From: Longimicrobiales bacterium
GTDB taxonomy: Bacteria; Gemmatimonadota; Gemmatimonadetes; Longimicrobiales; Gaopeijiaceae
NCBI GenBank assembly: GCA_965202805.1
Contig: OZ241869.1
Location: forward strand, 3,520,001 to 3,584,000
Direction of reading: 5' to 3'
DNA length: 64,000 nucleotides
Position numbers and translations under genes: made by a program. Below the pieces are notes generated by a model. The model was given only the letters and a program-made list of their open reading frames with translations. It had not been told where the DNA came from and made no database searches. This document shows, piece by piece, positions 1 to 64,000 of the stretch (position 1 is the first letter of the stretch; every line of letters begins with the position of its first letter).

Positions 1-33
1 CTGCAGAAGTACGCGCACCTGAGCCTGGACTAG
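1..33 (+). CDS. C-terminal end of upstream gene (LQKYAHLSLD*), possibly sulfoacetaldehyde acetyltransferase
   Basis: Open frame to TAG at 31-33, 21 nt before tpa. The tail resembles the L-x-K-Y end of some Xsc proteins, and tpa and pta are neighbours. Only 10 residues are visible. Confidence 0.3.
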   Translation: MQKYAHLSLD

Positions 34-54
34 CCGCCCAGCCGGAGAGACCAC

Positions 55-1449
55 ATGTCCGATACCCAGACGCTGCTCGCCGACTACGACGTCCAGGATG
101 TCATCGAGAAGGACAGGAAGCACCTCTGGCACCACCTGTTCCAGCACAGCGTCTTCGAGACGCAGGATCCGCAGGTTTTCGTGGAGGGAGAGGGCGCACG
201 GGTCCGGGACATCCACGGGAAGGAGTTTCTCGACGGCGCTTCGGGCGGCGTCTGGTGCGTCAACGTGGGCCACGGGCGCGAGAGCATTGCGAGGGTCGTC
301 TACGAGCAGCTGATGCGCCTGCCCTATTATGCGGGCGTGGTCGGGACCGTGCCGGCGGCCCAGTACGCGAGCGCGCTGGCGGAGTGGATGCCGGAGCTGG
401 ACCACCTCTATTTCGCGAACAGCGGCTCGGAGGCCAACGAGAAGGCGATCAAGATGGTGCGCCAGATCGCGCACCTGAACGGCACCGGCAAGTACAAGGT
501 TCTCTACCGGGACCGGGACTATCACGGCACCACCATCGCCTGCCTGGCGGCCAGCGGGCAGGAGGAGCGCAAGGAGGCCTACGGGCCGTTCCCGGACGGC
601 TTCGCGGCGATCCCGCACGCGATGTGCTACCGCTGCCCCTTCGGCAAGACCTACCCGGATTGCAATATCGAGTGTGCGCGCGCGCTGGGGGACGCCATCG
701 AGGCGGAGGGACCGGATACGGTGGGCGGGGTCATTCTCGAACCCATCACCGCGGGCGGCGGGGTCATTCCGCCGGTGGACGATTACTACACGATTGTCCG
801 CGAGATATGCGACGAATACGGGGTGATTCTGATCATCGACGAGGTCGTATGCGGGTTCGGGCGCACCGGCACCATGTTCGGCTACGAACACTACGACTTC
901 GTTCCCGACATCGTCACCATGGCCAAGGGCATGGCCAGCTCCTACGCACCGATCTCGGCGGCGGCCGTGCGCGGGGAGGTGTTCGACACCTTCCTCGAGG
1001 ACCCGGGCGAGAAGTACCACTACTTCAGGGACATCAGCACCTACGGCGGATGTACCGCGGGCTTCGCCGCCGCCCTCGAGAACCTGCGCATCATCGAGGA
1101 AGAGGATCTGATCGAGAACAGCCGCGTGATGGGGGCGTACCTGCTGGACCGCCTGCGCGAGCTGTCCGACCACCCGAACGTCGGCGACGTGCGCGGCAGG
1201 GGCCTGTTCGCCGGCGTGGAGCTGGTGGAGGACAGGGCCTCGAAGACCCCGGTGAGCGAGGACGTGATGATGGCGGTGGTGAAGAAAGCCGCCGAGGAGG
1301 GCGTCCTGGTGGGCAAGACCACGCGCAGCGTTCCCGGGCTGAACAACACCGTCAACATGGCCCCGCCGCTCATCGTCACCAAGGCGGACGTCGACGAGTT
1401 GGTGGATGCGGTAAAGGCCGGCATCGAGCATGGGTGCCGGGACCTCTGA
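55..1449 (+). CDS. tpa: Class III PLP aminotransferase, taurine--pyruvate aminotransferase-like
   Basis: WHHLFQH, GGVWCVNVG, NSGSEANEKA, YRDRDYHG, DEVVCGFGRTG, TMAKG (PLP Lys) and YFRDISTYGG closely match Tpa-type sequences; pta is nearby. Confidence 0.85.
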   Translation: MSDTQTLLADYDVQDVIEKDRKHLWHHLFQHSVFETQDPQVFVEGEGARVRDIHGKEFLDGASGGVWCVNVGHGRESIARVVYEQLMRLPYYAGVVGTVPAAQYASALAEWMPELDHLYFANSGSEANEKAIKMVRQIAHLNGTGKYKVLYRDRDYHGTTIACLAASGQEERKEAYGPFPDGFAAIPHAMCYRCPFGKTYPDCNIECARALGDAIEAEGPDTVGGVILEPITAGGGVIPPVDDYYTIVREICDEYGVILIIDEVVCGFGRTGTMFGYEHYDFVPDIVTMAKGMASSYAPISAAAVRGEVFDTFLEDPGEKYHYFRDISTYGGCTAGFAAALENLRIIEEEDLIENSRVMGAYLLDRLRELSDHPNVGDVRGRGLFAGVELVEDRASKTPVSEDVMMAVVKKAAEEGVLVGKTTRSVPGLNNTVNMAPPLIVTKADVDELVDAVKAGIEHGCRDL

Positions 1450-1538
1450 GACAATCGCAAGACGGCCGCCCGGGGATGGCTGGACCACAGGCCCGGGGCG
1501 GTGAACGAAGAGCGAATCGCAAACCGGGAGGGCCGACG

Positions 1539-3266
1539 ATGAACCGGACACACCACCACAGAGGCCCGCACCACACCCTGGTCGCGCTGGCGGCCGCTGG
1601 CCTGGGCGCGTGCGCCATGCCGGCGCCGGTCCTGGAAGTCGACACCATCTACCTGAACGGGGAGGTCGTCACCATGGACGATGCCGCCCCTTCCGCCGAG
1701 GCCGTAGCGGTGCGCGGCGACGAGATCGTCGCGGTGGGGAGCACCACCGAGGTGGGACTGATGGCCGGTCCGGGCACGCGCATCGTCGACCTGGAGGGCC
1801 GGACGATGACGCCCGGCTTCTACGCCCCCCACGACCATTTTCCCTGGGCGGGCGCCATCGCGGTGACCACGGTCAACCTGAACAGCCCGCCCATGGGCCC
1901 GGTGGAGAACATCGACGGCCTGGTGGACGCCCTGCGGGAGAAGGCCGGGGAGACCCCGGAGGGCGAGTGGATCCAGGGGTGGGGGTATGACGACACCCTG
2001 CTGGAGGACCAGCGCCACCCCAACCGGCACGACCTGGACCGGGTGTCGACCGAACACCCCATCTACATCAGCCACACCTCCGGCCACCTGGGCGTCGCCA
2101 ACACCATGGCCCTCGATCTGGCGGCCATCACTGCGGAGACCCGGGCGCCTCCGGGCGGAGTCATCCGCCACGAGCCCGACACCGGCGAGCCGGACGGAGT
2201 GCTGGAGGAGACGGCGGCCTGGGCGGTCATGAGTCTCGTGCCCCCGGCGACCCGCGAGCAGAAGCTGGAGGGCTTCCGGCGGGCCGTGGACCTCTACGTT
2301 CAGCAGGGCGTGACCACCACCGTCATTACCGGGGGCTCGGCCGAGAACGTCGCGGACCTGCAGATGGCCCGGCGGGAGGGTCTTCTGTCGCTCCGGGTCG
2401 TCACCATGGTGAGCAAGGCCGCGCCCCTGATGCCCTCGCCGGCGGAGGCGGGCGGGTTCGTGTCCGGCTTCGGCGACGACCGGATCAGGCTGGGCGGCAT
2501 CAAGATCGTCCAGGACGGCTCCAACCAGGGTTTCACCGGCTACTTCACCGAGCCCTACCACACCCCGTTCAACGGCGATTCCGAATGGCGCGGGTACCCG
2601 GCCCGCAGCCGGGAGACCCTCACCGCCATGGTCAAGGAACTCCACCGCGCCGGCTACCAGATCGCCATCCACGGCAACGGCGACGCAGCCATCGACGACA
2701 TCATCCACGCCTTCCGCGAAGCCCAGCGCGACTCTCCCCGCGAGGACACCCGCCACCGCATCGAGCACTGCCAGATGGTGCGCAAGGATCAGCTGGACGA
2801 AATCGCCGAACTGGGCATCACGCCCTCGTTCTTCGTCGGGCACGTGTTCTACTGGGGGGACCGGCACCGCGACATCTTCATGGGGCCGGAGCGCGCGGCC
2901 GGGATCAGCCCGCTCAGGTCATCCATCGACCGGGGCATCCGCTTCACCGTGCACGACGATACGCCCGTGACGCCGGTCGACCCGCTGCAGCTCATGTGGG
3001 TGTCGGTCAACCGCCTGACCCGCAGCGACCGGGTGCTGGGGCCCGAGGAGCGGGTCTCGCCGCTGGAGGCGATGCGGGCGATGACGCTCGACGCCGCCTG
3101 GCAGAACTTCGAGGAGGACACCAAGGGATCGATCGAACCGGGCAAGCTGGCGGACCTGGTGATCCTGTCCGACAACCCGCTGACGGTGGATCCCCTGGCC
3201 ATCCGGCAGATCCAGGTGCTCGAGACGATCGTCGGCGGCGAGACCGTCTACCGGCGCGGCGACTGA
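1539..3266 (+). CDS. Amidohydrolase_3 (YtcJ-like) metal-dependent hydrolase, lipoprotein
   Basis: ATG 1539 after GGGAGG; lipobox LGAC; motifs PGFYAPHDH, IAIHGNGD, RHRIEHCQ, GSIEPGKLADLV. Confidence 0.85.
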   Translation: MNRTHHHRGPHHTLVALAAAGLGACAMPAPVLEVDTIYLNGEVVTMDDAAPSAEAVAVRGDEIVAVGSTTEVGLMAGPGTRIVDLEGRTMTPGFYAPHDHFPWAGAIAVTTVNLNSPPMGPVENIDGLVDALREKAGETPEGEWIQGWGYDDTLLEDQRHPNRHDLDRVSTEHPIYISHTSGHLGVANTMALDLAAITAETRAPPGGVIRHEPDTGEPDGVLEETAAWAVMSLVPPATREQKLEGFRRAVDLYVQQGVTTTVITGGSAENVADLQMARREGLLSLRVVTMVSKAAPLMPSPAEAGGFVSGFGDDRIRLGGIKIVQDGSNQGFTGYFTEPYHTPFNGDSEWRGYPARSRETLTAMVKELHRAGYQIAIHGNGDAAIDDIIHAFREAQRDSPREDTRHRIEHCQMVRKDQLDEIAELGITPSFFVGHVFYWGDRHRDIFMGPERAAGISPLRSSIDRGIRFTVHDDTPVTPVDPLQLMWVSVNRLTRSDRVLGPEERVSPLEAMRAMTLDAAWQNFEEDTKGSIEPGKLADLVILSDNPLTVDPLAIRQIQVLETIVGGETVYRRGD

Positions 3267-3641
3267 CCGCATCCGCAGGGATTCCAGCCCGGGGACCATC
3301 CGCGAAACACCATCCCGGGCTCGTCCTGCGCCCGGCGATTGAAGGCGGCCGGGATCCCGGTTTGCGCACGGGAAGCCCAGTCCCCACAATCAGTGAACGC
3401 TCGCCCCCCCAAACGCTTGCACGTCGAAGTGCGTCCGTACTTCAGCTCACGGGAGGGAAAACCGCGCCGGGGCGGCGAGACTGGCTTTCCGCCGTGCCTC
3501 GCGGGCCGGGAATCCGACTCGAGTACGGGTTTCCACCACGCAGCCGGAACAGCGAGCGGCCGCGGCCGCTCCTCCTCCGCGACCCGCCTGGCACGCCCCA
3601 CCGGAACCGCAGTCGGAGTCCAGGACTCCGGGGAGGTTGCT

Positions 3642-6600
3642 GTGAAACCCTTTATTGTTCTCCTTCTCCTGTTCGCCGGATTCACTCAGGCGGCCACCGC
3701 TCAGTCGGGATCGTTCGACCCGCAGCCGACCCTGGTCCTCGAGGTGGCCCCCGCCGAAATGGACGTGCGTCCGATCCGCGTGCAGGGGACCGTCACCGGG
3801 ACGGTCACCGACGCGGGAACCGGACAGCCGCTGGCGGCGGTCCAGATGTCGGTCGTCGGCACCGGTCTGGGCGGGCTCACCAACGAGGATGGCCGCTACC
3901 TGATCCCGAACGTGCCCGACGGACCCCAGACCCTGCGCGCGGAGCGGGTCGGGTATGCGACCGCCGACGTGGCGATCACGGTCACGGCCGACCAGACGGT
4001 CGTGCAGGACTTCCTTCTCTCCGAACAGGCCTTCGCGCTCGACGAGATCGTGGTCACGGGCGTGCCCGGCGGGACCCGCAGGCGCGCGATCGGCAACTCG
4101 GTGAGCACCGTCGAAGCCGCGGCCATCACCGAACTGGCCCCCGTCGAGGACGTGCAGACCCTGCTGCGCGGACGAACCCCCAGCGTGAACATGATGGGCG
4201 GCGGCATGGTGGGGCAGGGTCCGCGCATGCGCATCCGCGGCGCGTCCACCTTCTCCCTCAACGGCCAGCCGCTCATCTACATCGACGGCGTGCGGGCCAA
4301 CAACGACGAGACCACCGGCTACACCTTCGGCAACAACGCCGGCGTGCGCTCGATCCTCACCAGCCTCGACCCGGAGCAGATCGAGCGCATCGAGGTGCTC
4401 AAGGGCCCGGCGGCGGCGACGCTCTACGGCACGGAGGCCTCGCGCGGCGTGATCAACGTCATCACCAAGCGGGGCCAGGAGGGCGGCGCGCGCGTCGACC
4501 TCATGGTTCGCCAGGGCGTGAACTGGATGGCCGACAAGCAGGGCAAGGTGGGCTACGACAACTACTGGACGGACCCGGCCTCGGGGCAGATCCACACCCT
4601 GAACATGCTGGACTACCACGACGGGCTCGGCAACGACATCTACACCCCCGGCTCCGTCCAGGCGTACAGCGCCAGCCTGAGCGGCGGCTCGGCGGACACC
4701 CGCTACTTCCTTTCCGGCACCTACGCCGACGAGACCGGCATCCTCAACTACAACTGGCAGAAGAAGTTCAACCTGCGCACCAACATCGAGACCGAACTCT
4801 CCGAGAATCTCGGCCTCGCCGTGAACATGGGGTACACCAACTCGAGGGACCGCCTGGTGCGCGACGGCTTCGGCAGCATCACCGAGGGTGTCGAGTTCGG
4901 AAGCCCGCGGCTCCTGCCCGAGCACTGGTGCCGGTCCAGCAACAACAGCTTCGGCTGCGAGCTCCTGCACGGCTACAACCGTTACGACATGCCGGTCAGG
5001 GATGAGACCAACTTCAACCACCAGTACCTGAACCGGTTCACCGGCGGCCTGACCTTCAACCACGAGGCGCTCGGCTTCCTGACGACCCGGCTCACCACGG
5101 GCCTCGACTTCACCGGCGAGCAGAACGTGGCCTTCCGCGAATTCCAGACCAGCGACACCGCTGTCGTTTCGCTCGGCGCGAACAACCGGAAGGGCTTCCG
5201 CAACGAGGGGCACTTCACCCACTTCCGCACCACCACCGACTTCTCCACCACCGCCAACCTCGACGTCTCCTCGGCGCTGACGACGTCCACTTCGCTGGGC
5301 GTCCAGTACTACACCCGCACCACGACCTTCCTCTCGGCCACGGGACAGCAGTTCGCCGGTCCCGGCCTGAGCACCATCACCTCCACCTCGATCCCGGGCG
5401 TGCCGGCCAACAACCGCATCTCGGACAACACCCTCGGCACCTACGTACAGGAAACGCTGGGCTGGAACGACCGCCTCTTCCTGACCGGGGCGGTGCGCGT
5501 GGACAACAACAGCGCCTTCGGCAACGACATCAGGTTCGTGACCTATCCGAAGGCATCGCTCTCGTGGGTGATTAACGAGGAAGGCTGGTTCCAGGACAGC
5601 GCGCCCGGCTGGCTGAGCACCCTGCGGCTTCGCGTGGCCTGGGGGGAATCGGGCGAGCAGCCCGCGTCCTTCTCGGCGCTGCGCACCTGGGCGGCGGTGA
5701 CGGGCCCCCGGAGCACCGCGGGCGTGACGCCCAACACGGTCGGCAACCCCGACCTGACCGCCGAGGTCGGACAGGAGACCGAGGTTGGATTCGACGCCGA
5801 TCTTCTCGACAACCGGCTGGGGCTCCAGTTCACCTACTACAACAAGCTGACCAGGGGCGCGATTCTCGAACGCGACCTGCCGCCCTCCGGCGGCTTCACC
5901 GGCGCCCAGTTCGTGAACGCGGGCGAGATCACCAACTCGGGGCTCGAGCTCTCGCTCAACGCGCAGCTCGTCGAGACCTCGGGGCTCAGCTGGGACGTCG
6001 GCCTCAACTTCTCCAGCAACAGCTCGGAGATCCTGCAGCTCTCCGGCGAGGCAGGGGACACAAGCATCGTCTTCAACAGCTGGAGCTCGATGGAGCACCG
6101 GGTGGGCCATCCGCCGTACAGCTGGTTCGGGGTCGACGTGGTCAGTTCGGACCTCGACGCCAACGGCAACACCGTCAACGCCCAATGCAGCAACGGACAG
6201 GGCGGCACCACGCCCTGCTTCGACGCCGGCGGCACGACCATCGCGCCCCGCGTCTTCCTGGGCCGGGCCATCGCGCCCTACGAGCTTTCGCTGACCTCCG
6301 ACATCGCCATCGGCAGCAACCTTCGCTTCCACGTCCTGATCACCTCCGAGCAGGGTCACAAGCGCTTCGACAACACCCTTCGCCAGCGCTGCAGGCTCTA
6401 CCGGGTATGCCGCTCGAACCATCATCCCCAGGAGTGGGATCCGATCATGAAGGCGACGGTCGAGAGCAGCGATCAGATCATCGACTCGTGGGTCAACGAC
6501 GTGAGCTTCATCCGCCTCAAGGCGGTCTCCATGACCTACGACCTGCCGGAGCAGTACCGCTTCGGTTCCAGCCGCGCCGTACTGCAGCTCGCGGCCCAGC

Positions 6601-6734
6601 ATCTCTTCACCTTGACGGATTGGACCGCTTCGGACCCCGAAGTGATGTTCTCGAGCGGCGGCCGGGCCTTCATGGCGCAGAACAACCTGCCGTTGCCGCA
6701 GCAGATCACCGCTTCCGTCCGCTTCAGCTTCTGA
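3642..6734 (+). CDS. SusC/RagA-like TonB-dependent outer-membrane receptor
   Basis: GTG start after GGGAGG; signal peptide; carboxypeptidase-regulatory-like domain; LDEIVVTG; plug motif IERIEVLKGPAAATLYG; GNPDL; C-terminal Phe. Confidence 0.9.
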   Translation: MKPFIVLLLLFAGFTQAATAQSGSFDPQPTLVLEVAPAEMDVRPIRVQGTVTGTVTDAGTGQPLAAVQMSVVGTGLGGLTNEDGRYLIPNVPDGPQTLRAERVGYATADVAITVTADQTVVQDFLLSEQAFALDEIVVTGVPGGTRRRAIGNSVSTVEAAAITELAPVEDVQTLLRGRTPSVNMMGGGMVGQGPRMRIRGASTFSLNGQPLIYIDGVRANNDETTGYTFGNNAGVRSILTSLDPEQIERIEVLKGPAAATLYGTEASRGVINVITKRGQEGGARVDLMVRQGVNWMADKQGKVGYDNYWTDPASGQIHTLNMLDYHDGLGNDIYTPGSVQAYSASLSGGSADTRYFLSGTYADETGILNYNWQKKFNLRTNIETELSENLGLAVNMGYTNSRDRLVRDGFGSITEGVEFGSPRLLPEHWCRSSNNSFGCELLHGYNRYDMPVRDETNFNHQYLNRFTGGLTFNHEALGFLTTRLTTGLDFTGEQNVAFREFQTSDTAVVSLGANNRKGFRNEGHFTHFRTTTDFSTTANLDVSSALTTSTSLGVQYYTRTTTFLSATGQQFAGPGLSTITSTSIPGVPANNRISDNTLGTYVQETLGWNDRLFLTGAVRVDNNSAFGNDIRFVTYPKASLSWVINEEGWFQDSAPGWLSTLRLRVAWGESGEQPASFSALRTWAAVTGPRSTAGVTPNTVGNPDLTAEVGQETEVGFDADLLDNRLGLQFTYYNKLTRGAILERDLPPSGGFTGAQFVNAGEITNSGLELSLNAQLVETSGLSWDVGLNFSSNSSEILQLSGEAGDTSIVFNSWSSMEHRVGHPPYSWFGVDVVSSDLDANGNTVNAQCSNGQGGTTPCFDAGGTTIAPRVFLGRAIAPYELSLTSDIAIGSNLRFHVLITSEQGHKRFDNTLRQRCRLYRVCRSNHHPQEWDPIMKATVESSDQIIDSWVNDVSFIRLKAVSMTYDLPEQYRFGSSRAVLQLAAQHLFTLTDWTASDPEVMFSSGGRAFMAQNNLPLPQQITASVRFSF

Positions 6735-6753
6735 GCCCGACAAAGAGGAGAAT

Positions 6754-8037
6754 GTGATCATGCATATCAAGACGATAAAGGGGATTACCCGGGCTTTCGC
6801 ATGCGCCGTGCTGCTGGCGTTCTCCGCCGCGTGCGACGTGGACAGCCTTCTCGAAGTCACCGACCCCAGCCGCCTGCTCTCGGAGAACGTGGAAATACCG
6901 TCCCAGGCCGGGGCGCTCATGAACGGCCTCGAAGCCGACTTCCTGTGCGCCCACGGTGCGTTCCTGGTCGTGACCGCGGACCTGAGCGACGAATACGAGG
7001 ACACCAACGCCGGCGGCGACAACTGGTCGCTGGACCGCCGCCGCCCCCAGGGCCAGAACGCCTGGGCCGACAACGACTGCACCGGGTTCCTGCCGTCGGG
7101 CTACGTCCCCGCGTCCCGCGCGCGATGGGTGGCCGACAACCTCGTGAACCTGCTCGAGAGCTGGAGCGACGCGGAGGTCGCCATGCGCACCCAGCGGCTC
7201 GCGAGGGCCTCTCTGCTGGCCGGGTTCAGCCTCTCCATGCTGGGAGCCGCGCACTGCACGGTCGCCCTGGACAGCGGCCCGGAGATTACCGCCGTACAGG
7301 CCTTCGCCGAGGCGGAGCAGCGGTTCTCGAATGCGCTTCAGCACGCGCAGGGTTCCGGGGCGGGCGATATCGCCAGCGCGGCGCTGGTGGGCCGTGCCCG
7401 GGTGAAGCTGTACCAGGGGGACGGCCAGGGTGCGGTGGCCGACGCCAGGCAGGTCCCCGAGGGCTTCCGGATGGACATCTTTCCCTCGGACGCGCCCAAC
7501 CGGCTGAACAACCGCATCTGGGCCACCAACCTGTTCAACTTCAGCTTCGGCGTGGCTCCGTGGACGCGCGAGCTGATGACCGGCGGCGTGCTCGATCCGC
7601 GCACGATTACCTACGACACCGGCCAGAACACCGGCTGGGCACCGGGCAACGTGTGGGGCCAGAGCAAGTACACGTCGGCGAGTTCGCCGATGCCGATCGC
7701 GCGCTGGGAAGAGGCGCAGCTCATCATCGCCGAGGTGGTGGGCGGGGACGAGGCCGTGCGCATCATCGACGGGCTGCGCGACGCGCACGGACTGCCCCAC
7801 TTCATGGGCATGGGCGATGCCGAGATTCGCCAGGCGGTCATCGACGAGCGGCAGCGCGAACTGTGGTTCGAAGGGTTCCGCGCATACGACATCCACCGCC
7901 TGAACCTGCCCCTGGTTCCCGCTCCGGGCGAGCCGTACCAGCTGGGCGTCAAGGGTGGATCATACGGGGACCAGACCTGCATCCCGATCCCGATCATCGA
8001 GACCTTCAACAACCCGACGATTCGGGGAGGAGCCTAG
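6754..8037 (+). CDS. SusD/RagB-like surface lipoprotein
   Basis: Lipobox SAAC followed by DSLLEVTDP; ERQRELWFEGFR SusD-type motif; directly downstream of SusC. Confidence 0.85.
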   Translation: MIMHIKTIKGITRAFACAVLLAFSAACDVDSLLEVTDPSRLLSENVEIPSQAGALMNGLEADFLCAHGAFLVVTADLSDEYEDTNAGGDNWSLDRRRPQGQNAWADNDCTGFLPSGYVPASRARWVADNLVNLLESWSDAEVAMRTQRLARASLLAGFSLSMLGAAHCTVALDSGPEITAVQAFAEAEQRFSNALQHAQGSGAGDIASAALVGRARVKLYQGDGQGAVADARQVPEGFRMDIFPSDAPNRLNNRIWATNLFNFSFGVAPWTRELMTGGVLDPRTITYDTGQNTGWAPGNVWGQSKYTSASSPMPIARWEEAQLIIAEVVGGDEAVRIIDGLRDAHGLPHFMGMGDAEIRQAVIDERQRELWFEGFRAYDIHRLNLPLVPAPGEPYQLGVKGGSYGDQTCIPIPIIETFNNPTIRGGA

Positions 8038-8112
8038 CCGAGAGAGCGAAGACCCGCAGCTTGCTGATGCCGATCGGGCGCGGTTCGGGACGATCGCCTT
8101 GACCGGGTCGAT

Positions 8113-9102
8113 GTGACGTTCCTCGACGAGTTGCGGCATCGGGCGGGGAGGCGGCGCAGGCGCGTCGTGTTCCCCGAAGGCGGGGATCCGCGAATCCGTG
8201 AAGCGGCGCTGGCCGCGGCCGCTCACGGACTCGCGGATCCCCTGCTGCTGGGCCCCGCCGGCGAGCTGGAGCGCCGGCTCGCCGGCGATCCGCGCTCCCG
8301 CGGCGTCCGGGTGGTGGACCCGGCCGACCCGGCCCGGGTGGAGCGCCACGCGACCGTCCTCGGCGGGCTGAAGCGCTTCCGCGACCTGTGCGGCGAGGAG
8401 CTTCGCCGGCGCGCCGCCGATCCCCTCTACCACGGCGCGCTCATGGTCGGAACCGGCGAAGCCGACGGCGGGGTGGCGGGGGCGGTGTATACCACCGCGG
8501 CCGTGATCCGGGCCGGGATCCACTGCGTCGGCCGGGCGGAGGGGGCCACGACCATCTCCTCCTCGTTCTTCATGGTGGTGCGGCCTTTCCGCGGCCCGAA
8601 TGCCGAGGTGCTCACCTTCGCCGACTCGGCCATCGTGCCCGACCCCACGGCGGAGCAGCTCGCGGAGATCGCGGTGGCGTCGTGCCGCGCCCGCCGGCGG
8701 ATCGTCGGCGACGAGCCCCGGGTCGCCTTCCTCTCGTACTCGACGCGGGGCAGCGCCGAAGGGCCCTCCGTGGACCGGGTGCGGGCCGCGCTGGCCCGCT
8801 TCCGTGAGATGAGCCCGAACACCGCGGCCGACGGCGAGCTTCAGGCCGATGCGGCCCTCATCGAGGCGGTCAGCCGGCGCAAGCTCCCGGCTTCCCCGGT
8901 CGGCGGAAGGGCCAACGTGCTCATCTTTCCCGATCTGGACGCCGGCAACATCGCCTACAAACTTGTTCAGCGGCTCGCCGGCGCCGAGGCGCTGGGACCG
9001 ATCGTGCAGGGGCTTGCGGGCCCCTGGTGCGACCTCTCCCGGGGCGCGTCCGCGGAGGACGCGGTCAACGTGGCGTGCATCACATCCCTTCTGGCGGACT
9101 GA
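8113..9102 (+). CDS. pta: Phosphate acetyltransferase
   Basis: [59 protein letters not shown]. Confidence 0.92.
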
Positions 9103-9144
9103 CGCGGTCGGACCGCCCCCTCACCCCAGCCGAGGACGCCCTCC

Positions 9145-10578
9145 ATGGGTCTTGACGAACGAATCAACGAGTTCATGCAACCCGTTACGGACGCGGTCGC
9201 CGGCTTCATCTTCTACGCGGTGCCCATCGCCGGCGCCGACGTGCCCCTCATCGTGGCGTGGCTCATCGCCGGTGGCGTGTTCTTCACGCTGTACCTGCGC
9301 TTCATCAACGTGCGCGGCTTCAAGCACGCGCTGGACCTGGTCCGGGGACGCTACACCGATCCCTCGCAGCCGGGCGAGGTCACCCCCTTCCAGGCACTCG
9401 CCACCGCCGTGTCGGGCACGGTCGGCATCGGCAACATCGCCGGAGTCGCGGTGGCGATCTCGCTGGGCGGGCCCGGAGCCACGCTGTGGCTGATCATCGC
9501 CGGCCTGCTCGGCATGAGCACCAAGTTCGCCGAGTGCACGCTGGCGGTGAAATGCCGTCACACCAACCCGGACGGCTCGGTCAGCGGCGGCCCCATGTAC
9601 TACCTGCAGCGCGGCCTGGAGCTGCGGAATCTTCCCCGGGTCGGCCACGGCCTGGGAATCTTCTACGCCGCCGCCATGGTGTTCGGCTGCCTCGGCATCG
9701 GCAACATGTTCCAGTCCAACCAGGCCGCCGCCATCCTCATCGAGGTGACCGGCGCCGAGGGCAGCTTCTTCAGCGACAAGGCCTGGCTGCTGGGCGTCTT
9801 CATGGCCGTCGCCGTGGCGATGGTGATCGTCGGCGGCATCAAGAGCATCGCGCGGGTCACGTCCAAGCTGGTTCCCTTCATGGCGGTGCTCTACGTGCTC
9901 TCGGCGCTGGCGATCATCGGCATCAACGCCGATCGGCTGCCGGCCGCCATCGTTCAGATCTGGCAGGGCGCCTTCTCGCCCGGAAGCATCGGCGGCGGGA
10001 TGATCGGGGTCATGATCATCGGATTCCGGCGCGCCGTCTTCTCCAACGAGGCCGGCCTCGGCTCAGCCGCCATCGCCCACTCGGCGGTGCAGACCGACGA
10101 GCCGTGCACGGAGGGCTTCGTCAGCCTGCTCGAACCGTTCATCGACACGGTGGTCATCTGCACCATGACCGCGCTGGTCATCATCACCACGGTCTACGAT
10201 CCGGCGCTGGCCGATGCCGGCATCAGCGGCATCGAAATGACCAAGACCGCGTTCGAGAGCACGCTCTCCTGGTCGCCCGTGCCCCTCTCGGTCGCGGCGG
10301 TGCTCTTCGCCTTCTCGACGATGATCTCGTGGAGCTACTACGGCCTCAAGGCGGCCACCTACCTGACCGGCGAGAACCGGTCGGTGGAGACGGGATTCAA
10401 GCTGTTCTTCTGCGGCTTCGTGGTCCTGGGTTCGAGCATCAATCTCGCCGCGCTCATCGATCTCTCGGATGCGATGATCTACGTGGTGGCGATTCCCAAT
10501 CTGCTGGGGCTGTACCTGCTCGCACCCGTGCTGCGAAAGGAGGTGCTCTCGTATCGGGAACGGCTCGGCCGGTACTGA
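9145..10578 (+). CDS. Alanine/glycine:cation symporter (AGCS family)
   Basis: GTVGIGNIAGVA, GGPGA, GGPMYY, FSNEAGLGSA; many transmembrane segments. Confidence 0.92.
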   Translation: MGLDERINEFMQPVTDAVAGFIFYAVPIAGADVPLIVAWLIAGGVFFTLYLRFINVRGFKHALDLVRGRYTDPSQPGEVTPFQALATAVSGTVGIGNIAGVAVAISLGGPGATLWLIIAGLLGMSTKFAECTLAVKCRHTNPDGSVSGGPMYYLQRGLELRNLPRVGHGLGIFYAAAMVFGCLGIGNMFQSNQAAAILIEVTGAEGSFFSDKAWLLGVFMAVAVAMVIVGGIKSIARVTSKLVPFMAVLYVLSALAIIGINADRLPAAIVQIWQGAFSPGSIGGGMIGVMIIGFRRAVFSNEAGLGSAAIAHSAVQTDEPCTEGFVSLLEPFIDTVVICTMTALVIITTVYDPALADAGISGIEMTKTAFESTLSWSPVPLSVAAVLFAFSTMISWSYYGLKAATYLTGENRSVETGFKLFFCGFVVLGSSINLAALIDLSDAMIYVVAIPNLLGLYLLAPVLRKEVLSYRERLGRY

Positions 10579-10675
10579 TCCGGGGTACGCGGCGGCGATC
10601 CGGACCCCCCGGAGCCCGCGACGGCCGTCCCTCGATCGCCACATCCACAACTCACTCTTCTTCGGGAGAAACACG

Positions 10676-11104
10676 ATGCTCAGGAACATCTTCGCCGCCC
10701 TCGCCGGCTACATCGCCATGGCCGCCGTGCTCTTCGCTCTCTTCTCTCTTCTCTGGCTGACGCTGGGGCCCACGCGCGCCTTCCAGCCGGGTTCGTGGGA
10801 GGTATCCGGCGGCTGGGTGCTCGGCCAGGTCGTGCTCGGGCTCGTGGCCGCGTACATCGGTGGACGAGTCTGTGCCAGGGTGGCGCGCGATGCCGGGGGC
10901 GCCACGATTCTGATCGGTCTGGTGATGGTGCTCGGGGTGATGACGGCCCTGATGCCGGGGGAGATGGCGGCGGGGCCGCGTCCCGACGACCTGTCGATGA
11001 TGGAGGCGACCGCGGGCGCCCGCCAGCCGGCATGGTTCAGCTGGCTCAACCCGGTAATCGGGGTCGTGGGCGTCTGGTTCGGTTCGAAGAAGTTGCGTGC
11101 GTAG
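10676..11104 (+). CDS. Hypothetical membrane protein
   Basis: RBS GGGAG; about four hydrophobic segments; host-like codon usage. Confidence 0.7.
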   Translation: MLRNIFAALAGYIAMAAVLFALFSLLWLTLGPTRAFQPGSWEVSGGWVLGQVVLGLVAAYIGGRVCARVARDAGGATILIGLVMVLGVMTALMPGEMAAGPRPDDLSMMEATAGARQPAWFSWLNPVIGVVGVWFGSKKLRA

Positions 11105-11330
11105 CGGCCCGATCGCGGGCTGCCCTGCTGGCCCTCCGCGCCATCCCGCCGGCTCGTCGCGCGGGGAGGCTGCCGGTTGCGTTTCGCGCTGCCCGCGATC
11201 CCGTTCGCCTAATCCTCAAGCACGAGTTCCAGTCCTTGCAAATGCCGTCCAGCCAAGTTCAGGGGAGTCCCGTAATGCAAGTTAAGATGTGGTGCTTGAA
11301 TAACTTATGTTACACTGCCGTGTCAGGACG

Positions 11331-11372
11331 TTCGGTACGTTCCAGTACCGAAAGGGTGACCAACAGGGTGAT
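11331..11372. repeat. Left-end palindrome TTCGGTAC-GTTCCA-GTACCGAA and AGGGTGA arm-type repeats
   Basis: Perfect 8-bp inverted repeat at 11331-11352. AGGGTGA at 11353 and 11365, with a third copy at 15043 on the far side of the IS. Confidence 0.6.
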
Positions 11373-11416
11373 TGCAAAGGGAATTACATACCTAAGTAAC
11401 CACGGAAGGGCTAAAT

Positions 11417-11635
11417 ATGTCGAAGCGTGATATCCCTGCGGGCCACATAGATGTTACGGGAGTATGCGTACCATTTAAACATCACGAAACGGGAGAACCG
11501 GTCCTAACGCCGTTTGAGAGACTCGGTCCAGATATCAGAGCCATTCTTTGTCAGGAGGTTGCCGAGTTCCTGCGCCGAGGTGGAGACCCGGGAATTACGG
11601 CGACAAATAAAATGAGAAAGTTATGCGATCCATGA
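11417..11635 (+). CDS. Small hypothetical protein (IS passenger)
   Basis: 72-aa ORF just inside the left TIR after GGAAGG; no recognisable motif. Confidence 0.4.
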   Translation: MSKRDIPAGHIDVTGVCVPFKHHETGEPVLTPFERLGPDIRAILCQEVAEFLRRGGDPGITATNKMRKLCDP

Positions 11636-11867
11636 TGTTCTTTTCCTTATGACACGTGTTGCAAAGAGCTTGCAGGTTGTCCTCATCATCAGTCCCATCA
11701 GCAAATAGTGGCCTGATGTGATCTATCTCGAGCGGAAACTCGCTATTTCGGCGGGGACATCTTTCTCCCTTGCTGTGGTGTGGACATATATACTGGCCCA
11801 TGCATTGACACTGATAGTCGGCACGGATTCGTACAAGCTCCTTCGTGATTTCTGATAGATCAGACAT
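11595..11867 (-). CDS. Small HNH endonuclease
   Basis: CQC...C, LEIDHIRP...GTDDEDNLQALCNTCHKEK: HNH/McrA-type motif with Zn ligands. Confidence 0.85.
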   Translation of the reverse strand: MSDLSEITKELVRIRADYQCQCMGQYICPHHSKGERCPRRNSEFPLEIDHIRPLFADGTDDEDNLQALCNTCHKEKNIMDRITFSFYLSP

Positions 11868-11894
11868 AAGCTCGCCCGTTGGGCTACCAACGGG

Positions 11895-12116
11895 TCACTT
11901 GTTCTCCGCTATACGATGCTGCGTACTCATAGCACGCAGTCCGTTGACGATGACCGCTGCTACAGATCGTGGTGCGCTATCGTCCACCAACCGAGTATAC
12001 GCTAGCGCCGCCAACATGCGCTCGGAGCCGGTGACATTGTATCCGCTCCACGACGCTCCGCTTGCCACGGACGCTAGCGTTTCTTCCAATAGTGTACGGC
12101 CTTTCTGGTTGGCCAT
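11895..12116 (-). CDS. Hypothetical protein upstream of the HNH gene
   Basis: 73-aa ORF with strong RBS (GAGAGGAG), co-oriented with the HNH gene and about 27 nt from it. Confidence 0.55.
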   Translation of the reverse strand: MANQKGRTLLEETLASVASGASWSGYNVTGSERMLAALAYTRLVDDSAPRSVAAVIVNGLRAMSTQHRIAENK

Positions 12117-12210
12117 GATTTTTCTCCTCTCTCTTTCCCGGTGTTCCGTATCTAGGGCGCACCAAGACTAGCTGGACAGCCCCCGATGCGCTACCCCCCT
12201 TGCCGACGAC

Positions 12211-12239
12211 TTGACTTCTGCGCGCCCAATGGTTACTAT
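12211..12239 (+). promoter_or_regulatory. Sigma70-like promoter of the transposase
   Basis: TTGACT-17 nt-TACTAT, followed by an AAGGAGG RBS. Confidence 0.65.
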
Positions 12240-12272
12240 TTTTATGTAAACGAATGAACACCGAAAGGAGGC

Positions 12273-13226
12273 ATGGAGACCAGACCGATGGCGAAGAAGG
12301 CACCCGGCAAGCACTTCAGGAAGGGCATAACGCTCGTCGACCTGTTCAGGAGGTTCCCTGACGATGAGGCGGCGGAGCGTTGGTTCGCGGACACGCGATG
12401 GGGCGGAGAGCCCGTGTGCCCGCACTGCGGCTCGATCAACGTCCAGGCAGGCACGACGCACCCTACGATGCCGTACCGCTGCCGTGATTACCGGAAGTTC
12501 TTCTCGGTGAAAACGGGAACCGTGATGCAGTCCTCGAAGCTTGGTCTCCAGAAGTGGGCCATCGCCATCTACCTGCTGGCCACCGGGATCAAGGGCGTGT
12601 CGAGCATGAAGCTCCACCGCGATCTCGGGATCAGCCAGAAGTCGGCGTGGCACCTGCTGCACCGGATACGCGAGTCGTGGGACGACAAGCAGCCGAGGTT
12701 CGCGGGCCCGGTCGAGGTCGATGAGACCTACATCGGCGGCAAGGAGAAGAACAAGCACGCGAAGAAGAAGTTGAGGGCTGGTCGCGGCACGGTCGGAAAG
12801 ACGGCGGTCGTGGGCGCTAAGGACCGTGAGAGCAACCGTGTTGCCGTGCAGGTGATCGAGCACACGGACAAGGCCACCCTACAGGACTTCGTGGACGAGC
12901 ACGCCGATCCAGGGGCGATGATCTACACGGACGGCGCGACAGCGTACGAGGGCCGGGAGCGGCACGAGACGGTTCGGCACAGCGTGGGCGAGTATGTCCG
13001 GGGACAGGCGCACACGAACGGCGTCGAGAGCTTCTGGTCGATGCTGAAGCGCGGATACTACGGCACCTACCACCGCATGAGCCCGAAACACCTCGACCGC
13101 TACGTGAACGAGTTCGCCGGCCGGCACAACATCCGGTGCAAGGACACCATCGAGCAGATGAAGGAAATCGTCCGTGGACTGGACGGGAAGCGGCTGCGCT
13201 ACCGAGAACTCGTGGGTCGACCTTGA
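12273..13226 (+). CDS. IS1595-family (ISXO2-like) DDE transposase
   Basis: Zn ribbon CPHC...C; HTH region; VEVDETYIGG, IYTDG, HTNGVESFWSMLKR, YVNEF. Confidence 0.95.
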   Translation: METRPMAKKAPGKHFRKGITLVDLFRRFPDDEAAERWFADTRWGGEPVCPHCGSINVQAGTTHPTMPYRCRDYRKFFSVKTGTVMQSSKLGLQKWAIAIYLLATGIKGVSSMKLHRDLGISQKSAWHLLHRIRESWDDKQPRFAGPVEVDETYIGGKEKNKHAKKKLRAGRGTVGKTAVVGAKDRESNRVAVQVIEHTDKATLQDFVDEHADPGAMIYTDGATAYEGRERHETVRHSVGEYVRGQAHTNGVESFWSMLKRGYYGTYHRMSPKHLDRYVNEFAGRHNIRCKDTIEQMKEIVRGLDGKRLRYRELVGRP

Positions 13227-13267
13227 CCGAAGGAAGGCCGAAAGGTTATATTGAGGGAATCAGAGCG

Positions 13268-13300
13268 AAAAAGCCCGCCACCGTGGCAGCGGTGACGGGC
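13268..13300 (-). terminator. Intrinsic terminator for the minus-strand M48 transcript
   Basis: On the minus strand, GCCCGTCACCG...CGGTGGCGGGC followed by TTTTT. Confidence 0.6.
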
Positions 13301-13313
13301 TCCTCTCTGGCTG

Positions 13314-13387
13314 GCCCACGTAGCTCAATCTGGACGGAGCACCTGCCTCGCAGCAGAAGGTTGCGGGTTCGAATCCCGCCGTGGGCT
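13314..13387 (+). tRNA. tRNA-like gene or pseudo-tRNA with a 6-nt anticodon loop; isotype unclear
   Basis: Acceptor stem GCCCACG/CGTGGGC; D stem GCTC/GAGC; T arm GCGGG-TTCGAAT-CCCGC; anticodon arm CCTGC-CTCGCA-GCAGA; no encoded CCA. Confidence 0.75.
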
Positions 13388-13464
13388 CTTACAGAATATC
13401 ATAACGTTTCTGGAGCGCAAGCGCAACCCCTGTTAGGGCGTTGCTGAGCACACGTCAAGTTCTT

Positions 13465-14274
13465 CTACCCCAGTGGCTTACAACTTGTCCCGAGCTTCCG
13501 TCCGTCGACTGCGGTCGGGACCAGGGATTCGCCCGCTGCCAGCTTTGCCGCGATCTCGCGGGCGGTGGTTTGGATATCAAGGTACCGCTGTGCGGTGCTT
13601 GGGTGGGTGGCCGTTGCGGTTGCCGCGATGTACGACGGGTTCGCGCGGCCCAAACGCCTCCAGAAGGCAGCAGCACCAGAAACGTCGTATCCAGCGCGCG
13701 CGGCAAAGTACGTGCCTATGTAGTCCGCTTCCGACTCGAATTCCTGTGAGAAAGCATGGAGGCCCGCGTTGGTGAACTCGCTGCCACGATACCCGGTGAC
13801 GGCACCGTACACAGCATCGCCGAGTGCACCAAAGAAGGCATTCCGACGCTTGGCCCCGATGTGGCCGCAGGCCGCGTGTGCAAGCTCGTGGCCTACCACC
13901 ATGGCGATTTCGGCGTCGTTCTCGGCGAAATCGAGTAGCCCGTTCGACACCATGATATCGGTGCCATCCGTTGCGGCGGTGACCTGGGTTGTCGGTAGCC
14001 GCACAAGGCCGTAGGCGCAGGAGACGGTGCCATCCGGTAGGCTGATGATCTTCGTCACACTGCAGAAGTATCCGTTGGCGGCGAGAACGCGCCGACCAAC
14101 GTCCATGAACCGGAGTAGGAGTTTAGGGGACTGGACAGCGTTCGGGCCGCGCTGACGCGCTTGTTCACGCGCTACCGCCGTTGGACCGGAGTAGGGAGCA
14201 CGGGAGGTGGGGGTTGCACACGCGGCTAGCGCAGCAAGGAGGAGGAACAGGAAAAACGCACGGGACCGATTCAT
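13465..14274 (-). CDS. M48-family zinc metallopeptidase lipoprotein
   Basis: Lipobox LAAC; EIAMVVGHELAH; ESEADYIG; THPS. Confidence 0.88.
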   Translation of the reverse strand: MNRSRAFFLFLLLAALAACATPTSRAPYSGPTAVAREQARQRGPNAVQSPKLLLRFMDVGRRVLAANGYFCSVTKIISLPDGTVSCAYGLVRLPTTQVTAATDGTDIMVSNGLLDFAENDAEIAMVVGHELAHAACGHIGAKRRNAFFGALGDAVYGAVTGYRGSEFTNAGLHAFSQEFESEADYIGTYFAARAGYDVSGAAAFWRRLGRANPSYIAATATATHPSTAQRYLDIQTTAREIAAKLAAGESLVPTAVDGRKLGTSCKPLG

Positions 14275-14329
14275 GACGGGCTTGCCCTCCGTCCGAAGTG
14301 TGAAGACGCGCGGCACAACGGGTGCCGGG

Positions 14330-14479
14330 CCGTTGGCAAGCCTACCGCGCAGGGAAACTGCGGGAAGAACTCCTGCCTGTTCGCCCGGGGCGGGGAGCTA
14401 CCCACGACACCCTTGATGGGCTCTTGTATTCGGCAGGTAACCCGACATGGACTACCTGCGCAGTACGGCTTGCCAACGG
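14330..14479 (-). ncRNA. Candidate structured RNA (~150 nt) of unknown family
   Basis: ~24-bp closing stem (14330-14353 with 14455-14479) and nested stems CGGG/CCCG, CCTGCC/GGCAGG, CCCA/TGGG. A minus-strand TTGCGG-18-TATCCT promoter-like motif lies immediately upstream. Confidence 0.5.
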
Positions 14480-14569
14480 TGAGGATAACCCGACTTGATC
14501 GGTCACCGCAAGCGATGCTATCTTTGTCTTCGACGCTGATGAAAACCAACTTCGGGAGCGGAGCCGTTC

Positions 14570-14737
14570 ATGTCAGAAAAGCGACCACGGGGGCGTCCCG
14601 TCGAGTACCCTTACCCGGACCCGATCCCGGACACGCCGGAGAACATCGCCAAGGCTATCCTCGCCACACCACCGAAGAAACCCAAGGAATGGCGGTTCGT
14701 GCAGAAGCGCGAGAGACAAACGAAGCAGGATCGCTAA
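14570..14737 (+). CDS. Small basic protein with AT-hook-like RPRGRP motif (55 aa; not in the ORF track)
   Basis: MSEKRPRGRPVEYPYPDPIPDTPENIAKAILATPPKKPKEWRFVQKRERQTKQDR*, preceded by GGAG. Confidence 0.65.
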   Translation: MSEKRPRGRPVEYPYPDPIPDTPENIAKAILATPPKKPKEWRFVQKRERQTKQDR

Positions 14738-14739
14738 TA

Positions 14740-14991
14740 GTGGATATTGGCGAAGCCCCGGAGCACGTTGATGAACGTGCCATTTACTCAGTGCCAAGTA
14801 TGTATTCGTTCTTCTGTGGGTGCCAAAACGAGCCCATGTCCAATACCTACATCAAGGATCACACCGCCGTGGTTTGTGGCCGGTGCGGAAAAGCGGAATC
14901 TATCTCGGACATGATTACGTCCTGGAAAATCGACGGAATCAAGATTGACGTCAGAATAAGCCCGAGGATTTTCACACACTTCCGAAAGTAA
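14740..14991 (+). CDS. Small Cys-rich (CxC...CxxC) hypothetical protein
   Basis: GTG start 2 nt after the previous stop; FCGC and CGRC motifs; ends just inside the right TIR. Confidence 0.45.
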   Translation: MDIGEAPEHVDERAIYSVPSMYSFFCGCQNEPMSNTYIKDHTAVVCGRCGKAESISDMITSWKIDGIKIDVRISPRIFTHFRK

Positions 14992-15053
14992 GAACAGTGG
15001 GTCAACTTCGTGGTTACTTAGGTATGTAATTCCCATTGCAAAAGGGTGACCAG

Positions 15054-16220
15054 ATGGGCAAACACGGCAGGAAACTCACCGCCGCCTTCGTGCGGAACGT
15101 CCGGGAACCGGGCCTGTACTGGGACGAGCACGGCCTCGTGCTCCGCGTCAAGCCGTCCGGCTACAAGCAGTGGATCCAGCGGTTCTTCATCCACGGCAAG
15201 CGCCGGGAACTGGGATTGGGTCCCCTCCGCCTCGTGACGCTGGCCGAGGCGCGGGACGCGGCGCTGGCCAACCGCAAGGTGGCCCGAGCGGGCGGGGATC
15301 CGAGGAGGACGCGGCGGCGCTCGGTGCCGACGTTCGAGAAGGCGGCGGCCAAGGTATTCGCGATGCACCGTCCGAACTGGACCGACAGGCACGCGGGCCA
15401 GTGGATGTCGACGCGGCGCGCGTATGCGTTCCCCATGATCGGGCGGAAGCGGGTGGACCATATCTCGCCCGCCGATGTCATGGGGGTGCTGCTTCCGATC
15501 TGGAACGAGAAGCACCAGACGGCCAAGCGGGTCCGGCAGCGGATCGGAACGGTGATGCGCTGGGCGATCGCTCAGGGCCACCGGGTGGACAACCCCGCGG
15601 GCGACGCGATCGGGGCAGCCTTGCCCAAGCCGCCCCGCGTCCAGAAGCACTACAAGGCGCTGCCCCACGCGAAGGTGGCCGGGGCGATCGAGGCGGTCCT
15701 CGCGTCCGAGGCGAGGGTGACGGTGAAGCTGGGATTCGAGTTCCTGGTGCTGACGACCTGCCGGTCCGGCGAGGTGCGGGGAGCGCGCTGGAAGGAGTTC
15801 GACTTGGACGACGGGGTGTGGACGATCCCGGCGGAGCGGATGAAGAGCCGCCGCGAGCACCGGGTGCCGCTGTCGGGGCGGGCGCGGGAGATTCTGGCCG
15901 GGGCCAAGGCGCACGCGCCCCAGTCAGAGTTGGTGTTCCCGTCCGCGCGGGGGCTGGTGCTGCCGAGCTTCGAGTTCGCCGGCCTGCTCAAGGCCCTCGG
16001 GGCCGGGGCCGTGCCCCACGGGTTCCGTTCGAGCTTCCGGGACTGGGCGGCGGAGCGGACGGACGCGCCGCGCGCGGTCATGGCGGCGGCGCTGGCGCAC
16101 GCGGTGCGCAACAAGGTGGAGGCCGCCTACGCCCGCTCCGACCTGTTCGAGCGCCGCCGCGTCCTGATGGAGCGGTGGGCGGAGTATCTGGCGGGCGGAC
16201 GGGAAGGCGCCGAAGCCTGA
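15054..16220 (+). CDS. P4-like tyrosine integrase with N-terminal arm-binding domain
   Basis: LTAAFV...GLVLRVKPSGYKQW...GKRRELGLG; catalytic CRSGE, HGFRSSFR, LAH, AAY. Confidence 0.93.
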   Translation: MGKHGRKLTAAFVRNVREPGLYWDEHGLVLRVKPSGYKQWIQRFFIHGKRRELGLGPLRLVTLAEARDAALANRKVARAGGDPRRTRRRSVPTFEKAAAKVFAMHRPNWTDRHAGQWMSTRRAYAFPMIGRKRVDHISPADVMGVLLPIWNEKHQTAKRVRQRIGTVMRWAIAQGHRVDNPAGDAIGAALPKPPRVQKHYKALPHAKVAGAIEAVLASEARVTVKLGFEFLVLTTCRSGEVRGARWKEFDLDDGVWTIPAERMKSRREHRVPLSGRAREILAGAKAHAPQSELVFPSARGLVLPSFEFAGLLKALGAGAVPHGFRSSFRDWAAERTDAPRAVMAAALAHAVRNKVEAAYARSDLFERRRVLMERWAEYLAGGREGAEA

Positions 16221-16321
16221 TCCGACCGTTCTGCATCTGCCGCTTCCGCGAAGGCGAGAGGCTCAGGAGCCGATTCCGGCCTCCTTGGGAGGTATTCCAA
16301 AGAACGATTAGCACCGTCCCT

Positions 16322-17455
16322 TCAGAGTGCATTCAACCGTACCAGCACGTTCTCAAGTCTCTCCACGAGGTCGTCGATGTGGTCCGCCGCGGTGGCATGG
16401 CTCACCGTCCAACCTTTGTAGCCCTTGGAGTAAGCCTCTTCGGCGTAGGACACCAAGCTTCGATCCGCCCATCGCGCGAGGACCCTCCAGACCTCCCCGT
16501 CCAGTTGATCCTGGTCTTCCGGAATTCGCGTACCGTAGGTAACACCCTTGGCCCATCGCGGCCATCCGTGGAGGACGGTGGGCGGGCAAAGCCAAGCGAT
16601 AGTGGCCGGTTGCGGCCATAGGGAGCACTTGGTCGTGATGGAGACCAAGTGCTTCCCCCATCGAAAACCCGCGCCCTTCTGCTCAGCTGCATCCAGCAGC
16701 CGGGACGCCGCTTGCCGATGCCGGTCGTCGCGAAAGGCGGCCAAGAATGAATCTCGCCTAAGTCTCGGGGCGCCCCTGCCTGTCGCCTTCGCCGTCCGCC
16801 CGATGACGCGCGGAACGAACATCTCCCCCGAACCGCCACCGAAACGCTTGACCTCCACCGCGAGCACTTCGATGTCGCGCATCTGACCGTTGAGAAACTC
16901 CACGACTCGCGCCAACCGATCCGGGATTCGGTCCGCAACGAACAGAAGGCGTAGCCGCTTCGCCGCAAGATTCGTCGACACCCTTTCCCAGAACCTGTCG
17001 GCGTCCGGTTCGTCGTTGCCCTGCAAGAGTACCGCGAGCACCTCATCGGGATTCCGGTCCTGAGAGCGCGCCGATTTCTCAAACGCCTGCCGAAGTTCAG
17101 CCGCTGTCCAAGTCTCGGAAGCATGCGCCGCGTATTCGAGCATCTGGCCGACGATCTTCCGATGGATGTCCGAGTTGTCGCGCAGCTTCACCTCAACGAG
17201 GGTCGGCCTGGCATCCTGATCAATGATGAGGTGGTCGAGCGACCAACGGGCACCGGCGTCGGAGGTCTCGGCAATCCCCTTCTCGCGACCGACCAGGATC
17301 CATCGCCGGGCGTCGTCCGGCCGGATCTGCTCTCCATCGATCAGTTCGGGATGCTCTGCGATCAGTTCTTGAAGGTGGGACTCGGCGGCGAATGTCTCTT
17401 CCTTCACTCCCTCGAATCCTCCCTCCTGACCCCTTATCCATATCCGCTCGGCCAT
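16322..17455 (-). CDS. PD-(D/E)XK nuclease, NucS/DUF91-like, with C-terminal extension
   Basis: ATG 17455 after AAGGAG; ESHLQELI, LDHLIID...LVEVK, IVGQMLEYAA. Confidence 0.75.
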   Translation of the reverse strand: MAERIWIRGQEGGFEGVKEETFAAESHLQELIAEHPELIDGEQIRPDDARRWILVGREKGIAETSDAGARWSLDHLIIDQDARPTLVEVKLRDNSDIHRKIVGQMLEYAAHASETWTAAELRQAFEKSARSQDRNPDEVLAVLLQGNDEPDADRFWERVSTNLAAKRLRLLFVADRIPDRLARVVEFLNGQMRDIEVLAVEVKRFGGGSGEMFVPRVIGRTAKATGRGAPRLRRDSFLAAFRDDRHRQAASRLLDAAEQKGAGFRWGKHLVSITTKCSLWPQPATIAWLCPPTVLHGWPRWAKGVTYGTRIPEDQDQLDGEVWRVLARWADRSLVSYAEEAYSKGYKGWTVSHATAADHIDDLVERLENVLVRLNAL

Positions 17456-17647
17456 TGCCTTGCTCCTTGGGGTTTGGTGCGCGACAACATGGTAGTCCGT
17501 CGTCGCCAACTCGGCCAATTGGGGGAATCCGACGCGGACGAGCCGGGCGGTGGTTGCGCCAGGCGTCCTAGCCGGGTCTTTGGCTGAGCCTCGCGCAGTG
17601 GAGCGCGAGAGGGTGCTCGGAGCCGCGCTCGGTCCCCTTGCCTGGGA

Positions 17648-17739
17648 GCGGGCTCTCGGCCTGTTAGTGGCCGGGAGCCCGCCGACGCATGTTGAACACT
17701 GCGGCTTGGCAAGGAGAGGCTCCGCTCCCCTTAGACCCC
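17648..17739 (-). repeat. Structured module Y2, inverted homologue of 18441-18534
   Basis: Alignable by eye; hairpin GCGGGCTCCCGGCC-ACTAACA-GGCCGAGAGCCCGC. Confidence 0.65.
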
Positions 17740-18179
17740 TTGGGTTTCCGCGCCGGTGTCGGCGCGGCAGAGGGTTGGCGGCCGCCTCCGGACCCTCGTC
17801 CCCATTCCCGCCCGCCGGCGGGTGCCGGGGGCCGGGCCGCGAGCGCACATGTGAAATCGGGGTGCATGTGCGCGGCACCGAGCTTCGGCCGTGCACGTCT
17901 GCGACTGCGCATGCCGTTGTACGGCTTTCGGTTGCACCACGACCTCCGGGGCGGCTGCGCCGCGCCGGAACCGGAGGCCGTGACCGGAGCGACCCACCTC
18001 TTGCGATGCCTGGTGTGGCATCGGCGGAGGTTGAGATGTGCACTCCATCCCAACCTCCCCGGCGGGTCGCTCCCGTCCATCAGTCCTTGCAGGAAGGCAC
18101 CGGCCAGTGGCCGTCAGAGGTGCTTGTTCTCGCGGCTCGGATCGACCGGACGGAGCCCAACCGGGGAGCCGGATCCATA

Positions 18180-18248
18180 GGGGGCTCGACCCCGGCGGAG
18201 GGACGGGCGGAGTCCGTCCCGGAGGCCGGGGGGACCGGCACCGAAGCG
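18180..18248 (+). repeat. Structured module X1, inverted homologue of 20455-20520
   Basis: 17-nt identity GGGGGCTCGACCCCGGC plus shared GGGACGG/CCGTCCC stem. Confidence 0.7.
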
Positions 18249-18440
18249 ATGGCAACGCCGACCACTCCGCCCGCCGGTCACGACGCAGGGCTCACCCGCG
18301 AAGCCGACGGCCTCGACCGGCGGTGATCGGTGGTCGGTGGGAGAACATCCGGCGACTGGCCGCCTTGGGGGAGTGTTCGGCTCCCTTGGAAATGGCCGAA
18401 CTCCCCAACCGCGAACGCTGCCGGAGCGCGGGTTTTCCGG

Positions 18441-18534
18441 GGGGATCTGAAGGGGGGCGGGAGCACCCCTCGCCAGCCGCAACGTTAAACGTTGCGTGTG
18501 CTGGCTTAGGGCCAGTAACGGGCCCAAAGCCAGC
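18441..18534 (+). repeat. Structured module Y1, oriT/nick-site-like
   Basis: Palindrome CGCAACGTT-A-AACGTTGCG, CTGGCTTA, and hairpin GCTGGCTTAGGGCC-AGTAACG-GGCCCAAAGCCAGC. Confidence 0.6.
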
Positions 18535-18778
18535 GCGGCGGAGCCGCTGACACCGCCTCTCGGGGTGCCGCCCCGGAACAGCGTCCACCGGACCGTCACG
18601 GGCAAGCTCCCCGGCCTCTCGGTCGCCAGCCTCAAGGACGGCGAGGAGCGTACCCCGGCGCTCCTGTCGCGCGATTCGTACTCCGGCCTACCCGTACCCC
18701 TCGGCGACCGGCGATCGTCGCTTCCGGCGATCCCTTGCTTGCTCGGGGACCACTAACGGTCGTTGAGCCAGCCAACCT

Positions 18779-20107
18779 TCAGCGGTCCGGTTCGGGCGGT
18801 CCACAGACTTGCTGTATCGTAACCCGGCCAAACGGAACCGTAACCCGGCCAGACAGACTAGCGCCTCCTTCGGCTCTCCAAGTCCTACAGACCTGCTCGA
18901 TATCCTCCTCGGATCTTATCCGAGTAACTCCCAGCTCGCGCGCAGCCTGCAGGAAGTAAGTTGCGATTCTACCACGGAGGGGCATCTCCAGCCGGACGCC
19001 GCCCTGGGCCTCCACCCGACTCATCCTACTCTCCAACAACTCACGCGCGACCCGCTCTGACTCACTCTCGACCCGCTCAGCCTCGGCTGATGATCGCGAT
19101 GGACGGCGGCGAGCCGACCTTGGTGTTCCAGTGCCTCTAGGATCTCGGCGAGGTTGAGCTGCCGCCCGCTGCGCGGTCTCCCGCCTGCGGTTCTCAGCTT
19201 CCGCCTCGGCGATCCGCTGCAGTAATTCTCGCTCTATTTCCTCGAAAATAGCCCGCCTACGGGTCTGGAGCTGATTCTCGAACAAGAGCCGTAAACTATC
19301 CATCCTAGCGACAAAGTCGGACCTGAGTCGGTTCCATTCCAGCTGAGCTTCGACCACGGGACACCAGAAGCGTACAGAGTCTGCGGCCGCTGCCAACCCG
19401 TCTAGAGGGAATTTCAAGACGCCCTTCAGTTCGATGCCAACCGAATCCCGGCCAAAATAGTGCGATGCCGCGTAGTCATGAGCCGAAACCCAGCCCTCAC
19501 GGAGAACCGTCTCAAGGTCACGAACGGCTTCAAGTGCCTCTTCTCCCAACGTGCGCATCCGTCCACTCTGGCCTCCGCGGGTGTTGAGATACAGATCATA
19601 GCCCATCACAACCTGTTCCATGGCGTAATCACGCTTCTCCTGCGTGTCGAATGCCATATCCGGCCTGAAGCCCATCTCGCCTTCGAGAAACCAGCCACCA
19701 TGGGTTGCTCGCGGCTGATACTCCCAAGCGTAGACACGGCCGTCCACGGCCATGCGCGCAACATCCAGCAGACCGAGCTGACCGCTGAGTTCCTCAAACA
19801 CCTCCTCGTCATCCACGAGCAACGACGTGTCCGGCATCGATACGCGGAAGAACAGACCATCCCGGTGCCCCGGTGGCTCACTCACCTGATCCACCCGACA
19901 CCAATACCCCACGGAAATTGGAATCGTATCGGGACCTGCCACCAGATTCTCCGAAGGCCCGTAGGTGCGAAACAGGCCGGTTCGCTGGCCAGTCAGGTTG
20001 TCGACCTCCGCCTCAACGGAGCCGGTCCACGTAACCTGATCCGCCGGATCACTACAGCCCCAGAGGGCAAAGCTAACCGCAAGCACAACCACAGCGCCTC
20101 TCGCCAT
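18779..20107 (-). CDS. Hypothetical lipoprotein with coiled-coil region (island cargo)
   Basis: Lipobox LWGC; RBS GGAGGAG; atypical codon usage; E/R-rich helical segment. Confidence 0.75.
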   Translation of the reverse strand: MARGAVVVLAVSFALWGCSDPADQVTWTGSVEAEVDNLTGQRTGLFRTYGPSENLVAGPDTIPISVGYWCRVDQVSEPPGHRDGLFFRVSMPDTSLLVDDEEVFEELSGQLGLLDVARMAVDGRVYAWEYQPRATHGGWFLEGEMGFRPDMAFDTQEKRDYAMEQVVMGYDLYLNTRGGQSGRMRTLGEEALEAVRDLETVLREGWVSAHDYAASHYFGRDSVGIELKGVLKFPLDGLAAAADSVRFWCPVVEAQLEWNRLRSDFVARMDSLRLLFENQLQTRRRAIFEEIERELLQRIAEAEAENRRRETAQRAAAQPRRDPRGTGTPRSARRRPSRSSAEAERVESESERVARELLESRMSRVEAQGGVRLEMPLRGRIATYFLQAARELGVTRIRSEEDIEQVCRTWRAEGGASLSGRVTVPFGRVTIQQVCGPPEPDR

Positions 20108-20454
20108 TGCTCCTCCCGAGTGAGTGGGTCCGAAGAGTCACCACAAGACCGAGATTGCTGCGGTTTGCCCGGCTGGCGCAAGGGGAAAGCCACAGGAGTT
20201 GTTGGGGGCGCAGCCGGATTCGCGCGCTGAGTAATCCTTCCTGCTGCAGGACGCTAGATGGCTGCTGGATCAGAACGGCAGCGACGAGTTTGCGCAGGAG
20301 CCATGTTTGTGAGGTTCTCGTGGAGCGGCGGTGTCCCCGAAGGGCACCCGATGTCGGAACGCCATTGCACGGAACCATCGGTTCCGCCAGCGGCGCCCCG
20401 GCGCTTCCTGCCCTCTGCCCTAGACCGGCGGTATGTGTGCGGCGGTGCCCCCGC

Positions 20455-20520
20455 CGCCTCGGCGCCGCCCCGGCCTACGGGACGGTGTGAAGCCGTCCCT
20501 CTAGCCGGGGTCGAGCCCCC
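20455..20520 (-). repeat. Structured module X2
   Basis: Reverse-complement homologue of 18180-18248 with a different 7-nt loop. Confidence 0.7.
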
Positions 20521-20576
20521 CCTTCCCACCCGGACGGAAGGAGGGACAAACCCAACGGCTTGAGCACCCAACGGTG

Positions 20577-20870
20577 CTACGGGCCAGCGCCTCGGTCCAC
20601 CCGGCTGCGGAAGTGCCTCGACGGCTGGAAGACAGCTGCAACACGCGGTGGAACCGCTACCGGCTCGCCGGTTCTGGGATTGCACGCCGTGCGGGCCTTG
20701 CGGTGCCGAACCTTGAAGGTGCCGAAGCCCCGGAGCTCGATGCGGTCGCCTTGAGCGAACGCTTCCCGCACGGCATCGAGGAAGGCGTCGACCACCAGCC
20801 CGCAGTCCCTCTTGGTGACTCGCGGTCCGATCATATCGGCAGCCTGCTCAACGAGGTCGGCTTTGGTCAT
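20577..20870 (-). CDS. HU/IHF-family DNA-binding protein
   Basis: MTKADLV...RIELRGFGTF...NPRTGE...VFQPS. Confidence 0.92.
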   Translation of the reverse strand: MTKADLVEQAADMIGPRVTKRDCGLVVDAFLDAVREAFAQGDRIELRGFGTFKVRHRKARTACNPRTGEPVAVPPRVAAVFQPSRHFRSRVDRGAGP

Positions 20871-21080
20871 CCCTTTCTCCTCGCGGTGAAGTGCGGCCAA
20901 GTCCATGAGTTCCATTATGATAACTTGCAGGCCGTGGCCTCCGCGAAGAATCTGGACTGCCGCTCCCGCCGAGCCCGCGTGGTTACGAGTCGCCATGGGA
21001 CGAGACCGGATCCGGTGGAATGATCGGACGGCAAACGGGGAGACGGGACCAATCCGTGGTATTCCGCTACCAACCGCGCA

Positions 21081-21101
21081 AAGGGTGATCGCAAGGGTGA
21101 C
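21081..21101. repeat. Right-end arm-type repeats AAGGGTGA x2
   Basis: AAGGGTGAT at 21081 and AAGGGTGAC at 21093; same motif and 12-bp spacing as at the left end. Confidence 0.6.
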
Positions 21102-21130
21102 TCAGGGAGGGTTCATAATATCCTAACTGA

Positions 21131-21943
21131 TTAGCACAATATAGGTTTATGTAGTATTTCTGTTCGGAGTTCCAGGCTTGGGAGATCCACTCCGTGGGCC
21201 TCGACCCGCCAGCGCTCGCCGGGAGCGAGCGGCTGAAGCGCGGTCATGGTCCCGGTGCTGACGACGCGCTCGCCCGGCGAGTGCGTCGGATTCTCGAAGT
21301 TCGACCGCAACCGCGGGACGAACTCGAGCGCCTTGCGCGGATGGCCGAGCACGGCGCTCCCGCGTCCCTCCGCCACCGCCTCATCGTTCCGGGAGAGCCG
21401 GACCTCGAGCCGGTCGAGTCGTTCGATCGATTCCGCGAACCCGGCCGCGGCGCGAGGGACGCGCGGGCCGACGACCAGCGCGGCATGCAGCGCGAAGTCC
21501 GCCACCGAGTCGGCGGGCGTGAGATCCCAGCCGTAGTGGCAATCAACGACTTCGAAACCGATGGCCATCCACGCGGGGCGACTCCAGTCCGGCGCGCCCC
21601 CTTCCGCCTCGATCCCGAACACGACCTCGACCTCGATGCGCGGCGCGCAGAAGCCGGCCAGCGACAGCGCGGCCACGGGTGTCGCGGTCCGCACCGTTCG
21701 GTCGTAGACAGGCCCCAGAATCGGCTCGGCGATCCCGAACCGCGGCCAGACGGTCCTGTTGGTGAACCCCACCTTCCACCCGGCGCGGCGGTACCCGCGC
21801 TCCCGCAGGCGCCGGTCGAGGGCCGCGCCCACGCGGTACGCGCCTTCGAGGTCGAGCCCCGTTACCTGGTTGGTCGGAGCGGGAGTGGTGATTCGCCGGT
21901 CGCGGGCCGCCAACATCGCGCGCACAAGTTCGGATTCGGTCAC
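21131..21943 (-). CDS. 2-keto-4-pentenoate hydratase / FAA-hydrolase family protein with island-derived C-terminus
   Basis: GWKVGFT, PRIEVEVVF, FEVVD, VADFA, VLGHP, VSTGT. Confidence 0.85.
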   Translation of the reverse strand: MTESELVRAMLAARDRRITTPAPTNQVTGLDLEGAYRVGAALDRRLRERGYRRAGWKVGFTNRTVWPRFGIAEPILGPVYDRTVRTATPVAALSLAGFCAPRIEVEVVFGIEAEGGAPDWSRPAWMAIGFEVVDCHYGWDLTPADSVADFALHAALVVGPRVPRAAAGFAESIERLDRLEVRLSRNDEAVAEGRGSAVLGHPRKALEFVPRLRSNFENPTHSPGERVVSTGTMTALQPLAPGERWRVEAHGVDLPSLELRTEILHKPILC

Positions 21944-22037
21944 GCCGCCGCTCCCGGCCCCCGGAGACGTGCCGCCCCGGCCCGAACTTCCGTCGCCCGG
22001 CAGCGCGGCGCGCGGCCCGTCAACCCGGCCAACAGCC

Positions 22038-23255
22038 CTAACCCCCCGCCAGCCGGTTGTACTTCCGCAGGATGTCGCGCAGGCGGTCGTGCGGCAGCGC
22101 GTGGATGGTCCAGTCGTTGGCGCCGGTCATGGTCTCCCCCGCCACCAGCGCGTTGATCACGGCCTCCTCGGTGCCCTCCACGGTCGCACGGAAAATGCCG
22201 TCCAGGCGGCCGTTCGGCAGCATGACCAGCGGGACCTCTCCCTCGCCGCCGACAGTCGCCTCCCGGTTCGCGGTCGAGAAGGCCATGAAGATGTCGCCCG
22301 AGCCGCCGGTGGACACGCTGCCGTTGCGCGCCAGGCCCAGGGAGATGCGGCGCGACACCCGCTTGAGCTGGTTGGGCAGCAGGGGCGCGTCGGTCGCCAC
22401 CACCACGATGATGGAGCCGTCCCGGCTGGCTGGCGGCGGCTCCGGGGGCGCATCGGTCGCGTCGCCCGGCTCCGGCCTTTCCGGCAGCAGGTCGGGAATC
22501 TCCTGCCCCACGGGCACGCCCGCGACCCGCAGGAGGTCGCGCGAGCCGTAGTTGCACTGCACCAGCACGCCCACCGTATACGTGGCGTCCCCGACTTCCA
22601 CGACCCGCGACGCCGTCCCGATCCCGGCCTTGAACCGGTGGCAGCGCATCCCGGTGCCGCCCCCCACATTCCCTTCGATCACAGGCCCGCCGGTCGCAGA
22701 CTCCATCGCCGCGATCGCGTCGGCCTCGGTGACGTGCTGCCCGCGGATGTCGTTCAGCGTCCCGTCCCAGGTCTCGGCCACCACCGGGAGCGCGTTGAGC
22801 CACGCCCCGCTCCCCGTCTCGACGCTCTTCGCCGCCCCGTAGCGGATGACCGCGTGGTGCACGATCCCGACGCTCAGGGTGTTGGTGATCATCAGCGGGG
22901 TGTCCATCATGCCCCGGTCCTCCACCCAGGTGGTGCCGGTCATCTCGCCGTCCCCGTTGAGCGAGAACCACGCCGCGAACACCGGCGCCGGGTCGTCGTT
23001 GCCGCGCGGCCAGATCGCGGTCACGCCGGTGCGCACCGGCCCTTCCCCCACGACCAGCGGGCCGCTCCCGCGGATGATGGTGGCGTGCCCCACGGTGACT
23101 CCGGGCACATCCGTGATGGCGTTCAGCGGACCGGGGGCGCCGTCGAACGGAACCCCGAGGTCGCGCGCCCTCGGCCTGTCCGCATCCTGGCCCGCCACCT
23201 GTCCGGCCATCGCGACCAGCGCGACGGTCGCGACGATCAAAGTCATGTGCCTCAT
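22038..23255 (-). CDS. dmpA: DmpA/P1 (S58) aminopeptidase, secreted
   Basis: Signal peptide; NAITDVPGVTVGH, LNGDGEMTG, PVVAETWD, EGNVGGGTGM, autoprocessing DG/SIIVVVATDAP. Confidence 0.88.
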   Translation of the reverse strand: MRHMTLIVATVALVAMAGQVAGQDADRPRARDLGVPFDGAPGPLNAITDVPGVTVGHATIIRGSGPLVVGEGPVRTGVTAIWPRGNDDPAPVFAAWFSLNGDGEMTGTTWVEDRGMMDTPLMITNTLSVGIVHHAVIRYGAAKSVETGSGAWLNALPVVAETWDGTLNDIRGQHVTEADAIAAMESATGGPVIEGNVGGGTGMRCHRFKAGIGTASRVVEVGDATYTVGVLVQCNYGSRDLLRVAGVPVGQEIPDLLPERPEPGDATDAPPEPPPASRDGSIIVVVATDAPLLPNQLKRVSRRISLGLARNGSVSTGGSGDIFMAFSTANREATVGGEGEVPLVMLPNGRLDGIFRATVEGTEEAVINALVAGETMTGANDWTIHALPHDRLRDILRKYNRLAGG

Positions 23256-23412
23256 GGGTTCACCTCCGGTCTGTTCCCGCCCTGCTCACCGAGTTCATCC
23301 TAGGGCGCGTTGGGGTTGGCGGCCATCGACACCCGCAGAACCGGTCGTTCCCCGCCCGCGTTCCCGGCCCGGTTCCAGGCAGCAGACGTCGCAGAGCGCG
23401 GAGCCGCTTTGG

Positions 23413-23463
23413 TGTGGACAAGTGACATGTTTTCGGGCCAGTAGTGGATAATCCTGTGGATAA
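23413..23463. promoter_or_regulatory. Cluster of three DnaA-box-like motifs
   Basis: TGTGGACAA (23413), AGTGGATAA (23443) and perfect TGTGGATAA (23455), all in the same orientation in an intergenic region. Confidence 0.55.
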
Positions 23464-23720
23464 AACCGGGCTTTGGTGCGAAACGGAACGCCAGCTTCCA
23501 CCGTAGCCCACGGCGAAGAGCACCGGCAAGGGGGGAAACGTCGCGCTGCCCGGCCGAGGTCCCGCGCTGCCCGCGGCACTCGCACAAGTTCCGCCGCCGG
23601 GCTATCTTCGGCCTTCGCCGGGAGAGTCCATCCCGCCCATCCATCGATGGAACACCTCGGATCCGGAGAGGCACCGGATCCCGCGAGGGACAAGCGACCA
23701 ACACCGCACGGGGAAGGAAC

Positions 23721-24416
23721 ATGACCTGCACCAAGGCCTTCGCGGCGCGCATCAGGCTGGGGGCTCCGATACTGGGACTGGCGCTCCTCTGGGGATGCGC
23801 CGGAGACGCAAGCGACGACACCGAGGGACCCGACGTGACCAATCCGCTGATGAGACCGGCCGAGCTGGCCGAGACCGCGCCCGACGTCTACCGGGCCCGC
23901 TTCCAGACCAACGAAGGCGTGTTCGTGGTGGAGGTGAACCGCGCGTGGGCTCCCAACGGCGCCGATCGCTTCTACGTCCTGGTGAAGAACGGGTACTTCG
24001 ACGACGCCCGCTTCTTCCGGGTGATCGAGGGCTTCATGGCCCAGTTCGGCATGCACGCCGATCCCTACGTCACGGCCGCCTGGCGCAACCACCCCATCCC
24101 CGACGATCCGGTGACGCAGAGCAATCTGCGCGGGCATCTCACCTTTGCAGCCACGAGCCTGCCCAACTCGCGCACCACGCAGGTGTTCATCAACCTGGTG
24201 GACAACACCAACCTGGACGGAATGGGGTTCGCTCCCGTTGGTCAGGTCGTGGAGGGGATGGAGGTCGTGGACAACATCTACTCCGGCTACGGCGAAGCCG
24301 CTCCGGCCGGCAATGGCCCCCTCCAGCAGAACATCTCCGCCCGCGGCAACGCCTACCTGACCGAAAGCTTCCCCGAGCTCGACTACGTGGAGCAGGCCAC
24401 CATCGAGGGAAGCTGA
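23721..24416 (+). CDS. Cyclophilin-type peptidyl-prolyl isomerase, lipoprotein
   Basis: Lipobox LWGC; WAPNGADRF, FFRVIEGFMAQFG, RTTQVFINL, GQVVEGM. Confidence 0.9.
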   Translation: MTCTKAFAARIRLGAPILGLALLWGCAGDASDDTEGPDVTNPLMRPAELAETAPDVYRARFQTNEGVFVVEVNRAWAPNGADRFYVLVKNGYFDDARFFRVIEGFMAQFGMHADPYVTAAWRNHPIPDDPVTQSNLRGHLTFAATSLPNSRTTQVFINLVDNTNLDGMGFAPVGQVVEGMEVVDNIYSGYGEAAPAGNGPLQQNISARGNAYLTESFPELDYVEQATIEGS

Positions 24417-24437
24417 CGGCGACATGACCCCGCGTTT

Positions 24438-24466
24438 TTGACACCGGGAAACCCGCGCCGTACTCT
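24438..24466 (+). promoter_or_regulatory. Sigma70-like promoter of the second susCD pair
   Basis: TTGACA-17 nt-TACTCT. Confidence 0.6.
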
Positions 24467-24640
24467 GTTCGTTGGGCAGGAGTCCCGGTGCGCCTGGACC
24501 TCGGCCCGTTTGCGTTTTGGTAGGAGATCCGCCGCACCGAGCGGGCTCCTGCGCAGGAGCGGAGACGCATGACTCATCGTGCGGAGGAGGAGGACGATAT
24601 GGAGTATCAGCCACGGAACCCCCAAACGAGGACAAGCACC

Positions 24641-27502
24641 ATGCAATCACCCTGGCGAACCATGCTGGCCGCGGGTGTGCTGGCTCTCTTCCTCGCGCCT
24701 CCGCTCGAGGCGCAGGAAAACGGCCGCATCACCGGGGTCGTAACCGAATCCGGCTCGGGCGGGCCGGTCTCGGAGGCGCAGGTCTACCTCCCGGACCAGG
24801 CACTCGGCGGGCTCTCCCGCGCCAACGGGCGCTACCTCATCATCAACGTCCCGCCGGGCACCTACACGGTACGCGCGGAGCGCATCGGGCTCGGTTCCGC
24901 CGAGCAGGAGGTGACGGTCGGCGCGGGCGAGACCGTGACCGCCAATTTCGTGCTGGAGGAGCTCGCCCTCGGTCTCGACGAGATCGTGGTCACCGGGACC
25001 GCCGGGGCGGCCCGCCGCCGCGAGATCGGCAACTCCATCGCCCAGATCAACGTCACGGAGCTGCCCGACAGGCCGGTCCAGATGGTTGACCTGCTCCAGG
25101 GTGCGGCTCCGGGTCTCGACCTGAGCGCCACCGGTGGCGAGCTGGGCGTCGCTCCCGCTATCCGCCTGCGGGGCAACTCCAGCGTCTCGATGAGCAACAA
25201 CCCCATCATCTACATCGACGGGGTGCGCATGCGCAGCGAGCCGCTGGCGCACGTGGCGGCTCCGGATCACCGCGGCATCCGCGGGTCCAATACCTCGAAA
25301 ACGCCGCTCAACTCGATCAACCCGAACGACATCGAGCGCATCGAGATCATCAAGGGCTCCGCGGCGACGACGCTATACGGCACCGAGGCGTCCGCCGGCG
25401 TGATCCAGATCTTCACCAAGCGCGGGTCCGTGGGGGCGCCCCAGTGGACGATGGAAAGCCAGCAGGGCGCCGTGTGGAGCCGCAAGTTCGGCAACTACCC
25501 GGACTCGCCTTTCCCCTACCTGCGCATGGAGCCCTTCCTCAAGACGGGCCACAACCAGCACTACATGAGCTCGGTGCGCGGCGGGCTGGAGAACCTGCAG
25601 TACTTCGTCTCGGGCTCCTTCTCCGACCAGGAAGGCTACCTGCCCAACGAGTACAGCACCGAATGGATCACCCGCGGCAACTTCACCTTCACGCCGCTTC
25701 CCAACTTCCAGATTCAGTGGAACACCTCGTATTCCAGCGAGTCCGCGCAGCAGCTCTCCCAGAGCAACGCGCAGGGGCTGGGCCACAACGTGTACCGGGG
25801 CAAGGCGAACTACTTCACCGACGACTCGCCGGAGGTCATCAAGGCGAGCGTGCTCGCCTTCGACATCCGCCACACCATCGACCGCTTCACCACCGGCGGC
25901 ACCTTCACCTACACGCCGATGGCGGATCTGACCAATCGTTTCACCATCGGGTACGACTGGCTGCAGCAGGACTCGCGCAACCTGCGCCCGTTCGGCTTCC
26001 GCTTCCGTCCCCGGGGCGCGCTGCTCAACCACCACTGGCAGAATCAGCTCATCACCTTCGACTACGTCGGCACCTACAGCTTCGACCTGATGGACGGCCT
26101 GCGCTCCAACTTCTCCTGGGGCGGCCAGGCGGTCGGCGACGACGAGCACACCGTCGAGGCCTGGGGCGAGGGCTTCCCGGGCGCCGAGGAGCCCACCGTC
26201 AACTCCGCCGCCGCGACTCAGGGATTCGAGACGCGGCAGAAGGTCTGGAACGCCGGCTTCTTCTTCCAGAACGTCTTCGACATCAACAACAAGTACTTCA
26301 TCACCGGCGGCGTGCGCGTAGACGGCAACAGCGCCTTCGGCGAGGGCTTCGGCCTTCAGGTCTATCCCAAGATCAGCGGTTCCTGGGTGCTCTCCGACGA
26401 GGACTTCTGGGATCCCGGCATGGGCTCGCTGAAGCTGCGCGCCGCCTGGGGCAGGTCGGGACGCGCGCCGGGCGCGTTCGACGCGGTGCGCACCTGGGAG
26501 GCCGCGGGTCTGAACGACCAGCCCGCCTTCCTCCCCCAGAACCTCGGTAATCCGGATCTGGGTCCCGAGGTCACCACCGAGCTGGAAGGGGGGTTCGACG
26601 CCTCATTCCTGAACGATCGGCTGGCGATCGACTTCACCTACTACTACCAGAAGACGACCGACGCGCTCTTCCCGGTGTTGCAGGTGCCGTCCAACGGGTT
26701 CCAGACCAGCCAGCTCGAGAACATCGGGGAGCTGATAAACGAGGGATTCGAGATCGCCGTCAACACCACCCCGTTCGTCAGCGCCGACTACGAGTGGAAC
26801 GTCGGCCTCAACATCTCCACCAACAAGTCCGAAGTGCTCGACCTGGGCGGCGCACAGGCCTTCCCGGCCGGCCAGGGCACCTGGATCCTTATTGGAGAAC
26901 CGGCTCCGGTTGTTCGTAACCACTGGGTCACCAATCCCGACGAGATCGGCGATCCCGTGATCGAGCAGAATCACGTCTTCGGTCCAAACTTCCCCACGCT
27001 GAACATCGGCCCCAACACGAGCCTGCGGCTGCCGGGCGGGATCTTCATCTCCGCGGCGGGCGAGTTCAAGGGCGGTCACTACCTGCGCGACTCGAACGTC
27101 CACCCGGGCGGCATCAGCCGGGGCGCCAAGATGCCGCTGTGCTGGCCCTACTACGAGGACAAGGCCAACAACACCAACATCACGCTCCTGGACTCGACCC
27201 CCGCGCTCTGGCGCGCCCGCTGCACCCCGACCCTCATTCGGCGCATCGGTCTGGTCTGGGACGCGGACTTCTTCCGGCTGCGCAGCCTGAGCGCGCAGGT
27301 GCCGGTCGACTTCGTATTCCCGGAGCGGATCAGCAGCGCGCTGCTGACGCTCGCCCTCAACAACTCCTATACCTGGAAGCGGATGCCGTATCTCGATCCC
27401 GAGATGCGCGGCAACCAGGGAGGAATAGATCTCGCGCAGGCCATCGCGGCCCGTAACCCGACTCCCATCAGCTTCCGGGCCTCGCTCCGGATCCAGTTCT
27501 AG
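24641..27502 (+). CDS. SusC/RagA-like TonB-dependent receptor
   Basis: Signal peptide; LDEIVVTG; IERIEIIKGSAATTLYG; LGNPDLGPE; C-terminal Phe. Start could be 24599. Confidence 0.9.
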   Translation: MQSPWRTMLAAGVLALFLAPPLEAQENGRITGVVTESGSGGPVSEAQVYLPDQALGGLSRANGRYLIINVPPGTYTVRAERIGLGSAEQEVTVGAGETVTANFVLEELALGLDEIVVTGTAGAARRREIGNSIAQINVTELPDRPVQMVDLLQGAAPGLDLSATGGELGVAPAIRLRGNSSVSMSNNPIIYIDGVRMRSEPLAHVAAPDHRGIRGSNTSKTPLNSINPNDIERIEIIKGSAATTLYGTEASAGVIQIFTKRGSVGAPQWTMESQQGAVWSRKFGNYPDSPFPYLRMEPFLKTGHNQHYMSSVRGGLENLQYFVSGSFSDQEGYLPNEYSTEWITRGNFTFTPLPNFQIQWNTSYSSESAQQLSQSNAQGLGHNVYRGKANYFTDDSPEVIKASVLAFDIRHTIDRFTTGGTFTYTPMADLTNRFTIGYDWLQQDSRNLRPFGFRFRPRGALLNHHWQNQLITFDYVGTYSFDLMDGLRSNFSWGGQAVGDDEHTVEAWGEGFPGAEEPTVNSAAATQGFETRQKVWNAGFFFQNVFDINNKYFITGGVRVDGNSAFGEGFGLQVYPKISGSWVLSDEDFWDPGMGSLKLRAAWGRSGRAPGAFDAVRTWEAAGLNDQPAFLPQNLGNPDLGPEVTTELEGGFDASFLNDRLAIDFTYYYQKTTDALFPVLQVPSNGFQTSQLENIGELINEGFEIAVNTTPFVSADYEWNVGLNISTNKSEVLDLGGAQAFPAGQGTWILIGEPAPVVRNHWVTNPDEIGDPVIEQNHVFGPNFPTLNIGPNTSLRLPGGIFISAAGEFKGGHYLRDSNVHPGGISRGAKMPLCWPYYEDKANNTNITLLDSTPALWRARCTPTLIRRIGLVWDADFFRLRSLSAQVPVDFVFPERISSALLTLALNNSYTWKRMPYLDPEMRGNQGGIDLAQAIAARNPTPISFRASLRIQF

Positions 27503-27514
27503 GAGGACGGAACG

Positions 27515-28837
27515 ATGACGAGGAATAACAGACGACTGACTGTTGCGACGCTCGCGCTGACGGTGTTCGCGAGTTCATGCGAAGTGACCAACCCCGGTCC
27601 CGTGCAGGACAAGTTCCTGGACGAGGAGACCTCGCACGCAGGACTGGTTCGTGGCGCGGAGCGGATGGTGCTGGAGACCGCCAACTTCGTGTTCTACACG
27701 ACCGCCATCATCACCCGGGTGCTCTTCCCGGGCGGCGACACCAACTCCCACGACCCGACGGTCCAGGGCGGATCGCTGCCCGACAACGAGGTGAACGCGG
27801 ACTGGGCCAACGTGCAGCAGGCGCTCTTCATCGCCGAGAGCGCGCTTGAGAGAGGAGTGACAGGCGAGAACCTGGCCCAGGCGCACATCTGGGCCGGCTA
27901 TACCTACCGGATTCTGGGCGAGAACTGGTGCGAGTGGCTCAAGCTCTCCGGCTCGCCGCAACCTCCGAGCGCGGCGCTCGACAACGCCGAGCAGCATTTT
28001 ACGAGCGCGCTCGGCGCGGCGGCCAATTCCACGCAGAGCAACGCGGCCTACGCGGGTCGGGCTCAGGTGCGAGTGGCGAAGGGCGACTGGGGAGGTGCAC
28101 TCAGCGACGCCGCCCAGGTGCCTCCCGGCTTCGTGTTCGCAGTGCAACCGGATCCGAATTTCTTCAACACGCGCAGCAGGGTCGGTTGGGCCAATGCCGA
28201 CGAGCCCTACCGGCAGTTCACGCTCCTGTTCACCTTCTTCGGCGAGCAGGCGGTGCCCAACATCCGCTCGCTGCTGCCACTGGAGGCCAGCGACCTGCCG
28301 GTGACCGTCCCCGGCACCGGCTACTACGCGGAATCCGGAGATCCCCGGGTGGCGTGGCACATCATCCCCGACCAGCCCTTCGCCAACGCGTCGCTGCAGG
28401 GCTTCGGGCAGGTGCCCTGGAGCAACTTCACGTGGCTGACCGACTCCACGCCGATCCATCTCGGCACCGGGACCGAGATGCTTCTGTACAGGGCCGAGGG
28501 AATGCTCCGCGACGGCAACTACGCGGGGGGCATGGAACTCATCAACGAGGTGCGCTCCATGTACATCAGCGATCACACCGGGGAGCCGCTGGCGCCCTGG
28601 GACGCCATGAGCCTGGAAGCGGCGTGGACGGCCCTGAAGACCGAGCGCATGATCGAGGGTCTGCTCGAAGGCCGGCGCCTCGTGGACCTCCGTCGCTGGG
28701 CGGCGGACGGTACGCCGGGCGTGGCGCCCTATCCCCGCTGGGAAGAGCTGACTCCGCTGTTCGGCGAAGAGCCGATGGCGACCTGCTTCCCCATTTCGGA
28801 GAACGAGAGGCAGCGGAACCCCAACCTGGGCGGCTGA
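27515..28837 (+). CDS. SusD/RagB-like lipoprotein
   Basis: Lipobox ASSC followed by EVTNPGP; ERMIEGLLEGRRLVDLRRW; FPISENERQRNPNL. Confidence 0.85.
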   Translation: MTRNNRRLTVATLALTVFASSCEVTNPGPVQDKFLDEETSHAGLVRGAERMVLETANFVFYTTAIITRVLFPGGDTNSHDPTVQGGSLPDNEVNADWANVQQALFIAESALERGVTGENLAQAHIWAGYTYRILGENWCEWLKLSGSPQPPSAALDNAEQHFTSALGAAANSTQSNAAYAGRAQVRVAKGDWGGALSDAAQVPPGFVFAVQPDPNFFNTRSRVGWANADEPYRQFTLLFTFFGEQAVPNIRSLLPLEASDLPVTVPGTGYYAESGDPRVAWHIIPDQPFANASLQGFGQVPWSNFTWLTDSTPIHLGTGTEMLLYRAEGMLRDGNYAGGMELINEVRSMYISDHTGEPLAPWDAMSLEAAWTALKTERMIEGLLEGRRLVDLRRWAADGTPGVAPYPRWEELTPLFGEEPMATCFPISENERQRNPNLGG

Positions 28838-28886
28838 GCGAAGGGAAGGGGTCCGCAGGCGGACTTGTGACAGGTTGAAAAAGGCA

Positions 28887-28918
28887 GCTCCGGCCACCGC
28901 GCGAAGGTGGCCGGAGCC
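28887..28918. terminator. GC-rich hairpin after susD
   Basis: GCTCCGGCCACC-GCGCGAA-GGTGGCCGGAGC. Confidence 0.5.
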
Positions 28919-28976
28919 CGCCCGTTCGTTATTATACAGGGTTGGGCGCGACTGACTCCCTCTGGAGGGCTGGGCG

Positions 28977-30401
28977 ATGAACTTCATCACGGGCAAGCAC
29001 ATACCGAGGCGGACATTCCTGCGCGGGGCCGCCGGCGTGGCAGTGGGACTGCCGCTTCTGGATGCCATGATCCCGGCGGGCGGCCGCTGGAGGGAGGTGA
29101 AGGCGGCCGTCGACAAGACGCGCCTGGTCGGCATCGAGATGGTGCACGGGGCGGCGGGCTCCAACGACTGGGGCGCGACCCAGCACCTGTGGTCGCCGGC
29201 GCAGATCGGCCGGAACTTCGATCTGAGCACCAGCGCCCTGAGTTCGCTCGAGCCCTACCGCGACTACCTCACCATCGTGTCCAACACGGACTGCCAGATG
29301 GCGGAGGCGTTCCAGCCCAAGGAGATCGGTGGCGACCACTTCCGCACCAGCGCCGTCTACCTCACGCAGGCGCACCCGCGGCAGACCGAGGGCTCGGACG
29401 TGTACATCGGCACGTCGATGGACCAGTTGTACGCCCAGCGTTTCGGTCAGGACACGCCCATTCCGTCGATGCAGCTCTGCATCGAGAACGTGGATCAGTC
29501 CGGCGGATGCGCGTACGGCTACACCTGCGTGTACACCGACTCGATCAGCTGGGCCTCCCCCACCGAGCCGCTTCCCGTCATCCGTGACCCGCGCGTGGCC
29601 TTCGACCAGCTCTTCGGAGCGGGCGGCACCCCGGAGGAGCGCGTGGCGCGCCGGCGTGAGAACCGGAGCATCCTGGACTGGGTGGCCGCACGGGCCGCCC
29701 GCCTCAAGACGGAACTGGGGCTCGAAGACCGGGCGCGGCTCGACCGCTACATGGAGAACATCCGCGAACTGGAGCGGCGCATCGAGATGACCGAGGCGCA
29801 GAACCGGAGCGGCGAGGCGCGGGAACTGCCCGAAGCCCCGGCCGGGGTGCCGGATTCCTTCCGCGAGCACGTCGAGCAGATGTGGGACGTGCAGGCGCTC
29901 GCTTTCCAGTCCGACATGACGAGGGTCTTCTCGTTCAAGATGGGGCGCGACTCCTCCGCGCGGGTCTTCCCCGAGAGCGGCACCGACAAGCCGTTCCATC
30001 CGGCCTCGCACCACGGAGGCAACCCGGAGGCGGTTTCGGAGTTCAACCTGATCAACCGCTACCACGTGAGCACGCTTCCCTACTTCCTGGAGAAGCTGAA
30101 GGGCATCGAGGAGGGCGACTCGAACCTGCTCGACAAGAGCATGATCCTCTACGGATCGGCGATGGGCGACCCCAACCTGCACAACCACAAGCGGGTGCCC
30201 TTCATCGTGCTCGGCGGAGCCAACGGGCAACTGGAGGGTGGCCTGCACCTGAAGGCGCCGGACGGAACCCCGCTGGCCAACGCGATGCTCACGCTGCTGC
30301 ACTCCCTGGGGCTCGACGACATGGACGGCTTCGGCAACAGCACCGGCGAGTTCGCGCTGTCCATGCCGACCACGGTGGCGGAGCAGGCCAGCAGCAGCTG
30401 A
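28977..30401 (+). CDS. DUF1552 domain protein
   Basis: IPRRTFLRG...VGLPLLDAM; CAYGYTCVYTDSISW; FHPASHH; LYGSAMGDPNLHNH. Confidence 0.85.
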   Translation: MNFITGKHIPRRTFLRGAAGVAVGLPLLDAMIPAGGRWREVKAAVDKTRLVGIEMVHGAAGSNDWGATQHLWSPAQIGRNFDLSTSALSSLEPYRDYLTIVSNTDCQMAEAFQPKEIGGDHFRTSAVYLTQAHPRQTEGSDVYIGTSMDQLYAQRFGQDTPIPSMQLCIENVDQSGGCAYGYTCVYTDSISWASPTEPLPVIRDPRVAFDQLFGAGGTPEERVARRRENRSILDWVAARAARLKTELGLEDRARLDRYMENIRELERRIEMTEAQNRSGEARELPEAPAGVPDSFREHVEQMWDVQALAFQSDMTRVFSFKMGRDSSARVFPESGTDKPFHPASHHGGNPEAVSEFNLINRYHVSTLPYFLEKLKGIEEGDSNLLDKSMILYGSAMGDPNLHNHKRVPFIVLGGANGQLEGGLHLKAPDGTPLANAMLTLLHSLGLDDMDGFGNSTGEFALSMPTTVAEQASSS

Positions 30402-30457
30402 CGAACGGATCGACCCCTCGCCAAGGGGGGCCGTCCACGAAAACTGCCGGAGGCGAG

Positions 30458-32299
30458 ATGAAGGACGTAAGAGGAAGCGTGCGCCCCCGCCTTGACGTGA
30501 TTGCGGCGCTGCTGATGGTGTTGGTCGCGACCGCCGCGACTCCCCCGGACTCCCCGGTTGCCGATGCGGCCATGCGCGGCGATCTGGACGAGGTGAGGGA
30601 GCTGCTGAGGAGCGGCGCGGACGTGAACGCTCCACAGAGCGATGGCCTCACCGGCCTGCACTGGGCCGCCGACAACGGCGATGCCGCGCTGGCCGGCGTG
30701 CTGATCTACGCGGGCGCCAACCTGGCTCCGCTGACCCGCAACGACGCGTACACCCCGATGCACATGGCGGCGCGCGGCGGGCACGCCGAAGTGATCGCGT
30801 TGCTGCTGAAAGCGGGCGCCGATCCGGCGGTGGCGACCTCGCGCACGGGGGTGACCCCGATGCACCTCGCGGCCAAGGCCGGCAGCGGAGAGGCGCTCCG
30901 GGCGCTGGCTGCCGGGGGAGCGGAGGTGGACGCCCGCGACCACCAGTGGGGGCAGACGCCGCTGATCTTCGCGGCCGGGTTCAACCGGCTGGTGGCGGTC
31001 AACGCCCTGATCGAGCTGGGCGCGGATGTTTCGCTGACCGAGAACGTGCTCCACATGCCTACCCGCTACGCCGTGGACAGGGCGGCCAGGGCGGCGCGCA
31101 ACGAGGTGCTGGAGTCCTTCCGGGCGCAGTCCGACAACCCGGACCTCTGGGCTCCCACGCCGCAACAGGTGCAGGCTGCCTCGGAGGCCGCGTGGCGTGT
31201 GCAGGCCCTCTCCGTGGAAGAGATCGTCGGCAAGGCCACCGAGCAGCAGATGACCGAGAACCAGCTCGCCCTGCTCGAGACCAACGCGCTCTCGTACCAC
31301 GAGATGGTGGGCAACCAGGGCGGGCTCACCGCGCTGCTGCACGCCAGCCGCGACGGCTATCGCGACGTGGTGCGCGCCCTGCTCGATGCGGGCGCCGACG
31401 TCAACCAGGTGAGCGCGGGCGAAAGGAACAGCCCGCTCCTGATCGCGGCCATCAACGGGCACTTCGACCTGATGCTCGAGCTGCTCGAGCGCGGCGCCGA
31501 CCCCAGGCTGGCCGACCTCTCCGGGGCGACCCCGCTCTTCGCCGTCATCAACACCCAGTACGCGCCCAAGACGCGCTATCCCCAGCAGCAGGCCTTCAAG
31601 CAGCAGGAAGCCACCCACCTGGAAGTGATGGAGGCGCTGCTCGACGCGGGCGCCGATCCCAACGTGCAACTGGACCGGCACCTCTGGTACCTGGAGTACA
31701 ACTTCGCCCAGCTGAGCGTGAACATGTGGGGGGCGACCCCCTTCTGGCGGGCGGCGCACGGCACCGACGAGAAAGCGATGCGGCTGCTGCTTGTGTACGG
31801 CGCCGATCCCACCATCCCCACCCGCAGGCCCCCCGCGCGCAGGCGCGGACGCTACGGGGGCGGGGGCGGCGACCGGGTCGACCCGTCGGGCCTCCCACCG
31901 GTGCCCACCGGCGGGTCGGGCGTGTTCCCCATCCACGCGGCCTCCGGCGTGGGGTACAGCGGCGGCGACGGGGCGGGGCGCGCGGGCGTGTCGCACATCC
32001 ACGTCCCCAACGGCTGGATGCCGTCGGTGAAGCTGCTGGTCGAGGAACTCGGCGCCGACGTGAACGCGCGCGACCACAACGGCTACACCCCGCTGCACTT
32101 CGCGGCTGCGCGCGGCGACAACGAGCTCATTCTCTACCTGGTGGAGAAGGGCGCCGACGTGATGGTGGTGAGCCGCCGCGGCCAGACCGTGGTCGACATG
32201 GCCAACGGCCCGGTGCAGCGAATCCAGCCCTTCCCGGAGACCATCGCGCTGCTCGAGGGCATGGGCGCCATCAACAACCACAACTGCGTTTCCTGCTGA
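30458..32299 (+). CDS. Secreted ankyrin-repeat protein
   Basis: Signal peptide; many G-x-T-P/A-L-H-x-A-A...GADVN repeats; terminal CVSC. Confidence 0.9.
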   Translation: MKDVRGSVRPRLDVIAALLMVLVATAATPPDSPVADAAMRGDLDEVRELLRSGADVNAPQSDGLTGLHWAADNGDAALAGVLIYAGANLAPLTRNDAYTPMHMAARGGHAEVIALLLKAGADPAVATSRTGVTPMHLAAKAGSGEALRALAAGGAEVDARDHQWGQTPLIFAAGFNRLVAVNALIELGADVSLTENVLHMPTRYAVDRAARAARNEVLESFRAQSDNPDLWAPTPQQVQAASEAAWRVQALSVEEIVGKATEQQMTENQLALLETNALSYHEMVGNQGGLTALLHASRDGYRDVVRALLDAGADVNQVSAGERNSPLLIAAINGHFDLMLELLERGADPRLADLSGATPLFAVINTQYAPKTRYPQQQAFKQQEATHLEVMEALLDAGADPNVQLDRHLWYLEYNFAQLSVNMWGATPFWRAAHGTDEKAMRLLLVYGADPTIPTRRPPARRRGRYGGGGGDRVDPSGLPPVPTGGSGVFPIHAASGVGYSGGDGAGRAGVSHIHVPNGWMPSVKLLVEELGADVNARDHNGYTPLHFAAARGDNELILYLVEKGADVMVVSRRGQTVVDMANGPVQRIQPFPETIALLEGMGAINNHNCVSC

Positions 32300-32362
32300 C
32301 CGGAGCCGGGGCTATCGTCGGTAAACGCGTCTGAAGGAACGTGGCTCACCTCCCGAGTTCTT

Positions 32363-32391
32363 GAAAACTCGGATGCGCACTCCGAGTTTTC
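32363..32391. promoter_or_regulatory. Perfect 11-bp inverted repeat, probable operator
   Basis: GAAAACTCGGA-TGCGCAC-TCCGAGTTTTC, 16 nt upstream of the ATPase start. Confidence 0.5.
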
Positions 32392-32407
32392 TCGTTAGTT
32401 TGGGGCC

Positions 32408-33562
32408 ATGCTTGCACGCCCCGACTATCTCCGGCGGCTGGAGGTCTCGACCGCGCGCGCTCCCGTCACAGCCCTGCTTGGGCCGCGACAGTGCGGCAAG
32501 ACCACGCTCGCACGGCAGTTCGCTGCCGGGCGGAAGGCCACCCGCTTCGACTTGGAGTCGGAACCGGATGTCCGCCGGCTGGCCAATCCCGAGCTCGTTC
32601 TCGGATCCCTGGATGGACTGGTGGTGCTGGACGAGGTGCAGCGGATGCCGAAGCTCTTCTCGGCCCTCCGGGTGCTGGTGGACCGGCCGGGCTCACGGAC
32701 GCGGTTTCTCATCCTGGGCAGCGCGGCGCCGGATCTGGTGCGCGGCGTCTCGGAATCGCTGGCCGGACGGGTGGAACTCATCGAGATGAGCGGCTTCGGC
32801 CTGGATGAGACCGGTATGCCGCAGTGGCGCGATCTCTGGATGCGCGGAGGCTTTCCCCGCTCCTATCTGGCAGCGTCGGACGACGACAGCCGGGCTTGGC
32901 GGGATTCGTTCGTAAGCACGTTCCTGGAACGGGACGTGCCCCAGCTCGGGATCTCCATTCCCGCTGCGGCAATGCGGCGTTTCTGGACCATGCTGGCGCA
33001 TTCGCACGGCCAGACATGGAACGCATCCAACCTGGGACGCGCGCTGTCGCTGTCCGACAAGACGGTGCGTCGCTACCTGGATCTGCTTACCGGCACCTTC
33101 ATGGTCCGGCAACTGCAGCCGTGGTTTCACAACATCGCCAAACGCCAGATCAAGGCACCCAAGGTCTACGTGCGCGACACGGGCCTGCTGCATACCCTGC
33201 TGGGGATCCCGCACGATGCGGCGCTGCTCTCGCATCCGCGTGTGGGAGCTTCTTGGGAGGGGTTCGTGATCGAGCAACTGCTGCGCGTCCTGCGTCCGGC
33301 GGATGCCTGGTTCTGGGCCGCGCACGGGGGCGGAGAGCTGGATCTGCTGGCTACCGTCGAGGGTCGATGGACGGGATTCGAGATCAAGTTCAGCGAGTCC
33401 CCATCTGTTCCGCGCAGGACTCGCGCCTCGGCGGATGCGCTGGAAGTGGATCACCTGTTCGTAATGTGCCCCGCGCCGCAATCCTATCCGGTCAGCGAGC
33501 GGATCACGGTGGTCCCGCTCTGGGAGATCGGGACGCTTCGCGAGCGGATAGCGGGAGGTTAG
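32408..33562 (+). CDS. AAA_14 ATPase with DUF4143 domain
   Basis: Walker A GPRQCGKTT; Walker B VLDEVQ; RGGFP; KAPKVYVRDTG; ELDL...FEIK. Confidence 0.88.
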   Translation: MLARPDYLRRLEVSTARAPVTALLGPRQCGKTTLARQFAAGRKATRFDLESEPDVRRLANPELVLGSLDGLVVLDEVQRMPKLFSALRVLVDRPGSRTRFLILGSAAPDLVRGVSESLAGRVELIEMSGFGLDETGMPQWRDLWMRGGFPRSYLAASDDDSRAWRDSFVSTFLERDVPQLGISIPAAAMRRFWTMLAHSHGQTWNASNLGRALSLSDKTVRRYLDLLTGTFMVRQLQPWFHNIAKRQIKAPKVYVRDTGLLHTLLGIPHDAALLSHPRVGASWEGFVIEQLLRVLRPADAWFWAAHGGGELDLLATVEGRWTGFEIKFSESPSVPRRTRASADALEVDHLFVMCPAPQSYPVSERITVVPLWEIGTLRERIAGG

Positions 33563-33628
33563 AAGCGGGAGAGGAGTCGATGGCCAGGGCCGGCCGCTCG
33601 ACAGATCGGGTGCTCCTGACAGTGCGGA

Positions 33629-36600
33629 TCACCCTCCTCCCCTCCTGAGCCACGCATCCACCGGCAGGTCGTCGGTGGTCTGGGCGTCCTCGTCCACCCA
33701 GTAGTAGGGCCCGAAGGGGCGGGTCTCGGGCCACACTTCGTCGAGGCTATCGGCCTCGTACAGCACGCCGTGCTGCATCACGTACTCGATGTCCATGGTG
33801 TTGCGGATGTCTTCCAGGGGACTGGAGCGCAGCACCAGCAGGTCCGCGAGCTTGCCGGCCTCCAGTGAGCCGATATCCTGTTCGGCGCCCAGGAAATATG
33901 CTCCGCCGTACGACGCAAGGTGCAGAGCCCCGAGGGGACCCAGCCCGGAGGCGGCCATCCAGATCTCCCAGTGCATGCTGGTGCCGTGGTGCTCGCCGTG
34001 TCCGCCGAGCGCGCCGGCTCCGCCCGCCGTCACGATGTCGGCCAGCCCCTGGGCGATGAGCGGGTAGCTGTAGTCGGTCTCCGGGCGCAGCATCCGTCGG
34101 CGCAGGAAGGCGGTCATGCGCCAGGGCATCCAGCGGCGCTGCTTCTCATGCAGCCAGACATCCGATTCCGCGTACCAGTATTCGATATTCGCCGCGGTGG
34201 GGCTGTCGAACATGAAGGGGTTCGAGTAGACGGTTCCCGCCTGCGCGAAGAACTGCACGGCATCCGAGTAGAGAGGAACGACGCTTATCGGATGCTCCCA
34301 GCCGGTGTAGCCGTCCATCGCCTGGCCCAGGTTGTACTCCAGCTCGTAGCCTTCGGCGGTGAGGTTGAGGTTCCTGGAGCGGGCAACGTCGGCGATCCAC
34401 TGACGCCGGTCGCGAAGCGGGTGGGAGTGCTGCTTGAGCGAGACAGCGCCCCATGACTGGAGGCGATCGATGGCGTTTTCGGTGGCCGCGTAGTCGCCGA
34501 GCTCTTCGTAGGGAAGGGGATCACCCGTCGTAAAGCTGCGCGGGCCGATCATGCGCCCGGCGCGGATGAGTTCGGCGGTGGGGAAGGTGTTCTGGTGCCA
34601 GAGGGAGTTGTCGAGCCGCGTGGTTACGCCGTAGGCGAGGTAGATGCCCGCCTCGTAGTCGCGCAGAGGCCGATGGCCCCGGTGCTCGCGATTGCTGTGC
34701 GAATGCATGTCGACGAACCCGGGCACGATGGTGCGGCCGGATGCGTCGATGACGCGGTCGGCGCTCTCCGTGTCGCATTCCCCGACGCATACGATGCGGC
34801 GCCCGTCCACCACCACTGTGCCGCGCTCCAGCACCTCGTCCTGATCGACCCCCGCGAGCGTGACCAGGCGCGCATTGGTGAGCGCGACCCGCCCGGCAAC
34901 CTCACGGCGCGGTACCTCCAGCCGGATGTCGAAGGTGTCGGCGCGCTGGGCGTCCACGTCGTGCCGGTAGTAGCGCGCGGCACTCCCGAACTCGACCGTG
35001 GACGCATCGCGCCAGCGCACGAACAGGCCCCCGGTGTGGCTTAGGCGCTCGATGGGGAGGGAACTGTCGCGGCGGTTGAGCGCCACCGGGCCGCCGGCGC
35101 CTTCGGCGGGCGCGAGCGGGGCCACCCAGATGTCGTTGGCCTCCTGGAAGGCCAGCCAGCGGCCGTCCGGCGAGGGCGCGACCTCCTCGGCGGACTCGAG
35201 AACCATGTGGACCCTGCGGTCCCCGCCGTCCCTGGCGACCGAGGCGACCTCGACCCCCGCGTTCGTGATCTCCGGATAGAAGATACGCCCGTCCGGCCCC
35301 CACGACGGGGCCACGATCGCCGTCCGCTGCACCCGCTCGGGACCGCTGCCGGTGGGAAGCGCGACCCGCACCACGCGTACCCCCTCCCCCCCGTCGGCCG
35401 GGAAGCGCTGCAGGTCCCACCACGGGTTGTGCGTGACCGTGCGCCCGCGCAGGGTGGCCCCCGACCCGCGGGCGACCACGATCTCGCTCCCGTCCGCGCT
35501 CCACGCGGGGTGCACGTACTCCCCGCGCCGTGCACTCACCTGCACGGGATCGCCGCCACCCGCGCGCACCTTCCAGAGGTGACCGCCCCCGGTGTCGTCG
35601 AGCGTCGTGAAGGCGATCCACTCCCCGTCCGGCGACCAGGCCGGCCCGAACTCCTGCACCGGAGCGAAGTCCTCCGGCGTGGCCCGGCGCGGGGTGCCCG
35701 AGGGCAGCTCGGCCACCCATATCCGGCCGATGGCCTGGAAGGCCACGGTGGCAGCATCCGGCGAGGCGGTGTGCCAGCGCAGGAACTCCGCCTCGAAGGG
35801 TCCGTCCTCGATGCGGAACCGGAGCCTGGCGCGCTCCGAGATGGTGCGCCGGACCCGCGCCTCGAACGGAACCCGGCGCACGTCGCCGGACGCCACGTCC
35901 ACCAGCCCGATGGCCCCGCCCCCGGAGATCACGATTGTGCCCCCGTCCGCGGACCAGGCATACCCGGGCAGGACGCGCAGGCTCTTGTCGCCGCTCTCCA
36001 TCGCGATGTTGATCGGGTCGACCAGCTTGCGCTCCGCCCCGGTCTCGAGGTCGAACAGCCACAGCGCGGTGCGGGGGCCGAAGCGGTGGCCCTTGAACGA
36101 CACGGTTGCCGCCGGCAGGTGGCGGGCAAAGGCGAGCCGGCGCCCGTCCGGAGAGGCTTCCGGGGCGAACGCGCCGCCGCTCGAGCGCCGTCCGGACGCG
36201 GTGCTGAAGGAGGTCCCGCTGGTTAGGTCGATGGTGTGCCCGGTCCGCATGTCGAACCGGCGGATCTGGTAGGCGCCGTCGAGGGCGTCGCGGTCCCGGC
36301 CCCCCTCGACGTCGTGGTAGTAGAGGTAGCGCCCGTCCGGGGACACCGACGGCCAGTGCGCCCCCCCGTCGTCCACCAACCGCGCCCCCTCGCCTCCGTC
36401 CCTGTGGTGCATCCACAGCCCCAGGCCGTTTTCCCCCACCCCGCCGCGCCCGATCGGGTCGCGCCGCACCACGATGAACTCGCCGTCGGGTGTCCACGCC
36501 GGGGTGACCGCGCGCGAGTTCAGGTCGTGGAAGACCGGCCGCGCGTTCCCTCCGTTCGCGTCCATGACCCACAGGTTGTCCTGTCCCGCGCGGTCCGAGA

Positions 36601-36973
36601 TGAAGGCGATGCTCGCCCCGTCCGGCGAGATGCGCGGGTGGTAGTTGACCGCTACCCCGCTCTCCTGGGTGAGCGACTCCGCCGCCCCGCCCTCCGCCGG
36701 CACCCGGTAGATGTGACCCAGCAGGTCGAACACGACCCAGGAGCCGTCGGGTGCAAGGTCGACCGACATGCGCGTGCCTTCGGTAGTGGTGAAATCGATC
36801 TCGCGGGTCTGGCCGCGGGGCAGGCGCACGTCCCAGCCGTCCTGCGCGGATGCGGGGCGAGCCGAAGCCGCGAGTGAGAAAGCCAGGAGACCGGAAGCCG
36901 CCATCACGGCGGCGCGGAAGCGTGGCAGCCAGAGGTGTCGATGCCGCAGGGGCAGGGTGGTCGTGACGCGCAT
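33629..36973 (-). CDS. Secreted TolB/PD40 beta-propeller fused to amidohydrolase domain
   Basis: Signal peptide; repeated PxxSPDG motifs; PGFVDMHSH; IGSLEAGKLADL. Confidence 0.85.
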   Translation of the reverse strand: MRVTTTLPLRHRHLWLPRFRAAVMAASGLLAFSLAASARPASAQDGWDVRLPRGQTREIDFTTTEGTRMSVDLAPDGSWVVFDLLGHIYRVPAEGGAAESLTQESGVAVNYHPRISPDGASIAFISDRAGQDNLWVMDANGGNARPVFHDLNSRAVTPAWTPDGEFIVVRRDPIGRGGVGENGLGLWMHHRDGGEGARLVDDGGAHWPSVSPDGRYLYYHDVEGGRDRDALDGAYQIRRFDMRTGHTIDLTSGTSFSTASGRRSSGGAFAPEASPDGRRLAFARHLPAATVSFKGHRFGPRTALWLFDLETGAERKLVDPINIAMESGDKSLRVLPGYAWSADGGTIVISGGGAIGLVDVASGDVRRVPFEARVRRTISERARLRFRIEDGPFEAEFLRWHTASPDAATVAFQAIGRIWVAELPSGTPRRATPEDFAPVQEFGPAWSPDGEWIAFTTLDDTGGGHLWKVRAGGGDPVQVSARRGEYVHPAWSADGSEIVVARGSGATLRGRTVTHNPWWDLQRFPADGGEGVRVVRVALPTGSGPERVQRTAIVAPSWGPDGRIFYPEITNAGVEVASVARDGGDRRVHMVLESAEEVAPSPDGRWLAFQEANDIWVAPLAPAEGAGGPVALNRRDSSLPIERLSHTGGLFVRWRDASTVEFGSAARYYRHDVDAQRADTFDIRLEVPRREVAGRVALTNARLVTLAGVDQDEVLERGTVVVDGRRIVCVGECDTESADRVIDASGRTIVPGFVDMHSHSNREHRGHRPLRDYEAGIYLAYGVTTRLDNSLWHQNTFPTAELIRAGRMIGPRSFTTGDPLPYEELGDYAATENAIDRLQSWGAVSLKQHSHPLRDRRQWIADVARSRNLNLTAEGYELEYNLGQAMDGYTGWEHPISVVPLYSDAVQFFAQAGTVYSNPFMFDSPTAANIEYWYAESDVWLHEKQRRWMPWRMTAFLRRRMLRPETDYSYPLIAQGLADIVTAGGAGALGGHGEHHGTSMHWEIWMAASGLGPLGALHLASYGGAYFLGAEQDIGSLEAGKLADLLVLRSSPLEDIRNTMDIEYVMQHGVLYEADSLDEVWPETRPFGPYYWVDEDAQTTDDLPVDAWLRRGGG

Positions 36974-37168
36974 CGGAGACCTCCGGAACCAGGAGTGGGT
37001 AGACAATCGCCCAGACGTCGATAGTGCCGCTCCGCGTGACCCGCGCGCAACCGGAATCACGCTTGACAGGGCCCCCTCTTCCCCCGCTATTGAAGCTTGT
37101 GCTGGTGCGTCCGATTTCGCGCCGGCGCCGCGCATGACTCGATGCGGTTTCCATCGACGGGAGGCACG

Positions 37169-39628
37169 ATGAGGATATTTGTCGCCGGGCTGATGGCTCT
37201 CGGCGTGACCGTGGCGGGCATGGAGCCCGGCATCTCCGGCTTTGACCGGGGAGCCCGGGGCGTTAACCCGGCGAGCGACATCTCGCTCGCATTCTCGGCG
37301 AACCGTGCGCGCGCCCCGCATCCCGCTCCGGAGAGCCTCACCAACATCGTGCAGACGTACTGCGTCGTTTGTCACAATGACGTCCTCCTGACCGGCAACA
37401 CCACGCTGCAGGGCTTCGAGGTCGAAAACGCGACCGACAACGCCCAGGTCGCCGAGCGCATGATCATGAAGCTGCGCGCCGGCATGATGCCGCCCCCGGG
37501 CTTTCCGCGGCCGGCGGGCGACTCGCTTCTGGCCCTGGTGGAGACGCTCGAGTCGACCCTGGACGAGGCCGCGGCGCGCAACCCCAACCCCGGTACCCGC
37601 ACCTTCCAGCGCCTCAACCGCGCGGAGTACGAAGCCTCCGTCGACGACCTGCTCGGGCTCAGGATCGACGCCGGCCTCTACCTGCCCCTCGACACCAAGA
37701 GCGCCAACTTCGACAACATCGCCGACGTCCAGTTGCTCTCCCCCACGCTCATGGACGCCTACCTGAACGCGGCCGCCGAGGTCAGCCGGCTGGCGGTAGG
37801 CAACCTGGAGGTGCTCCCGAGCGAGACCACCTACTCCAAGTCCGGTTACTTCTCCCAGTGGGAGCGCATCGACGGGGCGCCCTTCGGCACCCGCGGCGGC
37901 ATCTCCGCCCTGCACAACTTCCCCGCCGATGGCGAGTACCGCGTCAAGATGGCCTTCGACCACACCACCACGGGGGAGTTCTTCGGCAACGTCACGCAGG
38001 GCGAACAGATCGAGATCTCCATCGACGGGGAGCGCGTCGCGCTGCTCAACGTCGACCAGTTCATGCACGTGGCCGACCCCAACGGAGCGAACCAGGAGAG
38101 CCGGTCCTTCTTCGTCACCGCCGGGCCGCATCAGATCTCGGCGGTCTTCCTCAAGCAGTTCGAGGGGCCGGTGCCCGACCTGATGTCACGCCACGACTGG
38201 TCGCTGGCCGATCGCCGCATCGGCGCGGACGGGTACGGCATCACCGCCCTCCCGCACATCAAGGACCTGACCATCGCGGGTCCCTTCCAGGTGACCGGCG
38301 TTTCCGAGAACCCGGTTCGGCGCCGCATCTTCTCCTGCCGGCCCACCGCTCCCGAAGAAGCCGAGGCCTGCGCGCGCGACATCGTGACCCGGCTCGGCGC
38401 CCGCGCCTTCCGGCGCTCGCTCACGGAGCTCGATGCCGCGGAACTCATGGAGTTCTATCGGCAGGGCGAGGAGGCGGGCGGCTTCGAGACCGGCGTGCGC
38501 CTCGCGCTGCAGGCGATCCTGGCGAGCCCGGACTTCGTCTTCCGCTTCGAGCCGGTCGCCGGCAGCGAGCGCGACGGCAGCTACCGCATCAGCGAGCTGG
38601 CCCTGGCCAGCCGGCTCTCCTACTTCCTCTGGGGCACGCCTCCCGACGAGGAACTGGTGGCGCTGGCCGAGCGCGGCCGTCTCTCGGGCAACCTTCGGGA
38701 GCAGGTCGAGCGCATGATCGCCGACCCGCGTTCCGGGGCGCTCGGCACGCGCTTCGCCAACCAGTGGCTGCGCCTCCAGGACCTGGACCTGGTGCATCCG
38801 GACCGCCTGATGTTCCCGGACTACCACCAGCAGCTCGCCGATGCCATGACGAGGGAGACGGAGCTCCTCTTCATGAACCTGGTGCGCGAGGACCGCAGTT
38901 TCCTCGAGCTCTACACGGCCGACTACACCTTCGTGAACGAGCGGCTGGCGAGGCACTACGGCATTCCGGGGGTGGTGGGCGAGGAATTCCAGCGGGTCCG
39001 GTATCCCGACGACCGGCGCGCCGGCATCTTCGGCCACGGCAGCGTCCTCACCCTCACGTCGGTGGCCAACCGCACCTCCCCGGTGCTGCGCGGCAAGTGG
39101 GTGATGGAAGTGGTTCTGGGCACCCCGCCGCCGCCCCCTCCGCCGGGCGTCCCCGACCTGGAGGAAACCGAGGCGGTGGAGGGCACCACCATCCTCACGA
39201 CCCGCGAGCGCATGGAGAGGCACCGGGCAAGCCCGGTGTGCAACTCCTGCCATCAGTTCATGGACCCGATCGGGCTGGCGCTCGACAACTTCGACGTGAC
39301 CGGGAAGTGGCGCATCCGCGAGCACGGCATCCCGCTCGACACGCGCGGGACCTTCTACGACGGAAGCGACGTGACCACCCCGCAGGAGCTGCGCGCGGTG
39401 CTGCTGGAGCGCCCCGAACCGCTGATCCGCCACTTCACCGCGAACCTGATGGCGTACGCGCTCGGTCGCCGGATGGAGTACTACGACCAGCCCGAGATCC
39501 GTGAGATCGCGCGCAAGGCGGCGGCCGAGGGCAACCGCATGTCGGCCTTCATCGTGGGCGTCGTCGAGAGCGAGGCCTTCCAGATGAAGAGCGCCGTCAC
39601 GGCAGAGGACGCGCAGAGCGAAAGCTGA
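37169..39628 (+). CDS. DUF1592-family protein (DUF1587/1595/1592/1588/1585 array) with two CxxCH motifs
   Basis: CVVCH, RLNRAEY, ELALASRLSYFLW, RTSPVLRGKW, CNSCH. Confidence 0.88.
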   Translation: MRIFVAGLMALGVTVAGMEPGISGFDRGARGVNPASDISLAFSANRARAPHPAPESLTNIVQTYCVVCHNDVLLTGNTTLQGFEVENATDNAQVAERMIMKLRAGMMPPPGFPRPAGDSLLALVETLESTLDEAAARNPNPGTRTFQRLNRAEYEASVDDLLGLRIDAGLYLPLDTKSANFDNIADVQLLSPTLMDAYLNAAAEVSRLAVGNLEVLPSETTYSKSGYFSQWERIDGAPFGTRGGISALHNFPADGEYRVKMAFDHTTTGEFFGNVTQGEQIEISIDGERVALLNVDQFMHVADPNGANQESRSFFVTAGPHQISAVFLKQFEGPVPDLMSRHDWSLADRRIGADGYGITALPHIKDLTIAGPFQVTGVSENPVRRRIFSCRPTAPEEAEACARDIVTRLGARAFRRSLTELDAAELMEFYRQGEEAGGFETGVRLALQAILASPDFVFRFEPVAGSERDGSYRISELALASRLSYFLWGTPPDEELVALAERGRLSGNLREQVERMIADPRSGALGTRFANQWLRLQDLDLVHPDRLMFPDYHQQLADAMTRETELLFMNLVREDRSFLELYTADYTFVNERLARHYGIPGVVGEEFQRVRYPDDRRAGIFGHGSVLTLTSVANRTSPVLRGKWVMEVVLGTPPPPPPPGVPDLEETEAVEGTTILTTRERMERHRASPVCNSCHQFMDPIGLALDNFDVTGKWRIREHGIPLDTRGTFYDGSDVTTPQELRAVLLERPEPLIRHFTANLMAYALGRRMEYYDQPEIREIARKAAAEGNRMSAFIVGVVESEAFQMKSAVTAEDAQSES

Positions 39629-40132
39629 TCAGCCCCCGTCCTCGCCCTGCCGCTGTCCGAGTTCGGTCTCGAGCAGCAGGAGCGCCGACTTGTCGTCGCC
39701 GGCCAGGCGCAGCCGGTCGGCGATGTCGGAGGCCACCTTCTCCTCCTGCACCTGCTCGTTGACGAACCACTGCAGCATCACCTGGGTGGGGTAATCGGCC
39801 TCCTCCACGGCGAGGCGGTAGAGTTCGCCGATGAGCGCGGTCACCTTGCGCTCGTGGGCGAGCGCGGCCTGAAACACCTCAAGCGGCGACCCGAACTCCG
39901 AGGGCGGGGCGTCGATTCGCCCGAGCGCGACCCGACCGTCACGGTCGTTCACGAAGTCGAAGATGCGCAGGGCGTGCTCCCGCTCCTCGTCCGCCTGCAT
40001 GCGCATCCAGTGCGCGAAGCCCGGGTATCCGGTCCGCTCGAAGTACGCGCTCATGGAGAGGTAGTAGTGGCTCGCGTAGAACTCCTGCACGATCTGCTCG
40101 TTCAGCGCTGCCTGAATCCTGTCGCCGATCAT
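39629..40132 (-). CDS. ftnA: Non-heme ferritin
   Basis: LNEQIVQEFYASHYYLSM, QADEEREHA, LQWFVNEQVQEE. Confidence 0.9.
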   Translation of the reverse strand: MIGDRIQAALNEQIVQEFYASHYYLSMSAYFERTGYPGFAHWMRMQADEEREHALRIFDFVNDRDGRVALGRIDAPPSEFGSPLEVFQAALAHERKVTALIGELYRLAVEEADYPTQVMLQWFVNEQVQEEKVASDIADRLRLAGDDKSALLLLETELGQRQGEDGG

Positions 40133-40324
40133 CTGTTGTTTCCTGTGGGTGAATGGACGAACTGCCTTTGCGCCGATGCTTCCTCCAAGCCCGGCTTCCG
40201 TGCGGCTGATACCCCGTCCGGGAGACATTCCTTCCGGCCCATCACCGCGATGACAACGAGAGTTGCCGTCCAGGCTTGATTCCGCGCTTGCAACATGGTC
40301 AACTATATGGTTATGTTTCTGGTC

Positions 40325-40573
40325 ATGATCAGGATCAACATCGCGGAAGCGAAGGCCGGCCTGTCCGGATACCTGGCGCGGGTCGAGCAAGGTGAGACCA
40401 TCGTTCTCTGCCGCCGCAACGTGCCCATCGCGGAGATACGTCCGATCCCCGCCGCACCCACCCGGAAGCGTCCCATCGGCATCGATCGGGGCATGACCGT
40501 GCCGGACGATTTCTTCGAGCCCTTGCCCGATGAGCTCTTGCGCGCGTTCGGAACGCCGGGCGAAGAACCATGA
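40325..40573 (+). CDS. Phd/YefM-family antitoxin
   Basis: INIAEAKAGLS...GETIVLCRRNVPIA; ATGA overlap with the toxin gene. Confidence 0.88.
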   Translation: MIRINIAEAKAGLSGYLARVEQGETIVLCRRNVPIAEIRPIPAAPTRKRPIGIDRGMTVPDDFFEPLPDELLRAFGTPGEEP

Positions 40574-40956
40574 AGCTCCTGGTGGACACTTGCACCTTCC
40601 TGTGGCTGGCGGCTGCGGATCCGCAGGTGACGCCGGTGGCGCTGTCGGCCTGCCGAGACCCGGGGAACCCCGTCTACCTGAGCGCGCTGTCCGCATGGGA
40701 AATCGCCATCAAGCACCGGATCGGCCGGTTGCCTCTGCCCGACCCTCCCGTCCGCTACGTCGGGAGCCGGCGCGAATGGCTCGGTCTGGAGCCGCTGCCC
40801 TTCGACGAAGCCGCGGCAGCCCACGAAACCCTCCTGCCGCCGCTGCATTCCGATCCGTTCGACCGCGGGCTGGTCTCGCAGGCCATACTGCACGGACTGA
40901 CCATCGTCACGCCGGACAAGGCGATTGCCGCCTATCCGGCGCCGGTGCTGTGGTGA
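40570..40956 (+). CDS. vapC: PIN-domain VapC-type toxin
   Basis: LLVDTCTFLW, SAWEIAIK, HSDPFDR, IVTPD. Confidence 0.9.
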   Translation: MKLLVDTCTFLWLAAADPQVTPVALSACRDPGNPVYLSALSAWEIAIKHRIGRLPLPDPPVRYVGSRREWLGLEPLPFDEAAAAHETLLPPLHSDPFDRGLVSQAILHGLTIVTPDKAIAAYPAPVLW

Positions 40957-41042
40957 TGCCGTTCAGTTCTTTACTCCGGTGGCCCGCGCCTGTAGGTTTC
41001 TCCCTCCCCGCCTCCGGCGTTTCAGTTGAAACCCCGGAGAGC

Positions 41043-41414
<372 letters not shown>

Positions 41415-41446
41415 CGCGGGGGAGCACGCGGTCATGGCCGCGACCC

Positions 41447-41520
<74 letters not shown>

Positions 41521-41558
41521 TCCTCCCTCCCGGGCCCCGTAGTCGCCGGCCCGGGGGA

Positions 41559-42339
<781 letters not shown>

Positions 42340-42347
<8 letters not shown>

Positions 42348-43140
42348 AACGCCCCTCGATGTAGTCGTGCGTGCGCGGGTCCTTCACGATGCCGCCGAAG
42401 ATGCGCGCGGTGTCGCTGGTCTCGACGTGCTCGCCGGTCAGGAAGAAAGCGGTTCGGTCCGCCAGGCGCCTCGCCTGCTGTACGAGATTGGTCACCAGCA
42501 CGATCGACATCTCGTTCTTCAGCTCCTTGAGAACGTCCTCGATACGCATGGTGGTGACCGGATCCACGGCGATCGAGAATTCGTCCAGGAGCAGAAGATC
42601 GGGTTCCTGCGAAAGCGCGCGCGCGATGGTCAGGCGCTGCTGCTGGCCTCCGGAGAGCAGGCTCCCGAGCGAGTCCAGGCGGTCCTTCACCTCCTCCCAG
42701 AGGGCGGCCCGCCGCAGGCATCGTTCGACAATCGCGTCGAGCTCGCCCGCCTTGCGCACGCCCCGCAGCCGCGGAGCCAGGGCCACGTTCTCGTAGACCG
42801 TCAGCGGGAGCCCCACCGGGAGCGGAAAGACCACGCCGATGCGGCTGCGCAGGGCGTAGACGTTGCGCACGCGGCGGATGTCGCGTCCATCGAAGGTGAT
42901 CCGGCCCTCGACCGCCATCTCCGGGATGAACTCGTCCATGCGGTTCAGGGCGCGCAGGAACGAGGTCTTGCCCGAGCCCGCGGGGCCGATGATCCCCAGG
43001 ATCTCGTTGCGGCGAACGGACAAATCCAGTCCTCGCAGCGCCACGTGGTTCCCGTAGCGAATCGTGAGGTTCTGCACGACCACCTTCGGGGGCGCGTCGG
43101 CCGGGGCGGCGCCTCCCCTCGGAGCCACGCCCTCTACCAC
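42340..43140 (-). CDS. pstB: Phosphate ABC transporter ATPase, second copy
   Basis: GPAGSGKTS, LSGGQQQRLTIAR, LLDEFSIAVDP, YIEGRFG; GTG start inferred. Confidence 0.85.
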
Positions 43141-44024
43141 TTCTTCCTCCCGCGCACGTAGATGCGAAAGCCGATGGAGAGCGCGTTCATCACCAGCACC
43201 ATGGAGATCAGAACCAGCGCCACGCCGAAGGGCAGCGCATCCGGCGCGTCCGGAACCTGCGTGGCGATGACGAACAGGTGCAGCGACATGGCCATGGTCT
43301 GGTCCAGGACGCCCTGGGGCAGGAAGGGAAGGAAGAAGGCCGCGCCCGTGAACATGATGGGAGCGGTCTCTCCCGAGGTGCGCGACACCTCCAGGATGAT
43401 TCCGGTGAGGATGCCGCTCACGGCGTTGGGCAGGACGATGCGGCGGATGGTCTGCCAGCGGGTCGCGCCCATGTTCCAGCAGGCCTCCCGGAAGGCCCGC
43501 GGCACCGCCTGCAGCGACTCGCGGGTGGACACGATGACGACCGGAAGCGTCATCACCGCCAGGGTGAGGCTCGCGGCGAGAATGCTGGTTCCGAAGCGGA
43601 AGAAGAGCACGAACGCGCCCACACCGAAGAGGGCGTGCACGATCGAGGGAACCCCCGCCAGGTTGATGATGGCGAGGTTGATGGTGCGCGTGAGCCAGTT
43701 GTCGGGGGCGTACTCGCTCAGGTAGACCGCCGCCGCCACCCCCACGGGCACGGAAGCGACCAGCGCGACCGCCACCAGCCACACGGTCCCGACCAGGGCG
43801 GGCAGAATGCCCCCGGCGGTCATCCCGTCGACCGGGGGCGTGGTCAGGAACTCCCAGGAGATGGCGGGGCCCCCGCGCACCACCAGCAGGGTGAGGATGA
43901 TCACCACCGGCACGATCAGCAGCGCGGTCATCATCCCCAGCAGCGTGCGCACCAGCCACTCGACCCTGTGGTCGCGCGCGTTGCGCCGGGTGCCTGCAAA
44001 CAGCTCCACGGGTGCGGTCGTCAT
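43134..44024 (-). CDS. pstA: Phosphate ABC permease PstA
   Basis: AAVYLSEY, NLAGVPSIV, SRTSGETAPI. Confidence 0.92.
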   Translation of the reverse strand: MTTAPVELFAGTRRNARDHRVEWLVRTLLGMMTALLIVPVVIILTLLVVRGGPAISWEFLTTPPVDGMTAGGILPALVGTVWLVAVALVASVPVGVAAAVYLSEYAPDNWLTRTINLAIINLAGVPSIVHALFGVGAFVLFFRFGTSILAASLTLAVMTLPVVIVSTRESLQAVPRAFREACWNMGATRWQTIRRIVLPNAVSGILTGIILEVSRTSGETAPIMFTGAAFFLPFLPQGVLDQTMAMSLHLFVIATQVPDAPDALPFGVALVLISMVLVMNALSIGFRIYVRGRKKW

Positions 44025-44029
44025 CGCCT

Positions 44030-44959
44030 CTACCGTCCCTTCCTGCGGATCCCGCGCACGATTACGTCCGCGGTGAGGTTGATCGCGAAGGTCACCGCGA
44101 AGAGCAGGATGCCAAGGGTGAACAGCGCCTGGTAGTGGTCGGAGCCCACCGCGGTCTCGCCGAGTTCGGCGGCGATAGTGGCCGTGAGCGCGCGCACGGA
44201 GTCGAAGACGCTGTCGGGCAGGTTGATGGCGTGGCCGCTGGCCATGAGCACGACCATGGTCTCGCCGAACCCGCGCCCGACGCCGAGCAGCACCGCCGCA
44301 ACCAGGCCGTTCCTGGCCGCGGGGATCACCACCTTCCGGATCACCTGCCAGCGGGTGGCGCCCAGGGCCTCCGCCGCTTCACGGTAGCCGTCCGGCACCG
44401 CCTTCAGGGCGTCCTCGGCAATCGTGGTCATGATGGGCGCCGCCATCAGGCCCAGAATCACCCCCGCGTTCAGAACGTTGAGCCCGATCGGGACCCCGAA
44501 GGTGTCGATGATCAGGGGGTTGATGATGCTCAGGCCGATGAAGCCCCACACGACCGAGGGAATGGCGGCGAGCAGCTCCACCAGAACCTTCAGCGTTTCG
44601 CGCGTCCGCCCGCCCGCGAATTCACCGATATAGACGGCGGCCGCGAGCGAGAAGGGAATCGAGACCACCATGGCCAGGCCGGTGATGCTGGCCGTTCCCA
44701 CGATCAGCGCCACGGCCCCGTAGGTGGCTTCGATCGCGGATGTGGGCCGCCAGGCGATGGACCCGAAGAACTCGCCCGCATCGAATTCGGTGAACACGAA
44801 TCCGAAGCCTTCGCGGGCGATGAAGGCGAAGATGCCGACGATGAACAGGATCGCCGATATGCCGCCCACGAACACGAAGAGCGTCACGGCGCGGTCCATG
44901 TACCAGGCCGCACCGCGGCGATCGAAGTCGCGCGAACGCGCCAGGGCGTCCGGGGTCAT
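44030..44959 (-). CDS. pstC: Phosphate ABC permease PstC
   Basis: ELLAAIPSVVWG, GRGFGETMVV, TATIAAE. Confidence 0.92.
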   Translation of the reverse strand: MTPDALARSRDFDRRGAAWYMDRAVTLFVFVGGISAILFIVGIFAFIAREGFGFVFTEFDAGEFFGSIAWRPTSAIEATYGAVALIVGTASITGLAMVVSIPFSLAAAVYIGEFAGGRTRETLKVLVELLAAIPSVVWGFIGLSIINPLIIDTFGVPIGLNVLNAGVILGLMAAPIMTTIAEDALKAVPDGYREAAEALGATRWQVIRKVVIPAARNGLVAAVLLGVGRGFGETMVVLMASGHAINLPDSVFDSVRALTATIAAELGETAVGSDHYQALFTLGILLFAVTFAINLTADVIVRGIRRKGR

Positions 44960-45010
44960 GCGCAGCCAGCCCGCGTTCGGGCCCCCCAGGACTTCACCTG
45001 GTTGCCGTGG

Positions 45011-45904
45011 CTACTGCACGCATTCGACAGGGGCCACCGGCGTGTATCCCGCTTCGAGCATGATGCACTGACCCTCCTCGCCCAATACCCAGTCGAGGTA
45101 CTTCTTCACCTCGCCGACGGGATCGCCGGGGGTGTACATGAGGAGAGGCCTGGAGATCGGGTAGCTGCGGTCCAGCGCGGTTTCCATGGAGGGAGCCACG
45201 CAGGCGGCGCCGTCGCCGTCGACGAGGCAGGGCGTCTTGACCTCCGGGGTCGCGTAGGCGAGCCCGCTGTAGCCGATCGCGCAGGGTGTGTGGGCGACCA
45301 GGTCCACCACGTCCTTCGAGCCGTGCATGTCGTGGGACCCGAGCTTGAAGTCGAAGTTGTCGAGCACGGCCTCGCGGAAATAGGCGAAGGTGCCGGAGTT
45401 GTTCTGCCGGCTGACCCGCACGATTTCATCCGACGGGCAGCCCGGAACCTCGATGCCCAGCTGGCTCCAGCGCTCGATGGTCCCGTCGTCCCCGTAGATG
45501 CCGGCGAGCTGCCGCATGCTCAGGTCGTCGATCGGGTTGTGGGCATGGATGTACACCGCCAGCGCGTCGTAGCCGACCAGATGCTCGACCGGGTCGGTAC
45601 CGTTGGCACGTGCCGCGGCGATCTCGCTGGAGGTCATCCGGCGGCTGGAATTGGCGATGTCGACGGTGCCGTTGATCATCGCCGAGATACCGGTGCCGGA
45701 GCCTCCCCCGGAGACGGCGACCGCAACGGCGGAGTCCACCTCGCTGTACGATTCCGCCCAGGCCTGGGCGACGTTGACGAGCGTATCCGATCCCTTGTTC
45801 TGGATCACCTCGCGGGCCGAGTCCTGGGAAGCCCCACCGCAGGCAAGTGCCAGGATCGGTGCCAGGCTGGACAGGCCGGCAGCCCGCGAACTGCCGGATC
45901 TCAT
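45011..45904 (-). CDS. pstS: Phosphate-binding lipoprotein PstS
   Basis: Lipobox ALAC; KGSDT, GGGSGTG, DIANSSR, RQNNSGT, YPISRPL. Confidence 0.92.
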   Translation of the reverse strand: MRSGSSRAAGLSSLAPILALACGGASQDSAREVIQNKGSDTLVNVAQAWAESYSEVDSAVAVAVSGGGSGTGISAMINGTVDIANSSRRMTSSEIAAARANGTDPVEHLVGYDALAVYIHAHNPIDDLSMRQLAGIYGDDGTIERWSQLGIEVPGCPSDEIVRVSRQNNSGTFAYFREAVLDNFDFKLGSHDMHGSKDVVDLVAHTPCAIGYSGLAYATPEVKTPCLVDGDGAACVAPSMETALDRSYPISRPLLMYTPGDPVGEVKKYLDWVLGEEGQCIMLEAGYTPVAPVECVQ

Positions 45905-46034
45905 TCTCCGGTCTCCTTGCGCATCATCCCTCGATTCGGGTCGAAAGGCTCCGGGAATCCGGGGCGGAAGCCACAGTAAGCTATCCGCCCGACACACGAG
46001 TCGGAACCACCGGAGCGGGCGGGAACCCCTTCTG

Positions 46035-47174
46035 TTACGAAAGTGTTGCCTGCCCGGGAGGCGGAGGCTGATCCGGCCCGGCGCGCACCAGCCTCCACAC
46101 GCCCACGGTCAGTACCGGCAGCACGTAAACGGCCAGGAAGACCCAGGTCATGGTCCCGTAGCCGCGCGCGATCAGGTCGATCAGCCCGAACTGGGCGATG
46201 AGGGCGCCGCCGGCAAGCAGGCTCACCCCGATTCCGGTGCGCAGGCCCGCGGGCATCTTCGCCTGGCTGCGCGCATAGACCGCCGCGACGCGCTCGTTCA
46301 CCGCGTGGATCATCCCCGCCCCGGTTTCGATCAGGGTTCCGAAGAGCGCCAGCTGGAAGGCGAGCTGAAACCAGCGCATGCCGAGCGTCTCGAGCAGCGC
46401 GTTCGCGGGGACCGTGCGGTCAAGGATCTCCGGATACTGTCCCGCCATGGCGAGATAGAAGAGCAGGCCGGGGATGATGGCGATCGGGCCGGCGAGCAGG
46501 CCCGCGGAAACCGCCTCCCGGCGGGTGCCGACGTGCCGCATCACGAAGAGCAGGCCGGGAATGGTGGCGAGGTTGTAGGCTGCGTAGCGCACTCCGGCGA
46601 GGAACCAGCCTTCGCCCGCCGGGACGGTGGCGAAACGATCCGAGATCTCGCCTCCGAAGGAGACGAAACAGAGGATGAAGAAGAGGATGAACACGGCGTA
46701 GAGCACGAAGGACCAGCCGGCGAAGAACCGCTCGATGGTCCTCGAGCCGCGGAATACCAGGTAGCCGATGGCGGCGATCATGCCGAGCACGCCCGCGGCG
46801 TAGCTGATGCCGAAGGTCTCTTCGAGGATGCTGCCGGCCGCCGCCGCGATGACCGCGAGCACCAGCATCAGGAACGCCAGGTAGGCCGCTTCGTAGGCCA
46901 CCCACCAGCGCCCGCCCAGGAGGCGGCGGAAGAAGGTGCGGTAGTCGTAGCTGGAGAAGCGGCGGGCGAAGTCGAACGTCACCGCGCAGGTCAGGCTCCA
47001 GATCACCGTGGACACCAGCAGCATGGCCATGAGCCCGCCGCGGGGACCCTGTGTCAGGAAGAACTCCACGAGTTCGCGTCCCGTACCGTAGCCTCCCGCG
47101 ATCACCACCGACTGGAAGACGAATCCCGGGAGCAGGTAGCGGCGGAAGAAGGAGTGTCGGGTGGGGGTGCTCAC
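46035..47174 (-). CDS. YkvI-like membrane protein, putative transporter
   Basis: FQSVVIAGGYGTGRELVEFF; about ten transmembrane segments; GTG start inferred. Confidence 0.8.
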   Translation of the reverse strand: MSTPTRHSFFRRYLLPGFVFQSVVIAGGYGTGRELVEFFLTQGPRGGLMAMLLVSTVIWSLTCAVTFDFARRFSSYDYRTFFRRLLGGRWWVAYEAAYLAFLMLVLAVIAAAAGSILEETFGISYAAGVLGMIAAIGYLVFRGSRTIERFFAGWSFVLYAVFILFFILCFVSFGGEISDRFATVPAGEGWFLAGVRYAAYNLATIPGLLFVMRHVGTRREAVSAGLLAGPIAIIPGLLFYLAMAGQYPEILDRTVPANALLETLGMRWFQLAFQLALFGTLIETGAGMIHAVNERVAAVYARSQAKMPAGLRTGIGVSLLAGGALIAQFGLIDLIARGYGTMTWVFLAVYVLPVLTVGVWRLVRAGPDQPPPPGQATLS

Positions 47175-47396
47175 GGTCTGGTTCTCCAAGGCGAAGGCCT
47201 GCGGGGCCACGCGGGGGGCGGTGCCAGCCCTGAGCCTACCGGGGCCGGATGCGCATGGCAAACCGGGACGGAGGCGCCGGGCCGGTTCGCCGTCGAACAT
47301 GGCACGACTCTTGCATCACGGATGTGCGGCAAACCGAACCTGGCTGAAACCGGGCATGCGCCCTTCGCGTAGGCCCCGAGAGACAGGGGGAATGGG

Positions 47397-47576
47397 ATGA
47401 GCACGGAAGAACGAATCAGGCACCTGGGAAGGGCGGCATCAAGGGCGGAGGATGAAGGGAGGTACCGGGAAGCCCGCAATCTGCGGCTTCTTGCGCGTGA
47501 CGCTCGACCCATCTCTTCCTTGGAAGACGTTCCGAGCATTCCTCTGGCCGGTTCGAAGGGAATGAGTATCGGCTGA
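47397..47576 (+). CDS. Small hypothetical protein (59 aa; not in the ORF track)
   Basis: MSTEERIRHLGRAASRAEDEGRYREARNLRLLARDARP...; purine-rich RBS; followed by a terminator-like hairpin at about 47600-47637. Confidence 0.5.
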   Translation: MSTEERIRHLGRAASRAEDEGRYREARNLRLLARDARPISSLEDVPSIPLAGSKGMSIG

Positions 47577-47704
47577 GTCGCGATGTGTGGCGGGGTGGTG
47601 AGCCCCCGGGCCCGTTGACACGGGTTCCGGGGGCTTTGTGTTGCAGGGGGGATCCCTCCAGCGGCCGTCCGCCGTCCGCGGACCCGGGCTGCTCGGCCGG
47701 TTTT

Positions 47705-47816
47705 TCCCTCGGTTCCCTCGAGTCGATGATGGATTTCCGTCGTCGCCTTCATGAGCAGGAACATCCCGCCGGCGACCAGGATCAGGTCGCGCCCGGAAAC
47801 GGTGTGGCCGAGCACC
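47705..47816 (-). pseudogene. Isolated TerC-family fragment
   Basis: VSGRDLILVAGGMFLLMKATTEIHHRLEG matches the TerC motif SGRDLILxxGGxFLxxKATxE; the rest of the gene is absent. Confidence 0.7.
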
Positions 47817-47954
47817 GCGCGATCCAGGCTTCGGGAGAGGCGATCCATTCCATGGGGGCGATCCGGCGAGAGGACGCTTATCTTGGTGTGGGGCGAGGGG
47901 TCGGGGGGAGTCTTGAGCGAGAAGCTGGAAACTGACGTAGCGAGGAGCAAGGCC

Positions 47955-49031
47955 GTGAGATCGGGGACAGGCGATTGGCGTTTGGTCGGAGGGGTGCTGG
48001 CCGGTTTGGCGGTCGGGGCGTGCGCGGGCGACGACGAGGCAACTCAGCCTCTGTCCGGCTCGACCAGGGCCGCGGGGTCGGCCGCGGCGACCATCACCGA
48101 AACCGACTTCCTGGAGCGGGTGGCGATCCTGGCCCACGACTCCATGCGGGGCCGGGCCACGCCCAGCCCGGAGATCGAGGAGGCCGCCCGCTGGATCGCG
48201 GGGGAATTCGCCGCGATGGGGCTCGAACCCGCCGGGGGCGGCGGCGAGTTCATCCAGCGCTACTCCTTTCGGCCCCGGCGGGTCGATATCGTCGTCGCGC
48301 CCATCGACGCGCCCAACGTGGCCGCCGTCCTGACGGGCAGCGATCCGGAACTGCGCGGCGAGTACGTCGTGTTCAGCGCCCACATGGACCACGTGGGGGT
48401 GCGGGAGCCGGACGCGAGCGGCGACAGCATCTACAACGGCGCCGACGACGACGCGTCCGGGACGGCCGCGGTCATGGAGATCGCCGAGGCGTTCGCGGCG
48501 CTCGACGAGCCGCCGCCGCGGTCTGCGGTGTTCCTGCTCGTGAGCGGGGAGGAGCGGGGCCTGCACGGAAGCCGCGCCTATGCCGACGAGCCGCCGGAAC
48601 CGGTCGCGTCGGGGCGCATGGTGGCCAACCTCAACATGGACATGGTGGGCCGCAACTGGCCCGACACCATCGTGGCCATCGGCAAGGAGCACTCGGACCT
48701 GGGGACGACCCTGGAACGCGTGAACGCCGCGCATCCGGAGCTCGGCATGACCGCCATCGACGACCTGTGGCCGGAGGAGAACTTCTACTTCCGCTCGGAC
48801 CACTACAGCTTTGCGCGCAACGGCGTCCCGGTCCTCTTCTTCTTCAACGGAACGCACGCGGACTACCACAGGCCCAGCGACGAGGTGGAGCTGATCGACG
48901 CCGACAAGGGAGCGCGGCTGGCCCGGCTCATCTTCTACCTGGGGCTCGAGATCGCAAGCGCTCCGGAAGCGCCCGAGTGGAATCCCGAGAGCCGGCGGAT
49001 GATCGTCGAGATGATCGAGAGCAGACGATGA
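47955..49031 (+). CDS. M28-family peptidase lipoprotein
   Basis: Lipobox [41 protein letters not shown]. Confidence 0.9.
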
Positions 49032-49696
49032 GCGTCAGGCTGATGCCGCTGGAAGACTATCGGGAGTATCCCGTCCAGGAGATGCGTGCCCGTGCACGCG
49101 CCTTCCGGGAGGAAGTCCGCCGCCGGCGCACCGTGCGCGACTTCTCCCCGCGCCCCGTGCCGCGCGGGATCATCGAGGATTGCCTGCTGGCCGCCGGGTC
49201 CGCCCCCAACGGCGCCAACCACCAGCCATGGCATTTCGTCGTGGTGGGCGACCCGGAGGTGAAGAAGCAGATCCGCGAGGCCGCCGAAGAAGAGGAGCGG
49301 GCCTTCTACCGGGGACGGGCGCCGGATGAATGGCTGCGGGCGCTCGAGCCCCTGGGCACCGACGAGCACAAGCCCTTCCTGGAGGTTGCGCCCTACCTGA
49401 TCGTGATCTTCGCCGAGAGCTACGCGCTGCTGCCCGATGGCACCCGCCGCAAGAACTACTACGTCACCGAGTCGGTCGGGATCGCCACGGGCCTGCTCAT
49501 CGCGGCCCTCCACCACGCAGGACTGGCCTCGCTCACCCACACGCCGAGCCCCATGGGCTTCCTGAACCGCATCCTGGGCCGGCCGAAGAACGAGCGCCCG
49601 TTCCTGCTGCTGGTGGCGGGGTATCCGGCGGACGACGCCAGGGTGCCCGTCATCGGCAAGAAACCGCTGCGGGAGATCGCGACCTTCAGCGAGTAG
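49028..49696 (+). CDS. Nitroreductase superfamily, iodotyrosine deiodinase-like
   Basis: [19 protein letters not shown], lid [10 protein letters not shown]...W...[26 protein letters not shown]. Confidence 0.85.
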
Positions 49697-49815
49697 CGGA
49701 CCCCGTGCCCGACCACTCGCATTGCACGACGGTCTTGGATAAACTCCGGCCCGAGGGCGCCCGCCGGGCGCGGACGTCCGTCAGCGATTCCATCCGTTCA
49801 ACCGGACGAGGCACA

Positions 49816-51735
49816 ATGGGACGCCTGGATGCAGACACAGGACGGGACTCGGCGGAAATCCGCGCCTTCACCAAGGCGATTCTGAGGGACCTCAAGGCGC
49901 TCGAGAGAATGCTCTCCCGGGGCATGATCGAGTCCGGGGTGCGCCGGTTCGGCGTGGAGCAGGAGTTCTTCCTGGTGGACCGCGGCTGGCGCCCGGCCGC
50001 CGTCGCGCTCGACGTGCTCGAGCATCTCCCGGAGGACACCTTCACCACCGAGCTGGCGCTCTTCAACCTGGAGGCCAACCTCCAGCCCAAGCTGCTCACC
50101 GGCCGCTGCTTCTCGGCCATGGAGGTCGAGATCGAGGAGCGGATCGCGCAGGCGCGCGCCGCCGCGCAGCGGGAAGGGGCCGACGTCGTGCTGTGCGGGA
50201 TCCTGCCGACCCTGGGCAAGTCCGACCTGTCCATGGACAGCATCACGCCCATGCCCCGCTACTACGCCCTCAACGATGCGCTCAACCGCATCCGCGGCGG
50301 ATCGTCGTACCGGCTGCGCATCGAGGGTACCGACGAGATCTTCGTCGAGCACGACTCGGTGATGGTGGAGGCGTGCAACACCAGCTACCAGGTACATCTT
50401 CAGGTTTCCGCGGAGGAGTTCCCGAGCTTCTACAACGTGGCCCAGCTGGTGACCCCGCCCGTACTGGCGGCATGCGTCAATTCCCCGCTCCTCTTCGGCA
50501 AGCGGCTCTGGAACGAGACCCGCATCGCGCTCTTCGAGCAGTCGATGGACACGCGCAGCGCGACGCCCCACCTGCGGCAGACCAGCACGCGCGTGCGCTT
50601 CGGCGAGCGCTGGATCAACAAGTCGGTGACCGAGCTCTTCGAGGACGACATCGCCCGCTTCCGGGTGCTCCTCACCGGAGAGGTGACGGAGGATCCCTTC
50701 GAGGTGCTTGCGCGCGGCGGCGTGCCCCGGCTGCCCGCGCTGCAACTGCACAACGGCACGGTGTACCGCTGGAATCGCCCCTGCTACGGGATCAGCGAGG
50801 GCAAACCGCACCTGCGCATCGAGTGTCGGGTGCTGCCCTCCGGTCCGACGATCATGGACGAGGTGGCCAACGCCGCCTTCTGGATCGGCCTGGTGCTCGG
50901 GGGCGCCCGGGAATACGGAGACGTCGCCCGCCGGGTCGACTTCGACTACGCCAAGTCCAACTTCGTGGCCGCCAGCCGCAGGGGCCTGGATGCCGGGTTC
51001 CACTGGCTCACCGGGGAGACCGTGAGCGCGCGCGATCTCCTGCTCGGCGAACTGCTGCCGCTGTCGCGGAGCGGGCTTGAGGAGCTCGCTATCGAGCCGA
51101 CCGAGATCGACCACTATCTGGGGATCGTCCAGGGGCGCGTCGAGTCCGGCATGACGGGTGCGACGTGGCAGCTGAAGTCGCTGCGCGGCATGACCGGAAA
51201 GGGATCGGTCGCAGAGTCCATGACCGCGCTCACATCCGGGATGGCCCATCGGCAGCGGGATCCGCGTCCCGCGCACAACTGGGAGCCGGCCGAGATCTGG
51301 GAGGCGGGCGGCTGGCGCTACAACTACCTGAAGGTCGAGCAGTACATGGTGACCGACCTCTTCACGGTGCACGAGGACGAGCCCATCGAGCTGGCCGCCT
51401 TCCTGATGGACAAGCAGAACATCCGCCATGTGCTGGTGGAGAACGACGACCACACCCTGGTGGGCCTGGTGTCGTACCGGTCGATCCTGCGCATGGTCGC
51501 CGCCTCCGGAGCCCCCGGCACCTCGGAGTCCGATCCGATCCGCACCATCATGGCGTCCGACGTAGTGACCGTCGAGCCCGAGACCTCGACCCTGGAAGCG
51601 ATCAGGATCATGCGCGAGAAGCGCGTCTCCGCCCTCCCGGTGGAGAAGAACGGCAAGCTGATCGGCATCATCAGCGAGCGCGATTTCCTGCCCATCGCCT
51701 ATCAGCTGCTGGAGGAGAAGCTGGAGGAGGTTTAG
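49816..51735 (+). CDS. Glutamate--cysteine ligase (GCS2) family protein with C-terminal CBS pair
   Basis: FGVEQEFFLVD, ELALFNLE, EACNTSYQVHLQ, GTVYRWNR, HLRIECRVLPSGPT; two CBS repeats. Confidence 0.85.
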   Translation: MGRLDADTGRDSAEIRAFTKAILRDLKALERMLSRGMIESGVRRFGVEQEFFLVDRGWRPAAVALDVLEHLPEDTFTTELALFNLEANLQPKLLTGRCFSAMEVEIEERIAQARAAAQREGADVVLCGILPTLGKSDLSMDSITPMPRYYALNDALNRIRGGSSYRLRIEGTDEIFVEHDSVMVEACNTSYQVHLQVSAEEFPSFYNVAQLVTPPVLAACVNSPLLFGKRLWNETRIALFEQSMDTRSATPHLRQTSTRVRFGERWINKSVTELFEDDIARFRVLLTGEVTEDPFEVLARGGVPRLPALQLHNGTVYRWNRPCYGISEGKPHLRIECRVLPSGPTIMDEVANAAFWIGLVLGGAREYGDVARRVDFDYAKSNFVAASRRGLDAGFHWLTGETVSARDLLLGELLPLSRSGLEELAIEPTEIDHYLGIVQGRVESGMTGATWQLKSLRGMTGKGSVAESMTALTSGMAHRQRDPRPAHNWEPAEIWEAGGWRYNYLKVEQYMVTDLFTVHEDEPIELAAFLMDKQNIRHVLVENDDHTLVGLVSYRSILRMVAASGAPGTSESDPIRTIMASDVVTVEPETSTLEAIRIMREKRVSALPVEKNGKLIGIISERDFLPIAYQLLEEKLEEV

Positions 51736-51737
51736 CA

Positions 51738-51842
51738 GCGGCGATTGCCCTTTCCCTGGGCGCGTCCGTGGCGACCCGGAACACAAGGGACTTCGATGGA
51801 ACCGGCATCGCCGTTGTGGATCTCTGGGGGACCGGCGAGTGA
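51738..51842 (+). pseudogene. C-terminal remnant of a PIN/VapC (FitB-like) toxin
   Basis: AAIALSLGASVATRNTRDFDGTGIAVVDLW, with no N-terminus. Confidence 0.7.
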
Positions 51843-51900
51843 TGCGAGCGCGGCACTGCGCGCCAACGCAGTCCCGAAAACCGACGAGTGCCGGGCCGGA

Positions 51901-53019
51901 TCAGATCCTGATGTAGATGCGGCGCCTGTGCAGCAGCCACGCGACGGCGAGCCAGAGGACGACCTGCGCCAGCGCCAGGGCAAGGGAGCCGTTGTAGTCG
52001 CCCGCCCAGGGCTGGAATCCGTTGCGGAAGATCCAGTCGTAGAGAGATGAGCCTTCCGGGCCGCCCACGGGAATCCGGCCCATCGTCTTGGCGAACATCC
52101 CCGAGGCCACGAAGATCGCGATCGAGTTCATGCCGCAGGCGACCAGCGGCCTGCTCCACGCGCCTCGCCATCCCCTGACGTCGATGGCCCAGTACATCGT
52201 GCCCAGCACGAGCAGCGCGGTTCCCGCGGTGAACACCACGTAGGAACTTGTCCACAGGTTCTTGTTGATGGGGAAGACGGTGTCCCAGGCGAGTCCCGCG
52301 AGGACCATGGTTGCGCCCGCCGCCCACATGCCCTTGACGAGATGCCCGCCCGCGCGTGCACGCCGGAGCCGTTCGCCGCAGAAGATGCCGAGGAGGCAGG
52401 TGGCGATCGCGGGGAAGGTGGAGAGGAGGCCTTCGGGGTCCCAGCTTCCCGCCCAGAGCCGGCCGGGCATGAGGACGCGGTCGATGTGGGCCGCGAGGTT
52501 GCCGTCAGGAGAGAGGTCGCCCGCGGTGGAGCCGGGGACGGGCACGAGCGTCATCACGGCCCAGTAGCCCAGCAGGAGCGCGCACGTCGCGACCATCCTC
52601 CCGCGGGCCGACGTCCACAGGTAGAGCCCGGCCGCGGCGAAATACACCAGCCCGATCCGCTGGAGCACCCCGTAGAGCCGCATCTCGCCGAAGTCGAAGT
52701 CCGGGATCGCGCGCATGGCCAGGCCGATGCCGATGAGGATCAGCGACCGGCGGACGACGTGCCGGAACAGGTCCGTGCGCGCGGCTCCCTCGTCGAGCCT
52801 GCGCCGGAACGAGAACGGTAGGGCGACGCCGACGATGAACAGGAAATACGGGAAGATGAGGTCGGTAGGGGTCCAACCGTGCCACTCGGCATGCGCGAGC
52901 GGCGCGTACACGTAGGCCCAGCTGCCCGGGTTGTTGACCAGCACCATGCCCGCGATGGTCAGCCCCCGGAACGCGTCCAGGGAGAGGAGCCGGCCGGAGG
53001 GAGAGGTGGCGTCGGGCAT
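51901..53019 (-). CDS. HGSNAT/NagX-like membrane acyltransferase family protein
   Basis: RLLSLDAFRG, HAEWHG, DLIFPYFLF, GVLQRI, DPEGLLS, PINKNLWTSSY. Confidence 0.88.
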   Translation of the reverse strand: MPDATSPSGRLLSLDAFRGLTIAGMVLVNNPGSWAYVYAPLAHAEWHGWTPTDLIFPYFLFIVGVALPFSFRRRLDEGAARTDLFRHVVRRSLILIGIGLAMRAIPDFDFGEMRLYGVLQRIGLVYFAAAGLYLWTSARGRMVATCALLLGYWAVMTLVPVPGSTAGDLSPDGNLAAHIDRVLMPGRLWAGSWDPEGLLSTFPAIATCLLGIFCGERLRRARAGGHLVKGMWAAGATMVLAGLAWDTVFPINKNLWTSSYVVFTAGTALLVLGTMYWAIDVRGWRGAWSRPLVACGMNSIAIFVASGMFAKTMGRIPVGGPEGSSLYDWIFRNGFQPWAGDYNGSLALALAQVVLWLAVAWLLHRRRIYIRI

Positions 53020-53213
53020 GTCGAGCCTTCAGAAACGGAGATCGGTGATCCACGACCTGGTCTGCATGCTAACTGCTGCAGGAAACAAGCGCAGGGGCGA
53101 CCATCGGACAGCGAGGCAGGCCAAGCCTTGTCCGGGTATCTGAGCTTGCATTGCCAAGATATCCAACATAATATGATCAGTATATCGCATATGGCTCCCG
53201 TTGGAGGTATCGG

Positions 53214-53423
53214 GTGAGGAAGACCAGCGTCGAAGTGGACCACGCCCTGATCGAAAAGGTGCGAGGTCTGCTGGGGACATCCTCGATCAAGGAGACGATC
53301 GACGGTGCCCTGCGCGAAGTCCTGCGCAGCGAGGCTCGGCGTCAGGAGATCGCGGCGCTGAAGAGCATGGAGGGTCTGGACCTCTCGAACGAGGAAGTCA
53401 TGGCTGGGGCCTGGCGCACCTGA
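53214..53423 (+). CDS. vapB: VapB-type antitoxin
   Basis: MRKTSVEVD...LGTSSIKETIDGALR; upstream of a PIN gene. Confidence 0.8.
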   Translation: MRKTSVEVDHALIEKVRGLLGTSSIKETIDGALREVLRSEARRQEIAALKSMEGLDLSNEEVMAGAWRT

Positions 53424-53434
53424 CCCACCACGCA

Positions 53435-53848
53435 GTGTCCTCCACCTGTCTGATCGACAAGAGCGCGCTCGCACGGATGCAGCATCCGGTGGTCCGGGCC
53501 CGTCTGGCGCCCATCATCGAGTCGGGCCGGGCGGCAACCTGCGCCATCATCGATCTGGAGGTCCTCTACTCGACGCGCAATCATGCCGATCACTCGCGCA
53601 CCCGTACCCGGCGCGCGCTGGCATACCGGCAGATCGAGCTGAGCAACGCGATTTTCCAGCGGGCCATCACGGTGCAGGGAGAACTCGCCCGAGCCGGACA
53701 ACACCGGATACCGATTCCGGACCTCATCATCGCCGCGGCAGCGGAGGCTGCCGGGGCTACAGTCGTTCACTACGACTCCGACTTCGACACGATTGCCGCA
53801 GTGACGGGTCAGGAAGTGCGGTGGGTGGCGCCGCGGGGATCTCTGTAG
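53435..53848 (+). CDS. vapC: PIN-domain VapC-type toxin
   Basis: LIDKSA, DLEVLYS, IPDLIIAAAA, VHYDSDFD; start uncertain. Confidence 0.85.
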   Translation: MSSTCLIDKSALARMQHPVVRARLAPIIESGRAATCAIIDLEVLYSTRNHADHSRTRTRRALAYRQIELSNAIFQRAITVQGELARAGQHRIPIPDLIIAAAAEAAGATVVHYDSDFDTIAAVTGQEVRWVAPRGSL

Positions 53849-53951
53849 CTCCCGTCCGCAGGTCCATCTCGCGTCGACATCGTCCGCCTGCCGGCGACAG
53901 GGAGAAGGTCGCGGTGCTCGGCTGGGAATCGGGACGGACGCCGTGCTCTCG

Positions 53952-55067
53952 CTACGCCACCACCTCCGCGAACGCGGCCCCCATCTTCTCCAGCGCCTCC
54001 TGCAGCTCGTGCTCGGGCGGGCCGAATCCGAGCCGGAGGTAGTGGTCCATGCCGAAGTGGTCGCCGGGCACCACCAGCACGGACTTCTCGGCGCGCAGCT
54101 TCTCCGCCAGCTCGCTCGAATTGACGGGGGCGTCGTAGCGGACGTAGCAGATCGCGCCCGCGTCGGGGGGATGGTAGTTGAAGAGGCCGTTGTGCGACTC
54201 CATCCACTCGGTGACCAGCGGCAGGTTGTTGCGCAGGATCGAGCGCGTGCGCGCCAGGATGCGGGAGCGGGCTTCCGGGGCGAGAGCCGCGGTCGCGAGG
54301 ATGTCGGAAAGGGTCGCCGGGGTGATGGTCGTGAAGTCGGTGCGCGCCCAGAGGGTCTCGGTGATGTCGGCCGGGGCGACGATCCAGCCGATGCGCAGCC
54401 CCGGCGTGCCGTACGCCTTCGAGAGCGAGTTGGTCACGATGGTGCGCTCGTATTCGCCCCACATGGAGGGCGTCGGGATGCCGGAAAGCTCCGCGCCCTG
54501 GTAGACCTCGTCGCACAGGATCCATGCGCCCGCCCGTGCGGCGGCTTCGACGATGCCCCGGCGCGACTCGGGGGAAAGGCAGGTCCCGGTCGGGTTGTTG
54601 GGATTGGTGATCAGGATGAAGCGCACGTCGTCGTCGAGGATGGCCCGCAACTGGTCAAGGTCGGGTTGCCAGCCGTCCTCCTCAAGGAGCTCGAAGGGGC
54701 GCACCAGGCCGCCGAAGTTCCGCACCAGCCCGGGCACCTGCATGTAGTTCGGGACCATGACGGCGGCGGGCGCCCCGGGCTCCATGAGCTGCCAGCACGC
54801 GGCCATGTTGGCCTCGGCGCCGCCCGTGGTGACCACCACTTCGTCGGGGGTGACGTTGTCGTAGAGGGCGGCGATGCGCTCCCTCAGCTCGTCCGAGCCG
54901 TTGGACTGGCCATAGCCGAGGCTCGACGCTCCCAGGTTCTCCATCCCGGTGAGTTCGAGCAGTTCATCCAGCGAGAGCGGGTCGACGCCGCTCTCGGAGA
55001 GGTTGTAGCGGACGCGGTGCTCGAAGACGGACTGCCAGCGCTCCATCTCGAATCGGTCGAGTTTCAC
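53952..55067 (-). CDS. Class I/II PLP aminotransferase
   Basis: YNLSESG, TNPNNPTG, DEVY, SLSKAYGTPGLRIGW. Confidence 0.9.
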   Translation of the reverse strand: MKLDRFEMERWQSVFEHRVRYNLSESGVDPLSLDELLELTGMENLGASSLGYGQSNGSDELRERIAALYDNVTPDEVVVTTGGAEANMAACWQLMEPGAPAAVMVPNYMQVPGLVRNFGGLVRPFELLEEDGWQPDLDQLRAILDDDVRFILITNPNNPTGTCLSPESRRGIVEAAARAGAWILCDEVYQGAELSGIPTPSMWGEYERTIVTNSLSKAYGTPGLRIGWIVAPADITETLWARTDFTTITPATLSDILATAALAPEARSRILARTRSILRNNLPLVTEWMESHNGLFNYHPPDAGAICYVRYDAPVNSSELAEKLRAEKSVLVVPGDHFGMDHYLRLGFGPPEHELQEALEKMGAAFAEVVA

Positions 55068-55094
55068 GGGCGTGCCTCCGTGGGTTCAGGTTTG

Positions 55095-56597
55095 TCAGCG
55101 GATCCCTATCAGGCCGCGCACGGACTCGATGAGCGCGTCACTGTCCCAGCCGATGCCGTGGCGGAAGACGATGCTCGTGTCCCGGATGTTGCCGTCCGCT
55201 TCCACGTCCCCCTCCACGACCGCGAGATCGGCACGCTTCCCGGCCTCCACGCTGCCCACGTCGTCGAAGATGCCGAGCACGCGCGCCCCGTTGGCGCTCA
55301 TGATCTCCACTACCTCGGGGGCGGTGAAGCCGGCTTCCAGAAGCAGCTCGAAGTTGCGCTGGTCGCCCAGCCCCGGAGGCGCCGCGCCGTATCCGGTGGG
55401 GTCCACACCGGCCGCCAGCAGGCCTCCCGCCTGCACGAAGGCGTACTCGTAGTCCATCGCAACCCGCAGCAGCTCCGGGGAGAGCCCCACGCCCGACCCC
55501 GGGTCGGCGGCGCGGATCTGGTCGAACTGCGCCCGGACGTCGGCGGCCACCTCCGGCGCCAGAACCTCCCAGACCCGGGGGTCGAGGGGGCCCCGGCCGG
55601 GAACGGAGATCTCGTAGACGGCGAGCGTCGAGGTCATCGACACATCGTTGTCGACCATGTCGCGGAAGGTCTGCTGCACCTCCGGGCCGTTGACGTCCAG
55701 GTCCCCATAGGTATTGCGGAATCCGGGCGGGCATTCGTCGGGCTGCTTGGAGGGATCGTACTCGCTGTTGGCGAACAGGCCGTGCTCCAGGTTGTCGATC
55801 CCGAGCGCCACCGCTTCCCTGTAACCCACTGAGCAAAGATGCGCAGTGACGTTTATGCCGTGGGCGTGGGCCTCCTCGATCGCGGCGCCCAGCTCGGCGC
55901 GGCTGATCCAGGTGTAGGCCTTGAACCAGTCCACGCCTTCCTCCGACCAGTAGCGCACCACCCGGCGCGCGGTTTCGGGGCCGTCCAGCTGCGCCATGGT
56001 GCGGCTCCCCCGCTGACCCGTGAGATAGGGCCCGGTCACGAAGATGGTCGGCCCGACCGCGAGCCCCGCCTCGATCTCCTCCTGGAGGTTGATCTCCTCG
56101 TAGGGCGCGCGGGCTCCCGTGGTGCGGATGGTCGTCAGTCCGGAGGCCAGATACAGGCGCGGCGAGCTGAAGGAGAGCTGGGCCGCCCGCCCCCCGGCCG
56201 CCGTGTAGAAGCTGTGGTTGTGCAACCCGATCAACCCGGGCATCACCGTGTGCCCCGAGAGGTCGAGCACCTCCGCGCCATCGGGCACGTCGACCTCGCC
56301 GTCGTTCCCCACCGCCGCGATGCGTCCGTCCGCGATCACCACGGTCTGACCGTCGCGCGCGGGCTCTCCGGTGCCGTCGATCAGCTTCACCCCGGTGAGC
56401 GCGACCGGGTCGGCGTCCACGGCGATCAGGTCGGCGAACTCCTGGGCGGGATCCGCCGCCGGGGCCACGGCGGCCTCCGGCTCGGGGGCGTCCGCTTCCT
56501 GCGATGCGGGCGCTTCGCAGGCAGCGACCCACGCCAGGATGGTGCCCAGCAGCACCGTGGTCGCGAAGGGGGCATGTCGCTCGCGATCATCTCTCAT
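55095..56597 (-). CDS. Amidohydrolase_1 family lipoprotein
   Basis: Lipobox VAAC; PGLIGLHNH, WFKAY, TAHL, LEHG, AGVD, GKRADL. Confidence 0.85.
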   Translation of the reverse strand: MRDDRERHAPFATTVLLGTILAWVAACEAPASQEADAPEPEAAVAPAADPAQEFADLIAVDADPVALTGVKLIDGTGEPARDGQTVVIADGRIAAVGNDGEVDVPDGAEVLDLSGHTVMPGLIGLHNHSFYTAAGGRAAQLSFSSPRLYLASGLTTIRTTGARAPYEEINLQEEIEAGLAVGPTIFVTGPYLTGQRGSRTMAQLDGPETARRVVRYWSEEGVDWFKAYTWISRAELGAAIEEAHAHGINVTAHLCSVGYREAVALGIDNLEHGLFANSEYDPSKQPDECPPGFRNTYGDLDVNGPEVQQTFRDMVDNDVSMTSTLAVYEISVPGRGPLDPRVWEVLAPEVAADVRAQFDQIRAADPGSGVGLSPELLRVAMDYEYAFVQAGGLLAAGVDPTGYGAAPPGLGDQRNFELLLEAGFTAPEVVEIMSANGARVLGIFDDVGSVEAGKRADLAVVEGDVEADGNIRDTSIVFRHGIGWDSDALIESVRGLIGIR

Positions 56598-56642
56598 GGG
56601 TCCTCCTCCCACGTGGTTTCGTTCCAGAGGATGAAAAAGGCA

Positions 56643-56686
56643 GGGCTGGCGGCTTTCGCACAATGGGCTGGCGGCTTCCGCACAAT
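56643..56686. repeat. 22-bp tandem duplication
   Basis: GGGCTGGCGGCTT(T/C)CGCACAAT x2, intergenic. Confidence 0.7.
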
Positions 56687-56753
56687 GGCAGGTGTCCGGA
56701 ATGGCGTCTTGCCGGGGTCGGATCCGGCGCGAGCCACGCGCTCCACCAGGCGG

Positions 56754-59075
56754 TCACGGCTCGACCTCGAAGACGAACTTCATCCCGGCCTCCAGGTGCT
56801 CCGCGATGTGGCAGTGGACCATCCAGCGTCCGGGGTTGGAGAGCTCGAGCAGGATGTCGGTGGTGGAGCCGGTCGGCAGCAGCACGGTGTCCTTCCACAC
56901 CAGGTTGTCGTTGGGGACGCCGTTCTGCGAGAGCACCAGGAAGCGCTGTCCGTGGATGTGCAGCGGGTGCTGCATGGCGTGGAAGGCGTTGCGGTCGTTG
57001 TGGAGCCGGACCTTGACCACGTCGCCCACCCGGAAGCTCCAGCGGATGTCCATGTTCTCGCGTCCGCTTCCGGGCTCGCGCAGGATCCAGCGCGCCTGAC
57101 CGCCATCGCTCGCCCAGTTCATGACCGGCATGGTGCCGCTCCACTCCACCGGGTTGAAGTACGCCCAGTCGTAGAGCATCGACTGCTCCACGGGGCGGGG
57201 CAGGTCCTCGACTTCGAGGGTGAGGTCGAGCGCGTGGTCGACGGGGCGGTCGAAGTGCTCGCGGTAGGCGTCGATGTCGCGCGTGACATCCACGTTCTCG
57301 CGCAGGGCCGCGAAGGCGCGCGCGTGATCGAGCGGGGCAGGCTCGGGGTCGACGACGACGCTGCCCATCACCCGCGACTCGCTGAAGAAGACGCCCTCGC
57401 GGTGGCTGATGGCCTGCACCCGGTTGGAGAGCGCGAACTCGCCGGCCTCGTCGAAGCGCACTTCCACGACGTAGCGCTCGGCCGGGGAGATGACCACGCT
57501 CTCGGCCATCACCTCCCGTTCGAACCTGCCGACGTCGGAAGCCACCACCTTGACGGGAAGCGTGCGGGCGGAGCCGTCGGTGGTGGTTCCGGATTCGCCG
57601 GTCGGGATGCCGGACGAGTCGAGCGAGGTGGAACCATCGTCCGCGCGAGCGAACGACAGGTTGAAGGTCCGCGTGTTGGAGACGTTGGTGAGGAAGAAGC
57701 GCACCACCTCTCCGCGCCGGACGCTCAGCGCGTACTCGGGCTCGCCGTTCACGAGAAGGATGTTCCCGAAGCGGCCCATGAGCGCGTAGTTGCTCGAGTC
57801 CTCCCCGAAGGGCACGATGCCGTCCTCGCCCAGCAGAAGGTCGTCCAGCATCAGCACCTGTTCCCGGTTCACCGGGCCGTAGTAGTCGGCGCGCGGCGAG
57901 TCCACCAGCAGGTTCCCGTAGAGACCCATCTCCTGCTGGACGTCCTCCCGGTGGTGGGGATGGTACCAGTAGATGCCGGCGTCCGGGAAATGGATCCGGT
58001 AGCGGAAGGTCTCGCCGGGCTCGACCGGGTCCTGGGTGACCCCGGGGACGCCGTCGAAGCGGTTGTCGAGGCGGATGCCGTGCCAGTGGATGGCCGTCGG
58101 CAGCGGCGTGCGGTTGGTGAAGTTGACGAAGATGGTCGCGCTCTCGGGCACCTGGATGAGGGGGCCGGGCTGCTGCCCGTTGAAGGCCAGCATGGCCACC
58201 GGGCGGCCGCCGACGTCGCGGCGGACGAAGTCGGCTTCGAGGTCCAGGGTGCCGCCGTCGCCGAGCTGCACGAGTTGGCGCGGCCGGACCGGCGGGAGGT
58301 CCTCCGGCACCGGGGCTTCGGGCAGCCAGGCATCCACGCGCGGCCGGAGCGCCATGATGCCCGGCAGCATCGGCAGGCCGGGGTACATGGGGGGCAGGCT
58401 CCATGCGGATCCGTCCATGGCGCCGGCGTGGTCATGGGACATTCCCGGGGGCGCGCGGAGGGCCTCGGGGGCCTGGGCCAGCAGGTCGTGGGCTTCCATC
58501 AGGCTGCTGGGGGAGCGGCCACGCAGGACGAGGCGGCCTTCACGCTCGCCGGCGGTGGCGGAGGCCTCCGCGGTGATCAGGATGAGGAACTTGTTGAACG
58601 AGATGCGGCCGAGGGGGTTGCGGCCGTTGCCCACCGGTCCGAGGCGGATCACGGGATCCAGCGTGGCCGTGGTGGCCCAGGCCACGTACGACTCGTAGGG
58701 CCCGAGGTCGGCGGGATCCGGAAGGCCGCGCAGCCATGCGGTCAGGTTGTGGACGTGATTTCCCCCGGCGGTCACCGTCACCCCGAAGGGCCCAGGCACG
58801 CGGCCCAGCTCGACCACCCCCCAGGCGTCCCGTCCGGCGGCGGTCGCGTGCAGGTCGAAGCAGAAGAGATCCGTCGGTGTCTGCCCCACGGGAGAGGCTG
58901 CGCCGCCGGCCAGCCGGGCGCCCCGGGCCCCCGCGGAACAGAGGGTCGAGAGGTCGGACTGCTGGGGCGCGAGCGCCGCGGCCCCTCCCGGCAGGAAGCC
59001 GGCCAGAGCGACCACGGTCAACGCCGCCCGAATGCCGGGGGGAGTTTGTCCACGGGCTGCCAGGTCGCGCATCAT
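56754..59075 (-). CDS. Multicopper oxidase with extra N-terminal domain
   Basis: HWHG, WYHPH, HPLHIHG, HCHIAEHLEAGM; signal peptide. Confidence 0.9.
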   Translation of the reverse strand: MMRDLAARGQTPPGIRAALTVVALAGFLPGGAAALAPQQSDLSTLCSAGARGARLAGGAASPVGQTPTDLFCFDLHATAAGRDAWGVVELGRVPGPFGVTVTAGGNHVHNLTAWLRGLPDPADLGPYESYVAWATTATLDPVIRLGPVGNGRNPLGRISFNKFLILITAEASATAGEREGRLVLRGRSPSSLMEAHDLLAQAPEALRAPPGMSHDHAGAMDGSAWSLPPMYPGLPMLPGIMALRPRVDAWLPEAPVPEDLPPVRPRQLVQLGDGGTLDLEADFVRRDVGGRPVAMLAFNGQQPGPLIQVPESATIFVNFTNRTPLPTAIHWHGIRLDNRFDGVPGVTQDPVEPGETFRYRIHFPDAGIYWYHPHHREDVQQEMGLYGNLLVDSPRADYYGPVNREQVLMLDDLLLGEDGIVPFGEDSSNYALMGRFGNILLVNGEPEYALSVRRGEVVRFFLTNVSNTRTFNLSFARADDGSTSLDSSGIPTGESGTTTDGSARTLPVKVVASDVGRFEREVMAESVVISPAERYVVEVRFDEAGEFALSNRVQAISHREGVFFSESRVMGSVVVDPEPAPLDHARAFAALRENVDVTRDIDAYREHFDRPVDHALDLTLEVEDLPRPVEQSMLYDWAYFNPVEWSGTMPVMNWASDGGQARWILREPGSGRENMDIRWSFRVGDVVKVRLHNDRNAFHAMQHPLHIHGQRFLVLSQNGVPNDNLVWKDTVLLPTGSTTDILLELSNPGRWMVHCHIAEHLEAGMKFVFEVEP

Positions 59076-59191
59076 CTCCCGTGCCTGCAGGTGAACTCGA
59101 AGTTCGGGTTTGGTTCCCGGGCGGATGTTCCATAATATGGGCGCGCGGCGCGCACGCGAACCGATGACGACCCATGCCCCGGGAGACGGCC

Positions 59192-60772
59192 GTGAAGACG
59201 ACGGAAGCGCACTGGTACGACCTGACCGCCGCCCGCATGTCGCGGCGCGATTTCGTGAGGATCGGCCGCGATGTGGCCGGCATTGTCGCGCTGGGCTCGC
59301 TGGGCGCCTGCCGGAGCGACCGCACGGCACAACTGGCTGTCTCTCCGTTCCCGTCGGGGGTCGCGTCCGGCGATCCGGACGCCGAAGGGATGGTTCTGTG
59401 GACGCGCCTGTCGGGGGAAGGGATGCGCGACGCGGGTCTGGCGACCGAACCGGTCGCGGTGCGCTGGGAGGTGGCGGCCGACGAGAGCTTCTCGCGCGTC
59501 GTTCGGCAGGGCACCCAGCTGGCGGTCCCCGAACTGGGCCACTCGGTCCATGTTGAAGTGGAAGGACTCGAGCCCGACCGGCCGTACTGGTATCGCTTCA
59601 TGACGGGAGGCGACCAGAGCCCGGTCGGCCGCACCCGCACCCTGCCCGCGCCCGGTACGCCCGCCGACCGGCTGCGCTTCGCCTTCGCATCGTGCCAGAA
59701 CTACGAGCACGGCTACTACACCGCCTTCCGGCACATGGCGGAGGAGGAACTGGACCTGGTCTTCCACCTCGGCGACTACATCTACGAGGTGGGATACGGC
59801 GACAACCTGGTGCGCGCGCACGAGGCGGGCGAGGTGTTCACCCTCGACGACTACCGCGCCCGCTATTCCCTCTACCGGTCCGACCCCGACCTGCAGGCCG
59901 CCCACGCGGCATTCCCCTGGGCGATCACCTTCGACGACCACGAGGTGGACAACAACTGGGCGTCGGACGTGGCCGAGGACGACCAGTCTCCCGCGCAACT
60001 GCTGCTGCGCCGCACGGCCGCCTTCCAGGCCTTCTACGAGTTCATGCCGGTGCGGCGTTCGTCTTTGCCCAGCGGGCCGGACATCCAGGTCTACCGCCGG
60101 CTGCACTTCGGCGGCCTGGCCGACTTCCACGTGCTGGACAGCCGCCAGTACCGCTCCGACCAGGCGTGTGGCGACACCAACGGGCCGCTGTGCGCGGAGG
60201 CGCTCGAGCCCGGCCGCACCATGCTGGGGCCGGAGCAGGAGGATTGGCTGTTCGCGGGTCTGGCCGAGTCGGAGAGCAGCTGGAACGTGCTCGCCAACCA
60301 GGTCATGATCGCCCGGCTGGAGGGCTCCCGGGACGGGGAACCCACCGTCTCGATGGACCGCTGGGACGGATACCCGGAAGCTCAGGACCGGCTGCTCTCC
60401 TTCCTGGACCGGACCCGGCCGGCGAACCCGGTGGTGCTCACCGGCGACATCCACAGCAACTGGGCAGCGGATCTGAAGGCGGACCCGCGCGACCCGTCGT
60501 CCGGCATCGTGGGTGCCGAACTGGTGGGCACGTCCATCAGCTCCGGGGGAGACGGGCAGGACACGCGCCCGGGTACCGCCGACTCGCTTGCCCGCAACCC
60601 GCACATCCACTTCTTCAACGGCCAGCGGGGCTACGTTCGCTGTGCCGCAACCCCGGATCGCCTCGTCGCGGACTACCGCATCGTCCCATACGTCACGCGC
60701 CCCGGGGCCCCCGTGGAGACGCGCGCCTCCTTCGTCGTCGAGGCCGGCCGGCCGGGGCTGCTGCCGGCGTAA
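59192..60772 (+). CDS. phoD: Alkaline phosphatase D, Tat-exported
   Basis: SRRDFV; GVASGDP; FASCQN; HLGDYIYE; DDHEVDNN; LTGDIH. Confidence 0.92.
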   Translation: MKTTEAHWYDLTAARMSRRDFVRIGRDVAGIVALGSLGACRSDRTAQLAVSPFPSGVASGDPDAEGMVLWTRLSGEGMRDAGLATEPVAVRWEVAADESFSRVVRQGTQLAVPELGHSVHVEVEGLEPDRPYWYRFMTGGDQSPVGRTRTLPAPGTPADRLRFAFASCQNYEHGYYTAFRHMAEEELDLVFHLGDYIYEVGYGDNLVRAHEAGEVFTLDDYRARYSLYRSDPDLQAAHAAFPWAITFDDHEVDNNWASDVAEDDQSPAQLLLRRTAAFQAFYEFMPVRRSSLPSGPDIQVYRRLHFGGLADFHVLDSRQYRSDQACGDTNGPLCAEALEPGRTMLGPEQEDWLFAGLAESESSWNVLANQVMIARLEGSRDGEPTVSMDRWDGYPEAQDRLLSFLDRTRPANPVVLTGDIHSNWAADLKADPRDPSSGIVGAELVGTSISSGGDGQDTRPGTADSLARNPHIHFFNGQRGYVRCAATPDRLVADYRIVPYVTRPGAPVETRASFVVEAGRPGLLPA

Positions 60773-60884
60773 ACGCGGCCGATGCCGGTTGCCCTTGCCC
60801 GCGTCTTCCGGAAGTCGGTCGGTGGGTTCTTAGGGGCATACGGGATTGCATCACTTGGCGCGCTCTTGTTAAGCAAGTGACGGA

Positions 60885-60959
60885 CAAGTAAGAAATTTAC
60901 TGCCGCACAATATCTTACGTAGTTTTCCACACCGAATCGGGCCGGTTTGTAAAGTAAGA
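60885..60959. repeat. 75-bp imperfect direct repeat, left copy
   Basis: Ungapped match to 62537-62611; 54/75 identical by hand count. Confidence 0.85.
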
Positions 60960-60977
60960 ACAGGGCTCTGGCGGAAC

Positions 60978-62444
60978 TCACACCGCCCAGAACGGCACGT
61001 ATTTCATGTACTTCGGCGACGCATTCCGGTCGAACGGCGCGATCGCTCCTTCCTGCACCGAATCCCTGATGATTCTCGACACCCAAACGCGGTTGTTATC
61101 GCCAAGCCCGAGCCGTTCCCGCAAAGAGGTGTTGGTCAGGAAGTCGCCGTCCACGTAACGCAAGCTGGCGTGATGGTACACGGCGCGAATGCGCTCCCGC
61201 CGGTCCATCTCCTTCGGATTCTTTCCGGCGAAGAGTACGACCTGCGTTGCTTCCGGTGGGGTCCGGAAGTCGGGTGGGGGCAGGTGAGACGATTCCACGG
61301 CGAAGATCACCTTGTCGATTCCGGTCCCCCGCTCCTCGCAGAGCCCGAACCGGCGCATCAGCGAAGCCAGCGACTCGTTCCGCGATTTCGGGGCGCCGTC
61401 GATGAAGCGCACGGTCTCCACGAGCGGCTCTCCGGGATTCGTCACTTCGAGACGGCGATCGAAGATCTCGACCATGGGCCCGGCACCGCGCACCGAGAAA
61501 TCCTGATGTATGAGGGCGTTCGCGACCAACTCTCGAACTGCTTCTTCGGGAAACATGCGGACGGTCCGGCGCACGCCCCCGTCGAACGTTTCACTCGCGG
61601 GCAGGATGCCGTTCAAATAGGCCATCATCCCGTCAAATCCGACGGCGTAGCCCGCATGCAACTCGTGCTCTCTGCTGGCATGGTACCGGCCCTTGCCCTG
61701 GTACTGGACGATACGCAAGGCTTTCCGCCCGATCCGCCCGAAATCTCGCAGATCTCGCGCCAACGCGATGGCGCCGAGATTCGTGATGTCGTACAGGCCA
61801 TCGTTTCTGTTGCGGATCAAGTCTTCCGAGCGAAGCCTCTCCATCTGTCGCTCGTGGTCCGGCACCACTGGCAGTTTCATGAGATCGAAGTAAGCCACGC
61901 AGTCGAGCTTGGAGACCACTTCCTCCGCGGTGACGCCCTCAGCCGCGATATCTTTTTCGAAGATCAGGCGCTCGAGGGACCTCCAAAGGGCACGTTCCTT
62001 GGCCGGATAATCGCGGAGTCTTCGCTTGCTGCTTCCCACGCGGATGTACTCGGTACCCTTGAAAGCCACGGGCTGGCCGCTCGCTGGTTCGATTTCCAAC
62101 AGCACGATGGCCTTCCCCGTCACCGTAGCTTCATGGAATCGGAAATCGACTTGGGGTCGGAGCCCGCGGAGCAGCCACGCCTCCAAAGGCTCGTTGCCCT
62201 TCTTTGCCACCGAAGGCGAAAACGTGGTCCCAACGAAGGCGTGAGTTTCGTCCTCAACGCCCCAGATCATGTGGGCGCGCGTCGTGCCCAATAGTGCTGC
62301 GGCGTTGGCCAGGGCGGAGATGTACTCGCCGATTCCGTTCGGGTCCTGGTAGTTGCGCTTGAACTCGGTGGACTCGGTTTCCTGTGGGAGCCCGACGAGT
62401 CGTTGAACCGCTTGCGCGATTCGTGTCGCGTCTGGCTCTGGCAT
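60978..62444 (-). CDS. AlbA_2 (Schlafen-like) plus HATPase_c_4 (RecG C-terminal-like) plus wHTH protein
   Basis: ETESTEFK, ISALAN, IWGVED, YIRVGSS; RELVANALIHQDF, VTNPG, SRNESLA, EERGTGI. Confidence 0.85.
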   Translation of the reverse strand: MPEPDATRIAQAVQRLVGLPQETESTEFKRNYQDPNGIGEYISALANAAALLGTTRAHMIWGVEDETHAFVGTTFSPSVAKKGNEPLEAWLLRGLRPQVDFRFHEATVTGKAIVLLEIEPASGQPVAFKGTEYIRVGSSKRRLRDYPAKERALWRSLERLIFEKDIAAEGVTAEEVVSKLDCVAYFDLMKLPVVPDHERQMERLRSEDLIRNRNDGLYDITNLGAIALARDLRDFGRIGRKALRIVQYQGKGRYHASREHELHAGYAVGFDGMMAYLNGILPASETFDGGVRRTVRMFPEEAVRELVANALIHQDFSVRGAGPMVEIFDRRLEVTNPGEPLVETVRFIDGAPKSRNESLASLMRRFGLCEERGTGIDKVIFAVESSHLPPPDFRTPPEATQVVLFAGKNPKEMDRRERIRAVYHHASLRYVDGDFLTNTSLRERLGLGDNNRVWVSRIIRDSVQEGAIAPFDRNASPKYMKYVPFWAV

Positions 62445-62536
62445 GGCTGCTCCCCGCCGTTCCCCGAAAGCCATCGTCCGTCGCCAGCTAACGGATTCGG
62501 GCTTGCGGAGTGGACCCCATCTTTGCAAGTTGCAGG

Positions 62537-62611
62537 CAAGTAAGAAAATCAAATGATTACAACATCTTATGAAGTTTTCAACAAAAAAGCAACGCGGTTT
62601 GTAAAGTAAGA
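62537..62611. repeat. 75-bp imperfect direct repeat, right copy
   Basis: Matches 60885-60959; contains AATCAAATGATTA, which fits the IHF consensus WATCAANNNNTTR. Confidence 0.85.
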
Positions 62612-62852
62612 TGGACGGTTTTCCTGGCACTTGGAGCAGTTGGCGGTCGACTGCCGCGTTGTGCCCTGTCTCACTTCAAGGCTTGGAAGAAGCCTCGGCG
62701 GAATCTGCGGCCCCGGGACCACGGCGAACCACATCCCCATCCGTACTCGTGCTCGCGGGCCCCGTGCGCGCGAGGTCCGAATCACGTTACTATGACCGGT
62801 CGGACCCGAGCGGGTCCGGAAACCTGTTGCCATCCTGCCGAAGGAGTTCGCC

Positions 62853-64000
62853 ATGCGAACCAGCGCCGTCCATTCGACCATCGTGAAGACCGGTGCCGCC
62901 GCTCTGGCGCTCGCTCTGGCGGTCGCGCCCGCGGCCGGCCAGTGGACGCCGATGAAGCCGGGCAGCGACAACATGGACGTGCTCGGCCACGTCCCGCTCG
63001 GCCCGCAGCTCAGCATCGCGGACATCGAACTCGAGCAGGAAATGCACCGTCCCTACGCGTACGTCGCGCGCATGGTGTACGGCGAGGTGGGCCCCAAGGG
63101 CACCGACATCATCAACCTGGAGGATCCCGAGAAGCCGGAGGTGATCTACCGCTGGCGCATCGAGAACCAGGACCTGCACCAGCGCACCGGCGGCATGGAC
63201 GTCAAGTACTTCAAGCTCGACGGCCGCTACTACGTGGTGCAGTCCCTCCAGTTCGGCCAGGGCGGCCCCAACCCCGACCTGGGCGCGGTCATCCTGGACG
63301 TCACCGGGCTTCCCGATCCCACAACCGTGCGCGAGGTCGCCCGCATCCGGGAGCCTGAAATGCCGGGGGGCTTCCACAACATCTTCATCTACAAGCACTC
63401 CGACGGACGCGTGCTGCTGATCACCACGATCAGGGGACCCTTCGCCCACGTGTACGACATGGCCAAGGCCGTCGACGGAGATCCCTCCGACGCTCTCGCG
63501 GGGCGAATCCCGGTCCCCGAGTCGCCGCTCGGGCAGGGGAGCGGGCGCGGATACCACGACTTCTACGCCGCGTATCATCCGGACACCGGGCAGGACCGCT
63601 TCTACGGCGGAGGAACCGGGGGTTACTACGTCTACAACATCAGCGACCTGGACAACCCGGAGCTCGTGGTCACCATGACCGGCATCAGCGGCGTCCGCTC
63701 GGGCCATACCTTCACGCCCAGCCCGGACGGGCGCTACGTGATTGCCGAGACCGAATACCAGTACGCGCCGCTGCGCATCTTCGACCTCCAGCCCGCCCTC
63801 GAGGGCACGCAGACGAACATCAACCGGCCCATCTCCGCCTGGACCGCCGACTGGCAGAACCTGGTGCACAACCACGAGGTGCGCTGGCCCTACGTCTTCG
63901 TCTCCGGGTACCTCGACGGCCTCCAGATCTTCAGCCTGATGGACCCGGCGAACCCGGTCACCGTGGGCTACTACGACACCTACAGCGGCCCGCCCAACGC
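62853..64000 (+). CDS. Secreted LVIVD-repeat beta-propeller-like protein (runs off the window)
   Basis: ATG after AAGGAG; signal peptide; NMDVLGHVPL, RPYAY, AVILDVT, HNHEVRWPYVFVSGYLDGLQIF. Confidence 0.8.
   Translation, partial: MRTSAVHSTIVKTGAAALALALAVAPAAGQWTPMKPGSDNMDVLGHVPLGPQLSIADIELEQEMHRPYAYVARMVYGEVGPKGTDIINLEDPEKPEVIYRWRIENQDLHQRTGGMDVKYFKLDGRYYVVQSLQFGQGGPNPDLGAVILDVTGLPDPTTVREVARIREPEMPGGFHNIFIYKHSDGRVLLITTIRGPFAHVYDMAKAVDGDPSDALAGRIPVPESPLGQGSGRGYHDFYAAYHPDTGQDRFYGGGTGGYYVYNISDLDNPELVVTMTGISGVRSGHTFTPSPDGRYVIAETEYQYAPLRIFDLQPALEGTQTNINRPISAWTADWQNLVHNHEVRWPYVFVSGYLDGLQIFSLMDPANPVTVGYYDTYSGPPN

Follow-up and report, generated by a model that had tools for sequence, protein, structure and literature searches.

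The window analysed in this work, a stretch of 64,000 nucleotides from a Longimicrobiales bacterium that is probably sponge-associated, contains at positions 11379-15034 an insertion sequence of 3,656 bp. Perfect terminal inverted repeats (TIRs) of 26 bp (11379-11404, plus strand; 15009-15034, minus strand) delimit the element, which is flanked by identical 8-bp target-site duplications (TSDs; ATTGCAAA at 11371-11378 and again at 15035-15042) and encodes an intact transposase of 317 aa (12273-13226, plus strand), preceded by a sigma-70-like promoter recognised by consensus match only (12211-12239, plus strand). This single transposase combines a zinc ribbon and a DDE domain (Zn_Tnp_IS1595 and DDE_Tnp_IS1595; PF12762 and PF12760; NF033547, 200 bits against a cut-off of 75), and together with the GG-ended TIRs, the 8-bp duplication and passenger genes dispensable for transposition it matches the IS1595-family transporter insertion sequences (tIS), which PMC8101967 defines by terminal-GG TIRs and an 8-bp duplication. 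Passenger genes of tIS are dealt with in PMC11891212, which like PMC8101967 cites Siguier, Gagnevin and Chandler 2009 for these elements. What sets the present elements apart from such tIS is a cargo that includes promoter-leader RNA cassettes and tRNA-like genes and that differs in nearly every element, with a small basic peptide recurring near one end; sister elements were compared in 48 distinct versions, 1.4-6.2 kb long, and their cargo is unrelated. Altogether, the element is best explained as a passenger-carrying IS1595 (transporter IS) assembled from independent cassettes. An initial annotation made from the sequence had described its length, ends and transposase correctly, and its estimate of about 70% cargo agrees with the 74% lying outside the transposase ORF. 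The recent activity it proposed is backed by the intact ends alone, because the element is single-copy (a search of its own genome gave no further copies, only three distant transposase remnants) and two runs from a single study, which may be the source sample, have contigs that cross both element ends with zero differences and among which no empty-site joint is listed; in the contigs of runs X1 and X2 no joint spans the element. No att-type repeat was found for the flanking integrase island.

The cargo begins with a stand-alone HNH nuclease of 90 aa (11595-11867, minus strand) that has zinc-binding cysteines, a clear Pfam match (PF01844, E 9e-11) and an intact catalytic signature (H50, N64, C69/C72, H73), and that behaves as an independent passenger. 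Upstream of it lies a 73-aa ORF with a good ribosome-binding site (11895-12116, minus strand), which has no assigned function, relatives in 0 of 18 congeneric genomes and no usable Atlas match. Overlapping the 3′ end of the HNH gene on the other strand is a 72-aa ORF (11417-11635, plus strand), one of the three small ORFs counted in the initial annotation and probably spurious, with no homologue in the sister loci and, as its sole match in relatives, 25 codons at and adjoining the HNH end in G002. Near the right end are found a 55-aa basic peptide (14570-14737, plus strand) and a cysteine-containing ORF of 83 aa (14740-14991, plus strand). The first recurs as an accessory gene among these IS1595 elements, with homologues in 29 other loci, and is the only extra ORF of the smallest ones; its Atlas clusters are hypothetical proteins and it has no Pfam match. 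The second, of unassigned function, gives a weak HEWD match below the cut-off and has no homologue in the sister loci. The AT-hook peptide of the initial annotation finds no support in Pfam. Between both groups of genes, a tRNA-like gene (13314-13388, plus strand; RF00005, 56.1 bits), already recognised as such, converges on an M48 metallopeptidase lipoprotein of 269 aa (13465-14274, minus strand), whose identification is borne out by PF01435, a lipobox and the HELAH motif, and whose transcript likely ends at a hairpin followed by a U tract (13268-13301, minus strand).

The main finding of this analysis lies upstream of the M48 gene. The structured sequence of about 150 nt that had been reported there is real, but its strand had to be corrected: it is the minus-strand, promoter-proximal leader of the lipoprotein gene and not a partner of the HNH nuclease. 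The fold at 14330-14479 reaches z-scores of -6.0 and -6.6 on the plus and minus strands, with 0 of 200 shuffles as stable, values that are flattered because this segment was picked on an inverted repeat, a 5-nt shift giving z -2.2. Directly before the leader are promoter-like -35 (14511-14506) and -10 (14487-14482) boxes on the minus strand (14482-14511), weak by themselves and missed by a general promoter scan, although placed as in many relatives. On this same strand follow a 5′ arm (14447-14476) with an upstream target at 14474-14467, which pairs with a variable segment of the leader; a core of 127 nt (14320-14446), a predicted processed small RNA on the basis of RF02221, covariation and a covariance model of our own; and a ribosome-binding site (14290-14286) adjoining a downstream target (14286-14279; together 14279-14290, shuffle p 0.03). 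The core comprises a 9-bp closing stem plus ACCC, an AAUA-containing internal loop, an inner hairpin, a variable hairpin and the antisense segment itself (14342-14335).

A pattern search, which itself forced conservation in part of the core, returned 64 distinct leader cores, most of them before signal-peptide genes, and near-invariant unpaired bases are seen in the core. In the alignment 94.7% of the cells at paired positions are indeed paired, 9 of 25 pairs show two-sided changes, and the covariation score is reached by 0 of 500 shuffles, with slid controls far lower. The window core scores 88 bits with our covariance model, a value inflated by its presence in the training set, and this model places the leader in 16 of 141 genomes of the family; the pattern had 0 matches in viral contigs, and Rfam at gathering level gave no family for the leader in 11 sister loci. 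The pattern-found and the model-found relatives include related sequences and are not independent. A G at +1 is present in 55 of 55 leaders and RCC follows the stem in most, while NCCA ends occur in 27 of 55 leaders of the pattern set and 10 of 23 of the model-found set (the window copy has ACCC), and U at -1 in 43 of 55 versus 9 of 23. The genes behind these leaders are mutually unrelated, with an enrichment in envelope and secreted proteins and a signal-peptide-like start in 32 of 50.

This organisation bears on the initial proposal that the HNH nuclease, the tRNA-like RNA and the structured RNA, lying inside one TIR pair, work as one RNA-linked module of addiction, defence or nuclease guidance. 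In the HNH-RNA systems OMEGA (IscB) and HEARO, too, an HNH domain shares a mobile element with a structured RNA, and the present nuclease, with its intact signature and a weak similarity to the HNH domains of restriction enzymes and IscB, would fit such a role. Unlike in those systems, the 90-aa HNH stands alone without a RuvC part, the RNA is 2.5 kb off and tied to another gene, and nuclease and RNA do not co-occur. A search for full-length IscB (RuvC plus HNH) covered the HNH motif alone with 34 bits against a cut-off of 175, HEARO RNA had no Rfam match, and PADLOC returned weak HNH-motif matches only. Moreover, among the 87 sister elements tabulated, whose cargo is shuffled, an HNH is present in 8 (mostly as part of larger restriction-modification-like proteins; three weak profile matches, L410, L411 and L413, on a small TIR-side peptide were left out of the count), and 0 of these 8 carry the leader or the tRNA-like gene. 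This HNH is likewise absent from all 63 other leader loci, and its nearest relative (81%) belongs to an integrase island beside tRNA-Ile, outside any IS1595 element and with neither RNA nor transposase nearby. Shuffled cargo, an HNH that never accompanies either RNA in the 87 sister elements and a nearest relative outside IS1595 amount, for the nuclease, to the outcome that the initial annotation had itself named as refuting its idea, so that an HNH-plus-RNA module is not supported; both RNAs are real and do co-occur in the host family, but the three-part module is very improbable and an RNA-guided or RNA-neutralised nuclease is not borne out.

The variable 5′ arms of the leaders pair with their own 3′ segments much better than with swapped ones (-30.3 versus -14.5 kcal/mol; the cognate partner ranks first in 43 of 55), and so they do in the model-found set (-33.1 versus -19.6; 11 of 23). 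The pairing with the downstream region is a small effect, with -19.0 for own versus -17.3 for other partners, a longest match of 5.3 versus 4.8 nt (p 2.5e-4, n=44) and the cognate partner ranking first in no more than 2 of 44; a pyrimidine bulge/Shine-Dalgarno test was marginal (p 0.026). In the window the same 8-mer target occurs both upstream and beside the ribosome-binding site, and a direct repeat of the 5′ arm downstream, present here and in a few relatives, has no family-wide signal (4.8 versus 4.7, p 0.36). As far as sequence comparison reaches, this is a conserved leader with sequence-specific pairings, and the complementary targets up- and downstream in its own transcript, the upstream one strong and the downstream one modest, are a trait of C4/CI-type RNAs.

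Two groups of RNAs are closest to this organisation. The first is sRNA-Xcc1 (RF02221), known from Xanthomonas integron cassettes, prophages and Xylella islands, and presented in the sources consulted as an sRNA linked to virulence that acts in trans on distant targets, which are predicted. Its model is covered end to end in the window (14316-14446, 19.3 bits) and in 4 of 6 relatives, with scores of 19-31 bits overall (26-31 in the relatives) that are far below the gathering cut-off of 53 and singly not significant; a genome-wide search with it gave no match anywhere and was uninformative, the controls being equally silent. Both RNAs share the 9-bp closing stem followed by RCC, the AAUACAA/GAAU internal loop, a second variable hairpin, the mobile-element location, the position before a gene and the complementary sites up- and downstream. 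They differ in that the leader has a core of about 125 nt instead of 87, an extra inner hairpin domain and a contiguous arm helix of 15-20 bp in place of two short sites, and in that it precedes secreted proteins whereas sRNA-Xcc1 precedes SymE, ORF6N or antirepressor-type genes. At true sRNA-Xcc1 loci the upstream and downstream targets co-vary (7.8 versus 6.1 and 7.3 versus 5.6 nt, n=25), and by comparison these data suggest that sRNA-Xcc1, like phage C4 and CI, targets its own transcript, upstream of itself and at the ribosome-binding region downstream.

The second group comprises precisely these phage RNAs. C4 of phages P1 and P7 and CI of satellite P4 lie in the leader of the transcript that they control (PMC4825925, PMC5499578, PMC12197685), CI undergoes processing and has pairing sites on either side of its own sequence (PMC4825925), and both are RNase P substrates (PMC5499578). 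The leader resembles them in its targets on both sides, its variable code and a tRNA-like closing stem that may suit RNase P, and departs from them in lacking antirepressor or replication genes, in being carried by an insertion sequence and in that its processing and termination are predicted. IsrK of Gifsy-1, whose short leader isoform acts in trans on the long one and alters ribosome access according to PMC4825925, is made by termination and activates translation, and the leader has no Rfam sequence match to C4 or IsrK. Other candidates were discarded: a retron has a reverse transcriptase next to an RNA that inverted repeats close off, and none of the element ORFs scanned, nor any of 42 downstream ORFs in relatives, encodes such an enzyme; HDV-like ribozyme and T-box readings are at odds with the topology and the bulge; and an RNA-antitoxin system would call for a toxin family fixed beside the leader, where the downstream genes are mutually unrelated. 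The leader, a long relative of the phage "immunity" antisense RNAs, probably acts as an on/off switch for a secreted-protein gene.

The explanation that we favour, with modest confidence, is a self-targeting leader antisense RNA in an element of independent cassettes. The leader promoter would give rise to an RNA whose variable 5′ arm pairs with its variable 3′ segment; in an alternative fold, the 9-bp stem ending in RCC(A) would close the core, which host RNase P could excise as a small RNA as it does with phage C4 and CI. The variable segment thus freed would anneal to further transcripts from its own cassette, both at the upstream arm and at the ribosome-binding region, and set the expression of the secreted passenger, most likely downwards. 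A cassette that enters a naive cell would first be expressed and later damped, under a code private to that cassette. That the leader is transcribed and processed, and the direction in which it regulates, are here predictions from sequence patterns. The IsrK precedent is one of activation and not repression, which counts against a repressing sign.

The near-invariant unpaired bases of the core, its two mutually competing helices, its location between promoter and start codon and the enrichment before envelope and secreted proteins would also suit a purely cis-acting switch, riboswitch-like or protein-bound, in which ligand sensing by the invariant internal loop would decide between the arm-paired and the closed-stem folds and with them the accessibility of the ribosome-binding site, with no small RNA in trans. 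A ligand switch, however, needs neither arms that vary by cassette yet stay complementary nor a downstream region that tracks them, and the core coincides with an 88-nt RNA detected by Northern blot in Xanthomonas (PMC2996969), which makes this switch rather unlikely. With the self-targeting antisense reading, an uncatalogued and widespread leader RNA gains a testable mechanism, and by comparison so does sRNA-Xcc1. If true, insertion sequences would have reused a phage-type immunity logic to control surface and secreted proteins in symbionts, and the antisense-leader pairs of this family, orthogonal by nature, would make a useful list of regulatory parts.

As regards the tRNA-like gene, a promoter-like site with 10 of 12 matches (13223-13252, plus strand) precedes an Arg-like body with acceptor, D and T arms in a cloverleaf, no encoded CCA and an anticodon loop of 6 nt in place of the canonical 7 nt with a readable anticodon. 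Similar odd genes, with Arg-like or Cys-like bodies, are found in sister elements (ARAGORN threshold 95, 80 being noise). In the host family, whose genomes were partly selected for carrying the leader, 5 of 39 elements have the tRNA-like gene and 15 of 39 the leader, and all 5 tRNA-like genes accompany a leader (Fisher p 0.005, or 0.014 with two kin merged; kin are not independent). We infer a separately promoted, non-decoding RNA that would often travel with leader cassettes.

This association, and a convergent order (transposase, tRNA-like gene, then secreted gene and leader on the opposite strand) shared by 6 of 7 such elements, that of the window among them, invite the idea of a single two-RNA circuit in which the tRNA-like transcript or convergent read-through triggers or titrates the switch. 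Such a circuit appears doubtful, since 10 of 15 leader elements lack the tRNA-like gene, the selection of genomes weighs on the association, the 5 tRNA-like genes and 4 leaders of 48 elements from other phyla never coincide, and anticodon arms, taken as guide or decoy, show no closer match to their own leader than to those of other elements (identity 6.0 versus 5.5, complement 5.4 versus 5.6, n=7). In its broadest and equally doubtful form, sponge-symbiont insertion sequences would control their secreted cargo through a layer of two RNAs, a long Xcc1/C4-type leader and a tRNA mimic: the leader may provide a private antisense code per cassette, with element-level immunity and an expression burst on entry, and the mimic, with its disabled anticodon loop and transcribed head-on from the transposase end, may trip or tune the switch, for instance by competing for RNase P or by serving as a decoy that is cleaved under stress. 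Unlikely, if somewhat more credible, is that the gene is a decaying captured tRNA without function in an element that is a chance mosaic apart from its leader-gene cassette; the broken anticodon loop, the differing bodies and the half tRNAs left by integration near other elements are what such decay would leave, whereas fully paired acceptor, D and T stems, alterations that repeatedly affect the anticodon loop alone, a good promoter and a non-random position are not. This last possibility touches the tRNA-like part only, and is compatible with the self-targeting leader antisense RNA.

An IS1595 element of 3,656 bp with perfect 26-bp terminal repeats, a target duplication and an intact transposase had been claimed in the initial annotation, and all of these were recovered: the element (11379-15034) is bounded by such terminal inverted repeats (TIRs), has the duplication ATTGCAAA at both sides and encodes an intact IS1595-type transposase of 317 aa. 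Its other products are a 90-aa HNH protein, the previously annotated M48 lipoprotein (269 aa, 13465-14274) and a 55-aa basic peptide, while the three small ORFs also annotated stayed without assignment, one of them being probably spurious. An 87% identical M48 lipoprotein (P0002) comes from a 2.3-kb metagenome contig. The element is found once in the 4.02-Mb genome, with a lower G+C content (0.59 versus 0.68), and both its ends are spanned with zero differences by contigs from two runs of one study, which may be the source sample. A tyrosine integrase probably starts at an ATG 19 bases beyond the element, and the insertion may perturb its expression or excision. The insertion point is among short AGGGTGACCA repeats (region 15035-16220) that look like integrase arm sites; the integrase belongs to a 4-kb-scale island, for which no att repeat was found.

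A search by transposase gave 79 sister loci, from taxa including Ca. Palauibacter, Ca. Poribacteria and Ca. Spongiisocius, and the host is presumably sponge-associated. A TIR pair was present in 69 of the 79 loci, which, after removal of one doubtful pair and collapse of the remainder, left a set A of 48 distinct elements, the shortest 1,410 and the longest 6,209 bp. Set B comprised 39 elements (41 host-family loci minus two duplicating set A), taking 2.5 kb on each side of the transposase in loci without a detectable TIR pair. Cargo varied element by element across set A, and neither the M48 gene nor the three unassigned ORFs had a match in any other of the 79 loci. The element is a transporter IS with shuffled cargo. 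The 55-aa peptide (14570-14737) was matched in 29 other loci and is the sole extra ORF of the smallest sister elements, which suggests an accessory role in the element and not a passenger. Basic peptides of similarly small size, falling into a few related types, adjoin one TIR in many of these IS1595 elements (14570-14737 in the window; L089:7164-7343; L093; L107; L410; L411; L413), and are possibly a transposition accessory factor.

The initial annotation had joined the HNH protein, the tRNA-like RNA and a structured RNA into one module, proposing a tabulation of cargo co-occurrence. Once made on sets A and B, this tabulation spoke against the module, with shuffled cargo and neither RNA in any of the eight HNH-bearing sister elements (7/48 in set A and 1/39 in set B by profile, excluding three extra weak matches on small peptides), where most HNH domains are portions of larger methyltransferase- or restriction-type proteins. 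The sole close homologue of the window HNH (81%) sits in another genome (G002), flanked by an integrase and a tRNA-Ile gene, and 16 kb of that region contain neither an IS1595 transposase nor the leader. The own genome has a 54% paralogue, which is surrounded by other small mobile genes, also without the leader. The HNH gene is unlinked to the leader and the tRNA-like gene. Its match to IscB was confined to the HNH motif (34 bits, cut-off 175). DNA methyltransferase-HNH genes are a repeated cargo (L048, L055, L104, L108, L109, L095) and candidate single-gene restriction-modification systems. A second cargo cluster of the own genome (L211:8087-9197; G000:C1 about 502000-503200) holds an odd tRNA-like gene whose loop reads TTA, a 71-aa ORF, the 54% HNH paralogue and a 100-aa ORF related to L106 cargo.

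The annotated structured RNA of ~150 nt did prove real and conserved, as the leader of the M48 gene (core 14320-14446, minus strand) and not as an HNH partner. In the sense of the window's minus strand, the parts are arranged alike in every copy. Promoter-like boxes come first, then a 5' arm of variable sequence and a strand, X, of 9 nt. A conserved domain follows, in which an internal loop includes AAUA and which also forms an inner hairpin. Next are a hairpin and a segment that both vary, the strand pairing with X, and RCC(A/C); a ribosome-binding site and start codon end the series. In the inner-hairpin loop (14393-14403, minus) a self-complementary AGCU is nearly invariant and might serve for kissing or dimerisation. 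Four set A elements contain leader homologues, as does one locus lacking a TIR pair, and a pattern search, giving 64 distinct cores in total, found 72 metagenome matches, none in viral contigs, and 10 of 401 phylum genomes (host family, 9/69), with none for a reversed-pattern control in the same genome search; a covariance model detected the leader in 16 of 141 host-family genomes. The window-type transposase family was present in the flanks, often short, of only 14/64 leader loci; the leader's distribution thus extends beyond these IS1595 elements. By a crude rule, 32 of 50 downstream genes have a signal-peptide-like start, with a lipobox in 18, compared to a background of 24/149 ORFs that includes false ones; Pfam matches, in 14 of the 42 downstream ORFs scanned (63 called), belong to unrelated families.

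Among 55 of the 64 cores (nine near-duplicate, truncated or atypical copies being left out), 94.7% of the cells were paired and 9/25 pairs had two-sided changes, with a covariation score reached by 0/500 shuffles and slid controls far below; some of the core conservation was imposed by the pattern used for searching. Variable arms paired at -30.3 kcal/mol with their own partner versus -14.5 with one swapped from another copy (own best in 43/55), and at -33.1 versus -19.6 in 23 model-found copies (own best in 11). Matches were strong upstream (9.2 nt own versus 4.8) and modest downstream (5.3 versus 4.8 nt, p 2.5e-4; -19.0 versus -17.3 kcal/mol; n=44), and in the window leader a single 8-mer target is present twice, at 14474-14467 and again at 14286-14279 (shuffle p 0.03). 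At the level of sequence, the leader is a conserved, two-state RNA with private predicted pairings.

In the Rfam search the leader reached no family at its cut-off. Yet RF02221 (sRNA-Xcc1) gives a full-length alignment with its limits exactly at X and RCC, at 19.3 bits in the window and at 28-31 bits in four of six leader relatives (cut-off 53); the leader is a distant long relative of sRNA-Xcc1, scoring below the level of formal membership. sRNA-Xcc1 is reported as an 88-nt RNA on Northern blot (PMC2996969), near C4 and IsrK in Xylella islands (PMC12189769), ahead of symE in integron cassettes (bioRxiv 2025.06.18.660453) and, in APSE phages, ahead of a gene for ORF6N (bioRxiv 2020.03.17.996009); PMC11701678 has RF02221 only in a list of structure updates. 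In true members from viral contigs (L219-L228, L229-L348), whose canonical loci end in RCC(A), the second-hairpin loop and next bulge are complementary to upstream sites and to downstream ribosome-binding-site sites, and all co-vary. From 130 loci, 29 were distinct, complete in their flanks and clear as to the 3' end, and 25 remained, kin included, after merging identical middles; here the longest match averaged 7.8 nt own versus 6.1 swapped upstream and 7.3 versus 5.6 downstream, with 0/5,000 permutations as high. This self-targeting on both sides is the layout of the P4 CI RNA, which is processed out of a leader and has two pairing targets, seqA on its upstream side and seqC on its downstream side (PMC4825925), CI and C4 being RNase P substrates (PMC5499578; PMC12197685, PMC3632133, PMC8201110). 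The literature searched, mostly without subscription papers and without the main sRNA-Xcc1 paper, yielded no description of the long leader or of a C4-like action of sRNA-Xcc1.

We propose that the leader works in like manner to C4 and CI: RNase P would process the core, which would act in trans on its own cassette's transcript, probably repressing the secreted passenger after element establishment, a reading that we favour by a modest degree. Its main rival, where the leader would be a switch acting only in cis, seems rather unlikely. Further structured leaders precede lipoprotein genes in sister elements (L039:7217-8445; L041:7653-8631; L044:5459-5619; L105:11787-11949), those of L044 and L105 being weak variants of the window leader (38 and 22 bits) and the other two giving the impression of a different type. 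A tandem 1.24-kb repeat in another genome (L212:5608-7209, G340) shows a leader copy interrupted by an IS1595 end and then a tRNA-like gene.

As annotated, the tRNA-like gene (13314-13388, plus strand) is matched by RF00005, at 56.1 bits, though with an anticodon loop of 6 nt, and a promoter-like site of its own is located where the transposase ORF stops. Comparable genes, of which no description in IS1595 elements was found in the literature searched (mostly without subscription papers), keep paired stems but differ from the norm in the anticodon loop, whether by its length (6, 8 or 9 nt) or by an anticodon at odds with the body. They occur in 5/48 set A elements (three weak, 18-24 bits) and 5/39 set B elements. 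That they might act as partners of the leader is hinted at by all five of set B falling within the 15 leader-carrying elements of its 39 (Fisher p 0.005, or 0.014 when two kin count as one), in a set drawn in part from leader-positive genomes, and by the convergent order of transposase and tRNA-like gene facing secreted gene and leader in six of seven elements with both (window and L138 counted). However, set A shows no such overlap, ten of the 15 leader elements lack a tRNA-like gene, and the anticodon arms show no code for their own leader. Inside one IS1595 element (L138:1798-1874), an Arg-like body bears a GCT (Ser) anticodon and an encoded CCA, a tRNA that, if charged with arginine, would mistranslate. 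Some tRNA-like genes have a promoter and long hairpin 5', or purine-rich/pyrimidine-rich flanks able to pair (L067, L084 and L087, near a TIR; L162, L389, L390, L394, L401).

Follow-up and report, generated by a model that had tools for sequence, protein, structure and literature searches.

Control by base pairing characterizes the type VIII toxin-antitoxin pairs, such as SdsR-RyeA and CreTA, in which both partners are RNA; CreA works through CRISPR-Cas on DNA. A tRNA-like scaffold in a noncoding role is known from the C4/CI antisense RNAs of P1, P7, and P4. Transporter insertion sequences (tIS) of the IS1595 family were reportedly described by Siguier, Gagnevin, and Chandler in 2009.

According to the accessible text of Mukai et al. 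(2017), irregular tRNAs adjoin transposon and toxin-antitoxin genes, two irregular variants are lethal to E. coli, and one tRNA0 carries CGC together with U73 (PMC5389517). Bacillus cereus tRNA-Other appears in the accessible part of its description as a predicted pseudo-tRNA by a mobile island that is unused in translation; it works within a larger regulatory RNA, unlike the gene considered here (PMC3399842). The accessible parts of PMC5389517 and PMC7609411 describe no antisense partner for irregular tRNAs, and our literature search, which covered openly accessible journals, returned nothing on tRNA cargo in IS1595 elements or on small RNAs antisense to neighboring irregular tRNAs.

Here, we analyze a tRNA-like gene in a 64,000-nucleotide stretch of DNA from a Longimicrobiales bacterium (the window, to which all coordinates without a locus name refer). 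With allo-tRNAs and the irregular tRNA0/1/2, as far as the accessible text describes them (PMC5389517, PMC7609411), it shares a mismatch between body and anticodon, diverse anticodons, weakened stems, and an association with transposons and toxin-antitoxin genes. According to the accessible text, however, those RNAs fold in an 8/4 or 9/3 arrangement, carry long variable arms as well as G-1 or E-loops, and have Ser, Ala, or His identity, whereas the window gene has a 7/5 arrangement of acceptor and T stems, a variable loop of 5 nt, and A20, and is not an allo-tRNA by these criteria (PMC5389517). The searchable text of the supplement of Mukai et al., in which Figure S6 is a picture, contained none of four D-arm strings of the Arg type (PMC5389517). 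We tentatively read the window gene, with a confidence somewhat short of even, as a damaged, non-decoding member of a set of mobile irregular tRNAs under antisense control, which are perhaps RNA toxins.

An IS1595 element with RNA cargo

The first-pass annotation had called the gene transposon-borne, and it indeed lies as a passenger within an intact element of 3,656 bp (11379-15034), in which and beside which we distinguish the following features.

11371..11378, no strand: target-site duplication, left copy, 8 bp, ATTGCAAA
11379..11404, + strand: left terminal inverted repeat, 26 bp, perfect; the genome has this end only twice
11595..11867, - strand: passenger, small HNH endonuclease (PF01844, E 8.8e-11)
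12273..13226, + strand: IS1595 DDE transposase, 317 aa, open frame (PF12762, E 2.5e-41; zinc ribbon PF12760, E 1.6e-7)
13223..13252, + strand: candidate sigma-70-like promoter directed toward the tRNA-like gene (10/12 match)
13269..13300, - strand only: hairpin, intrinsic terminator (-22.7 kcal/mol), with a U-tract on the minus and none on the plus strand
13314..13387, + strand: tRNA-like gene, arginine-type body with A20 at 13334, G21, C27.A43, and U73
13393..13403, - strand: candidate backward promoter, weak (extended -10 TG-A-TATTCT, or TATGAT)
13465..14274, - strand: passenger, M48 peptidase facing the tRNA-like gene (PF01435, E 4.7e-17)
14325..14485, - strand: structured leader RNA before the M48 gene (z -5.8; no Rfam match)
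14570..14737, + strand: passenger, 55-aa basic protein (no Pfam match)
15009..15034, - strand: right terminal inverted repeat
15035..15042, no strand: target-site duplication, right copy, 8 bp, same as the left copy

Both PF12762 and PF12760 are present, and terminal inverted repeats and an 8-bp target-site duplication enclose the transposase and its passengers; on these sequence features, the element belongs to the passenger-carrying IS1595 family. Like an IS1595 tIS, it combines a DDE transposase and zinc ribbon with 26-bp inverted repeats, an 8-bp duplication, and passenger genes, but it differs in having RNA cargo, namely the tRNA-like gene and the structured leader. The element ends were found once in the 4.02-Mb genome, and the flanks are also single-copy there. 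The M48 gene likely starts at the ATG at 14274, which matches an 87% identical relative (P0001), and the 55-aa protein resembles, by eye, small open reading frames that follow other IS1595 transposases.

Anatomy and identity of the tRNA-like gene

The perfect pairing of the acceptor (GCCCACG/CGTGGGC, 7/7 Watson-Crick pairs), D (4/4), and T (5/5) stems claimed previously holds at 16/16 pairs, and together with G18G19 and the T-loop these stems make up the cloverleaf expected of a functional tRNA. The description of a defective anticodon arm was likewise accurate: the stem (13342-13346/13353-13357) has four pairs plus a C.A mismatch (C27.A43), and the loop, CTCGCA (13347-13352), has 6 nt. The minimum free energy fold has the same 4-bp stem and 6-nt loop, with pair probabilities in the anticodon stem of merely about 0.5, and no alternative 7-nt register was workable (1/5 pairs). 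The predicted precursor still folds with a cloverleaf. A functional decoding tRNA has a 5-bp anticodon stem and a 7-nt loop; judging from its arm, the gene as it stands cannot decode codons.

Its identity is equally irregular. The gene has C3:G70, hence no G3:U70, ends with U73 at 13387, and does not encode CCA, as annotated earlier. It therefore lacks the G3:U70 and A73 of tRNA-Ala, and with U73 and the loop CTCGCA it lacks the A/G73 and the NCG or YCT anticodon of tRNA-Arg. The body is nevertheless of the arginine type: A20 at 13334, an identity mark in the D-loop that had been overlooked, is the main arginine identity element according to the accessible part of PMC8629427. Also overlooked were the G at 13336 in place of the usual A21 and the strong minus-strand terminator between promoter and gene. 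Rfam model RF00005 matches the gene with 56.1 bits (E 2.3e-10). ARAGORN, which the first-pass annotation had proposed to run for score and isotype, does find a tRNA, although its isotype call is only tRNA-???.

The gene shares with C4/CI and the YrlA Y RNA (RF02553) a tRNA-like scaffold in a noncoding role. Unlike C4 and YrlA, it has a canonical cloverleaf, with no Ro/TROVE gene near it or near the related loci scanned and no setting of phage immunity around it, and Rfam gave no match to C4 or YrlA in 10000-17000 at E <= 1. The window gene thus falls outside tRNA-Ala, tRNA-Arg, allo-tRNA, YrlA, and C4 by the tests applied, and the nearest description is that in the accessible text of Mukai et al. 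2017 (PMC5389517).

The host genome has its own tRNA-Ala(CGC) and tRNA-Arg genes with anticodons ACG, CCG, CCT, and TCT, and the tRNA-like gene is present in a single copy. The ordinary host tRNA-Arg(CCG) at 41447-41520 (+ strand) served as control. None of 47 other host tRNA genes checked has CCA at the usual offset, so its lack is uninformative; the host tRNA-Sec, with a longer stem, encodes CCA one base later. The host tRNAs for Gly, Cys, and Thr likewise have U73. Missing CCA and U73 were considered as signs of a mimic and rejected, both being found in ordinary host tRNAs.

Origin of the 6-nt anticodon loop

A 1-nt assembly deletion, which the earlier annotation had asked to be excluded, is not the origin of the short loop, since contigs from two runs, X1 and X2 (depth 30.8 and 55.3), match the window base for base, with 0 differences and 0 gaps over 12989-13900; both runs belong to one study, possibly the source of the window, and the contigs were assembled independently. 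In run X3, from another study, a 683-bp contig is about 89% identical over 13016-13696 (78 differences and 6 gaps) and has a G inserted after 13351, giving a 7-nt loop, CTCGCGA if there is no hidden substitution; this relative is one contig at depth 4.2, in which the insertion may be an error and loop substitutions are not visible. Its anticodon is probably CGC. The homologue check thus yielded in part what the first-pass annotation had named as refuting its proposal, and the 6-nt loop as a functional feature is not borne out, the loop not being conserved.

A conserved family with 6-nt loops was considered and rejected upon refolding of 10 distinct 18-nt arms: four give a better fold, with a 7-nt loop, if position 26 is left out, four look like ordinary tRNA-Arg minus one base, one is ambiguous, and one is the window gene. 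Since the X3 relative has 7 nt and the other 18-nt arms, save the ambiguous one, are better read otherwise, the 6-nt loop is best read as a private, recent deletion from an already irregular gene.

In genomes, the irregular class is rare. Among 60 relatives and 400 genomes of the phylum, no close homologue was found; tRNA-length matches were at most 84% identical, the exceptions to this length being short T-arm matches, and the inspected matches were ordinary tRNAs except for L084. The irregular-arm pattern matched 1/201 genomes of the family (the window's own), 1/301 genomes of the class around G436 (G436 alone), and 0/401 genomes in the phylum of G884. A wider pattern matched 11/19 genomes of the genus, all with ordinary Arg(ACG) genes except the window's own and G016, which has an Arg-type gene with anticodon ACC beside a sequence that on visual inspection resembles the end of an IS1595 element. 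With model R1 over 50 genomes, where 631 matches lay beyond those listed, the best 30 loci were ordinary tRNAs except for the gene in L046. Six viral patterns gave 0 matches, 15 (14 ordinary Arg and 1 irregular), 1, 7 (six distinct arms resembling ordinary Thr/His), 1, and 0, the last pattern being badly designed, and eight plasmid regions inspected after BLAST against plasmids and phages all held ordinary tRNAs. In 84 loci with related transposases (79 genomic, 5 viral), one, L046, has an Arg-type gene, placed directly after the transposase and likewise behind a hairpin, with loop ACGCCAA.

These data bear on whether the gene is an inert hitchhiker, that is, irregular or ordinary tRNA-Arg-derived cargo that is now decaying, while the promoter and terminator serve neighbors or nothing. 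Consistent with this explanation, the gene deviates from the class consensus at three points (6-nt loop, G21, and C27.A43), its anticodon stem is predicted to pair weakly, a single Arg-type copy occurs in 84 related transposase loci, and the gene is single-copy in its genome; 1-nt losses are known in ordinary tRNA-Arg genes too (4 cases). On the other hand, the acceptor, D, and T stems are intact, the X3 relative retains the region with small indels only, the candidate promoter aims at the gene, and such genes occur on several independent IS1595 and IS1-type elements. We regard inert cargo as a substantial though unlikely alternative.

Irregular tRNA-Arg-type genes in metagenomes

A metagenome pattern for Arg-type bodies with A or C at position 36 matched at least 120 rows; the pattern forced A/C at position 36, so that the C36 bias supports no claim. 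We found at least about 50 distinct genes with an Arg body and changed anticodon arms, which often adjoin transposases. Apart from GTC, CGC is the commonest anticodon among the matches listed (at least 22 rows), besides TCC (at least 9), ACC (at least 6), AAC (at least 5), and others. One invariant tRNA, which combines a GTC anticodon with G73 and an arginine-like D-loop (A20), is frequent in metagenomes from sediment and groundwater (L147-L265); in a count that also took in four earlier loci, it accounts for at least 59 rows, and it was set aside as probably housekeeping.

In an alignment of 45 sequences, left from 52 distinct ones once 4 ordinary Arg deletions and 3 near-duplicates had been removed, 92.7% of cells are paired, with 84.5% in the anticodon stem; the D and T arms had been fixed by the search pattern. 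Double-sided changes occur at all five anticodon-stem pairs; descent from different tRNA-Arg isoacceptors could give part of this signal. As similar irregular genes recur with paired stems, the window gene goes beyond an isolated case of a ruined host tRNA. The earlier argument against random decay stands to this extent, although the 6-nt loop itself is probably private damage. The set may mix unrelated things, because the model does not distinguish the body from that of ordinary tRNA-Arg (76.2 bits for the window gene versus 75.2 bits for the host tRNA-Arg(CCG)), and the window gene is assigned to the class, and linked to its partner-bearing members, by its type of body, its odd arm, and its place in a transposon, with no diagnostic signature. 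Irregular genes are annotated as tRNA-Ala, -Gly, or -Val or as pseudogenes, and a mobile class may thereby be overlooked.

Pfam was run on 143 of 178 open reading frames from 37 related loci. Transposases adjoin eight of these loci: IS1595 at L160, L165, L166, and L201, IS1-type at L172 and L225, and DDE_Tnp_1 at L180 and L211. Defense-type neighbors (one Abi_C, one DUF4145, and one Gp49/RelE-like gene with HTH, besides SNF2) are found at some of the 37, and loci of a freshwater lineage have housekeeping genes as neighbors. By Pfam name, neither PIN/VapC nor any other anticodon nuclease turned up beside the 37 loci.

This neighborhood is relevant to the function originally suggested for the gene, a decoy in which a non-decoding elbow mimic absorbs anticodon nucleases, such as VapC, or other tRNA-binding toxins. 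Broken decoding with an intact elbow, the defense-type genes at some related loci, and the unpaired acceptor ends of several related genes would suit a decoy. The damaged part, however, is the anticodon stem-loop, which VapC-type nucleases recognize, and the 6-nt loop is not conserved. Because no anticodon nuclease was detected in the element or, by Pfam name, among the scanned neighbors of the 37 related loci, a decoy is without direct support, and we consider it very improbable.

In six related genes (L153, L183, L200, L205, L230, and L260), the top of the acceptor stem is unpaired and the loops hold AAC, TAC, or TCC; such genes would be unchargeable and are better candidates for pure elbow mimics. 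At L165, L180, L226, and L255, irregular Arg-type genes are clustered with other tRNA-like genes (Rfam tRNA), recalling the polycistrons in the accessible text of Mukai et al. (PMC5389517).

Antisense partner RNAs beside related genes

A site complementary to the anticodon arm occurs within 330 nt (p <= 0.05 against 40 shuffles per gene) in 16/59 irregular genes, 1/29 canonical tRNA-Arg genes, and 1/15 invariant GTC genes; the 59 include 10 probably ordinary tRNAs, and the 16 amount to about six groups, namely eight freshwater loci, L115/L172/L225/L251, L159, L244, L178, and, weakly, L261. About a third of the related genes have nearby a small RNA gene that is antisense to the 5' half. In clear cases, a -10 hexamer precedes the start of the site by 5 to 8 nt, and the site lies either downstream on the strand of the tRNA-like gene or on the other strand; next comes TTGAG(C/T/G), which can pair with the 5' strand of the D stem, and a terminator closes the unit. 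Twelve partner loci were tested for a duplex with the whole 5' half, and nine of them gave z-scores between -2.8 and -14.8, the nulls being rough (8 shuffles; the control L147 reached -3.6 and the partnerless L201 -3.7). At the other three (L243, L178, and L261), it is not outstanding. Arm and site covary: four arms occur within one freshwater lineage, and at L115, L172, L225, and L251 one partner scaffold goes with four anticodon loops. Rfam searches of 20 related loci reached the gathering score with tRNA alone, the partner RNAs being without a family.

We read the small partner RNA as a putative silencer of the tRNA-like RNA, a polarity suggested by its variable part, which tracks the irregular arm rather than any host tRNA that is conserved. 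The polarity might be reversed, with the tRNA-shaped RNA as a regulator or antitoxin on a C4-like scaffold, the partner RNA or an mRNA as the regulated or toxic component, and the window copy as an orphan guide. Pairing is symmetrical, and the second site of the partner could pair with the D stem of host tRNA. Yet that same tracking of the irregular arm argues against a reversal, as do a window guide without a target and the lack, by eye, of an open reading frame between the partner's promoter and terminator. Like the decoy, this arrangement seems very improbable to us.

If a small RNA indeed serves to silence a tRNA by pairing with its anticodon and D arms, and covaries with it, this would be a new regulatory logic and could yield a programmable switch for suppressor tRNAs. 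The partner lead in the relatives, which is the main value of the finding, would make the function of transposon-linked irregular tRNAs, as outlined in the accessible text of PMC5389517, testable with two short RNAs.

Transcription signals at the window gene

The window gene is a poor object for such a test, being damaged and without a separate partner. Within 330 nt, no partner was found (helix test p 0.93; duplex z -1.5), the best duplex within the element was no better than in 30 shuffles, and no -10-proximal partner site for this gene was found anywhere in the genome. A separate promoter-to-terminator RNA complementary to positions ~7-38, which defines the proposed module, is thus missing here. 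Genes borne on IS1595 at L046, L084, L160, L165, and L209 have no partner either. Visual inspection suggested a degenerate partner within the promoter region (13225-13260), but it was dropped, duplex tests giving no support.

The promoter assigned earlier to the gene (TTGACC, 18 nt, TATATT, overlapping the transposase stop) could be retraced and is plausible, if unproven, and the gene is probably transcribed; promoter-like sites in 11300-15100 number 3 versus 1.2 +- 1.2 in shuffles. The candidate backward promoter, which the standard promoter scan missed, sits 5 nt past the 3' end of the gene; between it and the terminator at 13269-13300, an antisense RNA about 125 nt long would be made. Moreover, no minus-strand terminator was flagged between the M48 stop and 13300, for which reason the M48 mRNA is predicted to run antisense across the gene. 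The convergent M48 gene fully explains the terminator. Backward promoter and terminator occur together in 2/31 partnerless irregular genes (the window gene and L217), 0/16 partner-bearing genes, and 0/131 controls, a comparison that rests on two cases and on a rule chosen after the feature had been seen. The terminator alone occurs in 8/31, 1/16, and 11/131, respectively; among the 131 controls, as in the tally of 60 relatives, there may be ordinary tRNAs of two genomes that are unpublished (G037 and G056), which enter into no other claim.

The position of the gene, 88 nt past the transposase stop with no plus-strand terminator found between them, also invites the explanation that it is a processing tag, whose intact elbow and acceptor stem would attract RNase P and 3' trimming, so that transposon transcripts are cut, ended, or stabilized while the anticodon drifts; the tRNA-like gene might, for example, stop transposase read-through. 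The cloverleaf of the predicted precursor, the same position of the gene at L046, L165, and L201, and the freely varying anticodon arms of the class fit such a role. The gene precedes the transposase at L160 and L166, however, 83/84 related elements are without an Arg-type copy, and dedicated antisense partners in 16/59 genes would be unexplained. A processing tag therefore appears improbable.

Returning to mobile irregular tRNAs under antisense control, we propose that the passenger of this IS1595 transporter element stems from a tRNA-Arg-derived class with a changed anticodon arm (CGC here) and would be transcribed from the promoter at 13223-13252. In its intact 7-nt form, it may be cut out by RNase P and receive CCA from a host enzyme, and it might then harm or perturb translation at GCG codons, with the wrong amino acid or as an uncharged tRNA. 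As such a form would be harmful, an antisense RNA is proposed to unfold it and so hold it silent. In the window element, the antisense RNA would come from the opposite strand, via the promoter at 13393-13403 or M48 read-through, and stop at 13269-13300. Having recently lost one loop base, and with G21 and C27.A43 in addition, the window copy would be attenuated and non-decoding. It is tempting to speculate further that the class forms an RNA-only addiction or defense module, with a reprogrammed tRNA-Arg-derived RNA as toxin, a coevolving anti-tRNA RNA of 60 to 110 nt as antitoxin, and the window gene as a partly disarmed cis-antisense version; this extended proposal is doubtful. Its partners would be RNA only and controlled by base pairing, like type VIII pairs, with toxicity only proposed here. 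Unlike in type VIII pairs, the proposed toxin would be tRNA-shaped, and the antitoxin would pair directly with its anticodon and D arms.

Other features of the element and related loci

The element is inserted at the start of a P4-type integrase gene (15036-16220, + strand; PF22022, PF13356, and PF00589), which it parts from its upstream region. The leader RNA has homologues at L080 (5470-5660) and L082 (5920-6100), that is, in three IS1595 loci including the window. It is rod-like and conserved, contains two GAAYA internal loops that lie opposite each other, has a CAACGGCCCGGCRCC end, and lies about 40 to 50 nt before the passenger gene. T-box-like coupling of the M48 leader to the tRNA-like gene was considered and rejected because L080 and L082 have the leader without a tRNA-like match. 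A related IS1595 element (L072) carries two degenerate tRNA-like passengers (2461-2533 and 2586-2647, - strand), one apparently without a D-arm. ARAGORN further detected a long-variable-arm tRNA with anticodon TTA (ochre) at G000 C1 502084-502165, about 6 kb from IS1595 transposase remnants, which resembles the UUA irregular tRNAs in the accessible text of Mukai et al. (PMC5389517).

Follow-up and report, generated by a model that had tools for sequence, protein, structure and literature searches.

A Probable sRNA-Xcc1-Like Leader Upstream of an M48 Peptidase Gene in an IS1595-Family Element and Its Predicted Role as a Two-State Translation Switch

The IS1595-family element and its passengers

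The window analyzed here is a stretch of 64,000 nucleotides from the genome of a Longimicrobiales bacterium, and it contains an IS1595-family element with passenger genes at 11379–15034 (plus strand, 3,656 bp). The element ends in 26-bp perfect terminal inverted repeats (11379–11404 and 15009–15034) and is flanked by an 8-bp target duplication, ATTGCAAA, at 11371–11378 and 15035–15042. The insertion site was found empty in all five loci fetched from four genomes of the same genus. The transposase is a 317-aa protein encoded at 12273–13226 on the plus strand (PF12762, E 2.5e-41, and PF12760). On the minus strand, 13465–14274 encodes an M48-family peptidase of 269 aa (PF01435, E 2.6e-17) with a predicted lipoprotein signal, its hydrophobic N-terminus finishing in LAAC. 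This is the gene that lies under the RNA leader discussed below, of which the source genome has a single copy.

The element carries several other passengers. A 90-aa HNH protein is encoded at 11595–11867 on the minus strand, and two small plus-strand open reading frames lie at 14570–14737 and 14740–14991; neither matched a family at the cut-offs used, the former having been scanned against both Pfam and PHROG. A plus-strand TTGATC-18-TATCTT motif (about 14496–14525) overlaps the promoter of the RNA and may drive these two frames divergently. The insertion point coincides with the 5' end of the gene for a tyrosine integrase (15036–16220), splitting off an upstream region that is contiguous with it in relatives. 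Between the transposase gene and the 3' end of the M48 gene lies a tRNA-like gene (13314–13387, plus strand; 56.1 bits in Rfam) with a 6-nt anticodon loop; a related contig from a metagenome run has one extra G after 13351, giving a normal 7-nt loop, and ARAGORN also made calls at 4 of 20 other IS1595-linked loci. Elsewhere in the window an ordinary RNase P RNA gene is followed by a tRNA-Arg (41047–41520, plus strand), and outside the window about 16 closely spaced tRNA calls were obtained at a relaxed ARAGORN threshold on the minus strand of the source genome (G000:C1:2827836-2830698).

The RNA element, its family and its cargo genes

The initial annotation of this DNA described a rod-like RNA of about 150 nt with arms at 14330–14353 and 14455–14479, and the arms are where it put them: on the minus strand they form a 24-bp helix that is interrupted by a single bulged base and contains one G-U pair. 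The minus-strand rod (14479–14330, 150 nt) folds at -80.6 kcal/mol (z -6.6), which none of 200 shuffled sequences matched, and the plus strand of the same 150 nt reaches -76.4 kcal/mol (z -6.0) with a branched fold instead of a rod. The M48 ATG at 14274 lies 55 nt past the stem, as annotated. The promoter-like hexamers are likewise present, TTGCGG starting at 14511 and TATCCT at 14487 with a spacer of 18 nt, and make up a predicted sigma-70-type promoter (14482–14511, minus strand; -35 at 14511–14506, -10 at 14487–14482). This promoter is absent from the list produced by a strict sigma-70 scan. What speaks for it is conservation of position: the pattern TTG-N(19-21)-YAnnnT occurs in 87 of 153 relatives, in 75 of them at 58–68 nt before the conserved core, against a mean of 12 and a maximum of 23 in shuffled sequences. 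A structured minus-strand RNA with its own promoter inside the transposon is thus supported by fold, promoter conservation and the covariation described below.

While the rod is real, it is just one fold of a longer element (about 14274–14511). The element does not stop at 14330, because its most conserved 3' motif and the tail that follows run from 14331 to 14320. Read 5' to 3' on the minus strand, the order of parts, which is fixed across the family, is promoter, arm A, a short linker, B, P2, an internal loop, a hairpin-tipped arm, the opposite side of the loop, P2', a linker, A', B', a tail, hairpin P4, the Shine-Dalgarno sequence and the start codon. Arm A (14455–14479) is free in sequence and pairs with its own A' (14330–14353) as the rod. 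A' is able to pair with arm A, the P3 linker or the translation-start region. B (14439–14446), supported by conserved pairs and by the ninth-pair test given below, is the 5' strand of an alternative closing stem, P1; the 3' strand, B' (14331–14324), and an ACCC tail (14323–14320) together form a segment (14320–14331) resembling the end of a tRNA acceptor.

Between B and A' lies a conserved core common to both folds (14372–14437), with its 5' half fixed by our search pattern and its 3' half loosely anchored by a regular expression. It consists of the P2 stem (14437–14432 with 14377–14372), an asymmetric internal loop in which GAAUACAA (14431–14424) faces GAACA (14382–14378), a short stem, and an inserted arm tipped by the apical hairpin GGG-UAGCU-CCC (14393–14403), in which the self-complementary AGCU (14399–14396) is a candidate kissing loop. 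The nested stems drawn earlier fared unevenly: CCUGCC/GGCAGG is conserved as drawn, CGGG/CCCG is peculiar to the source copy, and in place of GAG-CCCA/TGGG-CTC, a plus-strand reading, the family has GCC(C)/(G)GGC plus the GGG-UAGCU-CCC hairpin. Downstream of the core, the P4 hairpin (14311–14327; 14327–14322 with 14316–14311) appears in the MFE fold of the full leader and would take up B' in the rod state; across the family its duplex scores -13.3, compared with -9.9 for shuffled sequences and -7.5 and -8.5 for control windows. The leader ends with the Shine-Dalgarno GGAGG (14290–14286) and the ATG (14274) of the M48 start region (14274–14290). Between these two lies an 8-nt repeat of arm A (14286–14279), complementary to A' at 14342–14335.

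A blastn search found true relatives in 8 of 18 genomes of the genus; three further matches (L022–L024) were without the motif and were dropped. A 25-letter pattern built from the same-genus relatives hit at least 120 loci in GTDB genomes and at least 121 in metagenomes; a scan of viral contigs with it gave no match, and none fell in phage or plasmid records. Among the matches listed, 257 gave 214 unique sequences, of which 174 were anchored at both ends and 153 of these were non-redundant; the 61 other unique matches were incomplete at their ends, unanchored or redundant. The relatives come from at least eight phyla. The 80 titled records among the matches listed are all MAGs, and the lineages recorded there include Alpha- and Gammaproteobacteria, Gemmatimonadota, Acidobacteriota, Latescibacterota, Nitrospirales, Chloroflexota, Limisphaerales, Syntrophobacterales and Binatia, lineages which we take to be typical of marine sponges. 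A contig from a run labelled as sponge metagenome covers 14340–14616 at 14 differences. A covariance model built from 70 of the 153 relatives detected one to three copies in 12 of 19 genomes of the genus. In the phylum it matched 9 of 151 genomes, with up to six copies in one of them (G184). The distribution is patchy, as expected from horizontal spread.

The RNA element is not specific to IS1595, since a transposase of that family lies within 2.5 kb at 14 of 66 long loci. The other upstream neighbors include IS21, IS1-type and other DDE transposases, integrases and many housekeeping genes (114 of 119 candidate reading frames scanned). Two arrangements deserve separate mention. One genome holds two tandem leader copies about 520 nt apart with different A arms (G002:C1:2776026-2776711). 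At four loci (L055, L066, L084 and L095) the leader and the gene behind it, which encodes a related protein of about 366 aa, occupy a conserved place in the chromosome next to genes for Yip1 and an ABC transporter, and this suggests domestication in one lineage.

Searched with Rfam at gathering score, the whole window yields just RNase P and two tRNAs, and the element itself matches no family. The element is real, conserved and uncatalogued in Rfam. Among the papers listed on sRNA-Xcc1, IsrK/C4, RNase P/CI, IS1595 ncRNA and sponge RNA motifs, none was seen to describe the family, and the main text of 10.64898/2026.09.22.753630 mentions neither Xcc1 nor IsrK nor IS1595; large motif catalogues may list it.

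The genes that follow the element are informative about its role. A same-strand reading frame of at least 45 aa is found in 141 of the 153 relatives, at a median of 50 nt from B', and a Shine-Dalgarno match of at least 4 nt in 103. The initial annotation had offered either a discrete noncoding RNA or a cis-regulatory leader of the M48 gene. The cis-leader has much stronger support than a free-standing rod, given that relatives lie at this median distance ahead of genes on the same strand. Judged by a crude hydrophobicity rule, 76 of the 92 genes with well-supported starts encode a hydrophobic, signal-like N-terminus. Of 87 eligible cargo proteins, 79 were scanned against Pfam, and 58 of those matched no family; the remaining 21 include outer-membrane barrels, CsgG, TraT, O-antigen ligase, an LPS glycosyltransferase, TM2, peptidases of the M48, M10 and S8 families and rhodanese proteins. 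Also among the 21 are a few cytoplasmic proteins, such as an HTH protein and a methyltransferase. What these genes have in common is their predicted destination, the envelope, and not their ancestry.

Crossing helices and a proposed switch

Run on the homologues, the covariation check finds that both A:A' and P1 covary. Arm sequences vary between copies, even inside one genome, and each arm still recognizes its own partner: own A' is the best of 153 candidate partners for 108 of the 153 A arms and ranks among the top three for 134, with duplex energies of -31.8 kcal/mol for own and -16.5 kcal/mol for foreign partners. Comparison of the two strands favors the sense helix in 113 elements and the antisense helix in 26. 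P1 is a G-started stem of 8–9 bp. Its eight core pairs are kept in 149–153 of the 153 relatives, although many positions of P1 and P2 are fixed by the search pattern. The ninth pair, which was not selected in this way, is Watson-Crick in 101 of 153, against 49 in shuffled alignments (maximum 68), and RNAalifold recovers P1 (B:B') as well. For the combined structure, 93.6% of cells are paired compared with 86.5% after shuffling, a statistic that ignores relatedness; double changes number 154 against 44, a value reached in none of 500 shuffles and above all slid controls too. P1 is followed by NCC in 115 of 153 relatives and by NCCA in 60; the source copy has ACCC, and its tail bases can also pair in P4.

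Since the order of the segments is A, B, A', B', the A:A' and P1 helices cross. A pseudoknot with both present would have to run a 24-bp helix over an 8-nt linker, which makes it unlikely, and we therefore treat the two helices as alternatives. A third pairing joins A' to the start of the gene. In 30 of 92 members A' ranks in the top 5% for complementarity to its own start region, compared with 3 of 92 in a coding control (median rank 0.21); the A'-start pairing stands out in only about one member in three. When arm A is deleted from the source copy, its MFE fold joins A' to the start region. Judged by comparison across the family, then, the predicted promoter, the order of the leader, the covarying crossing helices and an A'-start complementarity above chance are all established.

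Folding calculations point to the rod as the state of the intact leader. In full-length leaders the probability of P1 exceeds 0.5 in none of 92, the fold always being the rod, and it does so in 5 of 92 5'-truncated transcripts; excised pieces running from P1 to the tail form P1 in 137 of 153. In the source copy P1 can be imposed only at a cost of 26 kcal/mol, and the piece does not adopt the P1 fold even when excised (z -1.1), so P1 either needs help there or is degenerate. Opening the start region takes a median of 10.9 kcal/mol with A present and 13.4 kcal/mol without it, the cost being higher without A in 64 of 92 members and lower in 10. A foreign arm brings no relief (14.2 kcal/mol, against 11.2 with the own arm). 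The effect of A is 2.5 kcal/mol with the own downstream region and 0.9 kcal/mol with a foreign one (p 0.015), a modest difference from one random swap per element among kin that are not independent. In the source copy the cost is 8.1 versus 10.4 kcal/mol, and the Shine-Dalgarno sequence is partly paired even in the rod state.

The apical loop is palindromic in 101 of 145 extractable cases. AGCU dominates (91), and 15 elements use the alternative palindromes UGCA, AAUU, GGCC, CAUG or GAUC, each two or four changes away from AGCU (matches to CGCG and to a stem-located GGCC were discarded as stem sequence). Complementarity between the adjacent middle bases of the loop exceeds that of every column shuffle (0 of 5000). 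Adjacent loop bases cannot pair together, and pairing between two molecules is therefore the simplest reading. Counting against kissing are the 44 of 145 loops that are not palindromic, 21 of them CGCU in which just two pairs are possible, and one family member (L021) that does without the inserted arm.

Taking these results together, we consider it probable, with moderate confidence, that the RNA is the 5' leader of the M48 mRNA, an uncatalogued long member of the sRNA-Xcc1 fold, and that it acts as a predicted two-state translation switch for genes of exported proteins. Arm A is made first and would pair with A' before B' exists, so that the rod would be the default product; the rod would keep A' away from the ribosome-binding region and leave translation ON. 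If A were displaced, P1 could form and produce a junction resembling that of Xcc1, with an end like that of a tRNA. A cut by RNase P 5' of P1 would then remove A for good, freeing A' to bind the start region and turn translation OFF, with a short stable RNA left behind. For the displacement we favor pairing with a second RNA copy through the self-complementary loop, in which case output would track the level of the transcript; this is the least certain step of the scheme. The conserved internal loop may serve as a site for a host factor. The assignment of the rod to ON and loss of A to OFF is proposed because full leaders always fold as the rod and loss of A raises the cost of opening the start. 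This polarity, which is opposite to that of IsrK (see below), is what the calculated energies would favor, and both the processing by RNase P and the loop trigger we infer.

A different and rather unlikely reading is that the functional molecule is a discrete, trans-acting small RNA, about 125 nt long and with P1 as its closing stem, arm A and the downstream gene being incidental or part of a precursor. In its favor, sRNA-Xcc1 itself was seen as a single Northern band with mapped ends and a length of 88 nt (PMC2996969), about the length of our P1-closed model; the internal-loop sequence is common to both RNAs, and P1 and the NCC tail are as frequent in the family as given above (137 and 115 of 153). 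Such an RNA, however, would leave unexplained the sequence-free covarying arm A, the spacing to signal-peptide genes and the A'-start complementarity, and a U-run between promoter and core is present in just 6 of the 153 members.

Less likely again is a riboswitch or protein-gated leader, in which a metabolite, an ion or a host protein bound at the asymmetric loop would alone decide between rod and P1, without any pairing to another RNA molecule. The loop bases are near invariant on both sides and are common to phage Xcc1 across very different hosts, and the downstream genes have a common destination but no common family. The loop, however, sits in P2, and since both predicted folds contain P2, it is not obvious how binding at this place would select one of them; the covarying palindromic loop would also go unexplained. 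A portable expression cassette, i.e., a promoter with an mRNA-stabilizing 5' rod whose Xcc1-like parts are a relic of phage origin, would agree with the dominance of the rod in every full-length fold and with the recurrence of the element beside many unrelated genes and mobile elements. We find it improbable: a relic would decay, and yet compensatory change is still seen in P1, which is impossible in the rod, and likewise in the tail and in the palindromic loop. Finally, a role at the DNA level (a MITE, an attC-like site or a cruciform) or a self-cleaving ribozyme is very unlikely, despite the long terminal inverted repeat, the setting in mobile DNA and the 4-mer palindromes, which are possible methylation sites: the element is a single copy with no duplication at its flanks, the arms differ between copies, the G-U bias favors one strand, the GTT...AAC order is presumably the reverse of that in attC, and a search at E 10 or less gave no match to a ribozyme family. 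The DNA role is largely refuted.

Comparison with known RNAs

The initial annotation could not place the RNA in a known family. It does fall below the Rfam cut-offs, but its core is a distant and extended relative of sRNA-Xcc1 (RF02221). The source copy scores 19.3 bits with that model and the best of nine related loci 34.9, the gathering threshold being 53; none of 61 genomes had an RF02221 match at the cut-off. The kinship is mutual but distant, since all 16 canonical phage Xcc1 loci tested pass RF02221 (65–87 bits) and our family model scores 18 of 40 canonical loci weakly, at 13–31 bits. The two share the closing stem P1, P2 with an AUACAA/GAA internal loop, a 3' hairpin region and an RCC-type tail. 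The family is about 40 nt longer: in place of the Xcc1 tetraloop cap it has an inserted arm with the palindromic loop, a span of median 36 nt with an extra hairpin, making about 125 nt from P1 to the tail. A position upstream of a gene in mobile DNA is common to both as well, being described for sRNA-Xcc1 in a symE cassette (10.1101/2025.06.18.660453) and before an ORF6N gene (10.1101/2020.03.17.996009).

Three further candidates from among the known RNAs were rejected. The 6S RNA model (RF00013) gave no match at E 10 or less in a genome that is 98% complete, and the element is not a core single-copy gene; the host 6S RNA may be too divergent for RF00013. Antisense pairing with the host SRP RNA, considered in view of the signal-peptide cargo, fails on the absence of the complementary 8-mer from the host SRP gene. 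Resemblances to HDV-like ribozymes and to the T-box do not fit in topology, and 20% of members have U where the catalytic C would have to be.

The family may also be compared with two phage RNAs, CI of phage P4 and the C4 antisense RNA of phages P1/P7. The former causes termination and the latter represses an antirepressor operon, whereas the cargo here consists of envelope proteins; Rfam C4 gave no match to our element. Both phage RNAs are small and processed from a leader, and in our family such processing is predicted. PMC5499578 mentions these hairpin-like RNAs as ones for which cleavage by RNase P has been suggested, and CI acts on complementary sites of its own transcript (PMC4825925).

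The apical hairpin invites another analogy. Retroviral dimerization signals present a self-complementary kissing loop of 4–6 nt on a G-C-rich hairpin, and their sequence changes while palindromy is kept. The likeness is one of analogy only, with no homology; here the molecule is a bacterial mRNA leader, and its dimerization is predicted.

A parallel in logic is IsrK of the Salmonella prophage Gifsy-1. There a short terminated transcript pairs with the longer read-through RNA from its own locus and so moves that RNA from one of two folds to the other (PMC4825925). Our leader has the same ingredients: a 5' segment able to pair with a later part of the leader, two alternative folds, a predicted control of ribosome access and, as the proposed trigger, a second copy of the RNA. 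The two also differ. A terminator releases IsrK, which acts via a coupled upstream reading frame and is inactive in its cis-paired fold (PMC4825925), whereas here the rod is predicted to be the more open state. No terminator-like site was found between promoter and core in the window. A start codon precedes the core closely in 50 of 153 members (ATG 32, GTG 10, TTG 8); in the source copy this gives a 16-codon reading frame from 14448 that ends far from the M48 start. The isrK model (RF01394) gave no match at E 10 or less.

We fetched 118 phage loci with the Xcc1 motif, 94 of them non-redundant. The 100 nt upstream of Xcc1 pairs with the 3' part of Xcc1, own partners ranking best in 23 of 94 loci and in the top three in 46, and this 3' part falls in the top 5% for complementarity to the start region of the next gene in 40 of 83, compared with 6 in the control. 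A U-run separates the 5' partner from the core in 80 of 94 phage loci against 6 of 153 in our family (windows of 90 and 55 nt), where the partner is a short fused arm. The phage layout of a terminated upstream partner and arm pairing matches that of the isrK-orf45-anrP leader, for which it has experimental support (PMC4825925). The genes that follow differ too: a hydrophobic N-terminus is found in 2 of 83 after phage Xcc1, against the 76 of 92 of our family, and by their N-termini the phage genes look like antirepressor-type proteins. Rfam at E 0.1 or less finds no match for the RNA upstream of phage Xcc1 in 16 loci (within L279–L396). Going by sequence, the family would appear to keep the logic of phage Xcc1 and IsrK but to add the inserted arm, with a U-run in just 6 of 153.

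With a terminated upstream partner and start-region pairing across the 94 phage loci, the annotated sRNA-Xcc1 is suggested to be part of a cis switch as well. A bolder extension of the preferred reading, which we hold only tentatively and think doubtful as a whole, would see a self-sensing switch spread across phyla, with kissing loops, exchange of private arms and commitment by RNase P, giving each horizontally acquired gene for a surface protein an insulated, concentration-dependent and possibly bistable control; sRNA-Xcc1 would then be the middle module of a large IsrK-like leader superfamily, not a stand-alone virulence sRNA, and our family its terminator-less, fused branch. The association of one conserved core with many unrelated envelope genes across phyla points to a shared control of newly acquired surface proteins in uncultured bacteria. 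The private A:A' arms, which differ within one genome, would be natural orthogonal translation switches, and through this family the function of sRNA-Xcc1 becomes testable.
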